A stretch of DNA of 64,000 nt from Candidatus Bathyarchaeota archaeon (GCA_018396535.1 JAGTQC010000004.1:32001-96000); one strand, 5' to 3'; numbered from the stretch's first letter, positions 1-64,000 are shown. The notes: a model not told the origin generated them from the letters alone. A program made the numbers and translations.

Positions 1-1338
1 TTCAACAGCTTCACCATAATCGGTGCTATAATCGCTATGCTATCGATAAACTGGAAGCTCACTATAGCCGTATTCTTCATGATGCCGCTGATCATCTTCA
101 CCGTTATAACTATAGCTGAGAGGAGTAGGGCTGCGTATAGGGTGGTTAGAAGTAAGGTTGGAGAACTTACATCTAAGGTTGAGGAGAGTATATCCGGTAT
201 TAGGGAGGCTCAATCATATAGCGAAAGGAGACGTATAGATGTAGAATCCTTCAGCCGTATAGGCTTAGAAGTTATGCAAGCTAATATACGTGCTACTAAG
301 GTTATCGGTCTCATGAACCCTCTGATGAACTTGATAAGGGGTGGAGCTATAGCTATAATCATAGTCTACGGAGGATACCTCGTATCTATAGGTGAAGCTA
401 CGATCGGATCCCTAGTAGCATTCTACAGCTATCTCGAGATGTTCTTCGGTCCGATAACTATGGTAGCTTTATTCTACAATACATTTCAATCTGCTCTAGC
501 CGCAGCTGAGAGGATATTCGATTTCATAGATGCTAAACCATCAGTTGTAGAAGCTTCAGATGCTATCGATCTCGAGATAGAGAAGGGTGAGATAACGCTT
601 GAAGATGTATACTTCAGCTATGATAATACCCCCGTCTTCCAGGATTTCAACCTAAGGATAAAGCCGGGGGAGATCTTAGCAGTCGTAGGACCTACAGGTG
701 CTGGTAAGACTACCCTAGCTAACCTTATCCTAAGATTATACGATCCTCAGAAGGGTAGAATTACCGTGGATGGTGTGGATATCAGGAAGATTAAGATATC
801 ATCCCTACGTAGGCAGACAGCTCTAGTACCTCAAGAGCCTATACTATTCGAGGATACTGTTATAGGAAATATAAGATATGGTAGGCCTGATGCATCTGAT
901 GAAGAGATAACCGAAGCTATACGGAGGCTCGGGTTAGAAGAGCTTATAGAGAGGCTTCCTGAAGGGCTATATACACGTGTAACTGAGGGTGGAGCAAACC
1001 TATCGGTCGGTCAGAGACAGCTTATAAATATAGCTAGAGCTTTGATAAGGAATCCAAAGATAGTGGTATTAGATGAAGCTACTAGTAGCGTTGATCCATA
1101 TACTGAGAGTCTAATACAGAAAGCTTTAAAGAAGCTTCTAGAAAACAGGACGTGCATAATAATAGCTCATAGGCTATCGACCACATTCCTAGCGGATAGG
1201 GTTATAGTACTCGAGAATGGTAGGATAGTAGAAGAGGGCTCCCATATAGATTTACTTAGGATGGGCGGGGTGTATGCTAAGCTATACGAGGCTCAGCTTG
1301 GAGAAGCAGTTAAAGCTATAAGAATGGCTTCTGGGTGA
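1..1338 (+). CDS. ABC exporter, fused permease/ATPase (MsbA/MdlB-like), 5'-truncated by window edge
   Basis: Frame open from base 1; TM helices then Walker A GPTGAGKTT, signature LSVGQRQ, Walker B VVLDEATSS, H-loop IAHRLST. Confidence 0.93.
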   Translation, partial: FNSFTIIGAIIAMLSINWKLTIAVFFMMPLIIFTVITIAERSRAAYRVVRSKVGELTSKVEESISGIREAQSYSERRRIDVESFSRIGLEVMQANIRATKVIGLMNPLMNLIRGGAIAIIIVYGGYLVSIGEATIGSLVAFYSYLEMFFGPITMVALFYNTFQSALAAAERIFDFIDAKPSVVEASDAIDLEIEKGEITLEDVYFSYDNTPVFQDFNLRIKPGEILAVVGPTGAGKTTLANLILRLYDPQKGRITVDGVDIRKIKISSLRRQTALVPQEPILFEDTVIGNIRYGRPDASDEEITEAIRRLGLEELIERLPEGLYTRVTEGGANLSVGQRQLINIARALIRNPKIVVLDEATSSVDPYTESLIQKALKKLLENRTCIIIAHRLSTTFLADRVIVLENGRIVEEGSHIDLLRMGGVYAKLYEAQLGEAVKAIRMASG

Positions 1339-1465
1339 CCATTCAACCTTCCCAATTATACTATCATATATACCCCCTATTTAGTTAAACAGTCTTTCAA
1401 GGATGTGTACGCTTCTCTTAAGTAAGTTACGTTAATAAACTATGTCTAACATAATTCTATTGGGT

Positions 1466-1918
1466 ATGCAGATACATTTAGATGAGGTGGATAGACGGAT
1501 ACTCGAAATACTCCAGTATAATGCACGTACACCGCTTAAACGTATAGCTTCAGCTTTAAACGTAAGTGAGGGTACAGTACATATCCGTCTAAAGAGGCTT
1601 ATAGCTAACGGTGTTATAAAAGGCTTCTATACTATCCTAGATGAGGAGAAGCTAGGCTACAACGTTAAAGCTATAGTAGCTTTAAAAGCAGATCCGTCGA
1701 TGTATAGCCGTATACTCGAATCTCTTAAGGATATAGACGGTATAACAGAGATATACGATGTGACAGGTGAATACTATGCTATACTAAAGGTTAAAGCTAC
1801 TAGTAGAGAGGAGCTTGCAAGCATAATAGATCGTATAGGCTCTATAAAGGGTGTACAATCTACGTCGACTATGATAATATTACGTACCATAAAGGAGGAT
1901 CCAACTCTCAAGATCTAG
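1466..1918 (+). CDS. Lrp/AsnC family transcriptional regulator
   Basis: LDEVDRRILEILQYNAR HTH start plus RAM domain (VTGEY); ATG 1466 preferred over 1442 because of TATA-like TTAATAAA at ~1432. Confidence 0.93.
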   Translation: MQIHLDEVDRRILEILQYNARTPLKRIASALNVSEGTVHIRLKRLIANGVIKGFYTILDEEKLGYNVKAIVALKADPSMYSRILESLKDIDGITEIYDVTGEYYAILKVKATSREELASIIDRIGSIKGVQSTSTMIILRTIKEDPTLKI

Positions 1919-3470
1919 TACTCCTAGTACGTGGAGGATTCGGTAGCCTACCTATCTTCCTCCTAACCTCCTTAGGCCATTTATCGTAGTCGAATCCATG
2001 TTGAGCTAGGAAAGCTGTAACCCATCTTGTTAAACCGAATCCAGCACATCCAGTCCAAACCTCCCTATCCTTAACCTCATGTATGTTGAAGCTTCTAACA
2101 TACTTATCCTTAGCGCACGTATACGCCCCTATCTCTAACCACTCACTCTCACTCCGGCTACCCCTATAGGGAAGCCACGCTTCTAGATCGACTGTCGGAT
2201 AGCCCTCAGGACTAGATATATCCACATAGGTTCTACCTGCCTCCTCGCTACTCATATAGAACGGTGCGCCTACCACCATTCTCACCTCAAGCTCTAATAG
2301 TTTATCTGCAAGCTTATAGGATTCCTCAGCAACCCTATCCCTAAGCTCTACAGCATCGCTTCTAGATGTAAGCCAGACTGCCTCAAGTCTATAGAACTCT
2401 ATGGTACGCTCCAACCCTCTAACACCCTTACCCTCCCACCTCCACGTCCATCCACTCTGATCGTAAACCTTAACTGGTAGATCCTCATCTACATCGATAT
2501 ACTCGCCTGAGAAGAACTGGTAGAACGGCGTACACTGTGCAGGTTCTAAGACGTATAGAGGCCCTTCAAGCTCCCTCCTCAGAGATTCTACATCTACCTC
2601 CCTTCTAGTGATGAAATTCCTCTTGAAATCTGCTAAGGCATCTTCACGTCTAGGTGGAACCATACAGTATATCATACCTTCAGCTAGATGATCTAGGTAT
2701 CCAGGCATTCTAGCTATAACAGAGAGAGGTGTGAGTTTAGGTAGCATCCACTCCTCGAAGCCTAGAGGGTTCAGTACACCATCTACTATCATAGATTTTA
2801 TAGCGTTTAGTAGACTGGTTATCGGAGCTGTAAGTATCCATTGACCCCTACCTGGATAGCGTTTAGCCCATCCAAGCTTAACTATAAACTCGGCTACATC
2901 CCCCTCAAACTCGATTTCCTTCTCTCCAGTATACTTTAACGTATATCCTAACGGTACGAGGTTAGCTTCTACAAGCTCAGCGGGTTTAGACTTCACCTCA
3001 GATAACGCTATGCTAACTATTCTATCGATAACCCTATTCTCTAGATCTCTCTCATCGATATTATGGAATTCGATCACGGAATATCCATCCATATTACGGA
3101 TGGTAGCCATCCCTCCAGCCATCGATACTACACTACTATAGTCAGCTTTCGGTAGACCTTCGATCAAGTATTTATCGATTATTAACCCTCTAATACCTAT
3201 CTTATGTTCCCTACCCAGCTTCTCCGATAGATACCTCCTAATCCTAAGGAGAGCATCATGAGCTCTTACATAACGATCAGATACTATACGTAGCTTAAGA
3301 TACTGTCCATCTATACTCCACCACTCTATCCTCGCCCCCTCAGCTTTAGCAGGCGCCCCCCTCCTAAGGAGAGGCTTAACTTCATCCAGATACTCAGATA
3401 GCTTAGTAGCTATATCCTCTAAGCTACGGCTAGCCTTGATGCTAGCCTCAAGTTTAAACAAGATATTCAT
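1908..3470 (-). CDS. serS: Seryl-tRNA synthetase, methanogenic (type 2, Zn-dependent)
   Basis: N-terminal SDRYVRAHDALLR; PAQCTPFY (Zn Cys), GLERTIEFYRLE (motif 2 with Zn Glu), WTGCAGFGLTRW..AFLAQHGFD (motif 3 with Zn Cys). Confidence 0.9.
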   Translation of the reverse strand: MNILFKLEASIKASRSLEDIATKLSEYLDEVKPLLRRGAPAKAEGARIEWWSIDGQYLKLRIVSDRYVRAHDALLRIRRYLSEKLGREHKIGIRGLIIDKYLIEGLPKADYSSVVSMAGGMATIRNMDGYSVIEFHNIDERDLENRVIDRIVSIALSEVKSKPAELVEANLVPLGYTLKYTGEKEIEFEGDVAEFIVKLGWAKRYPGRGQWILTAPITSLLNAIKSMIVDGVLNPLGFEEWMLPKLTPLSVIARMPGYLDHLAEGMIYCMVPPRREDALADFKRNFITRREVDVESLRRELEGPLYVLEPAQCTPFYQFFSGEYIDVDEDLPVKVYDQSGWTWRWEGKGVRGLERTIEFYRLEAVWLTSRSDAVELRDRVAEESYKLADKLLELEVRMVVGAPFYMSSEEAGRTYVDISSPEGYPTVDLEAWLPYRGSRSESEWLEIGAYTCAKDKYVRSFNIHEVKDREVWTGCAGFGLTRWVTAFLAQHGFDYDKWPKEVRRKIGRLPNPPRTRSTRS

Positions 3471-3561
3471 AGCAGAGCGGCTCCCTACAGATAGCTAAGG
3501 CTAAAAAGGTTTAAACGGGATATATATGTGTATAGTTAGGCTAAACTATTAACCTAACTTA

Positions 3562-4110
3562 CTATAGCTGTTTAACATATACATTGTATGCATCCAGTAT
3601 AAGTTTAGCTACTATAGCTGCATCCAATCCTGTCGTATTCAGTACAAGGTGATAGAGGCATGGATCAAGCCAATTCAACCTATAGAATCTTCTAACGAGA
3701 GCTTCACGTTCATCATCACTAACTTCTATCTCCCTCATAGCTTCAGCTAGGCTTACACCCCTAACCTTAGATATATGCTCAGCTCTAGCCCTCTTATCTG
3801 CTACCAATAATACCTTCAGGAAATTCCTTCTAGGTATAAGAAAGAATGCAGCCCTACCCTCTACTATAACCTTACTCTCAGCGTTAACAACCTCGTATGT
3901 ATAACTTTCAAGTATCCTATCAAGGTTTATCTCACCAGACCTTATATGCTCCTGAAAGCCTGCGAAGCTCTCCCCTCTCTCGATTACAAGCTTCTTAATT
4001 ATACTCTCACTATTATAGACCTTAGCCCCCGTCTCGTTAGATATAGCTTCAGCTACCTCTGTACATCCAGCTCCAAGCTGTCCGGCTAAAGCTATCTTAA
4101 GAGTGGACAT
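3562..4110 (-). CDS. Cytidylate kinase-like protein
   Basis: P-loop-like AGQLGAGCT, VIVEGR, SDDER...YHLVLNT motifs of the Cmk/Cytidylate_kin2 family. Confidence 0.8.
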   Translation of the reverse strand: MSTLKIALAGQLGAGCTEVAEAISNETGAKVYNSESIIKKLVIERGESFAGFQEHIRSGEINLDRILESYTYEVVNAESKVIVEGRAAFFLIPRRNFLKVLLVADKRARAEHISKVRGVSLAEAMREIEVSDDEREALVRRFYRLNWLDPCLYHLVLNTTGLDAAIVAKLILDAYNVYVKQL

Positions 4111-4168
4111 CGTAAATTATTTAGTTGAGACGAAATTTAAGTTTTAGCTTTTGATAGAAATTTCTGAT

Positions 4169-4930
4169 ATGCATAGCGATGTAAGAGTCGTGCAGATTAT
4201 AGGTGTTAAACTTCCTGAGATAAGATTCGGTGATGATATAGGCTGTCTAATAGTCGATGCATGTAGGAAGCAGAGTGTTAAACTCGAGGATGGTGATATA
4301 GTAGTCGTAACTCATAAGATAGTATCTAAAGCTGAAGGCTATCTATACAGGCTTAGCGATATCCATCCATCGATATTCGCTGAGAGGATTAGCTTAGAAC
4401 TTGGGAAGGATCCTAGACACGTAGAGTTGATTCTCAGACAGGCTAGACGTATAGTTAAGATGAGAGGTCCACATATAATAACCGAGACTATACATGGATT
4501 CGTATGCGCTAACAGCGCCGTAGATCTATCCAATGTATCAGGTGGGGATACAGCCGTAACTCTACCTGAAAACCCAGATTCATCCGCTATGAGGATAGGT
4601 TTAAGGATAAGAGAGCTTACAGGTGTAGACGTGGCTGTTATTATAAGTGATACATTCGGTAGAGCTTGGCGTAGAGGTCTCACAGATGTAGCAGTAGGTG
4701 TATGGAATATGAAGCCTCTACTAGACTATAGGGGTTTAAGAGATCCGTATGGTTATGAGCTTAGAGCAACAGTTGTAGCTGTAGCAGATGAGGTAGCATC
4801 AGCTGCAGAACTCGTAATGGGTAAGACCGAGGGTATACCCGTAGCTATAGTTAAAGGTGTTAGATACGAGAAGGGTGAGGGATCGTTTAGAGATCTTGTA
4901 AGACCATTAGAGGAGGATCTATTTAGGTAG
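4169..4930 (+). CDS. cofE: Coenzyme F420-0:L-glutamate ligase
   Basis: LPEI..GDDI, KIVSKAEG, CANSAVDLSN, ISDTFGRAWRRG, VADEVASAAELVMGK, DLFR end; ATG 4169 (TTG 4151 alternative). Confidence 0.93.
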   Translation: MHSDVRVVQIIGVKLPEIRFGDDIGCLIVDACRKQSVKLEDGDIVVVTHKIVSKAEGYLYRLSDIHPSIFAERISLELGKDPRHVELILRQARRIVKMRGPHIITETIHGFVCANSAVDLSNVSGGDTAVTLPENPDSSAMRIGLRIRELTGVDVAVIISDTFGRAWRRGLTDVAVGVWNMKPLLDYRGLRDPYGYELRATVVAVADEVASAAELVMGKTEGIPVAIVKGVRYEKGEGSFRDLVRPLEEDLFR

Positions 4931-5437
4931 ATTAACCTCTTCAAGCTCCTCTATCCTACGTATAAACCTCCTAGTAGTAGGTCCTGGAAGCTGTACGCTA
5001 ATCTTTCTATCCTTTAAAACTATCATAGGATCCACCATTATAACCTCATACCACTCATACATCCCATCCTCGTATACGTAGTAGCATCCTATAGGTTTAA
5101 GATTCGGATACTTCCTCTGCGCTCTATACACCGCTATCTCCTCCTTAGATATCTCCCGCTTAATCTTCTTAACACCTAGCGCTTTAGGTCTCCTACCAGA
5201 TCTAGGTCTAGGCTTCTCTCCTGAACCCTTACGTACACGAACCCTAACTACGATAAACCCCCTCTTAGCTTTATAACCAAGCTTCCTAGCCGTATGTAGT
5301 TTAGTCGGTTTATCAACTCTAACTACAGCTGGCTGGCTCCTCCACTCTATCATACGGCTACGCATAATATCCTTTATAGGCTCATGGAATGATCTACGCC
5401 ATAGCTCAGATAACGCTTTATACATCGTCAACGTCAT
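4919..5437 (-). CDS. rpl15e: 50S ribosomal protein eL15
   Basis: WRSQPAVVRVDKPT, ARKLGYKAKRG, VRVRVRKG, GRRPK, KYPNL, WYEVIMVDP. Confidence 0.93.
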   Translation of the reverse strand: MTLTMYKALSELWRRSFHEPIKDIMRSRMIEWRSQPAVVRVDKPTKLHTARKLGYKAKRGFIVVRVRVRKGSGEKPRPRSGRRPKALGVKKIKREISKEEIAVYRAQRKYPNLKPIGCYYVYEDGMYEWYEVIMVDPMIVLKDRKISVQLPGPTTRRFIRRIEELEEVNLPK

Positions 5438-5519
5438 ATCCCGATCCTACTTCTTGAAAGAGGGATAGAACAGGTTTAGATAAATATTTCTCAGTTAGTA
5501 GAATCTCATCTTCTCAAGC

Positions 5520-7655
5520 CTATTTTGAAAACTTTGTTACACCCTTCGCTACCCTAACTTCATTGAATATTCCATCCCTATAGTATAGTAGGGTTCCAGG
5601 CGCCTCGCTCTCTATGAAGATCTCTCCATCAGCTTCGATCATTCTGATAGGATATGGTGGAAGCATATACTCCTTCAAACCTACGATAGCCGATTCGTTA
5701 CGTATAGGTGTAAACACCATTATCTCAGTCTCAAGCTCTCTGAGAGATACGTTAACCCCGCTTCCAGGCTTAACTACGCTATAACTTTCATCGAACACCC
5801 TATAGCATAGATATTCCCCATCATCCACCTTGAACGGTAGTATATCTAGCTTCACATAATCGTTTAGAGTAGAACCCTCCTTATACACGTTGAATAACGC
5901 TATAGCTGCATATCCTCTAACAGTCGATGCTATCTTCAATATTATAGGCTCGTTATACGGGTCTCTTAGTAGTATATCACGAGTAGGTAATCCAGGTTTA
6001 TCAACTCTAACAATCCTACCATCTGGTAGGATAATCCTCCTAAGTAAATCTACATCCGTTTTCTCAGGATGCCTATCCGTTATGTATACCGGTCCACCGC
6101 TGAATATTCTAGCTACGAGATGCATCTTCGCATATGGATCATACGATATGAACATATCGTAATCTGGGTAGGCTATATTACTAAAGAATAGAGCGTTGTA
6201 TACGCTGAATAGTGTATGTAGCTTAGCATCAGCCTTCCAGAATGGTATATAATCTATCGATACCCTCATAGCGTTGCTAAATAGGAAGTAGCTGTAATCC
6301 TCTGGAGCCATACACATACAATTCAATATATCTAGATCGTTAGCGTATGCAGATATCTGCATAGCTAGCTGTATATTCCTAGAAGCTACACCGACAGGAT
6401 AATCACCTAGATATAAGCTATGGATAATCCATTGATTATCTATTTTAACGAAATCGAATCCAGATTCCTTAACCCAGGAGAAGAACCGATTATAGAATTC
6501 GTAAGCTCCATCCATACTAGCTGGTGGGACATAGCTATCTGTAAACCTCGATCTATACCCGTCGATACATAGCTCTCTGATAACCTCCTCCTCAACCCCT
6601 CCCCAATGGATGTTTATAGTATGCCATAAACCTACAAGCTCTACACCTAACTTCTTCAGATCCGTAGTAAGACTCTTCAACCCTCTCGGGAATCTATCGT
6701 TAGCTGAAAGCCTTCTTAACACTCTACGAGGCCACTTATCCCTAGATACTTCATCCTGCCATCCATCATCTATTATAACCCAACTGATAGGTATACCCCT
6801 AGCCTTTAAGCCTTCGACGATCCTAATCACGTTCTCATGCGATAGATCATCCGTTAGTAGAGCATTCCATGAGCACCATCCTAATTTATCCATGAATATA
6901 GGTATCCTCTTTCTATCCCTACACTTAAACACAGATGAAGATGCCGCTATCTCTACACATCTATCTACAGCTCTATATGGATCGCTATCTAGAGCGATAG
7001 ATGCAAACCAGCTTAGATCTATCCTTCCAGTCTCTATTCCAGATAGAATCTTAAAAGTTAGATACGGCTCTATATACGAGGTTACATAACCGTTCGTAAT
7101 CGTAGCGATAGCTAGGTATGTATCACCATACGATGCTAATGTGAAGATTGTATAGTATGGAATAGCTTCGAGCCTCTCTACCACTATAGGATATGTCCAG
7201 CATGGAGCCCCTCTCACATACTCTTCGTGAGATATATAACTTAGATCATACGGATATACAGGATCATCTGGAGGCTTAGCACCTTTAGGCTCTCTATCCG
7301 TAGCAACAGGGTTATAGTATCTAAAGGCATCCGAGTAGAATCCAGCCGCACCCCTATGGGTGGTTAAAGCTAATATCCTCCTAGGACTACCTGCTTCAAC
7401 CTCTATATCGATTGGGTATAGAGCATTAAGCATCCTAGGAGAGTTTATAGATAAACCTAAACCTATACCTCCATTAAACCTAGCTACATGAATGTTAGCA
7501 TATGAATCTATACACCTATACCTGTATACCCTATAATCATCTCTCCTCCACTCTACCCCTTCAAGACTACCACTCGCTCCCGCTCCATCACTAAAGTTAA
7601 GCTTCACTGATTTAATATCCACACGTACATCCTTCGAGTCTATGACTACGACCAT
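5520..7655 (-). CDS. Sip1/raffinose-synthase-related alpha-galactosidase (GH36)
   Basis: GWCSWNA, IIDDGWQ, VKIDNQ (nucleophile), RVSIDY (acid/base), YPDYDMF, SGGPVYITD. Confidence 0.9.
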   Translation of the reverse strand: MVVVIDSKDVRVDIKSVKLNFSDGAGASGSLEGVEWRRDDYRVYRYRCIDSYANIHVARFNGGIGLGLSINSPRMLNALYPIDIEVEAGSPRRILALTTHRGAAGFYSDAFRYYNPVATDREPKGAKPPDDPVYPYDLSYISHEEYVRGAPCWTYPIVVERLEAIPYYTIFTLASYGDTYLAIATITNGYVTSYIEPYLTFKILSGIETGRIDLSWFASIALDSDPYRAVDRCVEIAASSSVFKCRDRKRIPIFMDKLGWCSWNALLTDDLSHENVIRIVEGLKARGIPISWVIIDDGWQDEVSRDKWPRRVLRRLSANDRFPRGLKSLTTDLKKLGVELVGLWHTINIHWGGVEEEVIRELCIDGYRSRFTDSYVPPASMDGAYEFYNRFFSWVKESGFDFVKIDNQWIIHSLYLGDYPVGVASRNIQLAMQISAYANDLDILNCMCMAPEDYSYFLFSNAMRVSIDYIPFWKADAKLHTLFSVYNALFFSNIAYPDYDMFISYDPYAKMHLVARIFSGGPVYITDRHPEKTDVDLLRRIILPDGRIVRVDKPGLPTRDILLRDPYNEPIILKIASTVRGYAAIALFNVYKEGSTLNDYVKLDILPFKVDDGEYLCYRVFDESYSVVKPGSGVNVSLRELETEIMVFTPIRNESAIVGLKEYMLPPYPIRMIEADGEIFIESEAPGTLLYYRDGIFNEVRVAKGVTKFSK

Positions 7656-7715
7656 GAAGCCCCGCCCCCATAGTCGGTGTACTCTAACCTAGGATATATA
7701 GATTACCATCATCTA

Positions 7716-8144
7716 TCAAGCATATACTCTGATTATAACTAGTACTCTAGTATCCTCCCGTCTAAGTATATCCACAACTTCTCTAGGTATATCGATCGCA
7801 GCTTTATCCGCTCTTATCATTAATGTACGACTACAGGTATAGCTACTCTTCCTGCAAACTATATCTCTAGGATGATCGGCTATAAGCTTCCCCGAGCCAT
7901 ACCCTTTCACTTCGAAGATATAGCCATCTATATCTAGAGTGAGTGTTACGATAGATCCATTCCTACATATCCATGATCTGATATCCTCATGCAGATCCCT
8001 TAAGGCTTTCTCAGCTCTAACCGCTACTATACAATCGCCTCTAGGTGTAACGTAATCATCCTTAGTTACCATTAGCGTCGATCTATGCCTAGCCATTATA
8101 TTAGGGTGACCCCAGGCATAGAAATAGTCCTCGTATACTACCAC
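7716..8144 (-). CDS. DUF371 family protein
   Basis: GHPNI.A.H..T, TPRGDCI, RKS.Y...RT..I.ADKAA.DI motifs. Confidence 0.88.
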   Translation of the reverse strand: MVVYEDYFYAWGHPNIMARHRSTLMVTKDDYVTPRGDCIVAVRAEKALRDLHEDIRSWICRNGSIVTLTLDIDGYIFEVKGYGSGKLIADHPRDIVCRKSSYTCSRTLMIRADKAAIDIPREVVDILRREDTRVLVIIRVYA

Positions 8145-8812
8145 CCATAATCCCCTCTTAAAGGTACGAAGATCACATCTAGTAGGCTTCTCCTCTCGAT
8201 TCTCCCATCCATCTTCTTCTCGACTTTAACCAATACCTGCGTCGAGTATGGTCTACCTATAGGTATCAGTAGTATCCCTCCAGGTTTAAGCTGGTCTATC
8301 AGAGGTTGAGGTATATCTGGTGCAGCAGCTGTTACGAGTATGCGATCGTAGGGGGCGTACTCGGCTAGACCTTTAGATCCATCCCCATGTATAACCGTAA
8401 CCCTATCCCCGTATCCAGCTTTCTCTACGTTACGTCTAGCGTAATTCGCCAAATCCTCTATTATCTCTATAGTCCATACATGCCCCCATAGATTCCTTTC
8501 CGTATCGCTAGGTGCGACTATCTCAGCTATAGTACATGCATGATAACCGGATCCAGCCCCAACCTCTAGAACCTTATACCCGATTTTCAACTCAAGCTCT
8601 TCATTCATCAAGCAGACCATATGCGGTGCGGATATAGTCTGACCAGAACCTATCGGTAGGGGTGTATCTAGGTATGCATACATCCTTAGATGCTCAGGTA
8701 GGAATAACTCCCTAGGAACCTTGCGGAAAGCCTCTTCTACAGGCTTAGATCTAATAGCGCCTAAAGCCTTAAGTTCATGTATAAGTCTCTCCTTCTCTCT
8801 AGCTAAACTCAA
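8138..8812 (-). CDS. pcm: Protein-L-isoaspartate O-methyltransferase
   Basis: VPRELF, GQTISAPHMV, LEVGAGSGY, GDGSKG, APYDRI.VTAA, LKPGG, FVPL. Confidence 0.95.
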   Translation of the reverse strand: MSLAREKERLIHELKALGAIRSKPVEEAFRKVPRELFLPEHLRMYAYLDTPLPIGSGQTISAPHMVCLMNEELELKIGYKVLEVGAGSGYHACTIAEIVAPSDTERNLWGHVWTIEIIEDLANYARRNVEKAGYGDRVTVIHGDGSKGLAEYAPYDRILVTAAAPDIPQPLIDQLKPGGILLIPIGRPYSTQVLVKVEKKMDGRIERRSLLDVIFVPLRGDYGW

Positions 8813-9049
8813 CCTCTACCACCATGAACCGAGTATGCGTCATTCTCTACCACGTCTCGACGAATATCCTACATTTAAGGTTAAAGATATACCTTGATAC
8901 CATATACGATACGAGCGGTTACATAGGCTATAACCATAATCTAGCCGTCTATGCTTGTATATGTAAGATTTAACAGGGTGCATAATATAGGCTAGCATCG
9001 TTCTAAACGATTTATCTAATCGTTATCTACCTTATCTTTTGAGTATACC

Positions 9050-10516
9050 TTGCGTATACTAGCCGTAGATATAGGGACTGGTAGTATTAAAGCTGCGATA
9101 TTCGAGGATAACTTTAAGTTATCGTCTATAGCTAGGGTTGAGCTTGAAGTAGGTGCTGAGCAGGATCCAGAAGCGATGTATAAAGGCTTCTTGGAAGCTT
9201 GTAGATCCGTATCTAGAGATTCTAAGCTTAGGTTTATAGATGCGTTAGTCTTAAGCGGGCAGATGCATGGCCTCGTATGTATAGGTGTAGATGGTAAGCC
9301 TCTGACAATGCTTCATACGTACATCGATACTAGGCCAGCGGAAGCCGTTAAATTCATGGAAGAGAGGATTGATGGGTATAGATTGTATACCGAGACTGGA
9401 TGCCCCCCTCTATTCATATACCCCCTAGCTAAACTTTTATGGTTTAAACTATCTAAGCCTAGTATATTCAACTCTACTAGATGGTTTCTATCAGCTAAAG
9501 ACTACGTCGTATATAGGCTTATAGGTGAGCCGTACATCGATAGATCTACGGCTTCTGGTAGTCAACTTCTTAATATACATAGCTTAAGCTGGAATGATGA
9601 ATCTCTAGAGCTGGTAGGGATGGATGAATCAAAGCTGTCTAGATTATGTGATGGAGAGAAGCCTCTCATAGAGCTACCTAGAAGTATAGCTTTAAGCCTA
9701 GGCTTAGATTGTAATCCCCCCATCTTCCTCGGCGCATCTGATGGGGCCCTACATAGCTTAGGTGTAGGCGCGGTATCAGATGGTATAGCGGCTATTAACC
9801 TAGGTACTAGCGGAGCGTTTAGGCTATCTTCAGATAGGCCGGTAGTAGATAGATCTAGGAGTATGCGTTTCTTCTGCTATTATCTAGGCTATGGTATATG
9901 GATACCTGGCGGCGCCGTCAATAACGCTGGCTTATGTCTCAGATGGTTCAGGGATAGTATACTAGGCTCACGCCATAGTTACGAGGATCTGATAAGGGAG
10001 GCTGAATCGGTAGATCTAGATCGATTAAACCCTCTAATCCTACCATTCCTATCCGGTGAGAGATTTCCTATCAGAGATCCGTATGCTAAAGCGTTATTCT
10101 TCGGCTTAACTATAGATCATCGTAGAGGGCATATCGTTCGAGCTTTAATGGAGGCTCCGATCTACACATTGAGATGGATAGCTGACTCTATGAGTGAGAA
10201 TATGCTTAACGCTAGAGTTGCACGTATAGGTGGCGGTGGATCCTCATCAAAATTATGGAGGAGGATATGCTCAGGCATCCTTAATCTAAGGATAGAATAT
10301 GTAGGGTTCGAAGAATCATCGCTCATGGGAGCGGCTATAATGGCTGCGCTAGGATTAGGATACTACAGCTCCATAGATGAGGCTTTAGATAAAGCTATTA
10401 ATATAATGGATGCTGATGATCCAGTACCGAATGAGGTTGAAGTATACGAAGAGCGTTATAGACTATATCGTAGCCTATATGAATCAGTATCCCGCTACCA
10501 CCCCCTTCTAACATAA
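9050..10516 (+). CDS. FGGY carbohydrate kinase, gluconokinase-like
   Basis: AVDIGTGS, SGQMHG, GASDGAL, GTSGAFR, FCY, GGAVNNAG..LRW, GER.P resemble Bacillus-type GntK. Confidence 0.8.
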   Translation: MRILAVDIGTGSIKAAIFEDNFKLSSIARVELEVGAEQDPEAMYKGFLEACRSVSRDSKLRFIDALVLSGQMHGLVCIGVDGKPLTMLHTYIDTRPAEAVKFMEERIDGYRLYTETGCPPLFIYPLAKLLWFKLSKPSIFNSTRWFLSAKDYVVYRLIGEPYIDRSTASGSQLLNIHSLSWNDESLELVGMDESKLSRLCDGEKPLIELPRSIALSLGLDCNPPIFLGASDGALHSLGVGAVSDGIAAINLGTSGAFRLSSDRPVVDRSRSMRFFCYYLGYGIWIPGGAVNNAGLCLRWFRDSILGSRHSYEDLIREAESVDLDRLNPLILPFLSGERFPIRDPYAKALFFGLTIDHRRGHIVRALMEAPIYTLRWIADSMSENMLNARVARIGGGGSSSKLWRRICSGILNLRIEYVGFEESSLMGAAIMAALGLGYYSSIDEALDKAINIMDADDPVPNEVEVYEERYRLYRSLYESVSRYHPLLT

Positions 10517-10563
10517 AGTTTTTCCTGTGAATCTATCTTCGATATCCTAGCGGTGTTAAGTCG

Positions 10564-11553
10564 TTGACTCGTATAGCTATCCTATCCTCGAGTTTCGGTG
10601 TATATACGCCTGAAGCGGTTGAGAGACTCAGATCTATAGCAGAAGTCGTTAGGATAGAGTTGAAGGGTAGAAGCCTATCTGAGGATGAATCGATCGAAAT
10701 CCTAAGAGGCTTCGATATACTTATACTAGGTGGTGGATGTATCGTAACCGAGAGGGTTCTACGTGAAACAGGACTTAAAGTCGTAGCTAGGCATGGTGTA
10801 GGTCTCGATAATGTAGATGTGGAAGCTGCTACAAAGCTAGGTGTCCCCGTACTATATACACCTCACGCTAATTCTAGAGCAGTTGCCGAGCATACGTTTG
10901 CTTTGATACTCTCCCTCTCACGTAGGATAACGTTAGCTCATGAATACGTTAGGAGATTACGCGCTTCTCCACCTAAACTCATAGGATTCGAACTTGAAGG
11001 TAAGAAGCTAGGTGTAATAGGGTTCGGTGCTATAGGTAGACTCGTAGCAGGTATCGGTAAAGGCTTCGGTATGTTAATCTTAGTCTACGATCCATACGTG
11101 GATCCCAAGATTATAGAGGATTATGGATGTAGACCAGTAGATCTAGAGACGCTTCTTAGAGAATCGGATATAGTTACGATACATGTCCCTCTAACCAGGG
11201 AGACCTACCATATGATAGGTGAAAGGGAGCTTAAACTCATGAAGCCTACCGCCCTTATAGTAAATACATCTAGAGGCGCTGTTATAGATGAATCCATTCT
11301 AGTTAAAGCTCTAAGAGAGGGGTGGATAGCAGGTGCAGCTCTAGATGTATTCGAAGAGGAACCTTTAAAACCTGAAAACCCGCTCCTATCTATGGATAAC
11401 GTAGTAGCTACACCTCATATAGCCTTTCTGACGGTGGAATCTGTAAGAAGGATGGATACCATGCTCGTAGAAGATATAGAGAGAATACTTTCAGGTAGGA
11501 AACCTCTAAGGATAGCGAATCCAAAAGTCTTAGAGAAACTACCCCTTATCTAA
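10564..11553 (+). CDS. D-isomer specific 2-hydroxyacid dehydrogenase (SerA/glyoxylate reductase-like)
   Basis: RHGVGLDNVD, GFGAIG, HVPLT, NTSRG, LDVFEEEP, TPHIA. Confidence 0.9.
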   Translation: MTRIAILSSSFGVYTPEAVERLRSIAEVVRIELKGRSLSEDESIEILRGFDILILGGGCIVTERVLRETGLKVVARHGVGLDNVDVEAATKLGVPVLYTPHANSRAVAEHTFALILSLSRRITLAHEYVRRLRASPPKLIGFELEGKKLGVIGFGAIGRLVAGIGKGFGMLILVYDPYVDPKIIEDYGCRPVDLETLLRESDIVTIHVPLTRETYHMIGERELKLMKPTALIVNTSRGAVIDESILVKALREGWIAGAALDVFEEEPLKPENPLLSMDNVVATPHIAFLTVESVRRMDTMLVEDIERILSGRKPLRIANPKVLEKLPLI

Positions 11554-11569
11554 ACTCGGATATATACAG

Positions 11570-11851
11570 CTATACTTCCTGTTTAACAGTTGTTTTCAAC
11601 ATATCATCTATCTCTTTAAGCTTTAGCGCTACCTGTCTTCCAAGCTCTGTTAACTTAAATGCTTTCCGAGCCCCCTCCGCCTCTTCTTCGATAAGCCCCA
11701 TCTTAATCAGAGGTATTAGGCTCCTATAGAACGTACTATACCCTATATTCAATCGTCTAGCATCGCTAACTATGACTTTTTCTTGTGTTAGTAGGAATAA
11801 TAGTATTGTTACACCGTGTCTACTGATATCTTCTATCAACTTACTTCTCAC
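11570..11851 (-). CDS. Small winged-helix DNA-binding protein
   Basis: STFYRSL..L...GLIEE....RK.FKLTELG wHTH pattern. Confidence 0.75.
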   Translation of the reverse strand: MRSKLIEDISRHGVTILLFLLTQEKVIVSDARRLNIGYSTFYRSLIPLIKMGLIEEEAEGARKAFKLTELGRQVALKLKEIDDMLKTTVKQEV

Positions 11852-11938
11852 CTACTCATCTTCTATTGATGTTTTTGGTCTATATAAACTTTAAGAAAGA
11901 GTTTAAATAGATCTAATAGCTTTATTTAAAATTTGATA

Positions 11939-13303
11939 TTAAGCATTAATAAAGGTTTTTACAGTTACTTCAATAAAAATTCTTTTCGATTTATATAACC
12001 ATTCTCTAAATCCATCTACATCTACAGGATATTCCTCATAAAGCTTCCTAACCTCATGCATAATCTTAACCGCTCTCCTAAACTTACGTAGAAGCTCTAT
12101 CCTACCTAAACCCTTAGCAAACCTCTTAAGTTTCTCTAGAAAACCAGCCTCTACTCTACCATACATACTCGCTTTAAGTATATCTTCCTCTGATAGAAGC
12201 CTAACCGACATACCGTAGTCTATATCTTCATCTGATAAACTTTGTAGAAACATCCTCAATACGTCTAAAGATGCTTGCTTAGCTCCATAACTTCTCATAT
12301 ACCTTACATTATACATCCATAAATCTCTAGCAGTCATCGATCCTCGATCATACGCCTCAAGTATCGCTTCAGCAGCTAACCTACCTGCATACATTGATGG
12401 CCCTATCCCTCCTCCATGTATAGGGTTAACCTGGCATGCAGAATCACCTACAAGTATAAGCCCATCGGCTACGAGGCTTGATAAAGGTCGCCGCGTAGGT
12501 ACCAGCCCTCCTCCACTGTTTATAATATCCTCGCTTACGCCCTTAACTGTATATAGAAACTTGTAGAATAGCATCTTAGGATTAGGATATCCACGTCCAC
12601 ATTGAACACCTACACCTATGTTAGCCGTCCCATCACTTCTAGGAAACAGCCACGCGTAACCACCCGGAGCATAAACTCTGCTAAGATAGATCTCTCCATA
12701 ATTATAATCGTAGTATTCACCCTCGATTAACCTAATCTCTCTATAGGTAGCTTGAATATCCTCGGGTTTAACATCCCTCTCCGGTAGGAAGCCTTCAGGT
12801 AGGCATCTTCTCAATACTGCCGTAGCTCCGCTTGCATCTACGATAACCCTCCCCCTAAATTCTATACTACCATCCATATGCTTCGCTGTAACCCCTACAA
12901 CCCTTCTACCATCGATTATCGGTTTAAGGACTCTAGTCGAATCGTATAGCTCTACACCCCTTCTTAAAGCCTCTTTAAGTAGGATCTGACCAAATTCGTA
13001 ACGCTTCAACATGAAGCCTGATACACCCTCTCCTACTATCTCGAACACCGTGGACCTACTAGGAGAGTATATTCTCATACCTTTAACTTCGTTTATTATA
13101 GCATTCCAGGGATAAGGTAAGCTTAAGTTATCGAAGTGGTGTCTACCGATGGCATCACCGCATACCTTCCTACCTATATCCTCCTCCTTCTTAACATCTA
13201 CTATACATACCTTTAATCCATTCTTAGCTGTAAATAACGCTGTAGAACACCCTCCAGTTCCGGCACCTACTATCACAACGTCGTATACCTTGCTAGACTC
13301 CAT
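11939..13303 (-). CDS. Geranylgeranyl reductase family (digeranylgeranylglycerophospholipid reductase-like)
   Basis: GAGTGG FAD motif, KVCGDA, PGGYAWLFP, VGDSA..VNPIHGGG. Confidence 0.9.
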   Translation of the reverse strand: MESSKVYDVVIVGAGTGGCSTALFTAKNGLKVCIVDVKKEEDIGRKVCGDAIGRHHFDNLSLPYPWNAIINEVKGMRIYSPSRSTVFEIVGEGVSGFMLKRYEFGQILLKEALRRGVELYDSTRVLKPIIDGRRVVGVTAKHMDGSIEFRGRVIVDASGATAVLRRCLPEGFLPERDVKPEDIQATYREIRLIEGEYYDYNYGEIYLSRVYAPGGYAWLFPRSDGTANIGVGVQCGRGYPNPKMLFYKFLYTVKGVSEDIINSGGGLVPTRRPLSSLVADGLILVGDSACQVNPIHGGGIGPSMYAGRLAAEAILEAYDRGSMTARDLWMYNVRYMRSYGAKQASLDVLRMFLQSLSDEDIDYGMSVRLLSEEDILKASMYGRVEAGFLEKLKRFAKGLGRIELLRKFRRAVKIMHEVRKLYEEYPVDVDGFREWLYKSKRIFIEVTVKTFINA

Positions 13304-13309
13304 ATTATC

Positions 13310-13789
13310 TCACCTATGTAGTATTCTACCTTCAGAATCTATCTCACCCATCTTTATCCTCCTCGATGATATAGGTTCTCCATCATCAGCTAGGACGAAT
13401 GGTACGATAACTATACTTAAAGGCTTTAACCCCTTAGAAGCTCTTATACTATTTATCTCTTCAGCTCTAGGTCTAGTCTCCTCCGTTACGAATATAGCTT
13501 CAAGCTCCGCCATATCGGCGGCTACACCGTATACATCATCGAGTTTAACTATACTATAACGCTCCTTATACATGGAATCTAGGTATGCTCTAAGCCTCTT
13601 CTCCCTACACCTGTACGGTGAAACATTGTAGGGTTTATTAAGCTTCGAAGCAAGCTCATCTGAAGTTAACCCTATGAGGACGTGGTCAGATTGTTTGAAG
13701 GCTTCATCGAGTAGTTTTTTATGTCCTGCATGTATTGTTTCGAATGTGCCGCCTACACATGCTAATCTAAACAATCTTCCATACCCCAT
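13310..13789 (-). CDS. coaD: Phosphopantetheine adenylyltransferase (archaeal)
   Basis: VGGTFETIHAGH, IGLTSD, VTEET, ISSRRI..GEID.EG. Confidence 0.92.
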   Translation of the reverse strand: MGYGRLFRLACVGGTFETIHAGHKKLLDEAFKQSDHVLIGLTSDELASKLNKPYNVSPYRCREKRLRAYLDSMYKERYSIVKLDDVYGVAADMAELEAIFVTEETRPRAEEINSIRASKGLKPLSIVIVPFVLADDGEPISSRRIKMGEIDSEGRILHR

Positions 13790-13805
13790 CGGTTATACAC
13801 CTAAC

Positions 13806-14315
13806 CTATATTATCTTCATAAGCTCCTCCTTAGACCTTCTATCCATCTTCTCGTAATCTTCTATCAGATAGATATTCTCATCGATATCAACTATGACTA
13901 TCTTATTATCGATTCTATACACGTTTCTCCTACCTATTATCTTGAACGTTCTATCACCTTTATCAGTATTAACCCTGCATATATAGTATTCGCCTGTATA
14001 CGTTATATCGTATACGCGTATAATCGAGGGTACGAAATATCTTCTATCAAGTATACGTTCTAATAGCCTTCTCTGATCCTCCTTAAGCTTACGCATATCT
14101 CTAACTACACATATATCTTCATGAGTTATAGAGGATCTAAATAGAACATAGTATGGGTTTGATAAAGGAAACGGTTTAATAGGTTCTACATCATCATACC
14201 GTTCTCCATCAATATATATGGTTAGCAAATCCTTCTCCTTATCGTATTCTATCTCTATCCTATCCGGGTCTACTATACGGAAGGCTATCCTAGCATAATC
14301 CTTAATACTGCTCAT
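13806..14315 (-). CDS. DUF1854 domain protein
   Basis: FPLS.P..Y, L.RRYFVP.I.RV, V.TDKG..F, D...N.Y.I.D....D pattern; abuts the upstream ABC gene. Confidence 0.8.
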   Translation of the reverse strand: MSSIKDYARIAFRIVDPDRIEIEYDKEKDLLTIYIDGERYDDVEPIKPFPLSNPYYVLFRSSITHEDICVVRDMRKLKEDQRRLLERILDRRYFVPSIIRVYDITYTGEYYICRVNTDKGDRTFKIIGRRNVYRIDNKIVIVDIDENIYLIEDYEKMDRRSKEELMKII

Positions 14316-16433
14316 CTACGGGTTCACCGGGGTTTCGATAGGTTTCTCCTGGAATTGCGTATTCCAGAGTTTAGCATATAACCCGTTTTTCGCGAGCAGT
14401 TCTTCATGAGTACCTATCTCGACTATCTCACCCTTATCGAGAACTATCAGTTTATCTACATCCTTAACTGTGCTAAGTCTATGAGCTATTATAATCGTAG
14501 TCCTACCCCTAGCTATATTATCTAACGCCTTCTTTATCCCATCCTCGGTTATGGTATCCACACTACTAGTAGCTTCATCTAATATAAGTATCTTAGGATC
14601 AGATATCACTGTTCTAGCTATAGCTATCCTCTGACGTTCACCCCCAGATAGCATGCCTCCCCCCTCACCGCACGGCGTATCATATCGTAGAGGTTTCTCT
14701 AGTATGAAGTCGTGTGCTAAAGCTATCTTAGCCGCAGCCATAACCTCTTCTGGTGTAGCATCAGGCTTACCGTAGCGTATATTGTTAAATATGGAATCGT
14801 TGAATAACCTCGGATCCTGGCTTACTATACCTATCTGTCTCCTTAAGCTCTCTATCCTTATATCCCTTATATCGACTCCATCTAAGAGTATCCTACCCCT
14901 ACTTACATCGTAGAATCTTAGTAGTAGCTTGGTTATAGTCGTCTTGCCGCTGCCTGTAGGCCCAACTATGCCTACTTTCTCTCCAGGCTTTATCTCAAAG
15001 TTTATATTCTTCAATACATTGGTGTAGGGGGTATAGCCAAACCATACATTCTCGAACTTTATCCACCCCCTAATATCTAGATCAATACTCTTAGGTGAAT
15101 CCTTTATACTCGGCTCCATAGACATTAGGCTTTGAATCCTCTCCGCGGCTGTACTAGCTCTCTTCATAGGTTCAACCATACTTATAAGCGTCTGTATCGG
15201 CCCGTAGAACTGGCTTACATAGGATATGAAAGCTGAAAGTACCCCTAAAGTTATCCTTCCTCCTAGAACTTCTAATCCTCCAACCCACCATATGATAGCT
15301 GTAGCCGATGATATCGCGAAGCCTAACATAGGGAAGAATTTCAGGTTGAGTATTGTCGATTTTAAGCCTGCTTTAACGACTTCGTTCAACTTCGTCTTTA
15401 ATCTATCTTCCTCGTATCCCTCCATACAGTATGCCTTAACAACAGTAAACCCAGGTATAACATCTACTAGTAGTGCAGATACATCGGTAGACCTCCTCCA
15501 CTCATAGTGGTAGACCCATCTAGCCTTTCTACTAAACATGGATACACCCAAGATGAGTAGAGGTAGGGGTGCTGAAGCTATCATAGCTAGTCTCGGATCT
15601 AACGCGAATATCATCGTAGCTACTGATGCTAGCGATATTATGCTCCTTAAAAGCTGCTCCAACCCCCATGATAAGAACCAGTTCACCCTACTAGCATCAT
15701 CGGTTATCCTAGATATGAGTCGACCAGACTCATATGTATCCAGTATATTCGGTTGGAACCGCATTATATGCTTAAACAAGTTAACCCTTATAGAATACAT
15801 AACTTTAAGGCTTACATAGGATAACGTATAGCTACGCACCGCACCTAACATAGAGCTTAAGGCTTGTGTAACAACTATTATCACGATTATAACGATAAGC
15901 TGCTCCCTCCTCTGACCAAGGATAACATCATCGATCAATATCCTGAGATAGTATGGTGGTAATAGCCCTAGGAATATGCTAGCTATCCCAGATGCTATAC
16001 CTAGAATTAGAGCTAGCTTATAAGGTAGAGCAAATCTTAAAACAAAGAGTAGGGGGGTCATTTTGAAACTGGTTCTCTCCTGCTCCCCTCTCTGATTACT
16101 GATAATCGCTCTCGTAGATGATGCATTCTCTATAAGGTTGGCGGCTTCGTTAAACTCTCTTCTCAAACTCTTCGTAAACCTTATGAGATGCATAGCTCTT
16201 CCATCTTTAAGTATCAGCTTTAACTCGCTATTACCTACATAATCCACTATATTTACTGAGGATATAGATGATAGATCTATGGAGTTCACAATCCTACCCC
16301 TATCATCGCATACTATACAACGTTTATTCGTGATGATAAGCTGGCTAACACCGTATCTTCCATCTACTCCTATATCGCTTTCAAACCTAGCTATTATACT
16401 CTCATCATCGCTTAAATCTAAGTTAACCTCCAT
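14316..16433 (-). CDS. ABC exporter (permease+ATPase) with N-terminal PH-like extension
   Basis: N-terminal SDIGVDGRYG...LIITNKR domain, TMD, GPTGSGKTT, LSGGERQR, ILDEATSS. Confidence 0.9.
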   Translation of the reverse strand: MEVNLDLSDDESIIARFESDIGVDGRYGVSQLIITNKRCIVCDDRGRIVNSIDLSSISSVNIVDYVGNSELKLILKDGRAMHLIRFTKSLRREFNEAANLIENASSTRAIISNQRGEQERTSFKMTPLLFVLRFALPYKLALILGIASGIASIFLGLLPPYYLRILIDDVILGQRREQLIVIIVIIVVTQALSSMLGAVRSYTLSYVSLKVMYSIRVNLFKHIMRFQPNILDTYESGRLISRITDDASRVNWFLSWGLEQLLRSIISLASVATMIFALDPRLAMIASAPLPLLILGVSMFSRKARWVYHYEWRRSTDVSALLVDVIPGFTVVKAYCMEGYEEDRLKTKLNEVVKAGLKSTILNLKFFPMLGFAISSATAIIWWVGGLEVLGGRITLGVLSAFISYVSQFYGPIQTLISMVEPMKRASTAAERIQSLMSMEPSIKDSPKSIDLDIRGWIKFENVWFGYTPYTNVLKNINFEIKPGEKVGIVGPTGSGKTTITKLLLRFYDVSRGRILLDGVDIRDIRIESLRRQIGIVSQDPRLFNDSIFNNIRYGKPDATPEEVMAAAKIALAHDFILEKPLRYDTPCGEGGGMLSGGERQRIAIARTVISDPKILILDEATSSVDTITEDGIKKALDNIARGRTTIIIAHRLSTVKDVDKLIVLDKGEIVEIGTHEELLAKNGLYAKLWNTQFQEKPIETPVNP

Positions 16434-16542
16434 ACCAAGGATATAGACCGGAAGTACCTTGTCAGAATTAAAGTTTACGTACCTAGTTCAAGTAAACCTG
16501 GTAGTTAGCGTCGTATAAGTTAAATCGTAGACTTACGTACTT

Positions 16543-17718
16543 TCAACCCTCACCTTCGCAATATTCCTCTAGATCTAGTAAAGCTGACATATGTCTTGCA
16601 AACGCCTCGTATGGAGACTCATATGGGCTGAAATACATGTGAACCATACCTGCCCCACCTCCTTTAACGCTTTGATAATATAGTAGATCGCTACACTGCA
16701 GCATCCTCCAAGCTTCTAAAGCCCCCCTATCGTTAGAAGATTTAACGATCGACTCCAGCCGTTCTATCCGGTTGAAGCATAATCTTTGCATATCGTTGCC
16801 TATCCATGCGGAGAGATCTCTCTCTTCATCAGCCCACGATACCGGGTTGCTATCAGGGACCTCCACCTCATCTACCGGATGGTATTCATCTATTACCTGG
16901 CTTGGTGTCAAGAATCTTATACCTCGCTTAATAGCCTCCCTAGGTAGCCATGCTAGAAAATCCATTATACCAGTCTCTGCTGGATGATGCTCACCGAATG
17001 TCTCGTAATCCATGAAGACTAGTACATACTGTCCACTACTCCTAGCTATCCACTCACTATACTTATCCGCTGTTAGGGGGTATTCCACCCAATCCCTAGC
17101 TGAGAATCTAAACCCTATATCATCTGAAAGCCTGTAATTCCTAGTTAATATCCTCAAACTACTATCCTTAGCCTTGTATAGATAGTTAGGGCTCCTCCAA
17201 TTCAACACTCTTTCAGCCCCCTCTGTTATAACAGCTTCGAATCCTAGACTCTCCGCTTCAACACCTATCGAATCGCTGTATATGAGTTCAGTATTCTCTA
17301 GTATCCTCGGCTTAATTCCGAATGCCTTTCTCATAATGTCTACATGCTTCTTAACTTGAAATCTAAATTCATCCTTCTCTTTATAGATCGATGCGAGGCT
17401 ATGATAGTATGTTTGAGCTATGAATTCTACACATCCCGTATCAGCTAGTATCTGGAATGAATCTATAACCTCAGGCATCCACATCTCAGCTTGTTTGAGT
17501 AGGAGTCCTGAAATCGAGAATGCTACCTTAAACCGGCCGTCACTTTCCTCTATAATCTCCGATATTATCCTATTAGCTGGTAGATAGCATCTATAGGATA
17601 CCCTCTCCAGCATCTTCCTATTAAGCTGATTATCGAAGTATCTATATGGTAGTCTACCCTTAAACCTGCGTCTAAGTCTAAAGGGTTGATGTACTTCGAA
17701 AACTAGGACTAAATCCAA
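16543..17718 (-). CDS. GH57 alpha-amylase
   Basis: FEVHQP, TYYHSL, NTELIY (nucleophile), FMDYETFGEH (acid/base), SWADEERDLSAW. Confidence 0.92.
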   Translation of the reverse strand: MDLVLVFEVHQPFRLRRRFKGRLPYRYFDNQLNRKMLERVSYRCYLPANRIISEIIEESDGRFKVAFSISGLLLKQAEMWMPEVIDSFQILADTGCVEFIAQTYYHSLASIYKEKDEFRFQVKKHVDIMRKAFGIKPRILENTELIYSDSIGVEAESLGFEAVITEGAERVLNWRSPNYLYKAKDSSLRILTRNYRLSDDIGFRFSARDWVEYPLTADKYSEWIARSSGQYVLVFMDYETFGEHHPAETGIMDFLAWLPREAIKRGIRFLTPSQVIDEYHPVDEVEVPDSNPVSWADEERDLSAWIGNDMQRLCFNRIERLESIVKSSNDRGALEAWRMLQCSDLLYYQSVKGGGAGMVHMYFSPYESPYEAFARHMSALLDLEEYCEGEG

Positions 17719-17755
17719 TAATGATCCACCCTCTACCGTTAACTCCTATAGAAAG

Positions 17756-17780
17756 TTTATTTTATGCATTCATCATAAAA
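17756..17780. promoter_or_regulatory. Overlapping divergent promoters of the glycogen cluster
   Basis: AAAGTTTATT on + and AAAGTTTTATG on -; inverted repeat TTTTATG-N7-CATAAAA at 17760-17780. Confidence 0.45.
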
Positions 17781-17790
17781 CTTTTACGAG

Positions 17791-20289
17791 GTGCGAGCTC
17801 CTCCTGTTTTTATAATGGCTGGTGGTGAAGGAACTAGACTACGTCCTCTCACTTCGAATAGACCTAAGCCTATGGTTCCTATAGCTAATAAACCTGTACT
17901 CAAGCATACTTTCGAAACCCTTCTATCATTCGGGTTCAAGAAGTTCATATTAACCCTCCACTACATGCCTATGGTGGTTGAGAAGTACTTCGGTAATGGC
18001 TCGAGCATAGGTGCAGAGGTATCCTATAGCATAGAGGATAGACCTATGGGTACTGCTGGAGGTGTAAAATCTGCTATAGAGATGTATGGAGTCGAAGAAG
18101 GTACCATCCTAGTTTGGAGTGGTGACGTACTTTCATACTTTGATGTAAGCGATATGTTAGATTTCCATAAAGATAAAGGTTCTATTCTGACTATAGCATC
18201 TACCAAGATCGATAATCCTGTAGAGTTTGGTGTACTAGTATTCGATGATGAGTATAGGGTTAAGCGGTTGCAAGAGAAGCCTTCATACTCTGAAGTTTCT
18301 AGTCTATGGATAAACTGCGGTATATATATCTTAGAACCTGAAGCCTATAACCAGATACCTCCTGGTAAATCATACGATTTCTCTAAGGATCTTATACCTC
18401 AACTCATAAGCGAGGGTGAGCCAGTTTACATCTACCCTCTTAAAGGCTACTGGAACGATATAGGTACCCCTTTAAACTATCTACAGGCGAATATCGATGT
18501 TCTAAACCGTAGAGCTGGTATGCTAAAACCAGCTGGTTTAGAGTATGAGCCAGGTATATGGGTTGAAGATCCTGATGTTATCAACAATATCCATTTGACT
18601 CCACCTGTAGCTATAGGTGGAGGTTCAACTATAAGCTCTGATGCATCGATAGGGCCATCATCGGTCTTGGGACGTAATGTATCAGTAGGTGATGGTGTCT
18701 CAATATCTAGGAGTATTATATGGGATTCCTCGGTTATAGGAGCATATTCTAGGATCGATGGCTCGATTATATGTGAATCATGTATACTAGGCGAAAGCGT
18801 TTTATGCAACCCAGGTGTAGTAGTGGGTGATAGATGTAGGATCGGTAAGCATAGCGTTATCCGTTCTAGTATTAGGATATGGCCTGAGAGACTCGTAGAC
18901 TCATACTCGATAGTCAGCTCAGATATCAGATGGGGGATAAGATGGTATTCGACATTATTCACGGTTGAAGGTGTAACTGGAGCTGTAAACGTAGAGGTTA
19001 CACCAGATTTTGCAGCTAAACTAGGTTTAGCTATAGGTTCATGGTTGAATATCGGTGGAAGGGTAGCTGTAGCTAGAGATAACTCTACGATATCCAGGAT
19101 GATTAAGCGTAGCCTTGTTTCAGGTCTCCTCGCTGCTGGTATCGATGTAGAGAATCTTACAGTAACACCGCTACCGCTTCTTAACTCCTACATACCCAGA
19201 TATAAACTCGACGGCGGGGTATATGTATCTGCCCCCGCTCATGCTCCTGGGCATATCGTTATAAAGGTGTTAGATAGGCATGGGGTAGAGATAGGCGGAT
19301 CTGAGAGAAGAGCTATAGATGAGATTTTATTTAAGGAGTCATTTCGTAGAGTTAAACCTGAGGATATAGGTGAGCTAACTTATCCAACCGGGTTTATGGA
19401 GGAGTATGTAGACGATCTACTGGCCCGCTCATCGATCGGTAGCTTGAGAGGTATAAAGCTTGTAGTAAACGCTGTCGAAGGATCGACTTCTGCTATACTA
19501 CCTATACTCCTAGATAGGCTCGACGCCGATGTATTCCTTCTAGGCGTACGGAGTGTTAGATCTACGAAAACTAAAGGTATATTAGAGGAGGTTGAAGCGA
19601 CATCTAGAGTTGTTCGCTCTATCAATGCTGATCTAGGCTTCATATTCGATTGTAGCGGTTCTAGAATACTTGTAGTAGATGATGAAGGTATCCCGTTACA
19701 AAGCGAGTTAACTCTAGGTATGCTAGCGTATTATCTAGCTGAAATAGGTAGTATAGGCAATGTAGTTTTATCATCGTGTATCCCCGAATCCATATACAAC
19801 TATATATCCAATTTAGGTTACAACGTTATGAGATGTAAGAGAGACCCATCCGCTCTACTTAGAAGTATAATAGATTCTAAAGCGGTATTCGGAGGGGATG
19901 AAACTGGTAGAATCTGTATATCTAGATTAACACCGTTCTTTGATTCTATAGCTTCGATGCTAGTTATGCTAGAACTTCTATCTAAGCATAGGATTAGCTC
20001 TATCAGAAGACAGATACCTTTAAAGTATAAGGTTGATGGTTCAGTAGAGTTGCCTAGGAGATCTATGAGTAGAGTTATAGCGAGGCTGAGGGAGGAGCTT
20101 GGAGATTACGATGCTCCTGGTATAGAAGGGTTGAAGATAATCGAGGGCGATGCATATATATCTATCGTACCCTCCCTAGAGGAACCTAAGATACTACTAT
20201 ACGTCGAATCTGAGAATCCTGAGATAGCTAAGAGCATTCTGAGAAGGTATGAAGATATAGTTAAGCTCATCGTATCATCAGAGGGTTGA
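17791..20289 (+). CDS. Sugar-1-phosphate nucleotidyltransferase fused to hexapeptide repeats and a phosphomannomutase-like domain
   Basis: MAGGEGTRLRPLT..RPKPM, GTAGG, QEKP, YWNDIG; left-handed beta-helix; LFTVEGVTG..N...TP..A.KLG and VARD start of the PGM/PMM fold. Confidence 0.88.
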   Translation: MRAPPVFIMAGGEGTRLRPLTSNRPKPMVPIANKPVLKHTFETLLSFGFKKFILTLHYMPMVVEKYFGNGSSIGAEVSYSIEDRPMGTAGGVKSAIEMYGVEEGTILVWSGDVLSYFDVSDMLDFHKDKGSILTIASTKIDNPVEFGVLVFDDEYRVKRLQEKPSYSEVSSLWINCGIYILEPEAYNQIPPGKSYDFSKDLIPQLISEGEPVYIYPLKGYWNDIGTPLNYLQANIDVLNRRAGMLKPAGLEYEPGIWVEDPDVINNIHLTPPVAIGGGSTISSDASIGPSSVLGRNVSVGDGVSISRSIIWDSSVIGAYSRIDGSIICESCILGESVLCNPGVVVGDRCRIGKHSVIRSSIRIWPERLVDSYSIVSSDIRWGIRWYSTLFTVEGVTGAVNVEVTPDFAAKLGLAIGSWLNIGGRVAVARDNSTISRMIKRSLVSGLLAAGIDVENLTVTPLPLLNSYIPRYKLDGGVYVSAPAHAPGHIVIKVLDRHGVEIGGSERRAIDEILFKESFRRVKPEDIGELTYPTGFMEEYVDDLLARSSIGSLRGIKLVVNAVEGSTSAILPILLDRLDADVFLLGVRSVRSTKTKGILEEVEATSRVVRSINADLGFIFDCSGSRILVVDDEGIPLQSELTLGMLAYYLAEIGSIGNVVLSSCIPESIYNYISNLGYNVMRCKRDPSALLRSIIDSKAVFGGDETGRICISRLTPFFDSIASMLVMLELLSKHRISSIRRQIPLKYKVDGSVELPRRSMSRVIARLREELGDYDAPGIEGLKIIEGDAYISIVPSLEEPKILLYVESENPEIAKSILRRYEDIVKLIVSSEG

Positions 20290-20293
20290 AGCT

Positions 20294-21472
20294 TTGCGTA
20301 TAATTATGCTTTCATGGGAGTATCCTCCTAGGATAGTTGGAGGTATATCTAGACATGTCTACTTCCTTAGTAGAGCTCTAGCTTCAGAAGGATGTGAAGT
20401 CCACGTCGTGACACTCGACTTCCCAGGTAAGTCTATCTACGAGGTGGAGGATGGTGTACATGTACATAGGGTTCCCGTAGAGATAGGAGCGTCAAATTTC
20501 CATATGTGGGTAGCTCTATTCAACCATTTCTTCGAGAAGCGTATAGGGTATATAACTCATAATTTCGGTAAACCTGATGTAGTGCATAGTCATGACTGGC
20601 TTACCGCTCTATCTGGTATATCTGCTAAGCATATGCTTAGAATACCGCTCGTAGTAACCTTCCATAGTACTGAGAGGGGTAGATCACAAGGATTAGCAAA
20701 CCCAGAATCTTATATGGTAGACTCTATAGAATGGTGGGCATCCTATGAGGCTTCGATCGTTATAACGGTAAGTAGTCATATGAAAGATGAGCTTATCCGC
20801 TACTTTAAGCTTCCAGAGGATAAGGTATACGTCATCCATAATGGAGTTGATCCATCAATCTTCAATATAAGCGTAGATAGAGATTCTATACGTGGCAGGC
20901 TAGGTGTCAAACCCTGGGAGAAGCTTATAGTATCTGTTGGGAGGATGAGCCATCAGAAGGGCTTCCATATACTACTGCAAGCTATGAGTATCGTAATTCA
21001 CAGGTATAGGGATGTTAAGCTTATCCTAGTAGGTGACGGGTATATGAGGGGGGAGCTTGAAAGGCAAGCTTCAGATCTAGGTTTATCTGAGCATGTAGTA
21101 TTCACAGGATTTATAGACGATGTCTATCTTAAAGCTATACTAAAATCTGCAGATATCATGGTTGTATGCTCACTATACGAGCCGTTCGGTATAGTTGCCT
21201 TAGAAGGTATGGCTTCAGGTCTACCTGTAATAGTCTCAGCTACAGGTGGGTTGAAGGAGATAGTTGAGCATGAAGTAGATGGTTTATGGGCTAGCCCTGG
21301 GGATCCTGCCAGTTTAGCTTCATGTATTGAGAGACTACTGGTAGATGCTGATCTAGTATCGAAACTCCGATTTAACGCTATAGTAAAAGCTAAAAGGTTT
21401 GATTGGAGAAATATAGCTAAGAAGGTGCTCGAAGCTTATGGGGATGCTGGAAGGAGAGCAAGGTTTCAGTAG
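20294..21472 (+). CDS. GT4 glycosyltransferase (glycogen synthase-like)
   Basis: WEYPPRIVGG, HSHDW, HSTE.GR, GR...QKG, SLYEPFGIVALE. Confidence 0.9.
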   Translation: MRIIMLSWEYPPRIVGGISRHVYFLSRALASEGCEVHVVTLDFPGKSIYEVEDGVHVHRVPVEIGASNFHMWVALFNHFFEKRIGYITHNFGKPDVVHSHDWLTALSGISAKHMLRIPLVVTFHSTERGRSQGLANPESYMVDSIEWWASYEASIVITVSSHMKDELIRYFKLPEDKVYVIHNGVDPSIFNISVDRDSIRGRLGVKPWEKLIVSVGRMSHQKGFHILLQAMSIVIHRYRDVKLILVGDGYMRGELERQASDLGLSEHVVFTGFIDDVYLKAILKSADIMVVCSLYEPFGIVALEGMASGLPVIVSATGGLKEIVEHEVDGLWASPGDPASLASCIERLLVDADLVSKLRFNAIVKAKRFDWRNIAKKVLEAYGDAGRRARFQ

Positions 21473-21704
21473 TCTTGTGAAAAACCTCCTCTCATCCCTA
21501 TTAACCTTAGGAGCTGTAGATCGATCCAAAGCTCTAACCATTGTGGAGCTATCTAAAAGAACCGGTATGGAAGCTAGATGCATAGACTCTACCATAACTC
21601 TCCTTATACGTTCTGGATACGTAGCCTCCATAGACTCTGAGAATGGTGCTAGATTCTATCTAACACCGAACGGTATATTAGCAGCCTCCTCACTCTACTC
21701 CTAA
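21438..21704 (+). CDS. Small winged-helix protein
   Basis: LTIVELSKRTG....L...GYV.....RFYLTPNG; fills the gap between GT4 and GalT in the same orientation. Confidence 0.7.
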   Translation: MGMLEGEQGFSSLVKNLLSSLLTLGAVDRSKALTIVELSKRTGMEARCIDSTITLLIRSGYVASIDSENGARFYLTPNGILAASSLYS

Positions 21705-21711
21705 CACAGGT

Positions 21712-22635
21712 TTGTCTAAACTTATACGTAACCAACTAACAGGTGAATGGATCGTAGTAGCTCCACGTAGAGGTAGACGTCCTATTCACTATGGTGGAGT
21801 AGAGGGGTGCCCATTCTGCCCGGGTAACGAACGTGCAACACCTCCTGCAAAGCTTATTTATGTAAGATCAGATGATGGATCTATACATCGGTTTAGAGAT
21901 GAAGATGATGCTAGAAGGAGTGATTGGCTAGTTAGAGTATTCGATAACCTATACCCGATATTCTCTACCACATATGAAGGCGTATATGGGTACCATGAGG
22001 TTCTTGTAGAAACACCTAAACATGAGGATAAGCCTTGGAGTATATCAATCGATCAGCAAGCATTAGCTATAAAAGCAGCTCTTGAACGTATAGATATACT
22101 GAAGCTAGATCCAAATATAAGATACGTACTATTGTTCAAGAATTATGGTAGATCAGCTGGTGCTTCGATAGAGCATATGCATATGCAGATAGCTGCTTCA
22201 CCTATTATCCCACCTAGAGTAGAGCTTGAGCTATCCTCGTATAGGGGTGAATGCCCAGTATGTATGCTTATAGAGGAGAGCTCCTTAATCAATAGATATG
22301 ATGATATCCTTGCTATATGCCCTAAAGCTAGCTCCAAACCGTACGAAGTTATGGTGACATCGATCGAACATAAGCCTGATATACCACGTACAGAGAGTTA
22401 TATCGAAGCTTTAGCTAGAATACTAGTAGATGTTATGCGTAGGTTACGATCAATCCTCGGTGAGTTTGAATTTAACTACTGGCTACACTATGGCTTAACT
22501 CGAGATCACCATTGGCATATCGAGATACTACCGAAAACATCCATATGGGCTGGATTAGAGCTTGGTGGATGGATATATGTGAATGCTATACCTCCTAGTG
22601 AAGCAGCTGAGAATCTTAGAAAAGCTCTTAGTTAA
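21712..22635 (+). CDS. galT: GalT-family nucleotidyltransferase/phosphorylase
   Basis: LTGEW..VAP.R..RP, CPFCPGNE, NLYP, G.HEV.VE, NYG..AGAS..HMHMQ (HxHxQ), HWHIEI.P. Confidence 0.88.
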   Translation: MSKLIRNQLTGEWIVVAPRRGRRPIHYGGVEGCPFCPGNERATPPAKLIYVRSDDGSIHRFRDEDDARRSDWLVRVFDNLYPIFSTTYEGVYGYHEVLVETPKHEDKPWSISIDQQALAIKAALERIDILKLDPNIRYVLLFKNYGRSAGASIEHMHMQIAASPIIPPRVELELSSYRGECPVCMLIEESSLINRYDDILAICPKASSKPYEVMVTSIEHKPDIPRTESYIEALARILVDVMRRLRSILGEFEFNYWLHYGLTRDHHWHIEILPKTSIWAGLELGGWIYVNAIPPSEAAENLRKALS

Positions 22636-22730
22636 AAATAATGTTTCAGCTTAAAACCTGTATAGAAACATAGGTTTCACTAGTTTCTCGGAATCCCTTA
22701 TATTAAGGCTGGCTTTCTAAAGGAGGAATA

Positions 22731-25070
22731 GTGAAAGATATGGGTGAAGCTAGCGTCATACCATCAAAGACTTCTATGATAGCTACACTCCTACTAATAC
22801 TAGCATCTAGCTTACCACAGTTATCAGCTCAAACAGTAAATTACACCTTCGTATACGGCTATGTACTAGACGAGAATGGATCAGGCTTATCTAGTGTTAG
22901 AATCCTAGTATCAGCTCAGGATGGATCGGTAAAAACCCTATCATATACAAATAGTGATGGATACTTTGGGCTACTATTAGAGAGGGGTTATACGTATACG
23001 TTAACCTTCTCTAAGCCCGGCTACGTTACCGTTACTAGGAGTATAAATGCTCAGAAGTTCGATATGAATATAGGTAATATTACTTTACGGGAGGCTATAA
23101 GGGTTACATCCATGACAGCGACCATAGCTTCTACAGCGGGATCAGATATATCGATACCAGTTACTATATCTAATGAAGGTGAGGTAGCAGAGCTTTTAAC
23201 ACTTAGCGTAGAGAAGCCTGAGGAGTGGGGTGTTAGGATAGTCTATCAGAATAGGGAGGTTTTGAGTATAGTTTTATCTAAGGGGCAGAGTATATCGATG
23301 GATGTTATACTCTCCATACCTAAGGATGCTCTTGAAGGCTTGTACAAACTAACAATTATAGTTAATGGAACGCTTATGCTTCGTAAAGTGTTCTATATCT
23401 ATGTCCAGCCTCAACCTACAGTAAGGATATATGGCTCCGTATTAGATGATGATGGATCCGCTTTAGGTAATGTTAAGATAGATGTATACTCTCAGGATGG
23501 TATTCTTATAGGATGTTTCGAATCTCTTACCGATGGATCCTTCTATTTAGTATTACCTTCCGTATCTAAGAGTATGTCGTTAACCTTCTCCAAGCCTGGC
23601 TACGTTAAACTATCTAAGGTGGTATCCATATCTAGTGGTGAACTCGATCTCGGTGCGTTAACTCTTCGTAAAGCTATAAAGCTTCGATCACAGATGGTGT
23701 CGCTATCTACTGATCCAGGTAGGAAGATACAGTTACCATTAACTATAAGCAACCTGGCTGATGAAGCGAAGATGGTGGAGTTATCAGTGGATAAACCTGC
23801 ATCATGGCTTACACGTATATTGCTGCAAAACCAGGAGGTTTCTAAGATTCTACTACAACCTAACGAAGCAGTTAATCTACAATTAGAGATTTTTATACCT
23901 ATAGATTCTCGTGGACAGTATACTTTAACCTTGAAAGCTTCATCTGATATAGTATCAGCAATAGAGTTTATGGTATACGTTAATCCTCTAACATCTACGA
24001 TACTGTACTGTCCTATACCTGGTAGAACGGCTATACCAGGTGATACCGTTAGATTTCAAGTTAAAGTTAGGAATCCTGTGGAACTAGATCAAAGATTTAA
24101 GGTATCCGTAGAGCCTACGATTATTGGATGGGTTGTATCCGTTAAAACTCTAGATGGTACCCCTGTATCTGAGGTAACCCTACCGAGTGCTGGATCGTTA
24201 GATCTCATAGTAGATATCTCTATACCATCTACAGTTAGCGATGGTGTATATAAGCTAACTCTTAAAGCAGATTCGGGTATCCTATCGGATGAGATAGATT
24301 TAAGGATAGATGTAAAGAGGGCGCCTCCATACATTAAGCTTGTAGCTGCACCGCCATACATAGACGTATACTCTGGATCCGATGCACGTTTTAAGATATT
24401 AGTCCAGAATATGGGTGGCTATGATGAGCTACTAGATCTGTTTGTCGAAGGTATACCAGGAGGTTGGAGATATAGATTCGAAGATTCAGGTAGACAAGAG
24501 ATAACCAAGCTTTATGTAGAAGCAGGTAGATCCAAGGAATTCTATTTAGTAGTATCAGTTCCATCAGCTTCGTCTCTAGGAACTGTGGATCTAACGGTGT
24601 ATGCTAAGAGTAGCGATGTATCTGATAGGATCGATCTAAAACTAAACATCCTAGGCTTATATAAGCTATCGATAATTACTCAGAACTTCTATACATCACT
24701 AACTGTCGGAGGAGAGACAACCTTCACCCTAACCGTTAAGAATACGGGTAGCCGGGATACTACTAATGTAAAACTCCTATACTCCAGTATTCCTAGCGGC
24801 TTCAATATAGATGTATCTCCTACGAGCTTAAGTGTATTAAGGGTAGGTGAGGAAGCCTCCTTCACTATACGTATCTCGACGACGCCCGATATTAACGCTG
24901 GAAACTACTACATAGATTTCACATTATCTTCAGATCAGGTTCCCCCATCACAGTTTACGCTTAGGGTGGAGTTATTCCATGAAACTAGTTGGCTTCTCTA
25001 CGGAGGTATAGCTATAGTTTTAGCGTTAACAAGCCTGTTCCTCATGTATAGGAGGATCGGTAGGAGGTGA
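22731..25070 (+). CDS. Secreted, C-terminally anchored protein with carboxypeptidase-regulatory-like and NEW3/Ig-like repeats
   Basis: Signal peptide, two GxVLD..G..L..V.I...FSKPGY modules, repeated N.G...L.V..P..W beta-sandwiches, C-terminal TM plus RRIGRR. Confidence 0.8.
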   Translation: MKDMGEASVIPSKTSMIATLLLILASSLPQLSAQTVNYTFVYGYVLDENGSGLSSVRILVSAQDGSVKTLSYTNSDGYFGLLLERGYTYTLTFSKPGYVTVTRSINAQKFDMNIGNITLREAIRVTSMTATIASTAGSDISIPVTISNEGEVAELLTLSVEKPEEWGVRIVYQNREVLSIVLSKGQSISMDVILSIPKDALEGLYKLTIIVNGTLMLRKVFYIYVQPQPTVRIYGSVLDDDGSALGNVKIDVYSQDGILIGCFESLTDGSFYLVLPSVSKSMSLTFSKPGYVKLSKVVSISSGELDLGALTLRKAIKLRSQMVSLSTDPGRKIQLPLTISNLADEAKMVELSVDKPASWLTRILLQNQEVSKILLQPNEAVNLQLEIFIPIDSRGQYTLTLKASSDIVSAIEFMVYVNPLTSTILYCPIPGRTAIPGDTVRFQVKVRNPVELDQRFKVSVEPTIIGWVVSVKTLDGTPVSEVTLPSAGSLDLIVDISIPSTVSDGVYKLTLKADSGILSDEIDLRIDVKRAPPYIKLVAAPPYIDVYSGSDARFKILVQNMGGYDELLDLFVEGIPGGWRYRFEDSGRQEITKLYVEAGRSKEFYLVVSVPSASSLGTVDLTVYAKSSDVSDRIDLKLNILGLYKLSIITQNFYTSLTVGGETTFTLTVKNTGSRDTTNVKLLYSSIPSGFNIDVSPTSLSVLRVGEEASFTIRISTTPDINAGNYYIDFTLSSDQVPPSQFTLRVELFHETSWLLYGGIAIVLALTSLFLMYRRIGRR
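22999..23607 (+). repeat. Intragenic direct repeat marking a domain duplication
   Basis: CGTTAACCTTCTCTAAGCCCGGCTACGTTA (22999-23028) vs CGTTAACCTTCTCCAAGCCTGGCTACGTTA (23578-23607), 28/30 identical. Confidence 0.85.
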
Positions 25071-26032
25071 CCTCTATACCTGAATATGTTATCGAAACAT
25101 ATGGATTAACTAAAGTTTATAGATCTGGCGGCGGCGCGGTCGTAGCTGTAGATAAGCTTGATTTCACCGTTGAGAAATCATCTATATTCGGTCTACTAGG
25201 ACCTAATGGTGCAGGTAAAACTACGCTTTTGATGATGCTAACAGGCTTAACCCTCCCCACAAATGGTTCCGGTAGGGTTCTAGGATACGATATAGTTAGG
25301 GAATCTCGTGAGATACGTAGGAGGGTTGGTTTTCTACCTGAAGGTTTCGGTTTCTACGAGCATCTCACAGCTGAACAGAATCTAGAGTATATAGCTGCTT
25401 TGAACGATATACCTAAGCCTGAGAGGAGGAAACGTATCGAAGATATCCTATCTCTAGTAGGTTTATACGAGGTTAAAAATAGGAGGGTTTCAAGTTTCTC
25501 TAGAGGTATGAAGCAGAGGCTTGGTATAGCTCAAGCGTTAATTAAAGATCCAGAGCTACTCCTACTAGATGAGCCTACCGCTGGTTTAGATCCAGAGGGG
25601 TCTAGAGCATTTAAAGATCTCGTATTGAAGCTGAATAGCGAGGGTAGGACTATAGTTCTAAGTACGCATCTACTATTCGAAGTTGGGCCCCTCTGTAGTT
25701 CTATCGCTATAATGAACCGCGGTAGGATTGTCGTTCAGGGTAGGGTTAAAGATCTGATATCCAAGCTTATGAGCGAGGTAGGCTACAAGATATACGTAGA
25801 GGTTCGAGGTGATTTAGGGAAGCTTGCTTCAGCTCTAACCGGTATGGAGGGGGTGAGGGGTGTGAGGATAGGTGTAGATAGCCTCTATGTGGATTCTACG
25901 AGGGATATCAGGGTGGATATAGTTAAGATCGCTTCAGATATGAAGGTTGAGATATCGAGTATAAGAGTTGAAGAACCGTCTCTGGAGGATCTATTCATAA
26001 GATATTATAGGGGTGAGGCTTCCAATGCCTAG
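25067..26032 (+). CDS. ABC transporter ATP-binding protein (ABC-2 type)
   Basis: GPNGAGKTT, FSRGMKQR, LLDEPTAGLDP, STH, PSLEDLF. Confidence 0.93.
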   Translation: MTSIPEYVIETYGLTKVYRSGGGAVVAVDKLDFTVEKSSIFGLLGPNGAGKTTLLMMLTGLTLPTNGSGRVLGYDIVRESREIRRRVGFLPEGFGFYEHLTAEQNLEYIAALNDIPKPERRKRIEDILSLVGLYEVKNRRVSSFSRGMKQRLGIAQALIKDPELLLLDEPTAGLDPEGSRAFKDLVLKLNSEGRTIVLSTHLLFEVGPLCSSIAIMNRGRIVVQGRVKDLISKLMSEVGYKIYVEVRGDLGKLASALTGMEGVRGVRIGVDSLYVDSTRDIRVDIVKIASDMKVEISSIRVEEPSLEDLFIRYYRGEASNA

Positions 26033-26975
26033 CGTGTATACTGTCGCATCTAGAGAATTCTCTGATATAATACATAGTAAACGCTTCATAATACTCGTAG
26101 CTGTATTCTCGATTGTATTCATGGTCGGTATGGCTTCGATATACCTTACAGTCCTCTCCATGGCTCAGGGTCTCGGTATAGCTATGCCTACAGGGTTCCT
26201 AGGTAGAGCTGCATCGATAATAGCATCATCCATGTCCTACTTCGCTCCGATAGTAGGTATAGCTTTAGGATGCGATGCTATATCCGGGGAAAGGGAGAAG
26301 GGTACTCTGAAGACGATCCTAGCTCAACCCATATATAGAGATACATTTATAACTGGGAAATTCATAGCGGCAATCTTAGCTGTATCTATAGCAGTCTCCA
26401 TAGCATCCCTGGTTAATGTAGGAGGATCCATAGTAATCCTAGGTGTGACACCTACAAGCGAGGATATAGCTAGGCTAGCTCTATTCATAGTATTCTCGAT
26501 ACTATACGCTATAAGCTACTATGGTATAGCTATACTATTATCCACTATAGCGAGGAGGACTACTCAGAGTGTGATAGTAAGCGTAACGCTATGGGCTATA
26601 TTCACATTCGCTATACCTATAATCGCCTCTCTCGTAGCATACATGTATAGGCCAATAACTGGTATAGAAATAATACAGCGTCCAGGTGGGAATGTAACTA
26701 TTAGAAGACCTAGCCCTGAGGAGATGCAGCGTATAATAGAGCAGACAAGGGCTAGAGCTACTATAACGGAAGCTATAAATAGTATAACGCCAAACTACCA
26801 TTTCACGAAGATAATTCAGTACATTCTCGGCTTTATGCAGGGTGGGCTTAATCAATCGTTATCCATATATCAAGGTCTAGTATCAGCGTGGCCTAATATA
26901 CTGGTACTAGTGTTGGTAGCCTGTATAACGTTGATAGCATCGTACATGGTGTTTATAAGGCAGGAGGCAAGGTAG
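26025..26975 (+). CDS. ABC-2/NosY-like permease
   Basis: VA.REF, DAISGEREKGTL...L.QPI.R...I.GKF, multiple TM helices; ATG 26025 preceded by GGGGTGAGG. Confidence 0.9.
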   Translation: MPSVYTVASREFSDIIHSKRFIILVAVFSIVFMVGMASIYLTVLSMAQGLGIAMPTGFLGRAASIIASSMSYFAPIVGIALGCDAISGEREKGTLKTILAQPIYRDTFITGKFIAAILAVSIAVSIASLVNVGGSIVILGVTPTSEDIARLALFIVFSILYAISYYGIAILLSTIARRTTQSVIVSVTLWAIFTFAIPIIASLVAYMYRPITGIEIIQRPGGNVTIRRPSPEEMQRIIEQTRARATITEAINSITPNYHFTKIIQYILGFMQGGLNQSLSIYQGLVSAWPNILVLVLVACITLIASYMVFIRQEAR

Positions 26976-27021
26976 AGGCGGGTATAGGTTGAAGATAGAG
27001 ACCCGGTTAATTCATCCGCTA

Positions 27022-28266
27022 TTATTTCTTGATAAGCTTTTCATAGATTTCAATAGTTTTCTCAGCTATCCTATCCCATGTAAACTCCTCTAGAACTCTT
27101 CTTCTACCGTTTCTACCCAGCTTCTCCGCCAGCTTAGGATCATCTAATAGTATGTTAATACCCCAAGCTATATCCTCAGGTCTTCTAGGATCTACATGTA
27201 TACCGGTCTGGTTTTCGCCTGACGGTACGACTATCTCCCTCATACCGCTTATACCTGCCGCACCTACTACTACTGGTTTAGCCATAGACATAGCTTCTAG
27301 AGAAACTATACCGAAGGGTTCGTAGAGACTTGGGAAGACGCATATATCTGACATAGCGTAATGAAGTATACGCTCATCCTCGCTTAGGAAGTCAAATCTC
27401 AAGATAACTTTATCCTCGAGATTTAGGGTTTTCGTAAGGTTGACGAGGTAGTCTCTAAGCTCTCCTAGACCTACTACGATAAGCTTAGCTTCGGGATGCT
27501 TCGCTGCTATGTATGACATAGCCTGTATGAGCTTATCGACACCTTTAACCGCTGTAAGCCTACCTATAAATAGTATAATCTTTTCATCTTCCTTGACACC
27601 GTATCTTTCTCTAAGCTTGTAGACCTCCCCTCTATCTATCTTGCTAGGATCATACTTATCAGGGTCTACGCCATTATATACTACCTCTACCTTACTTATG
27701 GGAAATCCAAGCGTCTCTAATTCTGATTTCATAGCATATGATACCGTTACTATTTTATCAGCCCCATCAGCCCCCTTTCTTTCAAGCTCCATAACGGTCA
27801 TAGATCCATTTCCTAGAGTTCTACCTCTCTCAGTACTATGTATATGGAAAGCCATAGGTATTCCTAAATGCTTCTTAACGAGTAGCCCAGCTATCACTGA
27901 AAGCCAATCGTGAACCGATACTATATCAAACTTGTAGCCTTCGAATCGGTGTAGATCGTTTACTAGCTTGGAGGCTGATAGAAGATTGTACAGGTATATA
28001 TCTGAGAAGAATTTGAATCCTGGACCCCAATTCTTAAGTTCTGATGCTACTATATCGAACATTATACTCGTTATATCCATAAGTAGTGGTCTATGAACCT
28101 CTACTCCTCCTATAAGCTCTCTAGTCTTAAGATTTCCATCGTTTAACGTGAATACGTAGACGTTATGTCCCATCTTAACGTATCTACGAGTAACTTCATA
28201 CGAGTATACACCGAGTCCTCCGACTATTCTAGGTGGGTACTCCCATGTGAAGAACGCTATATCCAT
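27022..28266 (-). CDS. GT4 glycosyltransferase (glycogen synthase-like), paralogue of 20294-21472
   Basis: WEYPPRIVGGLG, HDWL, HSTERGR, GRL..VKG, PSLYEPFGIVSLEAM. Confidence 0.9.
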   Translation of the reverse strand: MDIAFFTWEYPPRIVGGLGVYSYEVTRRYVKMGHNVYVFTLNDGNLKTRELIGGVEVHRPLLMDITSIMFDIVASELKNWGPGFKFFSDIYLYNLLSASKLVNDLHRFEGYKFDIVSVHDWLSVIAGLLVKKHLGIPMAFHIHSTERGRTLGNGSMTVMELERKGADGADKIVTVSYAMKSELETLGFPISKVEVVYNGVDPDKYDPSKIDRGEVYKLRERYGVKEDEKIILFIGRLTAVKGVDKLIQAMSYIAAKHPEAKLIVVGLGELRDYLVNLTKTLNLEDKVILRFDFLSEDERILHYAMSDICVFPSLYEPFGIVSLEAMSMAKPVVVGAAGISGMREIVVPSGENQTGIHVDPRRPEDIAWGINILLDDPKLAEKLGRNGRRRVLEEFTWDRIAEKTIEIYEKLIKK

Positions 28267-28425
28267 AGCTTCTAAGGCTAATAGCTACTCCTATATAAAA
28301 TAATCTTAGAGTTCTAGCTTAAGATTAAACTTAACTCCTCTATATCCTGATGAAGCATATGGCTGTATACTATTCGCTTCGACTTGCGAAACTTACAGAT
28401 ATACTTTCCCTATCCGCTATACATA

Positions 28426-28445
28426 TCTAATATTTAAATATTAGA
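28426..28445. promoter_or_regulatory. Perfect 20-bp palindrome centred on the TATA box upstream of the YkgJ/ATP-grasp operon
   Basis: TCTAATATTTAAATATTAGA is its own reverse complement, about 30 bp before ATG 28476; second inverted repeat AAAACC-ATA-GGTTTT at 28452-28466. Confidence 0.6.
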
Positions 28446-28475
28446 AAGGTAAAAACCATAGGTTTTCTACTTAGA

Positions 28476-29117
28476 ATGACGTTATCGCATTTATCTAGCT
28501 ATTTAACGCATAGGACATGCATCCTATGTGCATCTCTAGGTTTAGGATGCTGTAATCGATGTCAACCATTCATACTGTATGCTGATATTAAGCGTATGGT
28601 TGCCCATATAGATTCAAGGATTGTTAAAGAGTTGATCGAGTGTAGCATGATACCTGAAGCTTATCGTGATCATTTGGAGAATCCTGAGATGAGGATGGTA
28701 TACTATCAATGGGGTGGGTCATGGTATAGGATTCAGATGAGGTTTTCGAATGGCTCATGTATAGCCCTTAAACATGGCCTTGGCTGTATGCTTAATAGAT
28801 ATAGGCCCCTGATATGCGTAGTATGGCCGTTTTGGTGGAGTGAAGACTCAAATCCGTTAGGTAATGATTTTGAGATAGAAGTTATCGGTGAATGTACCAT
28901 GGCTATACGTTGGATGTTTACACCTGAGAGAATAATGTTCGAGCTTGATATGGATGAAGCAGAGTTGAAGAAGTATCTGAGGAGTATGTATATTGCGTTG
29001 AGGGAGCATGAGTCTATACTTAGGGAAGCCTATAGTAAAGGTGTGGAGCCATCTATGCTTCTAGAATGGCTTATAACTAAGGCTGTATCCAGCTATCCTA
29101 TGGAGGAGTATCTTTGA
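28476..29117 (+). CDS. YkgJ/CxxCxxCC family cysteine-cluster protein
   Basis: CILCASLGLGCC ... GSCIAL...GC....RPLIC..WPF ... C; stop overlaps the next TTG start (TTGA). Confidence 0.8.
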   Translation: MTLSHLSSYLTHRTCILCASLGLGCCNRCQPFILYADIKRMVAHIDSRIVKELIECSMIPEAYRDHLENPEMRMVYYQWGGSWYRIQMRFSNGSCIALKHGLGCMLNRYRPLICVVWPFWWSEDSNPLGNDFEIEVIGECTMAIRWMFTPERIMFELDMDEAELKKYLRSMYIALREHESILREAYSKGVEPSMLLEWLITKAVSSYPMEEYL

Positions 29118-30115
29118 GTATGAAGGTCGCTATACTATATAATGCACCAGCTGGTAAGCCTGATAGTATCGAATATCTATCTGAAGCAGGGGTGCTAGAG
29201 GAAGTTGAAGCTGTTAGACTAGCTCTAGAGAGGCTTGATTTAAAGTACGATATTATCCCACTTAGAGATGATATAATCGAGTTTGCTAGAGCTGTTAAAA
29301 ACTGTAATCCTGATGTAGCTGTAAATCTATGTGAGGGAGCCTTCGGTTATAGTATGTATGAGATGAATGTAGCAGCACTCCTAGAGCTTCTAGGGGTTCC
29401 GTATACTGGGGCAGATCCTTTAACCTTGGCTTTAGCTAGGGATAAGGGGTTATCCAAGGATATATTTAGAGCTAAGGGTATACCTACACCAGAGTATAGG
29501 GTTTTGAACAGTATCTTGGATTGGGATTCTAAACTGAGTTTCCCACTTATAGTTAAACCTGTAGCTGAGGATGCTAGTATCGGTTTAACGCGTAGAAATT
29601 TTGTTAGATGCTTCGATGAGCTTAAAGATATCGTCGAGTATATAGTCGTAAGGTATGGTCAGCCAGCGTTGGTTGAGGAGTATATCGCGGGTAGAGAGCT
29701 TAACGTAGCGTTCATAGGAGGTGAAGAACCTGTGATGCTACCTATCTCTGAGATCGTATTCGAGTTCGAAGAGGAGCCTAGGATAGTAGACTATTATGCT
29801 AAATGGGTTAAAGGTAGCTATGAGTATGAGAGGACTAGGCCTCTATGTCCAGCACCTCTTGATGAAGGGGTAAGGGTTAGAGTGGAGGATGCTGCTAGAA
29901 GGGCCTATAAAGCTTTAAAGTGTAGGGATTATGGTCGTGTAGATATAAGGCTTAGAGGTATGGTGCCATATGTTCTAGAAGTTAATCCAAACCCGGATAT
30001 ATCGCTAGATTCAGGTTTCGTTAGGAGTTTGAATGCTGCTGGTATACGTTATGAGGATTTCATAGCTAGGATAATATCCTATGCCTTAGATAGGTCTAGG
30101 AAGTTTAACAAGTGA
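29114..30115 (+). CDS. D-Ala-D-Ala-ligase-like ATP-grasp amide ligase (EVNPNP type)
   Basis: NLCEG, PYTG, DK, IVKP..EDASIG, EEYI.GRE, YYAKW, RVDIR, LEVNPNP. Confidence 0.88.
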   Translation: MSMKVAILYNAPAGKPDSIEYLSEAGVLEEVEAVRLALERLDLKYDIIPLRDDIIEFARAVKNCNPDVAVNLCEGAFGYSMYEMNVAALLELLGVPYTGADPLTLALARDKGLSKDIFRAKGIPTPEYRVLNSILDWDSKLSFPLIVKPVAEDASIGLTRRNFVRCFDELKDIVEYIVVRYGQPALVEEYIAGRELNVAFIGGEEPVMLPISEIVFEFEEEPRIVDYYAKWVKGSYEYERTRPLCPAPLDEGVRVRVEDAARRAYKALKCRDYGRVDIRLRGMVPYVLEVNPNPDISLDSGFVRSLNAAGIRYEDFIARIISYALDRSRKFNK

Positions 30116-31144
30116 TCTATTATCTAGCTTATCCTCCATGCCATACCTTTCTAGAGCGTACCAGAGGATGGTGCATATTAGCTCGTCGTAGCTATATCCG
30201 GCTGCTCTAGCAGCTGTAGGTAGGGCTGAGTGTGCATCTGGATTCGGTATCAATCCTGGTAGAGGGTTGACTTCCATTATGCGTGGTTCACCGTATCTAT
30301 CTAGCCTGACGTCTATACGGCATAGATCTCTGCATCCTAGGACTCTAAACGTTTTGAGAGCTATATCTTTAAGCTTGGATTCTAAGCTTAACGGTATATC
30401 TGCCGGGCATCGTAGTATATCTAGCGGATTGTTCGGTGTATCCCAAAGCCATTTAGCTTCGTAGGAGTATATGGGGCTAGCTTCCCTCGGTAATTTATCG
30501 AGTAGAATCTCTACTATCGGTAGTACGACTGGACTCCTATTACCTAGGATTCCTATAGTGAATTCTCTACCAGGTAGGAATTCCTCGACTATAGCGGGTT
30601 GTTTATAAGTCGATATAACCCATGAAACCTGTTTTCTAAGAGCCTCCGCATCCCTGACGAGAGATGTGCTTCTAATACCTTTGCTCGACCCCTCTCTTAG
30701 AGGTTTAACTATGAGTGGAAATTCCAGATAGTCTTCGAGCTTCTCTTCAACTGATTCAAACACCTGGAATTTAGGTGATGGCAGCCCATACGATGATAAT
30801 ACCTGGTGGGTTAGAGCTTTATCCAGACATATAGCTAGGGTAGCGGGGCCAGATCCGGTATATGGTATACCCAGCATCTCGAGTATGGAAGGTATATGCG
30901 ATTCTCTACTCTCACCTCTTAGCCCCTCAGCTATATTGAACACTATATCTGGTTTCTCGCTTCTAAGCCGTAGGTAGGAATCCTCATCGGCTTCGATCTT
31001 CACGACACTACATCCACTCTTCTCTAGAGCTTTAGCTATAGCTTCTACAGTTTCCTCTTCATCATATTCTACATAGTAGTCTTCTGGTAGATCTGATGCG
31101 GCAGGTCTTCTTAGATTATACGTTATACATACCTTCAGCGGCAT
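30086..31144 (-). CDS. D-Ala-D-Ala-ligase-like ATP-grasp amide ligase (EVNPLPG type)
   Basis: FNIAEG..G.SRES, PYTGS, LDK, IVKP..EGSSKG, EEFLPGREFT, YEAKW, RIDVR, EVNPLPGL. Confidence 0.88.
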   Translation of the reverse strand: MPLKVCITYNLRRPAASDLPEDYYVEYDEEETVEAIAKALEKSGCSVVKIEADEDSYLRLRSEKPDIVFNIAEGLRGESRESHIPSILEMLGIPYTGSGPATLAICLDKALTHQVLSSYGLPSPKFQVFESVEEKLEDYLEFPLIVKPLREGSSKGIRSTSLVRDAEALRKQVSWVISTYKQPAIVEEFLPGREFTIGILGNRSPVVLPIVEILLDKLPREASPIYSYEAKWLWDTPNNPLDILRCPADIPLSLESKLKDIALKTFRVLGCRDLCRIDVRLDRYGEPRIMEVNPLPGLIPNPDAHSALPTAARAAGYSYDELICTILWYALERYGMEDKLDNRSLVKLPRPI

Positions 31145-31171
31145 AGCTCTTCTAATAGCCTCCCTTTAAGT

Positions 31172-32287
31172 CTAGGGAGGCGTAGCGTAGGCTATAGCCT
31201 CCTCCTCTATGGGAGGCTGCGGATACACGTATATATTGCCTTCATAGTTCCTGAGGATCACCTTATCCTTATCGAATGCTACTATATAGTTTGGTTGAAT
31301 CGGTATTTTACCCCCGCCGCCCGGAGCATCTATAACGTATCTAGGTATAGCTAAACCAGATGTATAGCCTATAAGCGATTCGAGTATCTTTATACCCGTC
31401 TCTACTCTGGTTCTGAAGTGGGATGCCCCCTTAACTAGATCCATCTGGAATAGGTAGTATGGCCTAACACGTATCTTTAATAGTTTATGTAGGAGTTCCT
31501 TCATAACCTTGGGGTCGTCGTTGACCCCCTTCAATAGTACGGATTGATTACCTAGTGGTATACCCGCATCTGCTAGTAATCCGCATGCTCTTTCACTCTC
31601 CTCCGTTATCTCTCTAGGATGATTGAAGTGTACGTTAACATATAGTGGATGATATTTCTTCAATATACTGCATAGCTTAGGGGTTATCCTTTGCGGTAGT
31701 GTACAGGGCATTCTAGATCCTATTCTTACAATCTCCACATGCTGTATAGCTCTAACCTTACCTAATATGCGATCTAGAGTCTCATCTGGAAGCATGAATG
31801 GATCTCCACCGGAGAGTAGTACATCTCTTATAGATGGGTTACCCTTGATATACTCTATCTGTTTAGCCCATTCATCCATAGACAACCTCGCAGGGGATCT
31901 TCCCACCATCCTCTTCCTAGTACAGAATCTACAGTATGTAGCGCATACGGTTGATACACACATAAGAACTCTATCAGGGTATCTATGAACTAAACCTGGT
32001 ACGGGGCTATCTCCCTCTTCATCTAGCGGATCCTCAATTCCGTACGGGTCTTTAAGTTCTAGTGGGCTAGGTATACACTGCATCCATATGGGATCGCCAA
32101 CCTCCTCTATGAGGTTGAAGTAGTATCTAGAAACTCTCATAGGATATACGGATACAACGGCTTTGAGAGGTTCTATATCGATCCTAAATTTCTCCGTTAT
32201 CTGCTCTGGTTTAGTGATAAGGTCTTTAAGAAGGGTTCTCCAATCCTCTTCTACCACTCCCCTCTCCAGCCCTCCCTCTAAAACCAA
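31172..32287 (-). CDS. kamA: KamA family radical SAM/PLP lysine 2,3-aminomutase
   Basis: HRYPDRVL, CATYCRFCTR (CxxxCxxC), LLSGGDP, HFNHPRE, NQSVLLKGVND, YLFQMDL, VIDAPGGGGKIP (PLP Lys). Confidence 0.92.
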   Translation of the reverse strand: MVLEGGLERGVVEEDWRTLLKDLITKPEQITEKFRIDIEPLKAVVSVYPMRVSRYYFNLIEEVGDPIWMQCIPSPLELKDPYGIEDPLDEEGDSPVPGLVHRYPDRVLMCVSTVCATYCRFCTRKRMVGRSPARLSMDEWAKQIEYIKGNPSIRDVLLSGGDPFMLPDETLDRILGKVRAIQHVEIVRIGSRMPCTLPQRITPKLCSILKKYHPLYVNVHFNHPREITEESERACGLLADAGIPLGNQSVLLKGVNDDPKVMKELLHKLLKIRVRPYYLFQMDLVKGASHFRTRVETGIKILESLIGYTSGLAIPRYVIDAPGGGGKIPIQPNYIVAFDKDKVILRNYEGNIYVYPQPPIEEEAIAYATPP

Positions 32288-32309
32288 AGATCGTGATGAT
32301 ACATTGTAG

Positions 32310-32323
32310 ATATAAGCTTTTCT
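32310..32323 (-). promoter_or_regulatory. BRE/TATA promoter of the kamA-ligase operon (near-leaderless)
   Basis: Minus strand AGAAAAGCTTATAT about 23 nt upstream of TTG 32287. Confidence 0.55.
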
Positions 32324-32589
32324 AAATGCTTCTAACCACTCAGGTATACTATACTAGGAGGTTGCAGGTTAGGTTAAGCTATACTGAAAACTGCTACTCT
32401 ATCGCTATGTATACTTTAGGGATGTAGTTGGAAGATTTATTCAGATCGCATACTACCAGTTTCGGAAAATACACTTGTAGCTGTATAGATTTGTTGGTGT
32501 ACCTCTCCTCGTATAGAGTGTATGGTTATCTAGAGAAGCTTGATGGGTTTATAGTGATCTCTAGGTGTAGGTATACTAGACTAGTAACT

Positions 32590-34155
32590 TTAGCCTAGGA
32601 ATCTTCTAAGCATGGCTGCTTTAACCAAGTAGTCTTCGGAATCCTTCCTACCTAGAAGGAATGCTATTAGGAAGCTGTTAACTGTGTTAAGGTATAGCTT
32701 ATCATCTAAGCTAGCTGCTCCAAGCTTTATACCTAGATTCTCTGCTTCAGATAGATCCTCAATATACATATCTAGTACATCGCTCGGTATACTTCTACAA
32801 TACTTCTCTAGTAGATCTATATTCTCCATGTTTACGTGGCGTGCAGCATAGCTTAGATCGACGTGGATCTTAACGTATAGATCTTTCACTATATTCCACT
32901 CGTATTCGTTTAGTTCGGTTAGAGATGATAAGCCTATAAACTCTGGTGGTATACCTAGACTGTAGAGTGCGGATACATATGGTATGGCTCTGGGGAGTTT
33001 AACCGGGCCTACACTCCTAGTATACCCGTATAAGCCTATATGTAGTCTTCTAGCTCTTCTAGCTGGGACCAGCGTTGCTACATCGTTTACGAGTTTAGCT
33101 AGCTTGGTAACCTCTTTCTGATATCTGCTTACTAGCTTATTTAGTATCGATACTATGTTATCCATATTCGTCTCCACATAGTCTGCTAGATCATCCAGAT
33201 AGTATGATTCATCCTTCTTGAATACCTTACCTATATACTCTATGGCTTTCGCTACGATGTTTATAGGGTGGTCATACTTGAAGGATGATTGTATGGTTAC
33301 GGTTTTGTAACCTCTATACTCTTCTAAAGCATTCTCTATATTCTGTGGTGATATATGTCCTCTAAACGGTGGAGGGCCGCCGCCTATTACAGGGTATATA
33401 TCTATCCTATACTCCTCCATAAGCCTATAAATCTTAGCTAACGCTATCTTCGCTAGTATGGTTGCCGGTATTAATCCATAGTTTAAAGCCGGATCGGATC
33501 TAGCTATGAATACTCTTAGATACTTGGGTTTTATCTTAGCGATGTAGCCTCCGACTATGGTATCTAGTTTAAGTATGCTATCCATATCCTCTAGTAGGGG
33601 TATGACCTCTATAGATTCAGGCTTCGTAGAGCCTATTATATCCGATAGGGGTGTATTATCGAATAGCTTGATAGAATTCCTACTAGCTATTAAGCTTCGA
33701 TAGGTTTCGTAGACTGTTAGGATATCTCTAGGTGATGTAGTTAGGGGTAGTATAACCTCGAATACTGGTGGGTTTTCTAAGCCGCATATGGTTTTAACGT
33801 AGTCGTAGAATCTAGGGATGGTTTCTAGACATTCTATGAAGCTCTTCCTCTCTATAGTCTCTACGAATGGGTTGGGTAGCCTATATGTTAGGAAGTATTC
33901 TTCACCGAGTTTATGTTCTGTGAAGAAGCTTTTATCGATAAATAGTAGTTTACGTACTACATGGATATCCGCATCCTTACCTTCCCAATCCCACATCTGT
34001 TCGTCTATGTTAAGTTTTCTAAAGACGTAGTATGCCTCGTATACTTCATCATCGCCATCTAGTATATCGGTACCGCGTAGCCATGGAGGTGTGAAGACGT
34101 TATCAGGATGCTGTGTAGACATAGTCGCTGGTATCTTCCTATCTATTCTAGACAA
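32590..34155 (-). CDS. ppcA: Archaeal-type phosphoenolpyruvate carboxylase
   Basis: MSTQHPDN, MWDWEGK, IPLLED, RVFIARSDPALNYG, PFRG, LPRAI, RRFLG end. Confidence 0.95.
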   Translation of the reverse strand: MSRIDRKIPATMSTQHPDNVFTPPWLRGTDILDGDDEVYEAYYVFRKLNIDEQMWDWEGKDADIHVVRKLLFIDKSFFTEHKLGEEYFLTYRLPNPFVETIERKSFIECLETIPRFYDYVKTICGLENPPVFEVILPLTTSPRDILTVYETYRSLIASRNSIKLFDNTPLSDIIGSTKPESIEVIPLLEDMDSILKLDTIVGGYIAKIKPKYLRVFIARSDPALNYGLIPATILAKIALAKIYRLMEEYRIDIYPVIGGGPPPFRGHISPQNIENALEEYRGYKTVTIQSSFKYDHPINIVAKAIEYIGKVFKKDESYYLDDLADYVETNMDNIVSILNKLVSRYQKEVTKLAKLVNDVATLVPARRARRLHIGLYGYTRSVGPVKLPRAIPYVSALYSLGIPPEFIGLSSLTELNEYEWNIVKDLYVKIHVDLSYAARHVNMENIDLLEKYCRSIPSDVLDMYIEDLSEAENLGIKLGAASLDDKLYLNTVNSFLIAFLLGRKDSEDYLVKAAMLRRFLG

Positions 34156-34216
34156 TCTAACCCTCTACCAGACAAGTATAATCTTGGATATAAGGGTTAG
34201 TGTAGGAGCTCTACTG

Positions 34217-34230
34217 TTTAAATATTTAAA
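34217..34230. promoter_or_regulatory. Palindromic bidirectional TATA element between divergent ppcA and rps11
   Basis: TTTAAATATTTAAA perfect palindrome. Confidence 0.55.
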
Positions 34231-34275
34231 TCTAGGGTTTCTACCTTCTTATCGGTATCTGAGGGTTGGATAGAT

Positions 34276-34686
34276 TTGAGTGGGGAATCTAAGAGGGAGG
34301 TAAAGGAGAGGTGGGGTATAGCTCACATATACAGTTCATCGAATAATACGATAGTCCATATAACAGATCTTAGTGGTAGGGAGACTATAGCTATGGGTAT
34401 AGGTGGTATGTTTGTTAAGGCTGATAGGTTAGGCGGGTCTCCGTATGCTGCTGTGAGAGCTGCTATGCATGCAGCTACGATAGCTAAGGATAAGGGTATA
34501 ACTGCTCTACATATAAAGGTTAGGGCTCCTGGTGGTGTTAAATCTAAGACTCCTGGACCTGGAGCTATGCATGCTATAAGGGTTCTAGCTAGATCGGGGT
34601 TTAAGATAGGTCGTATCGAGGATGTAACACCTATACCGCATGATGGTACTAGGCGTCCAGGAGGTAGGAGGGGTAGGAGGGTTTAG
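34276..34686 (+). CDS. rps11: 30S ribosomal protein uS11
   Basis: [52 protein letters not shown]. Confidence 0.97.
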
Positions 34687-34706
34687 TGGATCCTTTATCC
34701 TGCCTT

Positions 34707-35234
34707 TTAGGTTGCTGTAGCTAGGATCCTTCTAACCGGGTGATCTGGATTGTTATACGGGCTTTTATAGGAGTATCTTATAAGCTCCTCCTCCCCTCTC
34801 ATAACCATGTATGATGGTATTCTAACTATCTTATCCCCTACCGCTATATGTCCATGGACTATCATCTGTCTAGCCTGTATTATCGTTTTGGCAAGTCCTA
34901 GTTTATAGACTAGGGTTTGTAGTCTTCTATCGAGTAGATCTTCGACTTTAAGATCTAGGATCCTATCTAGATCTGCATCCTTTGATAGTATACCCATATC
35001 GTATAGCTTATCTATGAGTATCCTAGCCTCCCTCTCCCTCTCTTCTGGTGGTAGAGCTAGGAGGGTTCTAGCTCTATGTCTAAACTTAGATAGCATAGTC
35101 TGGTACTTCCATAGCTCCCTCTTATTCCTAAGCCCATACTCTCCTACTAGTCTAAGCTCCTCCTGTAGTCTAGCAGTATCCCATGGTCTACGTGGTGTTT
35201 CATACTTCTTCCTAGGCTTCTTAGGATCACCCAT
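34707..35234 (-). CDS. rps4: 30S ribosomal protein uS4
   Basis: MGDPKKPRKKYETP, YGLRNKRELW, RRLQTLV, QARQ.IVHGHI, PSY. Confidence 0.97.
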   Translation of the reverse strand: MGDPKKPRKKYETPRRPWDTARLQEELRLVGEYGLRNKRELWKYQTMLSKFRHRARTLLALPPEEREREARILIDKLYDMGILSKDADLDRILDLKVEDLLDRRLQTLVYKLGLAKTIIQARQMIVHGHIAVGDKIVRIPSYMVMRGEEELIRYSYKSPYNNPDHPVRRILATAT

Positions 35235-35237
35235 ACC

Positions 35238-35690
35238 CTACTTCTTCCTCCTAACCACACCTACAGTCCTACCCTTCCTACCAGTAGTCCTAGTCTTCTG
35301 CCCTCTAACCTTCAATCCTAAAGCGTGTCTTATACCCTTCCAGCATCTAATCTCCTTCATAAACTCTATATCCATCCTTTGTCTAAGCTCCCATTCGCCA
35401 CCGATTAGAAGCTCATCCCTCCCATTCTCAGGTGCTCTCTGCCTATTCAGTAGGAAGCCTCTTATACCGTAATCCCACGGCCTCCTGAATACATCCTCTA
35501 CTCTTTTAACTTCATCCTCGGTTAGGAAGCCTATCCTCCTATCCGGGTTTATACCTGCTACATGAGCTATAGCATAGCCTAGCCTAACACCTATACCTCT
35601 AATCGAAGCTAGGCCATACGGTACTTTAAGAGATCCATCTACATCGTGCCCAGCTATACGGATGATAGGCTTATACTCCCTACTACTCAA
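35238..35690 (-). CDS. rps13: 30S ribosomal protein uS13
   Basis: IIRIAG.DVDG, I.GIG, W.GIRH..GLKVRGQ.TRTTGR.G.TVGV; TTG 35690 preferred over 35738, which overlaps the TATA region. Confidence 0.95.
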   Translation of the reverse strand: MSSREYKPIIRIAGHDVDGSLKVPYGLASIRGIGVRLGYAIAHVAGINPDRRIGFLTEDEVKRVEDVFRRPWDYGIRGFLLNRQRAPENGRDELLIGGEWELRQRMDIEFMKEIRCWKGIRHALGLKVRGQKTRTTGRKGRTVGVVRRKK

Positions 35691-35784
35691 CCCTACATCA
35701 AACCCTATAACGCGTATATTTAAATATTCACGAAGCAAACATAAGGTTTAAAAACTAGACGATTAGAGAAAATCAAAACTTGAT

Positions 35785-35858
35785 GCCGCCGTAGCTCAGC
35801 CAGGTAGAGCAGCGGGCTGTTAACCCGTTGGTCGTCGGTTCGAATCCGACCGGCGGCG
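35785..35858 (+). tRNA. tRNA-Asn(GTT), intronless, CCA not encoded
   Basis: Acceptor GCCGCCG/CGGCGGC, anticodon arm GCGGG-CTGTTAA-CCCGT, T arm GTCGG-TTCGAAT-CCGAC. Confidence 0.97.
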
Positions 35859-35859
35859 T

Positions 35860-36372
35860 CATCTATAATCTTTGAAATAGATCGTAGATTCTTCTACCCT
35901 ACTTCTTCTAAAACCTTGTATTTATCTATATGGTGGAAATGTTCATCGATTATTCTAGCTGTGGTTGATGCATATTCGTTATCGTAATCTCTACCCGGTT
36001 ATCCCTAAATCTAGATTTAGGTATGGTGGAGCCGGCTCCCCGTTTTCATAGAGGTTTGATCTTGAATCCTCTACTTATTCATGGATTTCTTTATCATCTT
36101 TATTTTTCAGAAGAGTATCTACCGTTTGTTCAAATCTTTGTATACTTCTTAGAAGGGTGGGAGAATAATGTTTGGAAGATGTATTCTTGGATACTGTATT
36201 CCTAGAGGATGCTGATGTATGAGAGGTTTAGATTTACCGGTACCTTTTCAGAAGGGTTCTTCTAGAGATTCTTAGCTAAGCTTGGTAGTGTTTTAGCTTC
36301 ATCTTCTGTTATCGGTTTGAGGTTGTAGAGGTTTACCGGTAGTTTTATAGGAATGTGGGGTTGTGTATCTAT
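35860..36372 (-). pseudogene. Decayed coding remnants (one fragment resembles a PIN/VapC C-terminus)
   Basis: Minus-strand protein-like frames broken by stops: IDTQPHIPIKLPVNLYNLKPITEDEAKTLPSLAKNL*..., and ASTTARIIDEHFHHIDKYKVLEEVG*. Confidence 0.3.
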
Positions 36373-36418
36373 TGGGGAGCTTTATATTGGAAGGGGTTTT
36401 GATCTAGCATGATGGAGG

Positions 36419-37357
36419 GTGTGGGGTGTCTGCTTGGTGAGGGTTAGCTTTAGGGATATAGGTTTAAGGTATACTTTAAGTCCTTATGAGAAGCCGGTAG
36501 CATATGTGAAACCTGGGGGTTTGATCGTAGTCGAGGTTGAGGATGCTTCTTCTGGGCAGATAAGGAAGCCGGGTGATGTAAGGGATAGGGGTAGGATACC
36601 CTTCGGGAATCCTCTAGTAGGGCCTATATATGTGGAGGGTGCGAAGCCTGGGGGATCCGTAATCGTGACTATAGAGGATATCAAACCGACGATAGGTCAG
36701 GGTGCGATATACTTCTCAGATTTTACTGAGAGGTATCTTACAGAGGTTCCTATACTAAGGTTTATGAGAACGGCTTTCCCGTATAGGATGAAGATATGTA
36801 GGATAGAGGGTGATACAGTCTTCTTCGATGGGTTGAAGCTTCCCTATAAGCCTATGGTTGGTACTATAGGGACGGCGCCTTATCTAGAGGTTGAGAGTGT
36901 ATCTTCAAGCCTCCTTCCAGGTAGGCATGGTGGGAATATGGATATACCAGATATCTGTCCTGGGAGTAGGGTAAGCCTCCCAGTATTCTATGAGGGGGCT
37001 CTACTCTATGTTGGGGATGTGCATGCGATACAGGGTGATGGCGAGATCTCCGGTACGGCTATAGAGATGCCTGCTGAGGTAGCTCTTAGGATCGATATCT
37101 CCGAGCAGGGTTTAAGATGGCCTAGGATAGAGAGTGGGGAGGAGATGATGTGTATCGCAACTACGGGTTCTGGAAGAAGCTTTGAGGATGCTGTAAGGAT
37201 AGCGTTTCTAGAATTAGCGTTGTGGATTGAGGAAAGGTATGGTATAGATAGGTTTGATGGATTGATGATCTGCTCCATAGCTGGGAAGATCAGGGTTGGG
37301 AATCTATGGTCTTTAGCTGCGAAGATCGAGAAGAGGTATCTAGATAGATCGTTGTAG
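36419..37357 (+). CDS. Acetamidase/formamidase family amidohydrolase
   Basis: DASSGQI, GNPLVGPIYVEGAKPG, PMVGTIGTAP, PG.HGGNMD, GDVHA.QGDGEI.GTAIE; true start may be a few codons downstream. Confidence 0.92.
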   Translation: MWGVCLVRVSFRDIGLRYTLSPYEKPVAYVKPGGLIVVEVEDASSGQIRKPGDVRDRGRIPFGNPLVGPIYVEGAKPGGSVIVTIEDIKPTIGQGAIYFSDFTERYLTEVPILRFMRTAFPYRMKICRIEGDTVFFDGLKLPYKPMVGTIGTAPYLEVESVSSSLLPGRHGGNMDIPDICPGSRVSLPVFYEGALLYVGDVHAIQGDGEISGTAIEMPAEVALRIDISEQGLRWPRIESGEEMMCIATTGSGRSFEDAVRIAFLELALWIEERYGIDRFDGLMICSIAGKIRVGNLWSLAAKIEKRYLDRSL

Positions 37358-37394
37358 ATACACAGTTTGTTAAGCTAGATGCAGCTCATATCTA

Positions 37395-37660
37395 ACTATA
37401 GATCTATAACAGTGTATCCTTCCCATCATAGATTCTCTTCAACAACTCTACTCATCAGCTCTCGTAAACCTCTAATCCTTGATACCCCCACTATCAGGAA
37501 TAGGTTGTAGAGGATAACACCCCCAGTTTTCAGAAGCTTAGCATCCCTACCCTAGCAATCCTCGATCAATCCTACACACCTAGAAATCATACATAAGAAT
37601 AGCTAAGATCGCTAACATCATAGACCCCGACGATATATTCCAAACAAAATAAACACATCA
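37395..37660 (-). pseudogene. Decayed coding remnant, possibly methyltransferase-like
   Basis: Minus-strand fragment DAKLLKTGGVILYNLFL...RVVEENL*WEGYTVIDL* with internal stops. Confidence 0.25.
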
Positions 37661-37750
37661 CATACTAGCTATGGGTAAACCCCATACCGGATATCATGGA
37701 TAAATATAGGGGGGTATAGAAATACTCAAACACCCCTAATGATAAGGCTA

Positions 37751-37825
37751 TGCTCCGGGCGGGATTTGAACCCGCGACCCCTGGCTCGAAAGGCCAGGAT
37801 ACTTACCAGGCTATACGACCGGAGC
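37751..37825 (-). tRNA. tRNA-Glu(TTC), intronless, CCA not encoded
   Basis: Reverse complement: acceptor GCTCCGG/CCGGAGC, anticodon arm CTGGC-CTTTCGA-GCCAG, T arm GCGGG-TTCAAAT-CCCGC. Confidence 0.96.
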
Positions 37826-37898
37826 CCCCGAATGGTTCACTATTACCCTATGGCTAGATTAAAGTTTTTCTTTTCATAGCATCGTATAGATTTTAGCC

Positions 37899-38681
37899 TT
37901 GCCTATACAAGATAGGATTTACGGTGTGATACTAGCTGCTGGTAGGGGTAGGAGGCTTGCACCATACACTGATGCTGTTCCTAAGGAGCTTCTACCTATA
38001 GGTAGTAAACCTGTTATACAATACTGTGTAGAAGCTTTGAGAGATGCTGGTGTTAAACGTGTATTCATAGTTCTTAGTCAGGGTAAGGATGCTATAATAG
38101 AATATTTTAAGAATGGATCTAGATTCGATATCTATATAGCATACCTGTATCAAGATCTTGAAGCTGGGGTTGGTACAGCTAAGGCTATCGAAGCTGTTAG
38201 AGGCTGGGTTAACGGTGATTTCATAGTAATGTATGGTGATACATTCTTCCATCCATCAAGCTTCATATCATCTATGCTCGACTTCCACTATACTAGGAAA
38301 TCTAAAGCTACCATCGGGCTCTACCATATAGTAGGTGATCCTAGAAGATTCGGTGTAGTTAGGATTAACACCGATTATAGAATCCTAGAGATCGTGGAGA
38401 GGCCGTCACAGACTATGCTAGATAAGCTTATAATCGATGGTGGATACCTAGTTAATTCAGGTCCTCTAATCTTATCTCAAGATATATTCCGCTACATAGA
38501 TAGGACTGGTATCTCCCCGGATGGGGAGTATTGGATAACAGAGAGTATAAGACTTATGATAGTAGATAATCTTCCAGTCTACGGTTATAGAATACCGAGC
38601 CAGGTATTCTGGAGGGATGTGGGTACTCAGGAATCTAGACTCGAAGCTGAGAGGTATGCTTTAGAGAAGCTTAACCCTTAG
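37899..38681 (+). CDS. Sugar-phosphate nucleotidyltransferase (RmlA/GalU-like)
   Basis: ILAAGRGRRLAPYT...PKELLPIG.KP, GTAKA, YGD, FGVV, WRDVGT. Confidence 0.88.
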   Translation: MPIQDRIYGVILAAGRGRRLAPYTDAVPKELLPIGSKPVIQYCVEALRDAGVKRVFIVLSQGKDAIIEYFKNGSRFDIYIAYLYQDLEAGVGTAKAIEAVRGWVNGDFIVMYGDTFFHPSSFISSMLDFHYTRKSKATIGLYHIVGDPRRFGVVRINTDYRILEIVERPSQTMLDKLIIDGGYLVNSGPLILSQDIFRYIDRTGISPDGEYWITESIRLMIVDNLPVYGYRIPSQVFWRDVGTQESRLEAERYALEKLNP

Positions 38682-39151
38682 AGTATCTTCTCCATAACTA
38701 TGAATCTAGGTTTAAACCCAGATCTACTATAGAGCTTTATAGCTCTCCTATTCCCAACCCATACGGTTATCCTAACTCTACTATAACCTCTAGATTTAAG
38801 TCGTGATAAGCATTCCTCTAGGAGTCTCCTACCTATACCCTTACCCCTATACTCTGGTACTACATAGAGATCTGTGATAACAGCGTATCTATCCTTCTCT
38901 CTAAGCTTGAATGGGAAGCTATAACTCCTAGATGCTATAAACCCAGCTAGTATACCGTTATACTCGGCTACGAGTATACTCTCCGGATCCTCGATGTACG
39001 CTCCAACCATATACTCAACCCACATCCTTCTAGCATCATCATCTAGTATAAACTTCAGATCGCTAGCTTCGCTATCATCCATAAGCTTAACCCAAAGTTC
39101 TACTAGCTTCTCCACATCCTCTATAGATCTAGCAGGTCTAACTACTAGCAA
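38678..39151 (-). CDS. GNAT family N-acetyltransferase
   Basis: LYVVPEYRGKGIGRRLL (motif A), N.RAIKLY...GF (motif B). Confidence 0.9.
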   Translation of the reverse strand: MLVVRPARSIEDVEKLVELWVKLMDDSEASDLKFILDDDARRMWVEYMVGAYIEDPESILVAEYNGILAGFIASRSYSFPFKLREKDRYAVITDLYVVPEYRGKGIGRRLLEECLSRLKSRGYSRVRITVWVGNRRAIKLYSRSGFKPRFIVMEKIL

Positions 39152-39157
39152 AGCAGG

Positions 39158-39715
39158 TTAGACTCCTATACCAAATACATCGTTTAAAGCTCTACTAAAC
39201 TCTACTATATCAGACTGTGTGTAAGCTACAAATACTATTTCGCTAAATCTATAACCAGAATCTAACGCTTCCTTCACAACCTCAGCCATAACCCTAACTG
39301 CATCGTATACGGGTAGCCCACCTACACCTGTACCCATACCTGGGAATGCTATCCTACCAACTCTAAGTCTATATGCAGTCTCTAAAGCAGCGGATGTAGC
39401 TCTACGTACTGCTTCTAAGCTTGTTCTCTCAGCAGGCTTCTCCATCGTCGGGGCATGTATAACGTAACGTGCTCTAAGCCTACCAGCTGAGGTAGCTATA
39501 GCTCTACCTACAGGTACTGGTGCATATCTTAGAGCCTCCCTCTCTATCTCCTCTCCCCCATACATCTTTATAACTCCAGCAACCCCCCCACCCATAATCA
39601 TCAAGCTATTAGCAGGGTTAACTATAGCATCTACATCCTCATCTACTATACTACCCATCTTCAAAGTTATCTTAACACTCCTATACTCGAAGCTCAACGG
39701 TAACCCCCAACACAT
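39158..39715 (-). CDS. Macro domain (ADP-ribose-binding, AF1521-like) protein
   Basis: VDAIVNPANS..MGGGVAG, VIHAPTM, IAFPGMGTGVGG; start uncertain. Confidence 0.92.
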   Translation of the reverse strand: MCWGLPLSFEYRSVKITLKMGSIVDEDVDAIVNPANSLMIMGGGVAGVIKMYGGEEIEREALRYAPVPVGRAIATSAGRLRARYVIHAPTMEKPAERTSLEAVRRATSAALETAYRLRVGRIAFPGMGTGVGGLPVYDAVRVMAEVVKEALDSGYRFSEIVFVAYTQSDIVEFSRALNDVFGIGV

Positions 39716-39741
39716 ATATCCTAGTAGAGTAGGTTTAAACG

Positions 39742-40839
39742 TTATCCAAGCTCCTCCATCCTCTCTTTCAGATAGACATCTACTATATAGCTTAGCCCAT
39801 ATCTACTAAACGCTTCCTGCTCAGCTTTACGCTTATGCTGTAGGAATACCTCTATCTCCTTAGACCATATACCAGATCGATACCTTGGATCGTTCTTCAA
39901 TTCATACAGTCTCTTGATATCTATATCCGTTAGCGGATCGCTTGGAAGCTTATACCTACCTATATCCGATGCGTATACACCAGCCCATCTAGCATCTGGT
40001 GTTGTAAGATCTGTAAGGTGAGCAGCGTTAGCTGAACCCGATATTATAACCATAGCTATATGCATACCCCATGGATCCCCATCTACAAATATATATACCG
40101 GTAGTCCTAGCTCTCTATTGAGTCTCCTTATAAGTTTACGTGTAGCTCTAGGAGGCTGACCAGCTGTATGTATGAGTATAGCTTTAAACTTCTCGTATGC
40201 TCTCTCCTCTACGAGCCTCGTGAACATAGCTCCCTTCTCTATAACTATAACCTTCTCAGCTCCGCATTCTACGAATTCAGCTGTAGATAGCGTAGGTCCT
40301 ATAACGAACCCATCTGGATGGCTTAGAAGGTTTATCCTTCTACCTTCATAACCTGGTACCGTGTACTCTATAGTTAGATCTCCGAATATGCTAGATCTCT
40401 CTTCTGGATATATATTGAAATCCTCCCTTGGGTATCCTATAACCGTCTCTAGATCTGTGACTATATCATCACTCTCATACTGATCTACGAAATCTACTTC
40501 GAAGGCTTGAGCCATGTAGAATATATCTCTGAGAGTACTAGTCTTACCTTGGCTACATAACTGATGAGCTATAGCTGCAACCCATACGAGCTGTGTTAGA
40601 GGTCTTAGATGCCTTATATTACGCGTAGTTCTCCTAACCTTATACTCTCCTAGAACGTATTGCCTAAGAATCGGATCATACCTTATATTCTTAGTAGATC
40701 TACTAGGCATAGTTATGTATGGGAATTCACCCTCCTCTATAGTATGGTAGATATCATAGCCTAGCTTCTCTAGGGATGCTAGAACATCCCTCCTCCTCTC
40801 TCTTATAGAGATCCTTCTATATCCTTCGATCCCCTCCAC
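39742..40839 (-). CDS. top6A: DNA topoisomerase VI subunit A
   Basis: STLRDIFY (catalytic Tyr), IEK, GQPPRATR, DGDPWG, KAEQEA. Confidence 0.96.
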   Translation of the reverse strand: MEGIEGYRRISIRERRRDVLASLEKLGYDIYHTIEEGEFPYITMPSRSTKNIRYDPILRQYVLGEYKVRRTTRNIRHLRPLTQLVWVAAIAHQLCSQGKTSTLRDIFYMAQAFEVDFVDQYESDDIVTDLETVIGYPREDFNIYPEERSSIFGDLTIEYTVPGYEGRRINLLSHPDGFVIGPTLSTAEFVECGAEKVIVIEKGAMFTRLVEERAYEKFKAILIHTAGQPPRATRKLIRRLNRELGLPVYIFVDGDPWGMHIAMVIISGSANAAHLTDLTTPDARWAGVYASDIGRYKLPSDPLTDIDIKRLYELKNDPRYRSGIWSKEIEVFLQHKRKAEQEAFSRYGLSYIVDVYLKERMEELG

Positions 40840-42344
40840 TTCTTAACCCTCCTAAGGAGTCTACTTACATCAGGTTCACTCATACCTGTTAGCATAGATG
40901 AGAAACGAGCTATCTTACGCAAATATTTTTCATAGATCGAGAAATACTCCCTAGCCTTCTCAACCCTCCTCTTATGTGAAAGATACTCTGAGAGTCTACG
41001 CGCAGCTATCCTTATAGCACGTGTTATCTCAGCTTCTATTTCAGGTCTATCTGCGATAAACTCTTTACCAAGAGTCCTATAGGGGATACGGGTTGAGCAT
41101 ATATGAACTATAACAGCTATAGGATCCTTTGCAGGATCTATCTTATAATGCTTCCAATCTATAATCTGGTTTACAACCTTCCACGATACATCGCTAGATT
41201 CATCGTAGAGTAGGGGTATCTTATTAGCGAACCTATAGAGGGTTATCCTACCCGTCTGAGGTATACCTCCACCATAGGCTAGAGCTACCTCTACTATAAA
41301 TGGGTAGCCTGAATAGGTGGAAGGCTTCCTCTGAATAGCTGTTACGAATTCTGGGTTCAACTCCTTCTTAACCCCCTCAACTAACAGTTCTTCTCCTAGA
41401 GGTGATAGGCATGATGGATCCGGTGGGAGGAATTCGTCGAAATTCTTTAAAGCATAGGCTAGATCTACTATCTCGCTAGGTGTTAGACTAGCTGGATCCC
41501 TAGCTGGATCTAGACTATACTTCTTCAAGAATTTATCTGTCGTAGCTTCTCCAACTCTATGGAAATTCTCTATCAAGAACTCTCTAAGAGTCTTACAGTT
41601 GGTTGAATTTATCATCTTACGTAGAGTTTCTACATCGACGCCGTGCGGATGGGGTTTAACTTCCCTAGAGGATGCTGGAAGCCTCCTAGTGCTACGCATA
41701 AACGTGTATAGGATACCGTATGGATCTATGAATGTAAGTTCAGCATATGGGTTAGCCATAGCAGTCTCCTTGAAGTATTCGATTATCTTAATAGATGATC
41801 GCTGGTAATCCCCCTCTAGGAATATCTCGATTATAGTCCCCCTCCATCTAGGGCTACCGTTACGATGCACATTCCTCTCCACGATTATAGGATTATTCTT
41901 CTCTATATCGATTAGCAGTCTATACTCGTAGATATACCTATCGCCTATACTCGATATTATATGTACAGGTCTATTAGTCGTTATCTGGCCATACAATATA
42001 GCCATCTTCCCTCCAAGCCCGAATATACCCCTCATCTGCTTCAACGTATGCTTAGATCCATAGAGTATCTTACCGAAAGCGTATGGTATATACTCGCCAG
42101 GTATACCTGAACCGTTATCTTCAACTCTTAGACGGTATACCTCGAATTCGAAACCCTCATCTCTAATCAAGCTTACATGTATATCTGGAGGTACTCCTAT
42201 AGATTCAGCTGCATCTAGGGAGTTCTCTACAAACTCTCTTATCGATGTATATACCGCTCTAGCCGGGTTTGTAAAACCTACTATCTCTCGATGCCTATAG
42301 AAGAATTCTGATGGGGATATTTCTCTAAACTCCTGTCTACTCAT
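40803..42344 (-). CDS. top6B: DNA topoisomerase VI subunit B
   Basis: EFVENSLDA, VEDNGSGI, RGIFGLG, KPHPHGV, RFANKIPLL. Confidence 0.96.
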   Translation of the reverse strand: MSRQEFREISPSEFFYRHREIVGFTNPARAVYTSIREFVENSLDAAESIGVPPDIHVSLIRDEGFEFEVYRLRVEDNGSGIPGEYIPYAFGKILYGSKHTLKQMRGIFGLGGKMAILYGQITTNRPVHIISSIGDRYIYEYRLLIDIEKNNPIIVERNVHRNGSPRWRGTIIEIFLEGDYQRSSIKIIEYFKETAMANPYAELTFIDPYGILYTFMRSTRRLPASSREVKPHPHGVDVETLRKMINSTNCKTLREFLIENFHRVGEATTDKFLKKYSLDPARDPASLTPSEIVDLAYALKNFDEFLPPDPSCLSPLGEELLVEGVKKELNPEFVTAIQRKPSTYSGYPFIVEVALAYGGGIPQTGRITLYRFANKIPLLYDESSDVSWKVVNQIIDWKHYKIDPAKDPIAVIVHICSTRIPYRTLGKEFIADRPEIEAEITRAIRIAARRLSEYLSHKRRVEKAREYFSIYEKYLRKIARFSSMLTGMSEPDVSRLLRRVKKWRGSKDIEGSL

Positions 42345-42406
42345 ACCAGGTTTTAACGTAGCTCTATTCGATGATAGACTATGATATAAGTGTGTTTATA
42401 TGTATA

Positions 42407-42985
42407 CTAGCCTAATTCTGGGGTGCGCCAGAATTCGAACTCCATCCTTTTTATTCTACGTCTCTCTCTGAATAGATACTTGAATACGGTGCTATGCTGC
42501 CTCCCCTCCAATAGCATCCTTATAGCTTGTCTAGCTACTTCAAACCCCTCCCCCGATCCTATTATCGCTATACTCTTGAGCTCATCGGATATGGATATGT
42601 AGCATCCTGTAAGCTCCTCTATAAGTGAACGTATCTTACCATCCCTACCTATTACACGTCCTAGAAGTCTCTCCACATGCGCTCCCTCTATACCTAGATC
42701 CTTCTCTAAATCTATAACTTCAAACATCGCATCCTCTTTAGCTAAGTAGAAAGCCTTCTCAGGTGAGAATCCTAAACCTATAGCGTAGACTATATTCTTA
42801 GCTATCATCATATCGGAGACAGTCTTAGATTCTTCATCTAATACTATCTCGATTCCACCCGAGTTTCCATCGATATAGAGCTTTACACCAAACTCCTTCT
42901 CTATCCTCTGTTTAACCGATCCTCCTCTACCTATCAGTACTCCTACTCTACTAGATGGTATCCTAACGAATACCTTATGAATCAT
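42407..42985 (-). CDS. KH-domain RNA-processing protein (Dim2/Pno1)
   Basis: RVGVLIG.GG..K, AIG.GF.PEKA, GRVIG.DG, G..H..V..YL; conserved position between rio1 and top6B. Confidence 0.92.
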   Translation of the reverse strand: MIHKVFVRIPSSRVGVLIGRGGSVKQRIEKEFGVKLYIDGNSGGIEIVLDEESKTVSDMMIAKNIVYAIGLGFSPEKAFYLAKEDAMFEVIDLEKDLGIEGAHVERLLGRVIGRDGKIRSLIEELTGCYISISDELKSIAIIGSGEGFEVARQAIRMLLEGRQHSTVFKYLFRERRRIKRMEFEFWRTPELG

Positions 42986-43779
42986 AGTATCTCACCGCTA
43001 GCTATACGGCTAGCTAACGCCTCCTCATCATAGAGATCTATGTTGAACTTAGAGAAGAACGAGTTTATATTGCTTATATCTCTAACGAGGAGAAGGTATG
43101 CATTCGGATGTTCTATAGATAGAGCTTGGGATAGATCAAATATCACAGGCTCACTCCTCCAAAACATAATATTATACTCACTTAAATCTCCATGGACTAT
43201 CTCAGCTTTCACCCATAATAAGCTTATATACCTTACTATCTTCCTATAGACTTCTCCAGGATCATCTAATACGATATCCTTGAGTATAGGTGCAGGTACG
43301 CCATTATCGCCTATAAACTCCATAACCAATATATTATCCCTAACGACTATAGGTTTGGGTACGCGTATCCCAGCTTCATAAGCTTGCTCCAAATTCTTAA
43401 ATTCTTTAGAAGCCCAAAGTTTAATCAAAGCTCTAACATCCCGCTTTACTTTCTGAAACCTTGGATCTCCCTCTATGTATTTAAGCATAGATTTGCGTCC
43501 GAAAGCCGATGTAACTGTGAGATAGATCTTTACAGCTAAATCTTCACCTATCTTATTTTTAGCCCAATATACCCTAGATTCTTTACCTGAGCTAACTGCA
43601 CCATACACTCTATATATATACCCCTGCCTCATAAGCTTGTATAGAGATAAAAGTGTAGCTTTATCGAAAACCTCCTCTAATACCGCTTCCTCCTCATCTC
43701 TATCCCTTACTAGGTATCTATCCCTCTCCTCTATTCTTCGTTGCTTATACTCTAACTCTCTAGGCTCCTCCTCAGACAT
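42982..43779 (-). CDS. rio1: RIO1 serine kinase
   Basis: EEVFD, SGKESRVY, AVKIY, Y..GDPRF, W..KEF.NL, VHGDLSEYNI, IFD.SQ. Confidence 0.95.
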   Translation of the reverse strand: MSEEEPRELEYKQRRIEERDRYLVRDRDEEEAVLEEVFDKATLLSLYKLMRQGYIYRVYGAVSSGKESRVYWAKNKIGEDLAVKIYLTVTSAFGRKSMLKYIEGDPRFQKVKRDVRALIKLWASKEFKNLEQAYEAGIRVPKPIVVRDNILVMEFIGDNGVPAPILKDIVLDDPGEVYRKIVRYISLLWVKAEIVHGDLSEYNIMFWRSEPVIFDLSQALSIEHPNAYLLLVRDISNINSFFSKFNIDLYDEEALASRIASGEIL

Positions 43780-43905
43780 GATTCCTCCTACCGTTATACA
43801 TTTATAGCTACTAACTTAAATTGTATCGAGTAGATCTATTTCTGACTGTCTATGTATCCTTATATGATTTAGGTTTAATCTGTAGGCTATGTAGAGGAAT
43901 CCTCT

Positions 43906-44220
43906 TCAAATCTCTAGATTCTTTATATAACCATTCTTCTTAAGCCATTCTACATGGTTATCGGGGTACCTCCAAAGTATAGTTCCCCGTGTCTCCTTCT
44001 GGAACTCCCAAGGCTCTACTAGAACTATATCCCCCTCCTTAATCCATATCCTCCGTTTTATCTTTCCTCTTATACGGCATAGTCTTAGATAACCATCATC
44101 ACATCTGACGTACAACTTATCATCCCCTAGAAACTTCTCTACCACACCCACTACCTGTCCTGGAATCGGTATTATCAGATCTTTAAGCTCTTCTTCGCTT
44201 ATAACTTTCTTCTTTCCCAT
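43906..44220 (-). CDS. eif1a: Translation initiation factor aIF-1A
   Basis: V.C.DG..R.CRI.GK.KRRIWI.EGD.VLV.PW.FQ. Confidence 0.95.
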   Translation of the reverse strand: MGKKKVISEEELKDLIIPIPGQVVGVVEKFLGDDKLYVRCDDGYLRLCRIRGKIKRRIWIKEGDIVLVEPWEFQKETRGTILWRYPDNHVEWLKKNGYIKNLEI

Positions 44221-44350
44221 TCCTCAAACCCCAGATATATGAGTATTGAAGATACTTATAAACCGATATATCCGACCGAAAAGTTGAAATTATACCTATA
44301 AGACTTTTTTATCCGTTCATCCCCTTCTCTAGGATGGAGTAGGGTAAGAT

Positions 44351-44917
44351 ATGTTTAAGGTCTATGAGGTAGAGGATGTAGCTAGAATCCCACCTTCATT
44401 ATTCGGTATGGATATTAGAGAAGCTGCTAAGAAGATTATAGAGGAGAAGTATCTACATATAGTCAACGAGGAGCTTGGATACATAGTAGCTATATTCGAT
44501 GTAGAAGTCGATCCGAAGGGGAAGCTTATAATCGGAGATGGAGCTACATATCATAAAGTTAGGTTTAAAGTTGTATCATTCCATCCATCTCTACAAGAGG
44601 TTGTAGAAGGTGATGTAGTCGATATACAGGAGTTCGGAGCTTTCGTAAGACTCGGACCTATAGATGCCTTCATCCATGTATCACAGATAGCAGACGACTA
44701 TATAGTCTACGATGAGACTCAGCCTGCATTCATATGTAAGAAGACTCGTAGAGTTCTACGTAGGGGTGATATAGTTAGAGCTAGGATTGTAGCTATTAGT
44801 TTATCAAGTGCAGCTAAGAGTAGGGTTGGTTTAACTATGAGGCAGCCGTTTCTAGGTAAACTCGAATGGATACAAGAGGATTTGAAGAAGTTAGAGGAAG
44901 CTAAAGCTAGTGGCTAG
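44351..44917 (+). CDS. rpoE1: RNA polymerase subunit Rpo7 (E')
   Basis: RIPP..FG, IGDGATY, EVVEG, FGAFV.LGP.D..IH.SQI, GLTMRQPFLGK. Confidence 0.96.
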   Translation: MFKVYEVEDVARIPPSLFGMDIREAAKKIIEEKYLHIVNEELGYIVAIFDVEVDPKGKLIIGDGATYHKVRFKVVSFHPSLQEVVEGDVVDIQEFGAFVRLGPIDAFIHVSQIADDYIVYDETQPAFICKKTRRVLRRGDIVRARIVAISLSSAAKSRVGLTMRQPFLGKLEWIQEDLKKLEEAKASG

Positions 44918-44931
44918 CCTGGTGGTGGGTT

Positions 44932-45135
44932 ATGGTGGAGATGGCGTGTCGTAATTGTAGGCAGATATTTGATATACCTAAGGGTATACCGCATATATGT
45001 CCTAATTGTAAGTTACCAACTCTCACAACCGAATGGTCTGGCTTAGTAGTTATAATAGATGTTGAGGATAGCGTGATCGCTAGGGAGATCGGAGCTACTA
45101 AGCCTGGTAGGTACGCCGTAAGGATTGGACGTTAG
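44932..45135 (+). CDS. spt4: Transcription elongation factor Spt4 (RpoE2)
   Basis: ACRNC...CPNC...W.G.V.IID...S.IA......PG.YA. Confidence 0.93.
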   Translation: MVEMACRNCRQIFDIPKGIPHICPNCKLPTLTTEWSGLVVIIDVEDSVIAREIGATKPGRYAVRIGR

Positions 45136-45176
45136 CTTTTTATCGATCAGATACGTTTAGCTCATCTAGAAAGTAT

Positions 45177-45959
45177 TTGAGAAGATTATCGACTGGTATA
45201 CCTGAGTTAGATAATTTAATAGCTGGCGGTATACCTGAAGGCTTCCTCATAGCTCTAACTGGGGAGCCTGGTACTGGTAAGACTATACTTTGTATGCACT
45301 TCATCTCTCAAGGCTTAAAGGAGGGTAGTGGATGTATATATGTTACGACAGAGGAAGATAGAGACTCCATAGTCAATCAAGCAGAACAGTTTAATCTAGG
45401 ATTCGAAGATGGTTTGAAGAAAGGTAAACTCATAGTTATAGATGCGCTAACAGGTTCAGGTGATTGGAGTATCGATACGCTAGATGTAGAGAAGCTTGTA
45501 TCTAAGATTATAGAGGCTAAGAAGGTATTAGGCTATAGTCATGCTAGACTCGTTATAGATAGTCTCTCAGCATTCTGGCTTGATAAACCTGCTATGGCTA
45601 GAAGATACTCGTATAGTATTAAACGGATACTTTCTAGATGGAATTTAACAATACTAGCTACATCTCAATATGCTATAACTACAGCTGATGCGTTCGGTTT
45701 CGGTGTCGAGCATATAGCTGATGGTATAATAAGATTCAGGAGGATTGTGAGAGGAGGGGTGCTCCATAGGTATCTAATCGTAGAGAAGATGAGGCAGACA
45801 CCTCATAGCCTATACATGTATGAGATAGCTATAGTAGATGGTAAAGGTTTAACGCTAATTAGACCTGCTGCTATTAGGATTGAAGATACATCTATACCTA
45901 AAGCAGTTAAGGATATGGTCAAAAGATCTCGTGAAAAAGTTGAACAAGAAGTAGGCTAA
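45177..45959 (+). CDS. Single-domain KaiC/RecA-superfamily ATPase
   Basis: RLSTGI..LD, GEPGTGKT, YVTTEE, VIDSLS, FGFGVEH.ADGII, VEKMRQT. Confidence 0.9.
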   Translation: MRRLSTGIPELDNLIAGGIPEGFLIALTGEPGTGKTILCMHFISQGLKEGSGCIYVTTEEDRDSIVNQAEQFNLGFEDGLKKGKLIVIDALTGSGDWSIDTLDVEKLVSKIIEAKKVLGYSHARLVIDSLSAFWLDKPAMARRYSYSIKRILSRWNLTILATSQYAITTADAFGFGVEHIADGIIRFRRIVRGGVLHRYLIVEKMRQTPHSLYMYEIAIVDGKGLTLIRPAAIRIEDTSIPKAVKDMVKRSREKVEQEVG

Positions 45960-45961
45960 CC

Positions 45962-46993
45962 CTACCTATGTGTGAGTTCTCCAGCTTTTTCAGCTATACG
46001 TCTAGCCATATCTAATGTAGAAGCGTTTCCTCCAAGATCATATGTAACGTATACCCCTTCAGCTATAACATCCTCTGTCGCTTGGAATATCGCCTTACCT
46101 AGATCTTCTTCACCAAGATATTCAAGCATCCATGCAGCTGATAGTATCATAGCCGTAGGGTTAACTTTGTACAGACCCTTATACTTTGGAGCACTTCCGT
46201 GAGCTGGCTCGAACATAGCGTAGCTATCTCCGAAATTACCAGAGTATATACATCCTATACTAGCGACTAAAGCTGCGGCCTCCTCTGAGATTATATCCAT
46301 GAATAGATTCGTACCGAGTATAACATTCTGATTAAATCTTTGAGGATTCTTAACCAGTTGTTGAGCCATGTTATCTATGAAATACTCCTCGTAGGATATA
46401 CCTGGATAAGATTTAGATATTCTATCGACAGACTCTATGAATATACCGTCACATTCTCTCATAATGTTACGCTTAGTAACAACTATAACTTTGCTCCATC
46501 CTCTCTTCTTAGCTATCTCGAAAGCTACACGTGCAACCCTCTCAGATTGTCTAGCTGTAATCTTCCTTATAGCTATAGCTACATCATCAGAAAGCCTATA
46601 CTCTATACCAGAGTATAATCCCTCAGTAGCTTCTCTAACGCATACAAAATCGACTTCACCAAGCCTACCGATCGTACCTTTAAAGGTCTTTATAGGTCTT
46701 ACGTTAGCATATAGATCAAACCTTTGTCTTATACTAACGGGTACGCTCTTAGGAGCCCATCTTTCAGGTATGGTTGTAGTAGGAGCTTTAAGACATGCAT
46801 TACTTTCCTCTAGAATCTTCCACGATTCAGGTGGTATCATAGTATCTCCACCATGCTTAAGCCACCATTCATAGCCTGCTTCACACTCTACTATCTCTAT
46901 ATCCGGGTTTACCGCATCTAAGACTAGTAAAGCTGCTTCTGCAACTTCAGGTCCTATACCATCACCCCTAATTAGAGCTACACGCTTAGTCAA
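45962..46993 (-). CDS. Isocitrate/isopropylmalate dehydrogenase family; possibly homoisocitrate dehydrogenase
   Basis: GDGIGPEV, DLYANVRP, VREATEGLYSG, FEPAHGSAP, NPTAMILS, TYDLGG; downstream of lysY-lysJ. Confidence 0.85.
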   Translation of the reverse strand: MTKRVALIRGDGIGPEVAEAALLVLDAVNPDIEIVECEAGYEWWLKHGGDTMIPPESWKILEESNACLKAPTTTIPERWAPKSVPVSIRQRFDLYANVRPIKTFKGTIGRLGEVDFVCVREATEGLYSGIEYRLSDDVAIAIRKITARQSERVARVAFEIAKKRGWSKVIVVTKRNIMRECDGIFIESVDRISKSYPGISYEEYFIDNMAQQLVKNPQRFNQNVILGTNLFMDIISEEAAALVASIGCIYSGNFGDSYAMFEPAHGSAPKYKGLYKVNPTAMILSAAWMLEYLGEEDLGKAIFQATEDVIAEGVYVTYDLGGNASTLDMARRIAEKAGELTHR

Positions 46994-47077
46994 AGCTAAA
47001 CACCTTTTACTCCCTCATCAAAGTATTGTTGTAGAAAAATTTTTCGCTTAGAATACTAGTTTGAACACTGTATAGCT

Positions 47078-48310
47078 CTACTCTTTAATAGGATGTACTC
47101 TCGTTTTCAGCTTCTCCTCCTCTACAGCTACAAGCTTCTCTAGTATGGATACAGCATATTCAACCTCATCCCTACCTATAACTAGTGGTGGTAGTAGCCT
47201 TACCGTAGTCCTGCCAGAGTATAGTATAAGAAGACCATTAGCTGCTGCACCTAGAACTACATCCTTTACAGGTAGTCTTAGATCGAAAGCCAGCATCAAG
47301 CCTAAGCCTCTTATCTCCCTAACAACTCTATACTTGGATAATCTATCTTGTAGCATACGCTTGAATATAGATCCGATCTCCGATGCTCTTTCTGCTAGAT
47401 TCTCGGAGATCAGTACGTCTATAGTAGCTGAACCAGCTGCGCAAGCTATAGGGTTCCCTCCGAAGGTTGACGTATGTTCACCTATGGATAGCTTATCCAT
47501 TATATCCTTTGATGCTATCGTAGCCCCTATCGGTATACCTGATGCTAAACCTTTAGCTACGCATAGTATATCTGGTATCACCCCCCAGTGTTGAGAAGCC
47601 CACATTTTTCCAGTCCTACAAAGACCGCATTGAATTTCATCAACTATCAAGAGTATACCCTTTTCATCACATACCTCCCTAACCTCCCTTAGATAGCTAT
47701 CTGGAGGTATCTTTACACCCGCCTCACCCTGTACCGGCTCTACTACCACGGCTGCTACGTCATTAGTAGCTAAGCTTCTCAGTTTATCTATATCACCATA
47801 GGGTGCAAATCTAACTTCCCCTATCAATGGTTCGAAGGGGCGTCTATAATCCTCACGCCATGTAACCGATAAGGCGCCCATAGTCTTACCATGATAACCC
47901 CCCATCATCGATATGAAAACCTTTCTACCCGTATACTTCCTAGCAATCTTTAAAGCTGCTTCGATAGCTTCGGCTCCACTATTAGATAGGAAGACTTTAT
48001 CTAAGCCTCTCGGAGCTATCGATACAAGCTTCTCTATGAATTCAGCTCTAGCATCGTTATACATCGATCCATGGCATACTATAAGTTTCTCAGCTTGTCT
48101 TACTATAGCTTCTACTATTTTAGGATGACAATGCCCTACGAGAGCAACACCATATCCACTCATACAATCTACATACTCCCTACCATCGGCATCCCATATT
48201 TTAGCTCCTCTACCCCTGATAGCGACTACAGGAATCTTGCTATATGTTGGTGCTAGTATTCTATTCTCCACATCCACTACTCTATGCTGGTCTACATCGT
48301 ATTTACCCAT
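47078..48310 (-). CDS. lysJ: [LysW]-aminoadipate semialdehyde / acetylornithine aminotransferase
   Basis: DCMSGYGV..VGH, NSGAEA, YHGKTMGALS.TW, EPVQGE, DEIQ, AKGLASG, HTSTFGGNP. Confidence 0.85.
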   Translation of the reverse strand: MGKYDVDQHRVVDVENRILAPTYSKIPVVAIRGRGAKIWDADGREYVDCMSGYGVALVGHCHPKIVEAIVRQAEKLIVCHGSMYNDARAEFIEKLVSIAPRGLDKVFLSNSGAEAIEAALKIARKYTGRKVFISMMGGYHGKTMGALSVTWREDYRRPFEPLIGEVRFAPYGDIDKLRSLATNDVAAVVVEPVQGEAGVKIPPDSYLREVREVCDEKGILLIVDEIQCGLCRTGKMWASQHWGVIPDILCVAKGLASGIPIGATIASKDIMDKLSIGEHTSTFGGNPIACAAGSATIDVLISENLAERASEIGSIFKRMLQDRLSKYRVVREIRGLGLMLAFDLRLPVKDVVLGAAANGLLILYSGRTTVRLLPPLVIGRDEVEYAVSILEKLVAVEEEKLKTRVHPIKE

Positions 48311-48327
48311 ATCCTATACGCATCCTC

Positions 48328-49386
48328 CTAAACAGGGTGTAAACTAGGTATTCTAAGAGCTTCCGTTTCATCGAAACCGAACATTATATTCATACATTGA
48401 ACCGCAGATCCGGCTGCACCTTTAACCAGGTTATCTATAGCTGATAATACTACGATTCTACCTGTATGCTCATCTATCTCGAAACCTATATCGCAAAAGT
48501 TTGATCCTACAACAGCTTTAGGATCCGGATACCTGAATAACCCCTTCCTATCCCTTACGAATCTTATGAACGGCTCGCCTCTATAAAACCCTCTATATAT
48601 CTTCCATAGATCTTTAATATCTAGGCTTCTAGTAGGGTATACATGGCATGTAGCTAATATACCTCTAACCATATCTACTGCATGAGCTGAAAAACCAACT
48701 TTAACAGGGTTTCCAAGCTTTCCAAGCTCCTGCTCTATCTCTGCTACATGTCTATGTCCTGCAGGAGCATAGGGTCTAACTACGTTAGCTCTCTCAGAAT
48801 GGTGTGATGATAAGCTTCTAGATAGGCCGGCTCCAGAAGAGCCTATCTTAACATCGACTACTAGATAATCACCTTGTATAAGCTTCTCTTTAGCTAGGGG
48901 GGCGAGTCCTAGTATAGCTGCTGTAGCCATGCATCCTGGGCATGCAATTAGTCTAGCTGAACGTATCCTATCTCTGTAAAGCTCTGGTAAGCCGTATACA
49001 GCCTCCTCTAGGAGTTTAGGATAGGGGTGGCTCCAATTATACCATCTCCTATATTCATCCGGATTTTTAAGCCTGAAATCTGGGCTTAAATCTATAACCC
49101 TGATACCTGATTCTAGAAGTTTAGGTGTAAGTTCAGATGAAACTTTAGCAGGTGTTGATAGGAATACTACATCGCATTTCGTAAGCCTATCTATATTAGG
49201 TATTTCGAATCTGAGCATGGTTAAGCCTCTAAGATTTGGATGTACTGTGTGAAGATATTCTCCAGCGTTAGTTCTAGATGTAGCTATCTCTAATTCTACA
49301 TTCCTATGTGTTAGGAGTATTCTAAGTAGTTCTCCTCCTGTAAAACCTGATGCGCCTACCACCGCTACCTTAACCATAGGGTACAC
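48328..49386 (-). CDS. lysY: [LysW]-aminoadipate-phosphate / N-acetyl-gamma-glutamyl-phosphate reductase
   Basis: VGASGFTGGEL, DLSPDFRL, PGCMATA, GSSGAG....S.HH.ER..VVRPY...GHRH, IDNLVKGAAG. Confidence 0.88.
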   Translation of the reverse strand: MYPMVKVAVVGASGFTGGELLRILLTHRNVELEIATSRTNAGEYLHTVHPNLRGLTMLRFEIPNIDRLTKCDVVFLSTPAKVSSELTPKLLESGIRVIDLSPDFRLKNPDEYRRWYNWSHPYPKLLEEAVYGLPELYRDRIRSARLIACPGCMATAAILGLAPLAKEKLIQGDYLVVDVKIGSSGAGLSRSLSSHHSERANVVRPYAPAGHRHVAEIEQELGKLGNPVKVGFSAHAVDMVRGILATCHVYPTRSLDIKDLWKIYRGFYRGEPFIRFVRDRKGLFRYPDPKAVVGSNFCDIGFEIDEHTGRIVVLSAIDNLVKGAAGSAVQCMNIMFGFDETEALRIPSLHPV

Positions 49387-49446
49387 CTCTCGATTATACA
49401 GTCTTAGTTGGGTATCCTAACCGGATGACAGATATATCTACTGATA

Positions 49447-49475
49447 AACTTTCCCCTTTTATGAAGGGTAAAGTT
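49447..49475. promoter_or_regulatory. Back-to-back BRE/TATA elements of divergent lysY and rps24e
   Basis: Inverted repeat AACTTTCCCCTT-TTATG-AAGGGTAAAGTT (11/12); each arm leads into a TATA-like run. Confidence 0.5.
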
Positions 49476-49512
49476 AAAATATAGGGTTGATGAAATGCTG
49501 CATAGCTAGGGT

Positions 49513-49806
49513 ATGGAGGTAAAGATAGTAGAGGAGAGGTATAACCCACTGTTATGTAGGAGGGAGATAAGGTTTCTAGTCGAGCATAGGGGTAGATCTA
49601 CGCCTATCAAATTCGAGGTTAGGAAGTATCTAGCTGCTATGTTTAATACAGATCTAAGCCTAGTATACATCATAAGGTTTGTTACTAAAACTTCGACTAA
49701 CCTATCTGAAGGTCTATGCCATGTATATGATAGTAAGGAGTATGTAGAACGTCTAGTACCAGATTTTATACGGAGGAAGAATGAGTCTACGCAATCTGGA
49801 GGTTGA
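49513..49806 (+). CDS. rps24e: 30S ribosomal protein eS24
   Basis: ERYNPLL.RREI.F...H....TP, HVYDS. Confidence 0.93.
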   Translation: MEVKIVEERYNPLLCRREIRFLVEHRGRSTPIKFEVRKYLAAMFNTDLSLVYIIRFVTKTSTNLSEGLCHVYDSKEYVERLVPDFIRRKNESTQSGG

Positions 49807-49812
49807 TAGAGG

Positions 49813-50013
49813 GTGGCTAGCTCTAGAAGGAAGAGGGGGTTATGGTCTCTATTCGAGTATGATTATAGGACTGGAGTTATAAAGCTTAAAGCAGAGTATT
49901 GTCCACGTTGTAGATCTATCATGGCATTCCATAAGGAGCCTGTAGCTAGATGGTATTGTGGTAGATGCCATTATACAGAGTATGTTAGGATTAGGAGGAG
50001 GGCGTCAACCTAG
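49813..50013 (+). CDS. rps27ae: 30S ribosomal protein S27ae (eS31)
   Basis: CPRC...MA.H.....RWYCGRCHYT zinc ribbon after rps24e. Confidence 0.92.
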   Translation: MASSRRKRGLWSLFEYDYRTGVIKLKAEYCPRCRSIMAFHKEPVARWYCGRCHYTEYVRIRRRAST

Positions 50014-50054
50014 CTATCTAGGCTCAAACATATAAGGAACCCTATAATATATGG

Positions 50055-50816
50055 ATGTTTAAGGTTATGAAGACTCTACTTCAAGTCGAGAATCTATCTG
50101 TGAATGTAGGATCTACATGTATAATTAGAGGGTTAAACCTATCCGTCGATAAGGGTGAGGTTATCCTACTCTTAGGTCCAAACGGGTCTGGTAAATCTAC
50201 ATTCCTCCATGCGTTGATAGGTGATCCGAGGTATAGGATATCGTCTGGTAGGATAATATTCGATGGTATAGATGTATCATCGATGCCTATGACGGATAGG
50301 GTTAAGCTAGGGTTGAGTTTAGGTTTACAGTTTCCACCTAGGATTAAGGGTATAACTCTAAGATTTCTAGCTGAGAGGATTTTAGAGAGGAGGGGTGTTA
50401 CCAGTAGTGTTATCAGTAGCGTTATCGAGGGGTATTCGCGTATGTTGAATCTTGGTGGTCTTCTCGATAAGGATCTTTATGTAGGTTTTAGTGGTGGGGA
50501 GATTAAGAGAGCTGAGCTTATGATTACGCTTATCCAAGCTCCTAAGCTTCTTATGCTTGATGAACCTGATTCCGGTGTTGATGTAGAGAATCTAGCTTTG
50601 GTAGGTTCGGCTATTTCGAAATATCTATCTGAGGATGTTGGTAGATCTGCGATTATAATAACGCATACAGGGTATATAGCTAGGTATGTTAAAGCTACTA
50701 AAGCATATGTTATGGTGAATGGTAGGATAGTATGTAGGGGTGATCCTGAGATCCTTGTATCTAATATCCTAGAGCATGGGTTTGAGAAATGTTTTAGATG
50801 TGAGGGGATGATCTAG
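50055..50816 (+). CDS. sufC: Fe-S cluster assembly ATPase SufC
   Basis: GPNGSGKST, VGFSGGEIKR.E, LDEPDSGVD, ITH.G; precedes sufB. Confidence 0.9.
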   Translation: MFKVMKTLLQVENLSVNVGSTCIIRGLNLSVDKGEVILLLGPNGSGKSTFLHALIGDPRYRISSGRIIFDGIDVSSMPMTDRVKLGLSLGLQFPPRIKGITLRFLAERILERRGVTSSVISSVIEGYSRMLNLGGLLDKDLYVGFSGGEIKRAELMITLIQAPKLLMLDEPDSGVDVENLALVGSAISKYLSEDVGRSAIIITHTGYIARYVKATKAYVMVNGRIVCRGDPEILVSNILEHGFEKCFRCEGMI

Positions 50817-52028
50817 GTGAAGTCGAGGAAGGTTAGGGATGATCTTAGAGAGAGAGCTTTATCAGCTTTATCCAAACCCTCAACCTACGGTTTAGATATA
50901 GATTTATCAAGATTCACAGCTAGCCTAGGCTCAGATATCATGGATATAGAATCATATACAGATGCTATGCTATCCGTAGGGGTTGATCCTGAAGAGAGGG
51001 GGAGGGGTGGAAGCTACTATCAGATAGATAATGTAGCCGCATACTCCTCATCAAGATATAAAGGATTGATAGTGAAGCCTATAAGCGAAGCATTAGAAGA
51101 TGAATCTATCCTAGAATACTACTGGAAAGCAGTACCGGTAGATCTAGATAAGTATACAGCTACAGCCTTCCTATACGAGAAGGATGGATACTATATAGAG
51201 GTTAAGGATAGAGTCGAGATACCCATACCTGTACAAGCATGCATACTGTTAAAAAGCCCATCACTTATACAAGTCCCACATAACATAGTAGTAGTAGGTG
51301 AAGGATCCAAACTACACCTAATAACCGGGTGTACAGTAGCTAGAGAGAATCCGGGAGTACATATAGGAATATCAGAATTCTATGTTAAGAAGAATGGGCT
51401 CCTAACATTCACTATGATACATAGCTGGAGTAAGGGTATGCATATACGTCCAAGAACAATCGTATACGTAGAGGATGGAGGAATATTCATAAGCCAATAC
51501 ATATCAACATCGCTAGTAGATTCCATACAATCATACCCTACCATCCATCTAGTAGGAGAGAATAGCAGCTCCCACCTCTCATCGATAATAATCGGTAGAG
51601 GCTCATCGCATATAGATATAGGTGGAGCTATAGAGCTTAAAGCTCCAGGATCCACAGGCGAGGTTACATCTAGGGTTATATCTATGGATGAGAGTAGGAT
51701 TACATCTAGAGGTAGAATATCAGGGTTTATACGAGGAGTAAAGGGGCATATAGAATGTAGAGGACTCATACTCTCAGAAAACTCATCCATATACGCTATA
51801 CCAGAACTAGAAGCTAAAGCATACGATGTACAGCTAACACATGAAGCAGCTGTAGGTAGGATAGCAGAAGAGGAGATAATATACCTAATGGCTAAAGGAT
51901 TCACAGAGGATGAAGCTAGATCTATGATAATAAGAGGATTCCTACAACCTAAGATCCCTATACCACTACCTAGACAATTGGTAGACTATCTATCCATGGC
52001 TATGGAGAAGATAGCGTATGCACTTTAA
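50817..52028 (+). CDS. sufB: Fe-S cluster assembly scaffold SufB/SufD family
   Basis: PVQAC, HN, ITGC, H.GISEFY, TM.H.W, GH.EC.GL, PEL, THEAAVG.IA.E.I.YLM.KG. Confidence 0.9.
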   Translation: MKSRKVRDDLRERALSALSKPSTYGLDIDLSRFTASLGSDIMDIESYTDAMLSVGVDPEERGRGGSYYQIDNVAAYSSSRYKGLIVKPISEALEDESILEYYWKAVPVDLDKYTATAFLYEKDGYYIEVKDRVEIPIPVQACILLKSPSLIQVPHNIVVVGEGSKLHLITGCTVARENPGVHIGISEFYVKKNGLLTFTMIHSWSKGMHIRPRTIVYVEDGGIFISQYISTSLVDSIQSYPTIHLVGENSSSHLSSIIIGRGSSHIDIGGAIELKAPGSTGEVTSRVISMDESRITSRGRISGFIRGVKGHIECRGLILSENSSIYAIPELEAKAYDVQLTHEAAVGRIAEEEIIYLMAKGFTEDEARSMIIRGFLQPKIPIPLPRQLVDYLSMAMEKIAYAL

Positions 52029-52431
52029 ATACAGTAGATATACCACCCTATATGGCTTAATCGTATCTGGGAGAGGCGTCGCATCCAAATTCACATCATA
52101 CCGATGGTTCAAAGAATTTATAAGAGATAGATTCGGATTCACACCCACACCAGGCACCCTAAACATACTACTAGCACCTAGATCATCCATCATCCTCCAA
52201 AAAATTCTATCAAACCCTAACCTAGGAGTTAAGCTAGAACCCCCAGAAGGATTCAAACCAGCAGTACTATTCAAAGCTAGCATACTAGGCGTACCATCAG
52301 CTCTAGTACACCCAATCATAGAAGGTAGACGTATAGAGCTCGCCGAATTCGTATCACCAGTAAACTTTAGAAGATCATTCAACCTAAAGGATCTAACACC
52401 AATACTCGTACAGCTAGATATAGATAAATAG
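52018..52431 (+). CDS. ribK: CTP-dependent riboflavin kinase (no HTH domain)
   Basis: G.IVSG.G....F, GF.P.PGTLN, E..SP..R....L.D. Confidence 0.8.
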   Translation: MHFKYSRYTTLYGLIVSGRGVASKFTSYRWFKEFIRDRFGFTPTPGTLNILLAPRSSIILQKILSNPNLGVKLEPPEGFKPAVLFKASILGVPSALVHPIIEGRRIELAEFVSPVNFRRSFNLKDLTPILVQLDIDK

Positions 52432-52451
52432 CTGTAAGCATAACACATATA

Positions 52452-52534
52452 TTAGGCGATGAAGATTCTCCTCGCCGCTCCAGTCTGATGAGCTGCGGGG
52501 GCTCGGTGAAGACGCCTGCGACAACAGAGCCTAA
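52452..52534 (+). ncRNA. Probable box C/D guide sRNA (extended)
   Basis: GC-rich intergenic island bounded by TTAGGC/GCCTAA; C-like GCGATGA 52456-62, D' CTGA 52485-88, C'-like GTGAAGA 52506-12, 12-nt guide CGCCTGCGACAA, D-like CAGA 52525-28. Confidence 0.65.
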
Positions 52535-52584
52535 CCCCCACATAGTAAACGTTTAAATCAGTATAGAACAAGCTATCTACCCCT

Positions 52585-53613
52585 ATGTACCATCTATCCA
52601 CCGATAAGCTTATCGAAGCTAAAGCTATGCTCCACAGTCATAGCACAGCTTCAGATGGTAGACTCCAACCTATAAAGGTTATAGAATACTACCGCTCAAA
52701 CGGTTTCAAAATAGTATCGCTAACCGATCATGGTAAGATAACAAAGCTAGATCAACCCCAAAACTGTATATTCATACCAGGCGTAGAGGTATCCGCAGGT
52801 AGATCTAAACTCGGCGAGCCATACCATATAGTAGCTCTCATGATCGAAGATGAAAGTATACTAGAAGCTAAGGATAACCCTCAAGAATTAATCGATAGAA
52901 TATCAAGCTCCGGAGGCTTATCCTTCATAGCCCACCCCCACTGGTCGAACCTAGTCTACGAAGATCTAGCAGAGCTTAAGGGGTACATAGGTATAGAAAT
53001 CTACAATACAGGCTGCGAAGTCGAGGTATCCAAAGGCTTCTCCACAACATACTGGGATAACATACTATCAAACAACCCCCGTATACTAGGATTAGCTGTG
53101 GATGATGCTCACAGATATACAACACCCCCGATCGACTCCCTAGGAGGATGGGTTACCCTCCTAATCGATGAAGAAAGCTGCGATTCAGCTATCGATGCTC
53201 TCAAGCATGGCAGATTCTACTCATCGATGGGTCCTGAGATAAAGCTTCTAGAAGCCTCCGATAACTCTATAGATATAGTATCATCACCTGTGGAGAAGGT
53301 TTCGATAATATCTGTTAACGGTAAGGGTTTCAGTCTAGCTATACCCGATCTAAGATTACTCATAAGATTATGGAAGGATAAGGAGGGGAGGCGGAGCATA
53401 GAGAATATAGTTTCATCGATCGACGTAGATGTAGGAAGGGAGGGTGAGGTTATAATGGTGGAATCAAGGTATGGTAAGATACGATTCATAATCGCTAGTG
53501 GAGGAATAACAAGCTTCTCCTGGAGGGGGAGGCTAGGATCAAAGTATATCAGAATCGAGGTTATGGATTACAACGGTCGTAGAGCATGGTCAAACCCTAT
53601 ACCTACATATTGA
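52585..53613 (+). CDS. PHP-domain metallohydrolase (CehA/McbA-like)
   Basis: LHSHSTASDG, LTDH, PGVE, AHPHW, IEIYN, VDDAH, G.FYSS.GP, AWSNPI. Confidence 0.88.
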   Translation: MYHLSTDKLIEAKAMLHSHSTASDGRLQPIKVIEYYRSNGFKIVSLTDHGKITKLDQPQNCIFIPGVEVSAGRSKLGEPYHIVALMIEDESILEAKDNPQELIDRISSSGGLSFIAHPHWSNLVYEDLAELKGYIGIEIYNTGCEVEVSKGFSTTYWDNILSNNPRILGLAVDDAHRYTTPPIDSLGGWVTLLIDEESCDSAIDALKHGRFYSSMGPEIKLLEASDNSIDIVSSPVEKVSIISVNGKGFSLAIPDLRLLIRLWKDKEGRRSIENIVSSIDVDVGREGEVIMVESRYGKIRFIIASGGITSFSWRGRLGSKYIRIEVMDYNGRRAWSNPIPTY

Positions 53614-53707
53614 TGTATACCGTACCTCCCACACTCGCTAATACGAATCCCTACTAAACGTTTTAGAATTAGAATTTTATACAATACATGGCATAGCGTA
53701 TAGTAGA

Positions 53708-55210
53708 ATGCCTGTAAAAGTATCTATAGGACGTAGAGGTATCATAGCCGATCATCCTATAGCTGTTAAGGTAGGATTAGATATTATAGAGGATGGAGGC
53801 AACATCTTCGATACCGCTATATCCGTAAGCGCTGCTCTCTCAGTCGTCCAGCCGCAGATGAGTGGACCCGGTGGTGATGGCTTCATACTAGGATTCCTCG
53901 ATGATGAAGTTATAGCCTACGCATCCTCAGGCGCATCCCCTAGCGGATTCGATACAGATAGGTATCTCGAAGAGAAGCCTACTAGAGGCCCCTTAACAGT
54001 AACGATACCCGGTCTCGTATATCTATGGGGCTACCTCTACGAAAACTACGCATCCCTACCCTTAGAGAAGCTTCTGAAACCAGCTATAGATCTAGCCTAC
54101 AACGGATTCTATGCAGGCTGGCTCCTATCATCCTCATCCAAAGCTTATGAAATAGATCTAGATAGCTATGAGTGGAGAAGGTATTTCAAAGGTTTAAAGC
54201 TAGGGGATCTCGTAGTCAATAAAGAGCTAGCTAGAACATTGAAGCTTATAGCTTCTAGAGGTTGGAGAGAATTCTATGAAGGTGAACTCGCTGAGGAGAT
54301 GGTAGCTCAGCTTAGAGAGCAGGGTGTAGGCGTATGTATAGACGATTTTAGAAATCATAGAGGTATAGAGGTTAAGCCTCTAAAACTCGAGGCTGACGAT
54401 CAGATACTATACGAGCTTCCCCCTAATACCCAAGGTGTAGCTACGCTTCAATCGATAACCGCTCTATACGAGCTCGGTATGAGTAGGCTAGCATTCGATG
54501 ATAGTGAGAGGATAAAGGCTTGGAGTAAACCTATAGAGAGGATATACTGGTTTAGGGATACGTTTCTAGGCGACCCAGGCTTCATGAAGATCGATATAGA
54601 AGATTATAAAACATTCTCATCCATAGAGAAGCTTCAACAGATCGAAGCATGCAGGGATCCTCCTAGCGGGATAGGTGATACAACATTCTTCGTAGTATCT
54701 GATAGCGATGTTATCCTAGGCTTCATACAAAGCCTATTCCACCCATTCGGATCAGGTCTTATAGCTGGAGGCTTCCCCATACAGAATCGTGGAGTCGGCT
54801 TCGCTAAAGAAAGAGGTTTACCGAATAGCCCAGCACCATGCAAGAAGCCCCTCCATACACTATCGATCTTAGCTATCGAAAACGAGGATAGGAAGTATAT
54901 AGTAGGATGCGTAGGAGGTGATGTTAGACCTCAGCTTCATTTAAGAGTCTACGAGAATATATTCATCTACAAGATGAATCCTGTAGAAGCCGTGGATGCT
55001 CCAAGATTCATGTACACCGTACCTAGGGGTATACAGAAGGTGATCGTCGAGGAGCCGTTGAAGCCTCCCAGATTATCGAGTAGCATAGAAGCAGTACAAG
55101 TCGGGTATTATGGTAGCCCAGGCTACGTTCACGTAGCAGTACTCGATAAGGGGAGAACGCTACTAGCTAGCGATCCTAGAAGCGAGGGTATAGCGTTAGC
55201 TATCCGATAA
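53708..55210 (+). CDS. ggt: Gamma-glutamyltransferase family (Ntn hydrolase)
   Basis: VVQP.MSG.GGDGF, PPNTQG, GDTTFF (nucleophile Thr), IQSLF.PFGSG, QNRG, KPLHTL, SDPRSEG. Confidence 0.9.
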   Translation: MPVKVSIGRRGIIADHPIAVKVGLDIIEDGGNIFDTAISVSAALSVVQPQMSGPGGDGFILGFLDDEVIAYASSGASPSGFDTDRYLEEKPTRGPLTVTIPGLVYLWGYLYENYASLPLEKLLKPAIDLAYNGFYAGWLLSSSSKAYEIDLDSYEWRRYFKGLKLGDLVVNKELARTLKLIASRGWREFYEGELAEEMVAQLREQGVGVCIDDFRNHRGIEVKPLKLEADDQILYELPPNTQGVATLQSITALYELGMSRLAFDDSERIKAWSKPIERIYWFRDTFLGDPGFMKIDIEDYKTFSSIEKLQQIEACRDPPSGIGDTTFFVVSDSDVILGFIQSLFHPFGSGLIAGGFPIQNRGVGFAKERGLPNSPAPCKKPLHTLSILAIENEDRKYIVGCVGGDVRPQLHLRVYENIFIYKMNPVEAVDAPRFMYTVPRGIQKVIVEEPLKPPRLSSSIEAVQVGYYGSPGYVHVAVLDKGRTLLASDPRSEGIALAIR

Positions 55211-55226
55211 CCATAGCTATCATACA

Positions 55227-56141
55227 CTATCCTCCCACATACTCCCTCCAGTATCTGGAGCTTTCTCTAAGCTCCTCAAGTACCTTATCATCCGGGTACT
55301 CGAATGGATGTATAACCTCTAGGAATAGGTATACCCTACCAGCTCCCCCCTCATCCAGAGTCGAGATGAGTTTAGATGGCTGTATTATACCGATCCTATT
55401 ATACTCTACGGTGAACGGCCAGTGTCTATCAGCCTTACCATCGGTTTGCTGTACATGTATGCAAGGCGTATACTTAGATAGCCTCCTAACCCATTCATAG
55501 GGATCCCTATCCTCTGGTGTAGGTGCCTCCGGGTTACATGCATGACCTAGATCTATACATAGCTTTACCGAAGCTTTAGGATCCCTAGATACCTCCGCCA
55601 TAAGATACTCTGCTTCAGATATAGTCGAGGGCACCTCCCTCGGTACAGGCATAGGCTCTACTAGTATACTCTTCAAACCTAGATCTAAAGCCCTATATGA
55701 TAGAGATTTCAGCGAATCTATAAGGATCGATTCTATATACGATCTCCTACCCCTATCCCTATAATCTCTTACAGACATAGCTCCCACATGCCCACCTACA
55801 GCTTCAGCTCTAAACCTAGATGCAAGCTCTATAGCTTTAACATACCAGCTATATCCATCCATCCTCATAGACATATATGGATGGGATAGTAAATTGAAGG
55901 AATACGCTGCCAACCCTGTGAAGCAGCTTTGAATAATTACACCATAGCTTCTACAAGCATCTATAGTCCTGTATACGATATCATCCAAAGCCTCCGGGTT
56001 CGACCTGGGATCTAGTAGATCATATGAGAATTGCACATATCTCAGATCCAGTTTGCTAGCTACTATCTCAACCCATACCTCAGGCTCGATCCATCTCTTA
56101 ACAGCCCAGCAATTATTTATACCTAGGATAGGTTCAACCAT
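55227..56141 (-). CDS. Xylose-isomerase-like TIM barrel sugar-phosphate epimerase, EryC-like
   Basis: LGINNC.AVKRW.EP, EPMPV.RE.P, DLGH, HVQQTDG..DRHWPFT...N..G.I, LEVIHPFE. Confidence 0.8.
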   Translation of the reverse strand: MVEPILGINNCWAVKRWIEPEVWVEIVASKLDLRYVQFSYDLLDPRSNPEALDDIVYRTIDACRSYGVIIQSCFTGLAAYSFNLLSHPYMSMRMDGYSWYVKAIELASRFRAEAVGGHVGAMSVRDYRDRGRRSYIESILIDSLKSLSYRALDLGLKSILVEPMPVPREVPSTISEAEYLMAEVSRDPKASVKLCIDLGHACNPEAPTPEDRDPYEWVRRLSKYTPCIHVQQTDGKADRHWPFTVEYNRIGIIQPSKLISTLDEGGAGRVYLFLEVIHPFEYPDDKVLEELRESSRYWREYVGG

Positions 56142-56252
56142 AATACACCACCATTATGATCCGAATAGAAATCTACGGATAGTATACCATATAAGGCTTA
56201 CCCTTCACATCAGTATACTTCCAGAGATAGCTTTAACTCTCTATGGATACCT

Positions 56253-57107
56253 ATGCTCTATCAGAGGTGTCCTCTAGGTTTGTGTACGATAGGTAAAATC
56301 CTCAGGCTTAGAAGGATATTTCGTAGAGATACTGGTAGATCGTTCATAGTAGCTATAGATCATGGTGTTAGATTCGGAGCTATAAAGGGTATAGAGGATC
56401 CACGTATACCTGTTAAAGCTGCTAGGGATGGCGGTGCAGACGCTGTTATGGCTACACCCGCTATAGCTAGGATAATATACGATGATCTCGGAGATATGTC
56501 TCTAATAGCTAGGATCGATGGAGCTGCTACGATCATAGGTCCAGATATAACAGATGACGATATAATATCCCCGGTCGAGGATGCTATCGCTATAGGAGCT
56601 GATGCAGTAGTAGCCTTCGGATATGTAGGAGTAGAGAAGGAGAAGTCTAGTCTTAGAAAGCTTAGCATAATATCATCAAGATGTTTCAGATACGGTATCC
56701 CCCTCATGGCTGAGATGATCCCTCCAGAACTATCATCCAAACACTACGCTAAGAAGAAGGGTGAATGGGAGGTGGATATAGATAGGCTTAAACTAGCTGT
56801 TAGAGTTGGAGCAGAGCTTGGAGCCGATATGATAAAAACATACTATACCGGTGATCCAGATAGTTTTAAAGAAGTCGTTAAAGCCTCCCCCATACCCATA
56901 CTAGTATTAGGCGGCCCACCTACAGATAGCGTGGAAGACTTCCTATCCATGATAGAGGCATCTATAGAAGCAGGAGCTAGGGGGGCTGTCATAGGTAGGA
57001 ATGTATGGCAGCATAGTAATCCAACAATCATGGTTAAAGCTCTATCAGGTATAGTTCACAGATACATATCTCTAGAGGAGGCTATGAGATGGCTGAGAGA
57101 AGGTTGA
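56253..57107 (+). CDS. DhnA/LsrF-type class I aldolase
   Basis: GK..RL.RIF, VAIDHG, GADAV, R.GAELGADMIKTYY (Schiff-base Lys), LGGP, GA.IGRNVWQ; likely start TTG 56280. Confidence 0.88.
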   Translation: MLYQRCPLGLCTIGKILRLRRIFRRDTGRSFIVAIDHGVRFGAIKGIEDPRIPVKAARDGGADAVMATPAIARIIYDDLGDMSLIARIDGAATIIGPDITDDDIISPVEDAIAIGADAVVAFGYVGVEKEKSSLRKLSIISSRCFRYGIPLMAEMIPPELSSKHYAKKKGEWEVDIDRLKLAVRVGAELGADMIKTYYTGDPDSFKEVVKASPIPILVLGGPPTDSVEDFLSMIEASIEAGARGAVIGRNVWQHSNPTIMVKALSGIVHRYISLEEAMRWLREG

Positions 57108-58618
57108 AGCCACCATATATACTAGGTATAGATTCAGGTACATCTGCATGTAAAGCCGCTCTATTCACCCTAGACGGATGCGTAGTAGCTGAGACATCGG
57201 TAGAGCATAGGATATATCATCCTAGACCAGATTATGCCGAGCAGGATCCGCTTGAATGGTGGTATTCGACGGTTAAAGCTATCTCCTCTATCATTAGGGG
57301 TTCTGGTATAGAACCAAGCGATATAGTAGGGTTATCAGTAGACTCCCAGAGGGAGGCTGTAGTATTCCTAGATAGTAGTGGAGAAAGGCTTACACGGAGT
57401 ATAATATGGCTTGATCGTAGAGCTATACCTCAAACCCAAGCTATATCTAGGATGATAGACCCAGATAGGATACTAGAAGTTACAGGTTTACCTTTAGACT
57501 TCATATTCTCAGCTCCAAAGATACTATGGGTTAAGGAGAATATGCCTGAAACCTATACTAGAACATGGAGGATACTATGCGCTAAGGATTACATAGTGTA
57601 CAGGCTTACAGGAAACACCGTCACGGATTACACGATGGCTTCTAGGACTATGCTATTCGATATACATAAGCTCAGATGGTCTGATGAGATATGCGAAGCT
57701 CTAGGTATAGATCCATCCATACTACCAGAAGCTATAGGTTCATGGGAGGTTGCAGGTGAGGTTACAGAGAGTGCAGCTGAAGCTACCGGGTTAAAACCAG
57801 GTACACCTGTAGCATGTGGTGGAGGAGATAGGCCTTGCGAAGCCTTAGGCGCAGGTGTAGTAGATGAGGGTATGGCTAATATAGGTACAGGTACAGGATC
57901 AGTATTCGAGATACCTCTAGAGAAACCTAAACCTGATAGAGGTATGCGCTTCGATTGCTGCCTCCACGTAGTACCAGGTAGATGGGAGTATGAAGGTATA
58001 GTTAACGCTACAGGCGCATCCCTAAGATGGTTTAGAGATACCTTCTGTCTAACCGAGGCTGTAGAAGCTGGGAGGAGGGGGTTATCGATATACTCAATCC
58101 TAGATGAGGAGGCATCCAAGATCCCAGCGGGATGTGAGGGATTATACTATTATCCACACCTATGGGGTGCACGTCTACCTAAACCTAATCCTAAAGCTAG
58201 AGGCGTGTTCTACGGCATACTACACAGCCATGGTAGAGGACACTTCGTTAGAGCTATACTCGAAGCAGCTGCATTCCAATACCTAGGTACCCTAAGGATA
58301 TTGAGAGAATTAGGCATAGATATTAAGCATATACGTATGGTGGGAGGCGAATCTAAGAGTAGTATCTGGAATAGGATAAAAGCTGATGTAATGGGTATCA
58401 GGGTGGAGATACCTGTTATAAGAGATGCAGCTGCACTAGGCTCAGCTATACTTGGAGGCGTAGCTGCAGGAGTTTATAGAGATCCTAGATCAGCTGCATT
58501 AGAGATGGTAAGGATAGGTGAAGTCTACGATCCAGATCCATCTACTCATAGAGTATACGAGTCCATATACGAGGATTATATCAGAGTTTATCGTAGTATA
58601 GAGGAGACATTCATGTAG
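57089..58618 (+). CDS. FGGY carbohydrate kinase (xylulokinase/erythritol kinase-like)
   Basis: GIDSGTS, AEQDP..WW, SQRE, W.D.R, ASRTMLF, GGGD, GTG, RA.LE, VGG.SKS..W. Confidence 0.9.
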   Translation: MAERRLKPPYILGIDSGTSACKAALFTLDGCVVAETSVEHRIYHPRPDYAEQDPLEWWYSTVKAISSIIRGSGIEPSDIVGLSVDSQREAVVFLDSSGERLTRSIIWLDRRAIPQTQAISRMIDPDRILEVTGLPLDFIFSAPKILWVKENMPETYTRTWRILCAKDYIVYRLTGNTVTDYTMASRTMLFDIHKLRWSDEICEALGIDPSILPEAIGSWEVAGEVTESAAEATGLKPGTPVACGGGDRPCEALGAGVVDEGMANIGTGTGSVFEIPLEKPKPDRGMRFDCCLHVVPGRWEYEGIVNATGASLRWFRDTFCLTEAVEAGRRGLSIYSILDEEASKIPAGCEGLYYYPHLWGARLPKPNPKARGVFYGILHSHGRGHFVRAILEAAAFQYLGTLRILRELGIDIKHIRMVGGESKSSIWNRIKADVMGIRVEIPVIRDAAALGSAILGGVAAGVYRDPRSAALEMVRIGEVYDPDPSTHRVYESIYEDYIRVYRSIEETFM

Positions 58619-58678
58619 AATAACCTCTCTACTAAAGTTAATCTACCCCTATGGTCTAATTCTATATAGGTGGCGTTC

Positions 58679-59938
58679 ATGGCTAAACTCGCTATTAAAG
58701 GAGGTAGACCTGAAGCAGGAGAGTTGAAGAAGCTTATACCTCCATGGCCTCCTCTAAACGATAAGATAATTTCATCTCTGATTAAAGCTTTAGAGGATAG
58801 GCGTTGGTGTCGATTATACCCCGGCTCCCTATGTGAAAGGTTTGAGGAGAAGTTTGCTAAATTCCATGATGCTAAGTATGGTGTAGCAGTAGCTAACGGA
58901 ACCGTTGCGCTCGAACTCGCATTCAAAACGTTAGGGGTAGGCTATGGAGATGAGGTTATAGTACCTGCTGTTACATTCATAGCTACGGCTTCAGCTGTTA
59001 CAGAAGTTGGTGGTATACCTATATTCACAGATATAGATCCTGAAACAGCGGTTATATCACCTAAATCTCTTAGAGCTACGATAGAGGAGAGGATGGATAG
59101 GGGTGGAAGGGTTAAGGGTATTACTGTCGTACACTACGGAGGCTATCCCGTTGATATGGATTCTATACTCGATATAGCTAAGGAATACGGTTTATTCGTA
59201 GTAGAGGACTGCGCTCATGCTCATGGATCTGAATGGAGGGGGCGTAAAGTCGGAGCTATAGGTGATATGGGCTGCTTCAGCTTCCAGGAGAGTAAATCTA
59301 TGACCGCCGGTGAGGGTGGTATAGTCATAACGAATAGAGACGATCTGATAGATAAGGCTAGACTCATACATAATATAGGTAGGGTTGTAGGTAAGCCAGG
59401 CTACATACACTATATACTATCGTCGAATTACAGGATGACAGAGCTTCAAGCAGCGATACTATTAGAGGTTTTAGAGATGTATCCGGAGCAGCTTAGATTT
59501 AAACATGAAATCGGTGAGTATCTAGCATCTAAGCTATCCAAGATAGGTGGTGTAGATCCTTTAAGGAGAGATCCACGTATAACTATGAGAGGCTACTACT
59601 ACTTCGTCATAAGGTATAATCCTAGGGAATTCGAGGATCTTCCTAAAGAGAGGTTTATAGAAGCTTTAAGAGCTGAAGGCGTACCTGCAAGCGTAGGCTA
59701 TGGTATGCCTCTATACAGGCAGCCAGCCTTCACTAGGGAGAGGCTTATAGAATCTGTATCTAAGGAGTTGGTGGAGCGTATGCCTAGATACGAGGATATC
59801 TACCTACCTGGAGCTGAATCCTTCTGCTCTTCAGAAGTAACACTTCCACATCAAGTCTTATTAGCTGGTAAGGATGGAGCTGATCTAATCGTAGCTGCTA
59901 TAGAGAAGATTAAGGAAAATGTATACGAGCTCCTATAA
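58679..59938 (+). CDS. DegT/DnrJ/EryC1/StrS PLP aminotransferase (RifK/BtrR-like)
   Basis: LA..GG.P...WP, ANGT.AL, TFIATA, VHYGG, EDCAHAHG, FSFQESKSMTAGEGG, NYRMTELQAA; ATG 58679 follows AGGTGG. Confidence 0.9.
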   Translation: MAKLAIKGGRPEAGELKKLIPPWPPLNDKIISSLIKALEDRRWCRLYPGSLCERFEEKFAKFHDAKYGVAVANGTVALELAFKTLGVGYGDEVIVPAVTFIATASAVTEVGGIPIFTDIDPETAVISPKSLRATIEERMDRGGRVKGITVVHYGGYPVDMDSILDIAKEYGLFVVEDCAHAHGSEWRGRKVGAIGDMGCFSFQESKSMTAGEGGIVITNRDDLIDKARLIHNIGRVVGKPGYIHYILSSNYRMTELQAAILLEVLEMYPEQLRFKHEIGEYLASKLSKIGGVDPLRRDPRITMRGYYYFVIRYNPREFEDLPKERFIEALRAEGVPASVGYGMPLYRQPAFTRERLIESVSKELVERMPRYEDIYLPGAESFCSSEVTLPHQVLLAGKDGADLIVAAIEKIKENVYELL

Positions 59939-59966
59939 TCCAGTACATACCGTATGGTGTAGATCT

Positions 59967-60416
59967 ATGAGGATAGCCGTAGGCTCAGACGATGCGTATA
60001 GTATAGCTAGGTTCATCTACGAGTATGTTAGATCTAAGGGTTATGATGTTATAGCTATAGGAGCTCTTAAGACTGGGAAACCTGAATCATGGGTTAGAGT
60101 CGGGTTCGAAGTTGCTAGATGCATAGCTGATCGTATAGCTGATACAGGTATACTATTATGCTATACTGGTACAGGCGTATGTATCGCAGCTAACAAGGTT
60201 AGAGGGGTTAGAGCTGCTCTAGTATTCGATGCTACAACCGCTAGGTATGCTAGGTTATGGAACGATGCTAACATCCTCGTATTAAGTGCTAGGCTAGTTT
60301 CTGAAGAAGTGGCGAGGGAGATAGTGGATGCATGGCTTTCTATAGATAAGCCTGATCCAAGCGAATCAGAGAATATTATGTTGCTAGATAGGTTGGATAT
60401 AGATAGATGCTTGTAG
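59967..60416 (+). CDS. rpiB: RpiB/LacA/LacB family sugar-phosphate isomerase
   Basis: MRIAVGSD, GILLCYTGTGV.IAANKV.GVRAAL, AR.WNDANIL. Confidence 0.88.
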   Translation: MRIAVGSDDAYSIARFIYEYVRSKGYDVIAIGALKTGKPESWVRVGFEVARCIADRIADTGILLCYTGTGVCIAANKVRGVRAALVFDATTARYARLWNDANILVLSARLVSEEVAREIVDAWLSIDKPDPSESENIMLLDRLDIDRCL

Positions 60417-60420
60417 ATCG

Positions 60421-61668
60421 TTAGTTAGCGATCGTATGGCTTCTAGAAGGTTTAACAGTAGATATGATAGCTAGCGAAGCTAGGATTACAGCTACAGCGG
60501 ATAGGGCTGCAGGACAGTATCCATACCCTTCGTATATCGGAGTGAATATTATGGGGCCTATAAATCCTCCTAAACCCATAAAGGTCCTGTATATACCTAG
60601 AGCGCTCCCCCTGAGATCTGGTGGAGCTATCTCTGAGAGTAGAACCATAAGCGATGTTAGGATCATCCCCCGTCCAAACCCTTCGATGAAAGCTATCGAT
60701 ACTATCGCTAGATAGGTGGAGCCGATCGTATAACCGTATAATCCTGCAGCTTCTAGTAGTAGACCTATAGTTATCATAGGCTTCCTACCTAGCTTATCGG
60801 ATAACCAACCTGAGATACCGGTAGATGTTATGATACCAAGCGTCCTTATAGCCATAACCACACCTATAAGCTCCACATCTATACCTAAATCCATATTCAG
60901 GTATAGTGGAAGAACTGTACCAGATACGCCATTCCATGTCAGCATCCTGGTGAGAGAGTTTATGTAAACAGCTGTCAAACTCCAGCTTCCAACTCCTGGT
61001 AGAACCCTCCTAATAGATGATATATCTAGGTGGATTCTATACCTCTCATAGCCTTCATTATGCTTTAGATCTCTAGATTTAGAAGCTATCATGAATGATG
61101 TAGAGGTTAGTATAGCTGATGATAGGAATACCCCTCTATAACCTATGTATCTCGACATAAATCCTCCTAGAGGTGCTCCTATAAAGCTTCCGATAAACTC
61201 TATAGATTGGAATGTTCCTAGAGCAGTACCTCTAACACTTTGATGAAATGTATCGAAGATTATCGCAGAACTACTCATAAAGTATAACCCAGTCCCAAGC
61301 CCCCATAAACCCCTACCAGCTATAAGCATGTATATGTTGATGGATGTAGAGCATAGAAGCGCACCGATCGATGATAAAGCTAAACCAGATACTAGTAGCT
61401 TATACCTACCTATCCTATCGGCTAGTATACCTGATGGTATCTCCGTGAATATTCTCGATAGAAACCATGCTGATGATACGAACCCGATCATCAACCCTGA
61501 TGGATCGAGCTCATGCGCATATATAGGTAGGAAGGATGAAGCTAGGCTCATACCCATGATCAAGGTTAACGATGAAGCTAGAAGTTCGAAGTAAGCCTTA
61601 GGATACGTTCTTAATAGGCTAACAGTACGTCTCGTAGATCCACCACCAGACTTTCTAGCTACGATCAA
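60421..61668 (-). CDS. Major facilitator superfamily transporter
   Basis: About 12 TM helices; motif A GILADRIGR and GWLSDKLGRK; RGTALG/RGSALG; start uncertain. Confidence 0.9.
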   Translation of the reverse strand: MIVARKSGGGSTRRTVSLLRTYPKAYFELLASSLTLIMGMSLASSFLPIYAHELDPSGLMIGFVSSAWFLSRIFTEIPSGILADRIGRYKLLVSGLALSSIGALLCSTSINIYMLIAGRGLWGLGTGLYFMSSSAIIFDTFHQSVRGTALGTFQSIEFIGSFIGAPLGGFMSRYIGYRGVFLSSAILTSTSFMIASKSRDLKHNEGYERYRIHLDISSIRRVLPGVGSWSLTAVYINSLTRMLTWNGVSGTVLPLYLNMDLGIDVELIGVVMAIRTLGIITSTGISGWLSDKLGRKPMITIGLLLEAAGLYGYTIGSTYLAIVSIAFIEGFGRGMILTSLMVLLSEIAPPDLRGSALGIYRTFMGLGGFIGPIIFTPIYEGYGYCPAALSAVAVILASLAIISTVKPSRSHTIAN

Positions 61669-61774
61669 TTAGAGTATATAAAGATCATCGATCCCTAAGC
61701 TACCCGATTATATGGGGGGCCTCTTACAGCTACATTTATACGTGTATATATAGCTATTATCGATCGGGTAGGCT

Positions 61775-62503
61775 ATGCTCATAGAAGTAAGGTTTGGCGG
61801 AGACTCGCTTATACTAGATGTGGATAGACGCTTCGATTCTATACTAGGTAGAGAACTACCTTTCACTACAACGTTGAATGTATGGAAGGAGGAGGTATAC
61901 TTCGAAACCCCTATCGAGATAGATGTTTCTGAGATGCGTAGCTTCATCAAGATCGAACCTGGTAAACTATACTATTGGCCTCCAGGTAGAGGATTCTGTA
62001 TATTCTACGGTTTCAGCCAACCGTATAGCCCTGTATACCATATAGGCTCCTATATAGGTGTGTTGAGTAGGCTTAGAACGGTTGAGGATGGCGTGGAGGC
62101 TATAGTTCAACAGTATAAGCCTATAGAATCGTATACGAGTTTGGTATCTCTACTCGAATCTATAGGGTTTAAAGCTGTTACAGCACTGTATGGGGGTGAA
62201 CCGGTAGTCGAATCTGTAGGATTCATCGAGGGTAGGAGGATAGCTTTCAAGATGTATGTAGAGGAGTATGGTATACATATAGAGGGGGAGCCAATCCTCC
62301 CTCAAAACTATACGCTTCAAACACTCAAATTTGTATCTATGCTATCAGATCTGCTAAGTCAAGAAGAGTATGTAAGACCGGATCTAGATGAGGATGGATG
62401 GATAACTATAACAGGCTATACTACGATTGATAGGATAGTAGAAGCAGTGGGAGAATTTAGTAGAGCATATCTTAAAGTGTTTAAGGCTATATCGCAGGTA
62501 TAG
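61775..62503 (+). CDS. Cyclophilin-like fold protein with extra C-terminal domain
   Basis: LPF.....W.EEVYF.TP, G.L.YWPPG..FCIF.G; about 120 aa additional alpha/beta C-terminal region. Confidence 0.75.
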   Translation: MLIEVRFGGDSLILDVDRRFDSILGRELPFTTTLNVWKEEVYFETPIEIDVSEMRSFIKIEPGKLYYWPPGRGFCIFYGFSQPYSPVYHIGSYIGVLSRLRTVEDGVEAIVQQYKPIESYTSLVSLLESIGFKAVTALYGGEPVVESVGFIEGRRIAFKMYVEEYGIHIEGEPILPQNYTLQTLKFVSMLSDLLSQEEYVRPDLDEDGWITITGYTTIDRIVEAVGEFSRAYLKVFKAISQV

Positions 62504-62509
62504 CCTTAA
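62481..62509. repeat. Perfect 11-bp inverted repeat spanning the stop codon (possible terminator or RNA hairpin)
   Basis: TTAAGGCTATA-TCGCAGG-TATAGCCTTAA. Confidence 0.55.
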
Positions 62510-62672
62510 GCTTAGAAGGATAGCTCCGCCAATATTATAGGATCAGTTTTAGGTTAGATTAATCTATCAGAATTATAGCTATCCGATTAAACCTAACCTA
62601 GATATAATCGATATTTTTAGTTAGAAAAGCTTTTACACAGCTCCCCATATGTCCTTAGGTCTCCGACCCCAC

Positions 62673-64000
62673 ATGGATTATAGAGCTGTAGCAGCGTTAG
62701 CTATATTCATATTCACACTCTACCTTATGGTTAGGAGACCGTATAGGATAAACCTAGGTCTAGCTTCAGGTATAGGTGCTATACTATCGCTTCTAGCTGG
62801 AACTGTTACACTGAGCGATGCTGTTACAGCGTTTATGGAGATAATGGATGCCGCCCTCGCCTTCATCGGTATAGTAGCCTTCTCTCTAATACTTGATTAC
62901 CTCGGATTCTTCAGATGGGCTGCTATAAAGGTTATCAAAGCTGCTAGCGGAGATGGGTTAAAGCTATACTTCTACACCTCTCTACTAACAGCTTTAGTAA
63001 GTATACTATTCGCTAACGATAGCGCGATACTAATACTCACACCTATAGTTGTAGAGGTTATAGATGAGTTGAGGATGGGATCGAAGGAGAGGCTCGCCTA
63101 CCTATTCGCTGCAGGCCTCATCGCAGATACAGCAGCTATGCCGCTAGTTACGAGTAATCCTGTGAATATAGTGAGCGCAGACTTCCTCTGTTATAGCTTC
63201 ATAGATCATGCCATCTTCATGGGTCCGGTAGCTTTAGCTACTATAGCTATGAGCTTGGTAATATTATACTGCTTCTTTAGGAGTAGTATACCGAGGAGGT
63301 ATACTACAGAAGCTATAGAGTGTTTAGATGCGGATCGTATAATCCATCCATCGATATTGAAGGTATGCATATCTACACTGGTAGCTGTGAACGTAGGCTA
63401 TATACTAGTATCGATTAATAGGCTACCAGTATCTATAGCTATATGTTCAGGTGCATTATCCCTACTCCTAACCTATATAGTAAACTCTAGGTTATCATCG
63501 GGTAGCTGCTACGAAGGGTTGAAAAGTATGGTTAGAGAGATTAACTGGGATATAGTAGTCTTCATGGCTAGCATATTCATAGTTGTTCAAGGTTTAAAGC
63601 ATATAGGCACTATAGAATTCTTCAAACGTATATTCCTAGAATCTCTAAAGCTACCAGGATTCCTCTCGATACTATCACCTAGTCTAGCGGTTACGGTAGG
63701 TGCTAGTATAATGAATAATTGGCCGATGACTATACTAGGGCTACTATCGATAAGAGATGTTTTAGGATACGGGTTAGATGATCATCATATAGCGGGTCTA
63801 GTATTCTCGAATATCATAGGGAATAATCTAGGTCCGCATTTCTTCCCACTAGGATCTCTAGCGATAATAATGTGGATGGAAACTATGCGTAGGAAGGGGT
63901 TGAGTATAAGACTTAGAGACTATCTAAAGGTAGGATCGGTTGTATCGATAATAGAGGTTACGGTATCATCTATAATTCTATGGGTTGAGATAAGTATACT
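62673..64000 (+). CDS. arsB: ArsB/NhaD family (arsenite efflux-like) membrane transporter, 3'-truncated by window edge
   Basis: Not in ORF track; manual translation gives MDYRAVAALAIFIFTLYLMVRRP...SLILDYLGFFRWAA...LFANDSAILILTPIV...IADTAAMPLVTSNPVNIV...MNNWP...GNNLGP..FPLGSLA..MW; alternative ATG 62649. Confidence 0.88.
   Translation, partial: MDYRAVAALAIFIFTLYLMVRRPYRINLGLASGIGAILSLLAGTVTLSDAVTAFMEIMDAALAFIGIVAFSLILDYLGFFRWAAIKVIKAASGDGLKLYFYTSLLTALVSILFANDSAILILTPIVVEVIDELRMGSKERLAYLFAAGLIADTAAMPLVTSNPVNIVSADFLCYSFIDHAIFMGPVALATIAMSLVILYCFFRSSIPRRYTTEAIECLDADRIIHPSILKVCISTLVAVNVGYILVSINRLPVSIAICSGALSLLLTYIVNSRLSSGSCYEGLKSMVREINWDIVVFMASIFIVVQGLKHIGTIEFFKRIFLESLKLPGFLSILSPSLAVTVGASIMNNWPMTILGLLSIRDVLGYGLDDHHIAGLVFSNIIGNNLGPHFFPLGSLAIIMWMETMRRKGLSIRLRDYLKVGSVVSIIEVTVSSIILWVEISI

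Follow-up and report, generated by a model that had tools for sequence, protein, structure and literature searches.

Why would an archaeon keep a KamA-family aminomutase gene beside two ligases with the fold of D-Ala-D-Ala ligase (Ddl)? This question is raised by a locus in a Bathyarchaeia genome that is 93% complete. The stretch of DNA analyzed here (the window) is 64,000 nucleotides long.

Locus layout and the KamA aminomutase

An earlier note, made from the sequence alone, had described four contiguous genes in two coupled pairs, and all four open reading frames (ORFs) were found in place. The plus strand carries Cys213 (28476-29117), encoding a Cys-rich, divergent YkgJ/CxxCxxCC-like protein of 213 amino acids (aa), followed by LigA (29114-30115; 333 aa), the second of the two Ddl-fold ATP-grasp ligases. 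The minus strand carries KamA (31172-32287; 371 aa), a KamA-family radical SAM/PLP aminomutase, and the Ddl-fold ATP-grasp ligase LigB (30086-31144; 352 aa). The two pairs are convergent, and according to the ORF coordinates and the sequence, the 3' ends of LigA and LigB overlap tail to tail by 30 bp (30086-30115). The convergent arrangement of the ligases was also seen in most Bathyarchaeia and Nezhaarchaeota loci. LigA may start at the TTG at 29114, which overlaps the Cys213 stop codon, or at the ATG at 29120, an equally good start. By direct reading, KamA and LigB are separated by a 27-nt spacer (31145-31171, minus strand) in which a ribosome-binding-like motif, GGGAGG, lies about 14 nt 5' of the LigB ATG, and the two genes are probably co-transcribed. 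On the other side, an AT-rich intergenic region 5' of Cys213-LigA (28267-28475, plus strand) was recognized by reading the sequence. It contains a TTTAAATA box at about 28433-28440, 36 to 43 nt 5' of the Cys213 ATG. Sigma-70 scans do not apply to archaea; the region of this box is a candidate archaeal promoter.

KamA scored above the cut-off of the KamA-family model TIGR00238 (300.4 bits; cut-off, 199.2). Its best NCBIfam model was AblA, where it fell just under the cut-off (494.5 bits; cut-off, 525.4). The arginine 2,3-aminomutase and glutamate models gave 344 and 438 bits, respectively, both under their cut-offs, and the EpmB model gave 253 bits versus 494 on AblA. KamA matched the Clostridium subterminale LAM (2A5H) with an E value of 4.5e-126. 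In this alignment, the radical-SAM CxxxCxxC motif is kept as CATYCRFC, the PLP lysine K337 is kept in GGGGK, and D293 and D330, which hold the epsilon-amine of lysine in 2A5H, are kept in QMDL and VIDAP. KamA has no Zn site: a P stands in place of C268, and the chain stops at residue 371 without the C-terminal Cys triad. KamA is a short form without the C-terminal Zn-binding module. It is predicted to be a lysine 2,3-aminomutase supplying beta-lysine. The earlier proposal that the locus produces beta-lysine thus gains from the presence of all expected lysine 2,3-aminomutase residues, the chemistry itself being predicted from sequence. Because KamA lies below the AblA cut-off and has no Zn site, its substrate or stereochemistry could differ.

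KamA-type enzymes have known partners. AblA and AblB make the compatible solute N-epsilon-acetyl-beta-lysine in methanogens (kamA-yodP in Bacillus), and EpmB, a KamA relative, supplies beta-lysine for EF-P in a system whose ligase, EpmA, is a paralogue of the class II aminoacyl-tRNA synthetases. In the host genome, no match to AblB (TIGR03827) was found at E 0.001. The EpmA model (TIGR00462; cut-off, 286.9) gave only matches of 84 bits or less in frames of 436 to 450 aa, which are taken to be aminoacyl-tRNA synthetases. No Kce (BKACE) homologue and no beta-lysine 5,6-aminomutase were found in the same genome, the latter being a weak negative, as the KamD control matched no control genome. The statement of the earlier note that the locus has neither a usual KamA partner nor lysine-fermentation genes therefore extends to the 93%-complete genome, with this reservation on the 5,6-aminomutase.

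Two ligases outside true Ddl

Both ligases were assigned to Dala_Dala_lig_C in Pfam (LigB, 3e-37; LigA, 1.7e-30). The curated Ddl cut-offs span 243 to 246 bits, and both proteins were under every one: LigA and LigB reached 156.1 and 208.8 bits on NF002378 (cut-off, 243) and 140.9 and 169.5 bits on TIGR01205 (cut-off, 245.65). The equivalents of the ATP-grasp catalytic residues K97, K144, E180, K215, R255, D257, E270, and N272 are invariant in both families. H63 and Y216 of Ddl are replaced in the ligase families by an invariant E and an invariant W, respectively. The E15 segment of Ddl could not be aligned; an acidic insert takes its place, and LigB has the invariant residues D22, E26, and D28. 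A 4-residue insertion lies on the N-terminal side of the S281 equivalent. The losses of Ddl hallmarks listed in the earlier note could be read in the translations and are family-wide invariants: HG..GEDG is replaced by NLCEG and NIAEG..GESRES, AKY by AKW, and EVNT.PG by EVNPNP and EVNPLPG. The pocket of LigA differs from that of LigB (EDAS versus EGSS and NPNPD versus NPLPG, plus G301/R304). AlphaFold models had a pLDDT of 92.6 for LigB and 92.2 for LigA, and the best structural matches of the LigB model were Ddl structures (TM, 0.73 to 0.85; about 30% identity). From these features, both ligases look catalytically competent yet not Ddl. Their many invariant acidic residues would fit a polycationic substrate.

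LigA and LigB are 35 to 36% identical to each other and fall into two separate clades, in agreement with the earlier view that they are not a recent duplicate. The phylogenetic comparison with bona fide Ddl that had been proposed placed both clades outside true Ddl. In this tree, both are old, each has parallel archaeal and bacterial sub-clades, and the LigA clade is the faster evolving. LigB orthologues show 65 to 87% identity across Bathyarchaeia and 50 to 56% in bacteria. A true Ddl (>300 bits) was also present in all five bacterial carriers checked. In the host genome, the alanine racemase family had no match and the MurC-F set was absent, with one weak Mur_ligase_M match (34 bits). LigA and LigB thus share with the Ddl/VanA family the fold and the ATP-grasp catalytic residues, and presumably also the acyl-phosphate mechanism, but they form separate clades that occur alongside true Ddl in bacteria and in archaea without murein genes.

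A cassette conserved in archaea and bacteria

Among 251 Thermoproteota genomes (orthologue identity of at least 66% for LigB and at least 71% for KamA), KamA and LigB orthologues had an identical distribution: both were present in 15 genomes, side by side in each. A LigA orthologue was present in 12 of the 15. KamA and LigB occurred without LigA in G005, G007, and G243 and in five Nitrospinota loci, so two sequential ligations are not universal. A wider sample, drawn from one-genome-per-species contigs, comprised 80 loci; with a single exception, LigB adjoined KamA, LigA, or both. The sample came from Bathyarchaeia, Nezhaarchaeota, Thaumarchaeota, and Woesearchaeota among archaea and from Ignavibacteriota, Bacteroidota, Chlorobiota, Desulfuromonadales and other Deltaproteobacteria, Nitrospinota, Omnitrophota, Aminicenantota, and Bacillota among bacteria. 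Outside Bathyarchaeia, the KamA-LigB-LigA trio was found in Nezhaarchaeota, Thaumarchaeota, Woesearchaeota, and at least eight bacterial phyla, and the gene order varies between lineages. The earlier note had named a lack of conserved linkage between the ligases and kamA as an argument against its reading; instead, KamA and LigB orthologues lay side by side in every one of the 15 genomes that had either, and the trio recurs in two domains. Where the ligase pair had no adjacent KamA, in five Deltaproteobacteria, a KamA orthologue was found elsewhere in every genome. Tandem double-ligase proteins of about 700 aa adjoin KamA in Myxococcota. Both of their halves fall on the LigB side of the tree, and these fusions are therefore no evidence of a LigA-LigB partnership. 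A literature search found no paper on the cassette and no description of its compound.

The four genes do not behave as a unit, contrary to what had been assumed. Cys213 had no Pfam match even at E 10 and no NCBIfam match, and its orthologue in locus L033 reached 17.8 bits on PF03692 (cut-off, 23). Its ESM Atlas neighbors were YkgJ/PF03692 clusters, at 0.95 by features and a TM of 0.87 by structure. The YkgJ assignment is thus supported by these YkgJ/CxxCxxCC neighbors but not by Pfam, where the protein itself had no match and the orthologue stayed under the cut-off. Orthologues of Cys213 occurred in 5 of the 251 genomes. They adjoined the cassette in three (G000, G010, and G257), and no cassette was found in the other two. 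Because only 3 of the 15 cassette genomes have it (it is missing even from one genome of the same genus), Cys213 is a sporadic accessory rather than a core part, although it is closely coupled to LigA in the present locus. Loci L024, L032, and L033 likewise have a Cys213-type gene close to the cassette, in varying arrangements.

Elsewhere, the fourth member is usually a small GNAT acetyltransferase, which the earlier note did not anticipate. It lies between LigA and KamA in 37 loci, and a different GNAT is found beside KamA or LigA in Bathyarchaeia. These cassette GNATs are about 160 to 185 aa long, and AblB was matched in no search. The locus studied here and the loci of both congeners have no GNAT. 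When cassette GNATs of Bathyarchaeia/Nezhaarchaeota (GNAT-b of L022 and L031) were used as tblastn queries against the host genome, the best match had 28 to 32% identity over partial length. Judged by gene content, the locus is best described as a GNAT-less, lineage-specific variant of a widespread cassette, and since the genus lacks the GNAT, it may not make the canonical product.

Some bacterial loci have further neighbors: an arginine decarboxylase gene stands immediately ahead of the ligases in Deltaproteobacteria and one Nitrospinota genome, often with agmatinase and a deoxyhypusine-synthase (DHS)-like gene alongside. The DHS-like gene was found 5' of the ligases in nine Deltaproteobacteria loci, always accompanied by arginine decarboxylase. 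This neighborhood hints at a polyamine as the acceptor. A RimI-type GNAT lies downstream in some loci. EpmA was absent from three of the five Deltaproteobacteria checked; the other two have EpmA and a single KamA-family gene, whose product may also serve EF-P. The neighborhood survey found no candidate target gene conserved beside the cassette and no dehydrogenase, CoA-transferase, or aminotransferase conserved in it.

Proposed pathway and other explanations

We lean toward reading the locus as a variant beta-lysine cassette in which KamA, LigB, and LigA probably act in this order to give a small beta-lysine amide. The reading builds on the gene content, catalytic residues, co-inheritance, and phylogeny that we observed; all of the chemistry, including the nature of the acceptor, is inferred from them. 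The short KamA would convert L-lysine to beta-lysine. LigB, predicted to form the first amide bond involving beta-lysine, would activate a carboxylate as an acyl phosphate. LigA, with its different pocket, is predicted to catalyze a second ligation and would add a further unit, and in most other lineages, the small GNAT would then acetylate a free amine. The end product would be not D-Ala-D-Ala but a small cationic or zwitterionic beta-lysine amide, which could be a beta-lysyl-polyamine conjugate or a di- or tripeptide. Ddl joins two copies of one substrate, and in the simplest version, modeled on it, LigB would make beta-lysyl-beta-lysine or beta-lysyl-X.

Parts of this scheme have counterparts in known systems. 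The AblA/AblB pathway likewise begins with a KamA-type mutase, and a GNAT belongs to the gene set of most relatives of the locus. However, the locus has no AblB-type GNAT, has two ATP-grasp ligases in addition, and encodes a short mutase without the Zn module, below the AblA cut-off. In EpmB/EpmA, a KamA-family mutase also feeds beta-lysine to an ATP-dependent ligase, but the cassette ligases are ATP-grasp enzymes whereas EpmA is not, and EpmA was not found in the host genome. Pyrrolysine biosynthesis couples a radical-SAM lysine mutase (PylB) to a Ddl-like ATP-grasp ligase (PylC), which forms an amide with a second amine; PylB is, to our knowledge, not a KamA-family enzyme. The Ngg system combines a GNAT and an ATP-grasp enzyme to make an N-acetylated dipeptide osmolyte, N-acetylglutaminylglutamine amide. 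Neither ligase matched a PylC or Ngg model in the Pfam, NCBIfam, and PDB searches, and the likeness of these two systems to the cassette would be one of design logic only.

The substrate of the mutase might be something other than free lysine. Arginine or ornithine would lead to a beta-arginine or beta-ornithine amide, and a lysine residue within a ligase-built peptide would reverse the order of the steps. The score below the AblA cut-off, the 344 bits on the arginine 2,3-aminomutase model, the short form without Zn and C-terminal module, and the arginine decarboxylase conserved as a neighbor in two phyla, which brings arginine metabolism near, are all compatible with this. We nevertheless consider it unlikely, as the AblA score is far above those for arginine and glutamate, all being under the cut-offs, and both lysine-binding Asp residues are kept, a feature still compatible with other basic substrates. 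It is slightly less likely still that the cassette serves to modify a protein instead of making a free metabolite, with LigB, as a RimK-like enzyme or functional EpmA analogue, placing beta-lysine on a lysine or the C terminus of a conserved target, for example EF-P/aIF5A or a ribosomal protein. Precedents exist in EpmB and in RimK, LysX, and TTL, ATP-grasp enzymes that modify proteins, and the DHS-like gene of the nine Deltaproteobacteria loci, the RimI-type GNAT, and the three Deltaproteobacteria without EpmA could be read in the same way. However, the closest match of the ligases by both sequence and fold is Ddl, which ligates small molecules, rather than RimK, LysX, or TTL. Moreover, the DHS-like gene comes with arginine decarboxylase and often agmatinase as a polyamine-synthesis set, the archaeal hosts have retained a DHS homologue of their own for aIF5A, and no target-gene candidate is conserved beside the cassette.

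A catabolic, salvage, or detoxification route for lysine or beta-lysine, with the ligases and the GNAT tagging intermediates, appears very improbable. Bacillus kamA-yodP and clostridial lysine fermentation do begin with the same mutase, and amino acid fermentation is presumed for Bathyarchaeia. It would, however, be unusual for an energy-yielding fermentation to invest two ATP in ligation, neither Kce nor (as a weak negative) the 5,6-aminomutase was found in the genome, and the cassette has no conserved dehydrogenase, CoA-transferase, or aminotransferase. Finally, the comparative data effectively refute the idea that the ligases are ordinary D-Ala-D-Ala (or D-Ala-D-X) ligases or chance neighbors of kamA. 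Although Ddl is their sole family match and best structural match, we rejected them as bona fide Ddl: their scores are below all Ddl cut-offs, the residues for D-Ala are replaced, the bacterial carriers have a separate true Ddl, and neither an alanine racemase nor a murein ligase set was found in the 93%-complete host genome. Chance is opposed by the adjacency to KamA, which holds in all 15 genomes and in both domains.

Going beyond the favored beta-lysine amide reading, we tentatively raise the possibility that the cassette makes a new and widespread class of primary metabolites, beta-lysine polycationic amides that would be polyamine-like or thermo-/osmoprotective in anaerobic archaea and bacteria, their synthesis being wired directly in Deltaproteobacteria and Nitrospinota to arginine decarboxylase, agmatinase, and the DHS-like protein. 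If so, members of this class would include beta-lysyl-beta-lysine and beta-lysyl-agmatine, -putrescine, or -homospermidine, with a charge tuned by acetylation or methylation.

Layout and conservation of the cassette

The Bathyarchaeia MAG is 1.41 Mb in size and 93% complete, and the window is C9:32001-96000 on its contig C9. ORF calling and translation gave four ORFs at exactly the coordinates claimed in the earlier note: Cys213, a Cys-rich YkgJ-like protein of 213 aa, at 28476-29117 (+); the ATP-grasp ligases LigA (333 aa) at 29114-30115 (+) and LigB (352 aa) at 30086-31144 (-); and KamA, a radical-SAM/PLP aminomutase of 371 aa, at 31172-32287 (-). The locus is flanked by genes for an archaeal-type PEP carboxylase and archaeal S11. 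The start of LigA is ambiguous (window 29103-29122). Translation could begin at a TTG at 29114 that overlaps the Cys213 stop (TTGA) or, as plausibly, at an ATG at 29120, 2 nt after this stop, and a GGAGG motif at 29103-29107, upstream of both, could serve either. The LigA and LigB genes overlap tail to tail by 30 bp, and the 27-nt gap between KamA and LigB contains a GGGAGG motif.

The occurrence of the cassette was examined in 251 evenly drawn Thermoproteota genomes, with orthologue thresholds of E 1e-160 or better for LigB and E 1e-185 or better for KamA. Orthologues of both were found in the same 15 genomes, side by side in 15/15, and LigA was found in 12 of these 15. A wider scan of one genome per species, analyzed by tblastn and ORF clustering, yielded 80 loci, and in every locus except one LigB adjoined at least one of KamA and LigA. 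The linkage of kamA to the ligases, on which the earlier note's reading depended, is therefore conserved among homologues. The archaeal loci belonged to Bathyarchaeia, Nezhaarchaeota, Thaumarchaeota and Woesearchaeota, and the bacterial ones to Ignavibacteriota, Bacteroidota, Chlorobiota, Desulfuromonadales and other Deltaproteobacteria, Nitrospinota, Omnitrophota, Aminicenantota and Bacillota. Lineages varied in the order and orientation of these genes; within Bathyarchaeia the cassette proteins were 65 to 87% identical. Carriers are found in both prokaryotic domains. Hundreds are uncultured species, and the few cultured ones include Rosettibacter primus 4148-Me (L082), Ignavibacterium/Melioribacter relatives and, with a fused form, Citreicoccus inhibens (P0188). 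A full-text literature search found no paper on the cassette.

Five Deltaproteobacteria had a ligase pair that was not adjacent to KamA; all five encoded a KamA orthologue elsewhere in the genome, together with a true Ddl scoring >300 bits. The unlinked kamA was preceded by a small MerR-type HTH gene (84 to 91 aa) in 4/5 of these genomes (L107:6930-7184 [+], L108:6798-7067 [+], L109:8366-8641 [-] and L105:8331-8588 [-]).

In 37 loci, a gene for a small GNAT (about 160 aa) lies between LigA and KamA, and most Bathyarchaeia and Nezhaarchaeota have another GNAT gene just upstream of KamA. A GNAT is thus the usual fourth member of the cassette. Genome G003 carries KamA and LigB on one contig and LigA and GNAT on another, which suggests that the system consists of two modules. 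No GNAT of the cassette type was found at the present locus or elsewhere in this genome, and the genus is without it. Cys213, a divergent YkgJ-like protein, had orthologues in 5/251 genomes. They adjoined the cassette in the three of these that carry it, no cassette was found in the other two (80 to 82% complete), and the orthologue was missing from one congener. Cys213 is therefore a sporadic accessory at most. The conserved unit is thus not that of the four genes in the earlier note: the YkgJ-like protein is not part of the core, and the usual GNAT had been overlooked.

A GT4 glycosyltransferase gene (27022-28266, -) lies divergent to the Cys213 gene. It gave partial matches, the best being to glgA_Coryne, MshA and BshA, all below the respective cut-offs, and a paralogue with 36% identity lies 7 kb off at about 20294-21439 (+). 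An ABC-2 exporter pair (25067-26975) adjoins the first GT4 gene, in the same order as in genome G010. The GT4 gene is next to the cassette here and in G010. One Nezhaarchaeales locus has an orthologue at a distance of about 3 kb, and in 5 Deltaproteobacteria loci the ligases are followed by unrelated GT4 pairs. Since 7/80 loci is about the chance level for so common a family, GT4 was not counted as evidence for a further component.

Properties of the ligases and of KamA

LigA and LigB matched only Ddl-type models, with 156 and 209 bits, respectively, both below the cut-offs of 243 to 246. Their AlphaFold models were confident (pLDDT 92). The best matches listed for the LigB model were Ddl structures only (TM 0.73 to 0.85, about 30% identity), with no other characterized ligase among them. 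We aligned 64 LigA-type and 76 LigB-type proteins with E. coli DdlB and with true Ddl of the same bacteria. Every catalytic position of the ATP-grasp fold was invariant, and the Ddl substrate positions were altered throughout both families, with H63 replaced by Glu and Y216 by Trp. The segment containing Ddl E15 was also replaced in both; LigB has invariant D22, E26, D28 and T32 there, and a four-residue insertion ahead of the S281 equivalent. The pocket of LigA differs from that of LigB (EDAS, NPNPD, G301 and R304). The many invariant acidic residues of the ligases would fit a polycationic substrate. In a maximum-likelihood tree (quick search, SH-aLRT), LigA and LigB formed two clades outside Ddl, each with an archaeal and a bacterial sub-clade, which argues that the pair is old and has traveled together. 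The scores, substrate residues and phylogeny thus bear out the earlier note's distinction of both ligases from bona fide Ddl.

Apparent KamA-LigB and LigA-GNAT fusion ORFs in two high-GC Myxococcota/Deltaproteobacteria loci (L145 and L146) were artifacts of longest-ORF calling, because their parts are in different frames and each has one Pfam domain. The tandem double-ligase proteins of Myxococcota (P0188; L143 2433-4466) are genuine and adjacent to KamA; both halves are LigB-like in the tree, so they were rejected as a LigA-LigB Rosetta stone. Complete genomes of other Thermoproteota (family f5) have a gene for a fusion protein of 725 to 738 aa that combines a Ddl-like ATP-grasp domain with a C-terminal M20 peptidase domain (L110:5670-7886 [-] and L111:6159-8336 [-]). 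A gamma-glutamyltranspeptidase gene adjoins it at L110:4049-5710 (-), and the two could form a peptide-cycle-like pair, of which we know no characterization. Three further Thermoproteota families have a Ddl-like ligase with an N-terminal class-I SAM methyltransferase (640 to 664 aa; L112:7272-9209 [-], L113:5767-7761 [+] and L114:6405-8327 [+]). In the tree, these proteins branch as sister to the LigA clade, and the fusion parallels the methyltransferase gene found after LigA in Deltaproteobacteria.

KamA scored 300 bits on the KamA-family model, above the cut-off of 199. Its best model was AblA (494.5 bits, slightly below the cut-off of 525.4), followed by the glutamate (438 bits), arginine (344 bits) and EpmB (253 bits) models. 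Alignment to Clostridium lysine 2,3-aminomutase (2A5H; E 4.5e-126) showed that KamA retains CxxxCxxC, the PLP lysine and the two aspartates that hold the side-chain amine of lysine; of the Zn site, C268 and the C-terminal cysteine triad are missing.

Possible fates of beta-lysine

The known fates of beta-lysine are few: N-acetyl-beta-lysine, EF-P modification, lysine fermentation and some antibiotics. Archaea lack murein. AblB, EpmA, beta-lysine 5,6-aminomutase, Kce, alanine racemase and the murein ligase set were not found in this 93% complete genome, which makes the known fates and a cell-wall role unlikely here; the earlier note had reported no AblB, EpmA or lysine-fermentation partner next to KamA, and this now extends genome-wide. 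Alternatively, though with lower probability, the cassette may modify a protein. Two of the five cassette-bearing Deltaproteobacteria, G017 (L102) and G020 (L100), have a genuine EpmA (366 to 371 bits), yet one KamA-family gene, so that there a single mutase may supply EF-P modification as well as the ligases.

As to the acceptor in the predicted beta-lysine ligation, 13 Deltaproteobacteria and Thermodesulfobacteriota loci had a pyruvoyl arginine decarboxylase gene directly upstream of LigB, often preceded by agmatinase and deoxyhypusine-synthase-like genes, and a methyltransferase gene often came after LigA. The arginine decarboxylase gene was also part of one Nitrospinota locus, where the genes are ordered differently. 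These neighbors in related genomes suggest agmatine or a polyamine as a candidate substrate. Relatives had spermidine synthase whether or not they carried the cassette, and the cassette was therefore rejected as its replacement.

Significance of the cassette

The cassette is real, conserved and uncharacterized, and from its sequences is predicted to be a beta-lysine ligation pathway. The earlier observation is confirmed, and its interpretation is partly supported. New here are the GNAT-less, YkgJ-linked variant, the 15/15 co-occurrence, the two-module split, the counts of neighboring polyamine genes and the fused paralogues in other Thermoproteota. So broad and strongly conserved a linkage of synthase and ligases points to a common, so far unrecognized metabolite. 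In both prokaryotic domains it ties a predicted beta-lysine synthase to a dedicated pair of non-cell-wall Ddl paralogues, and it suggests what a large proportion of the archaeal proteins annotated as "D-alanine--D-alanine ligase" may do.
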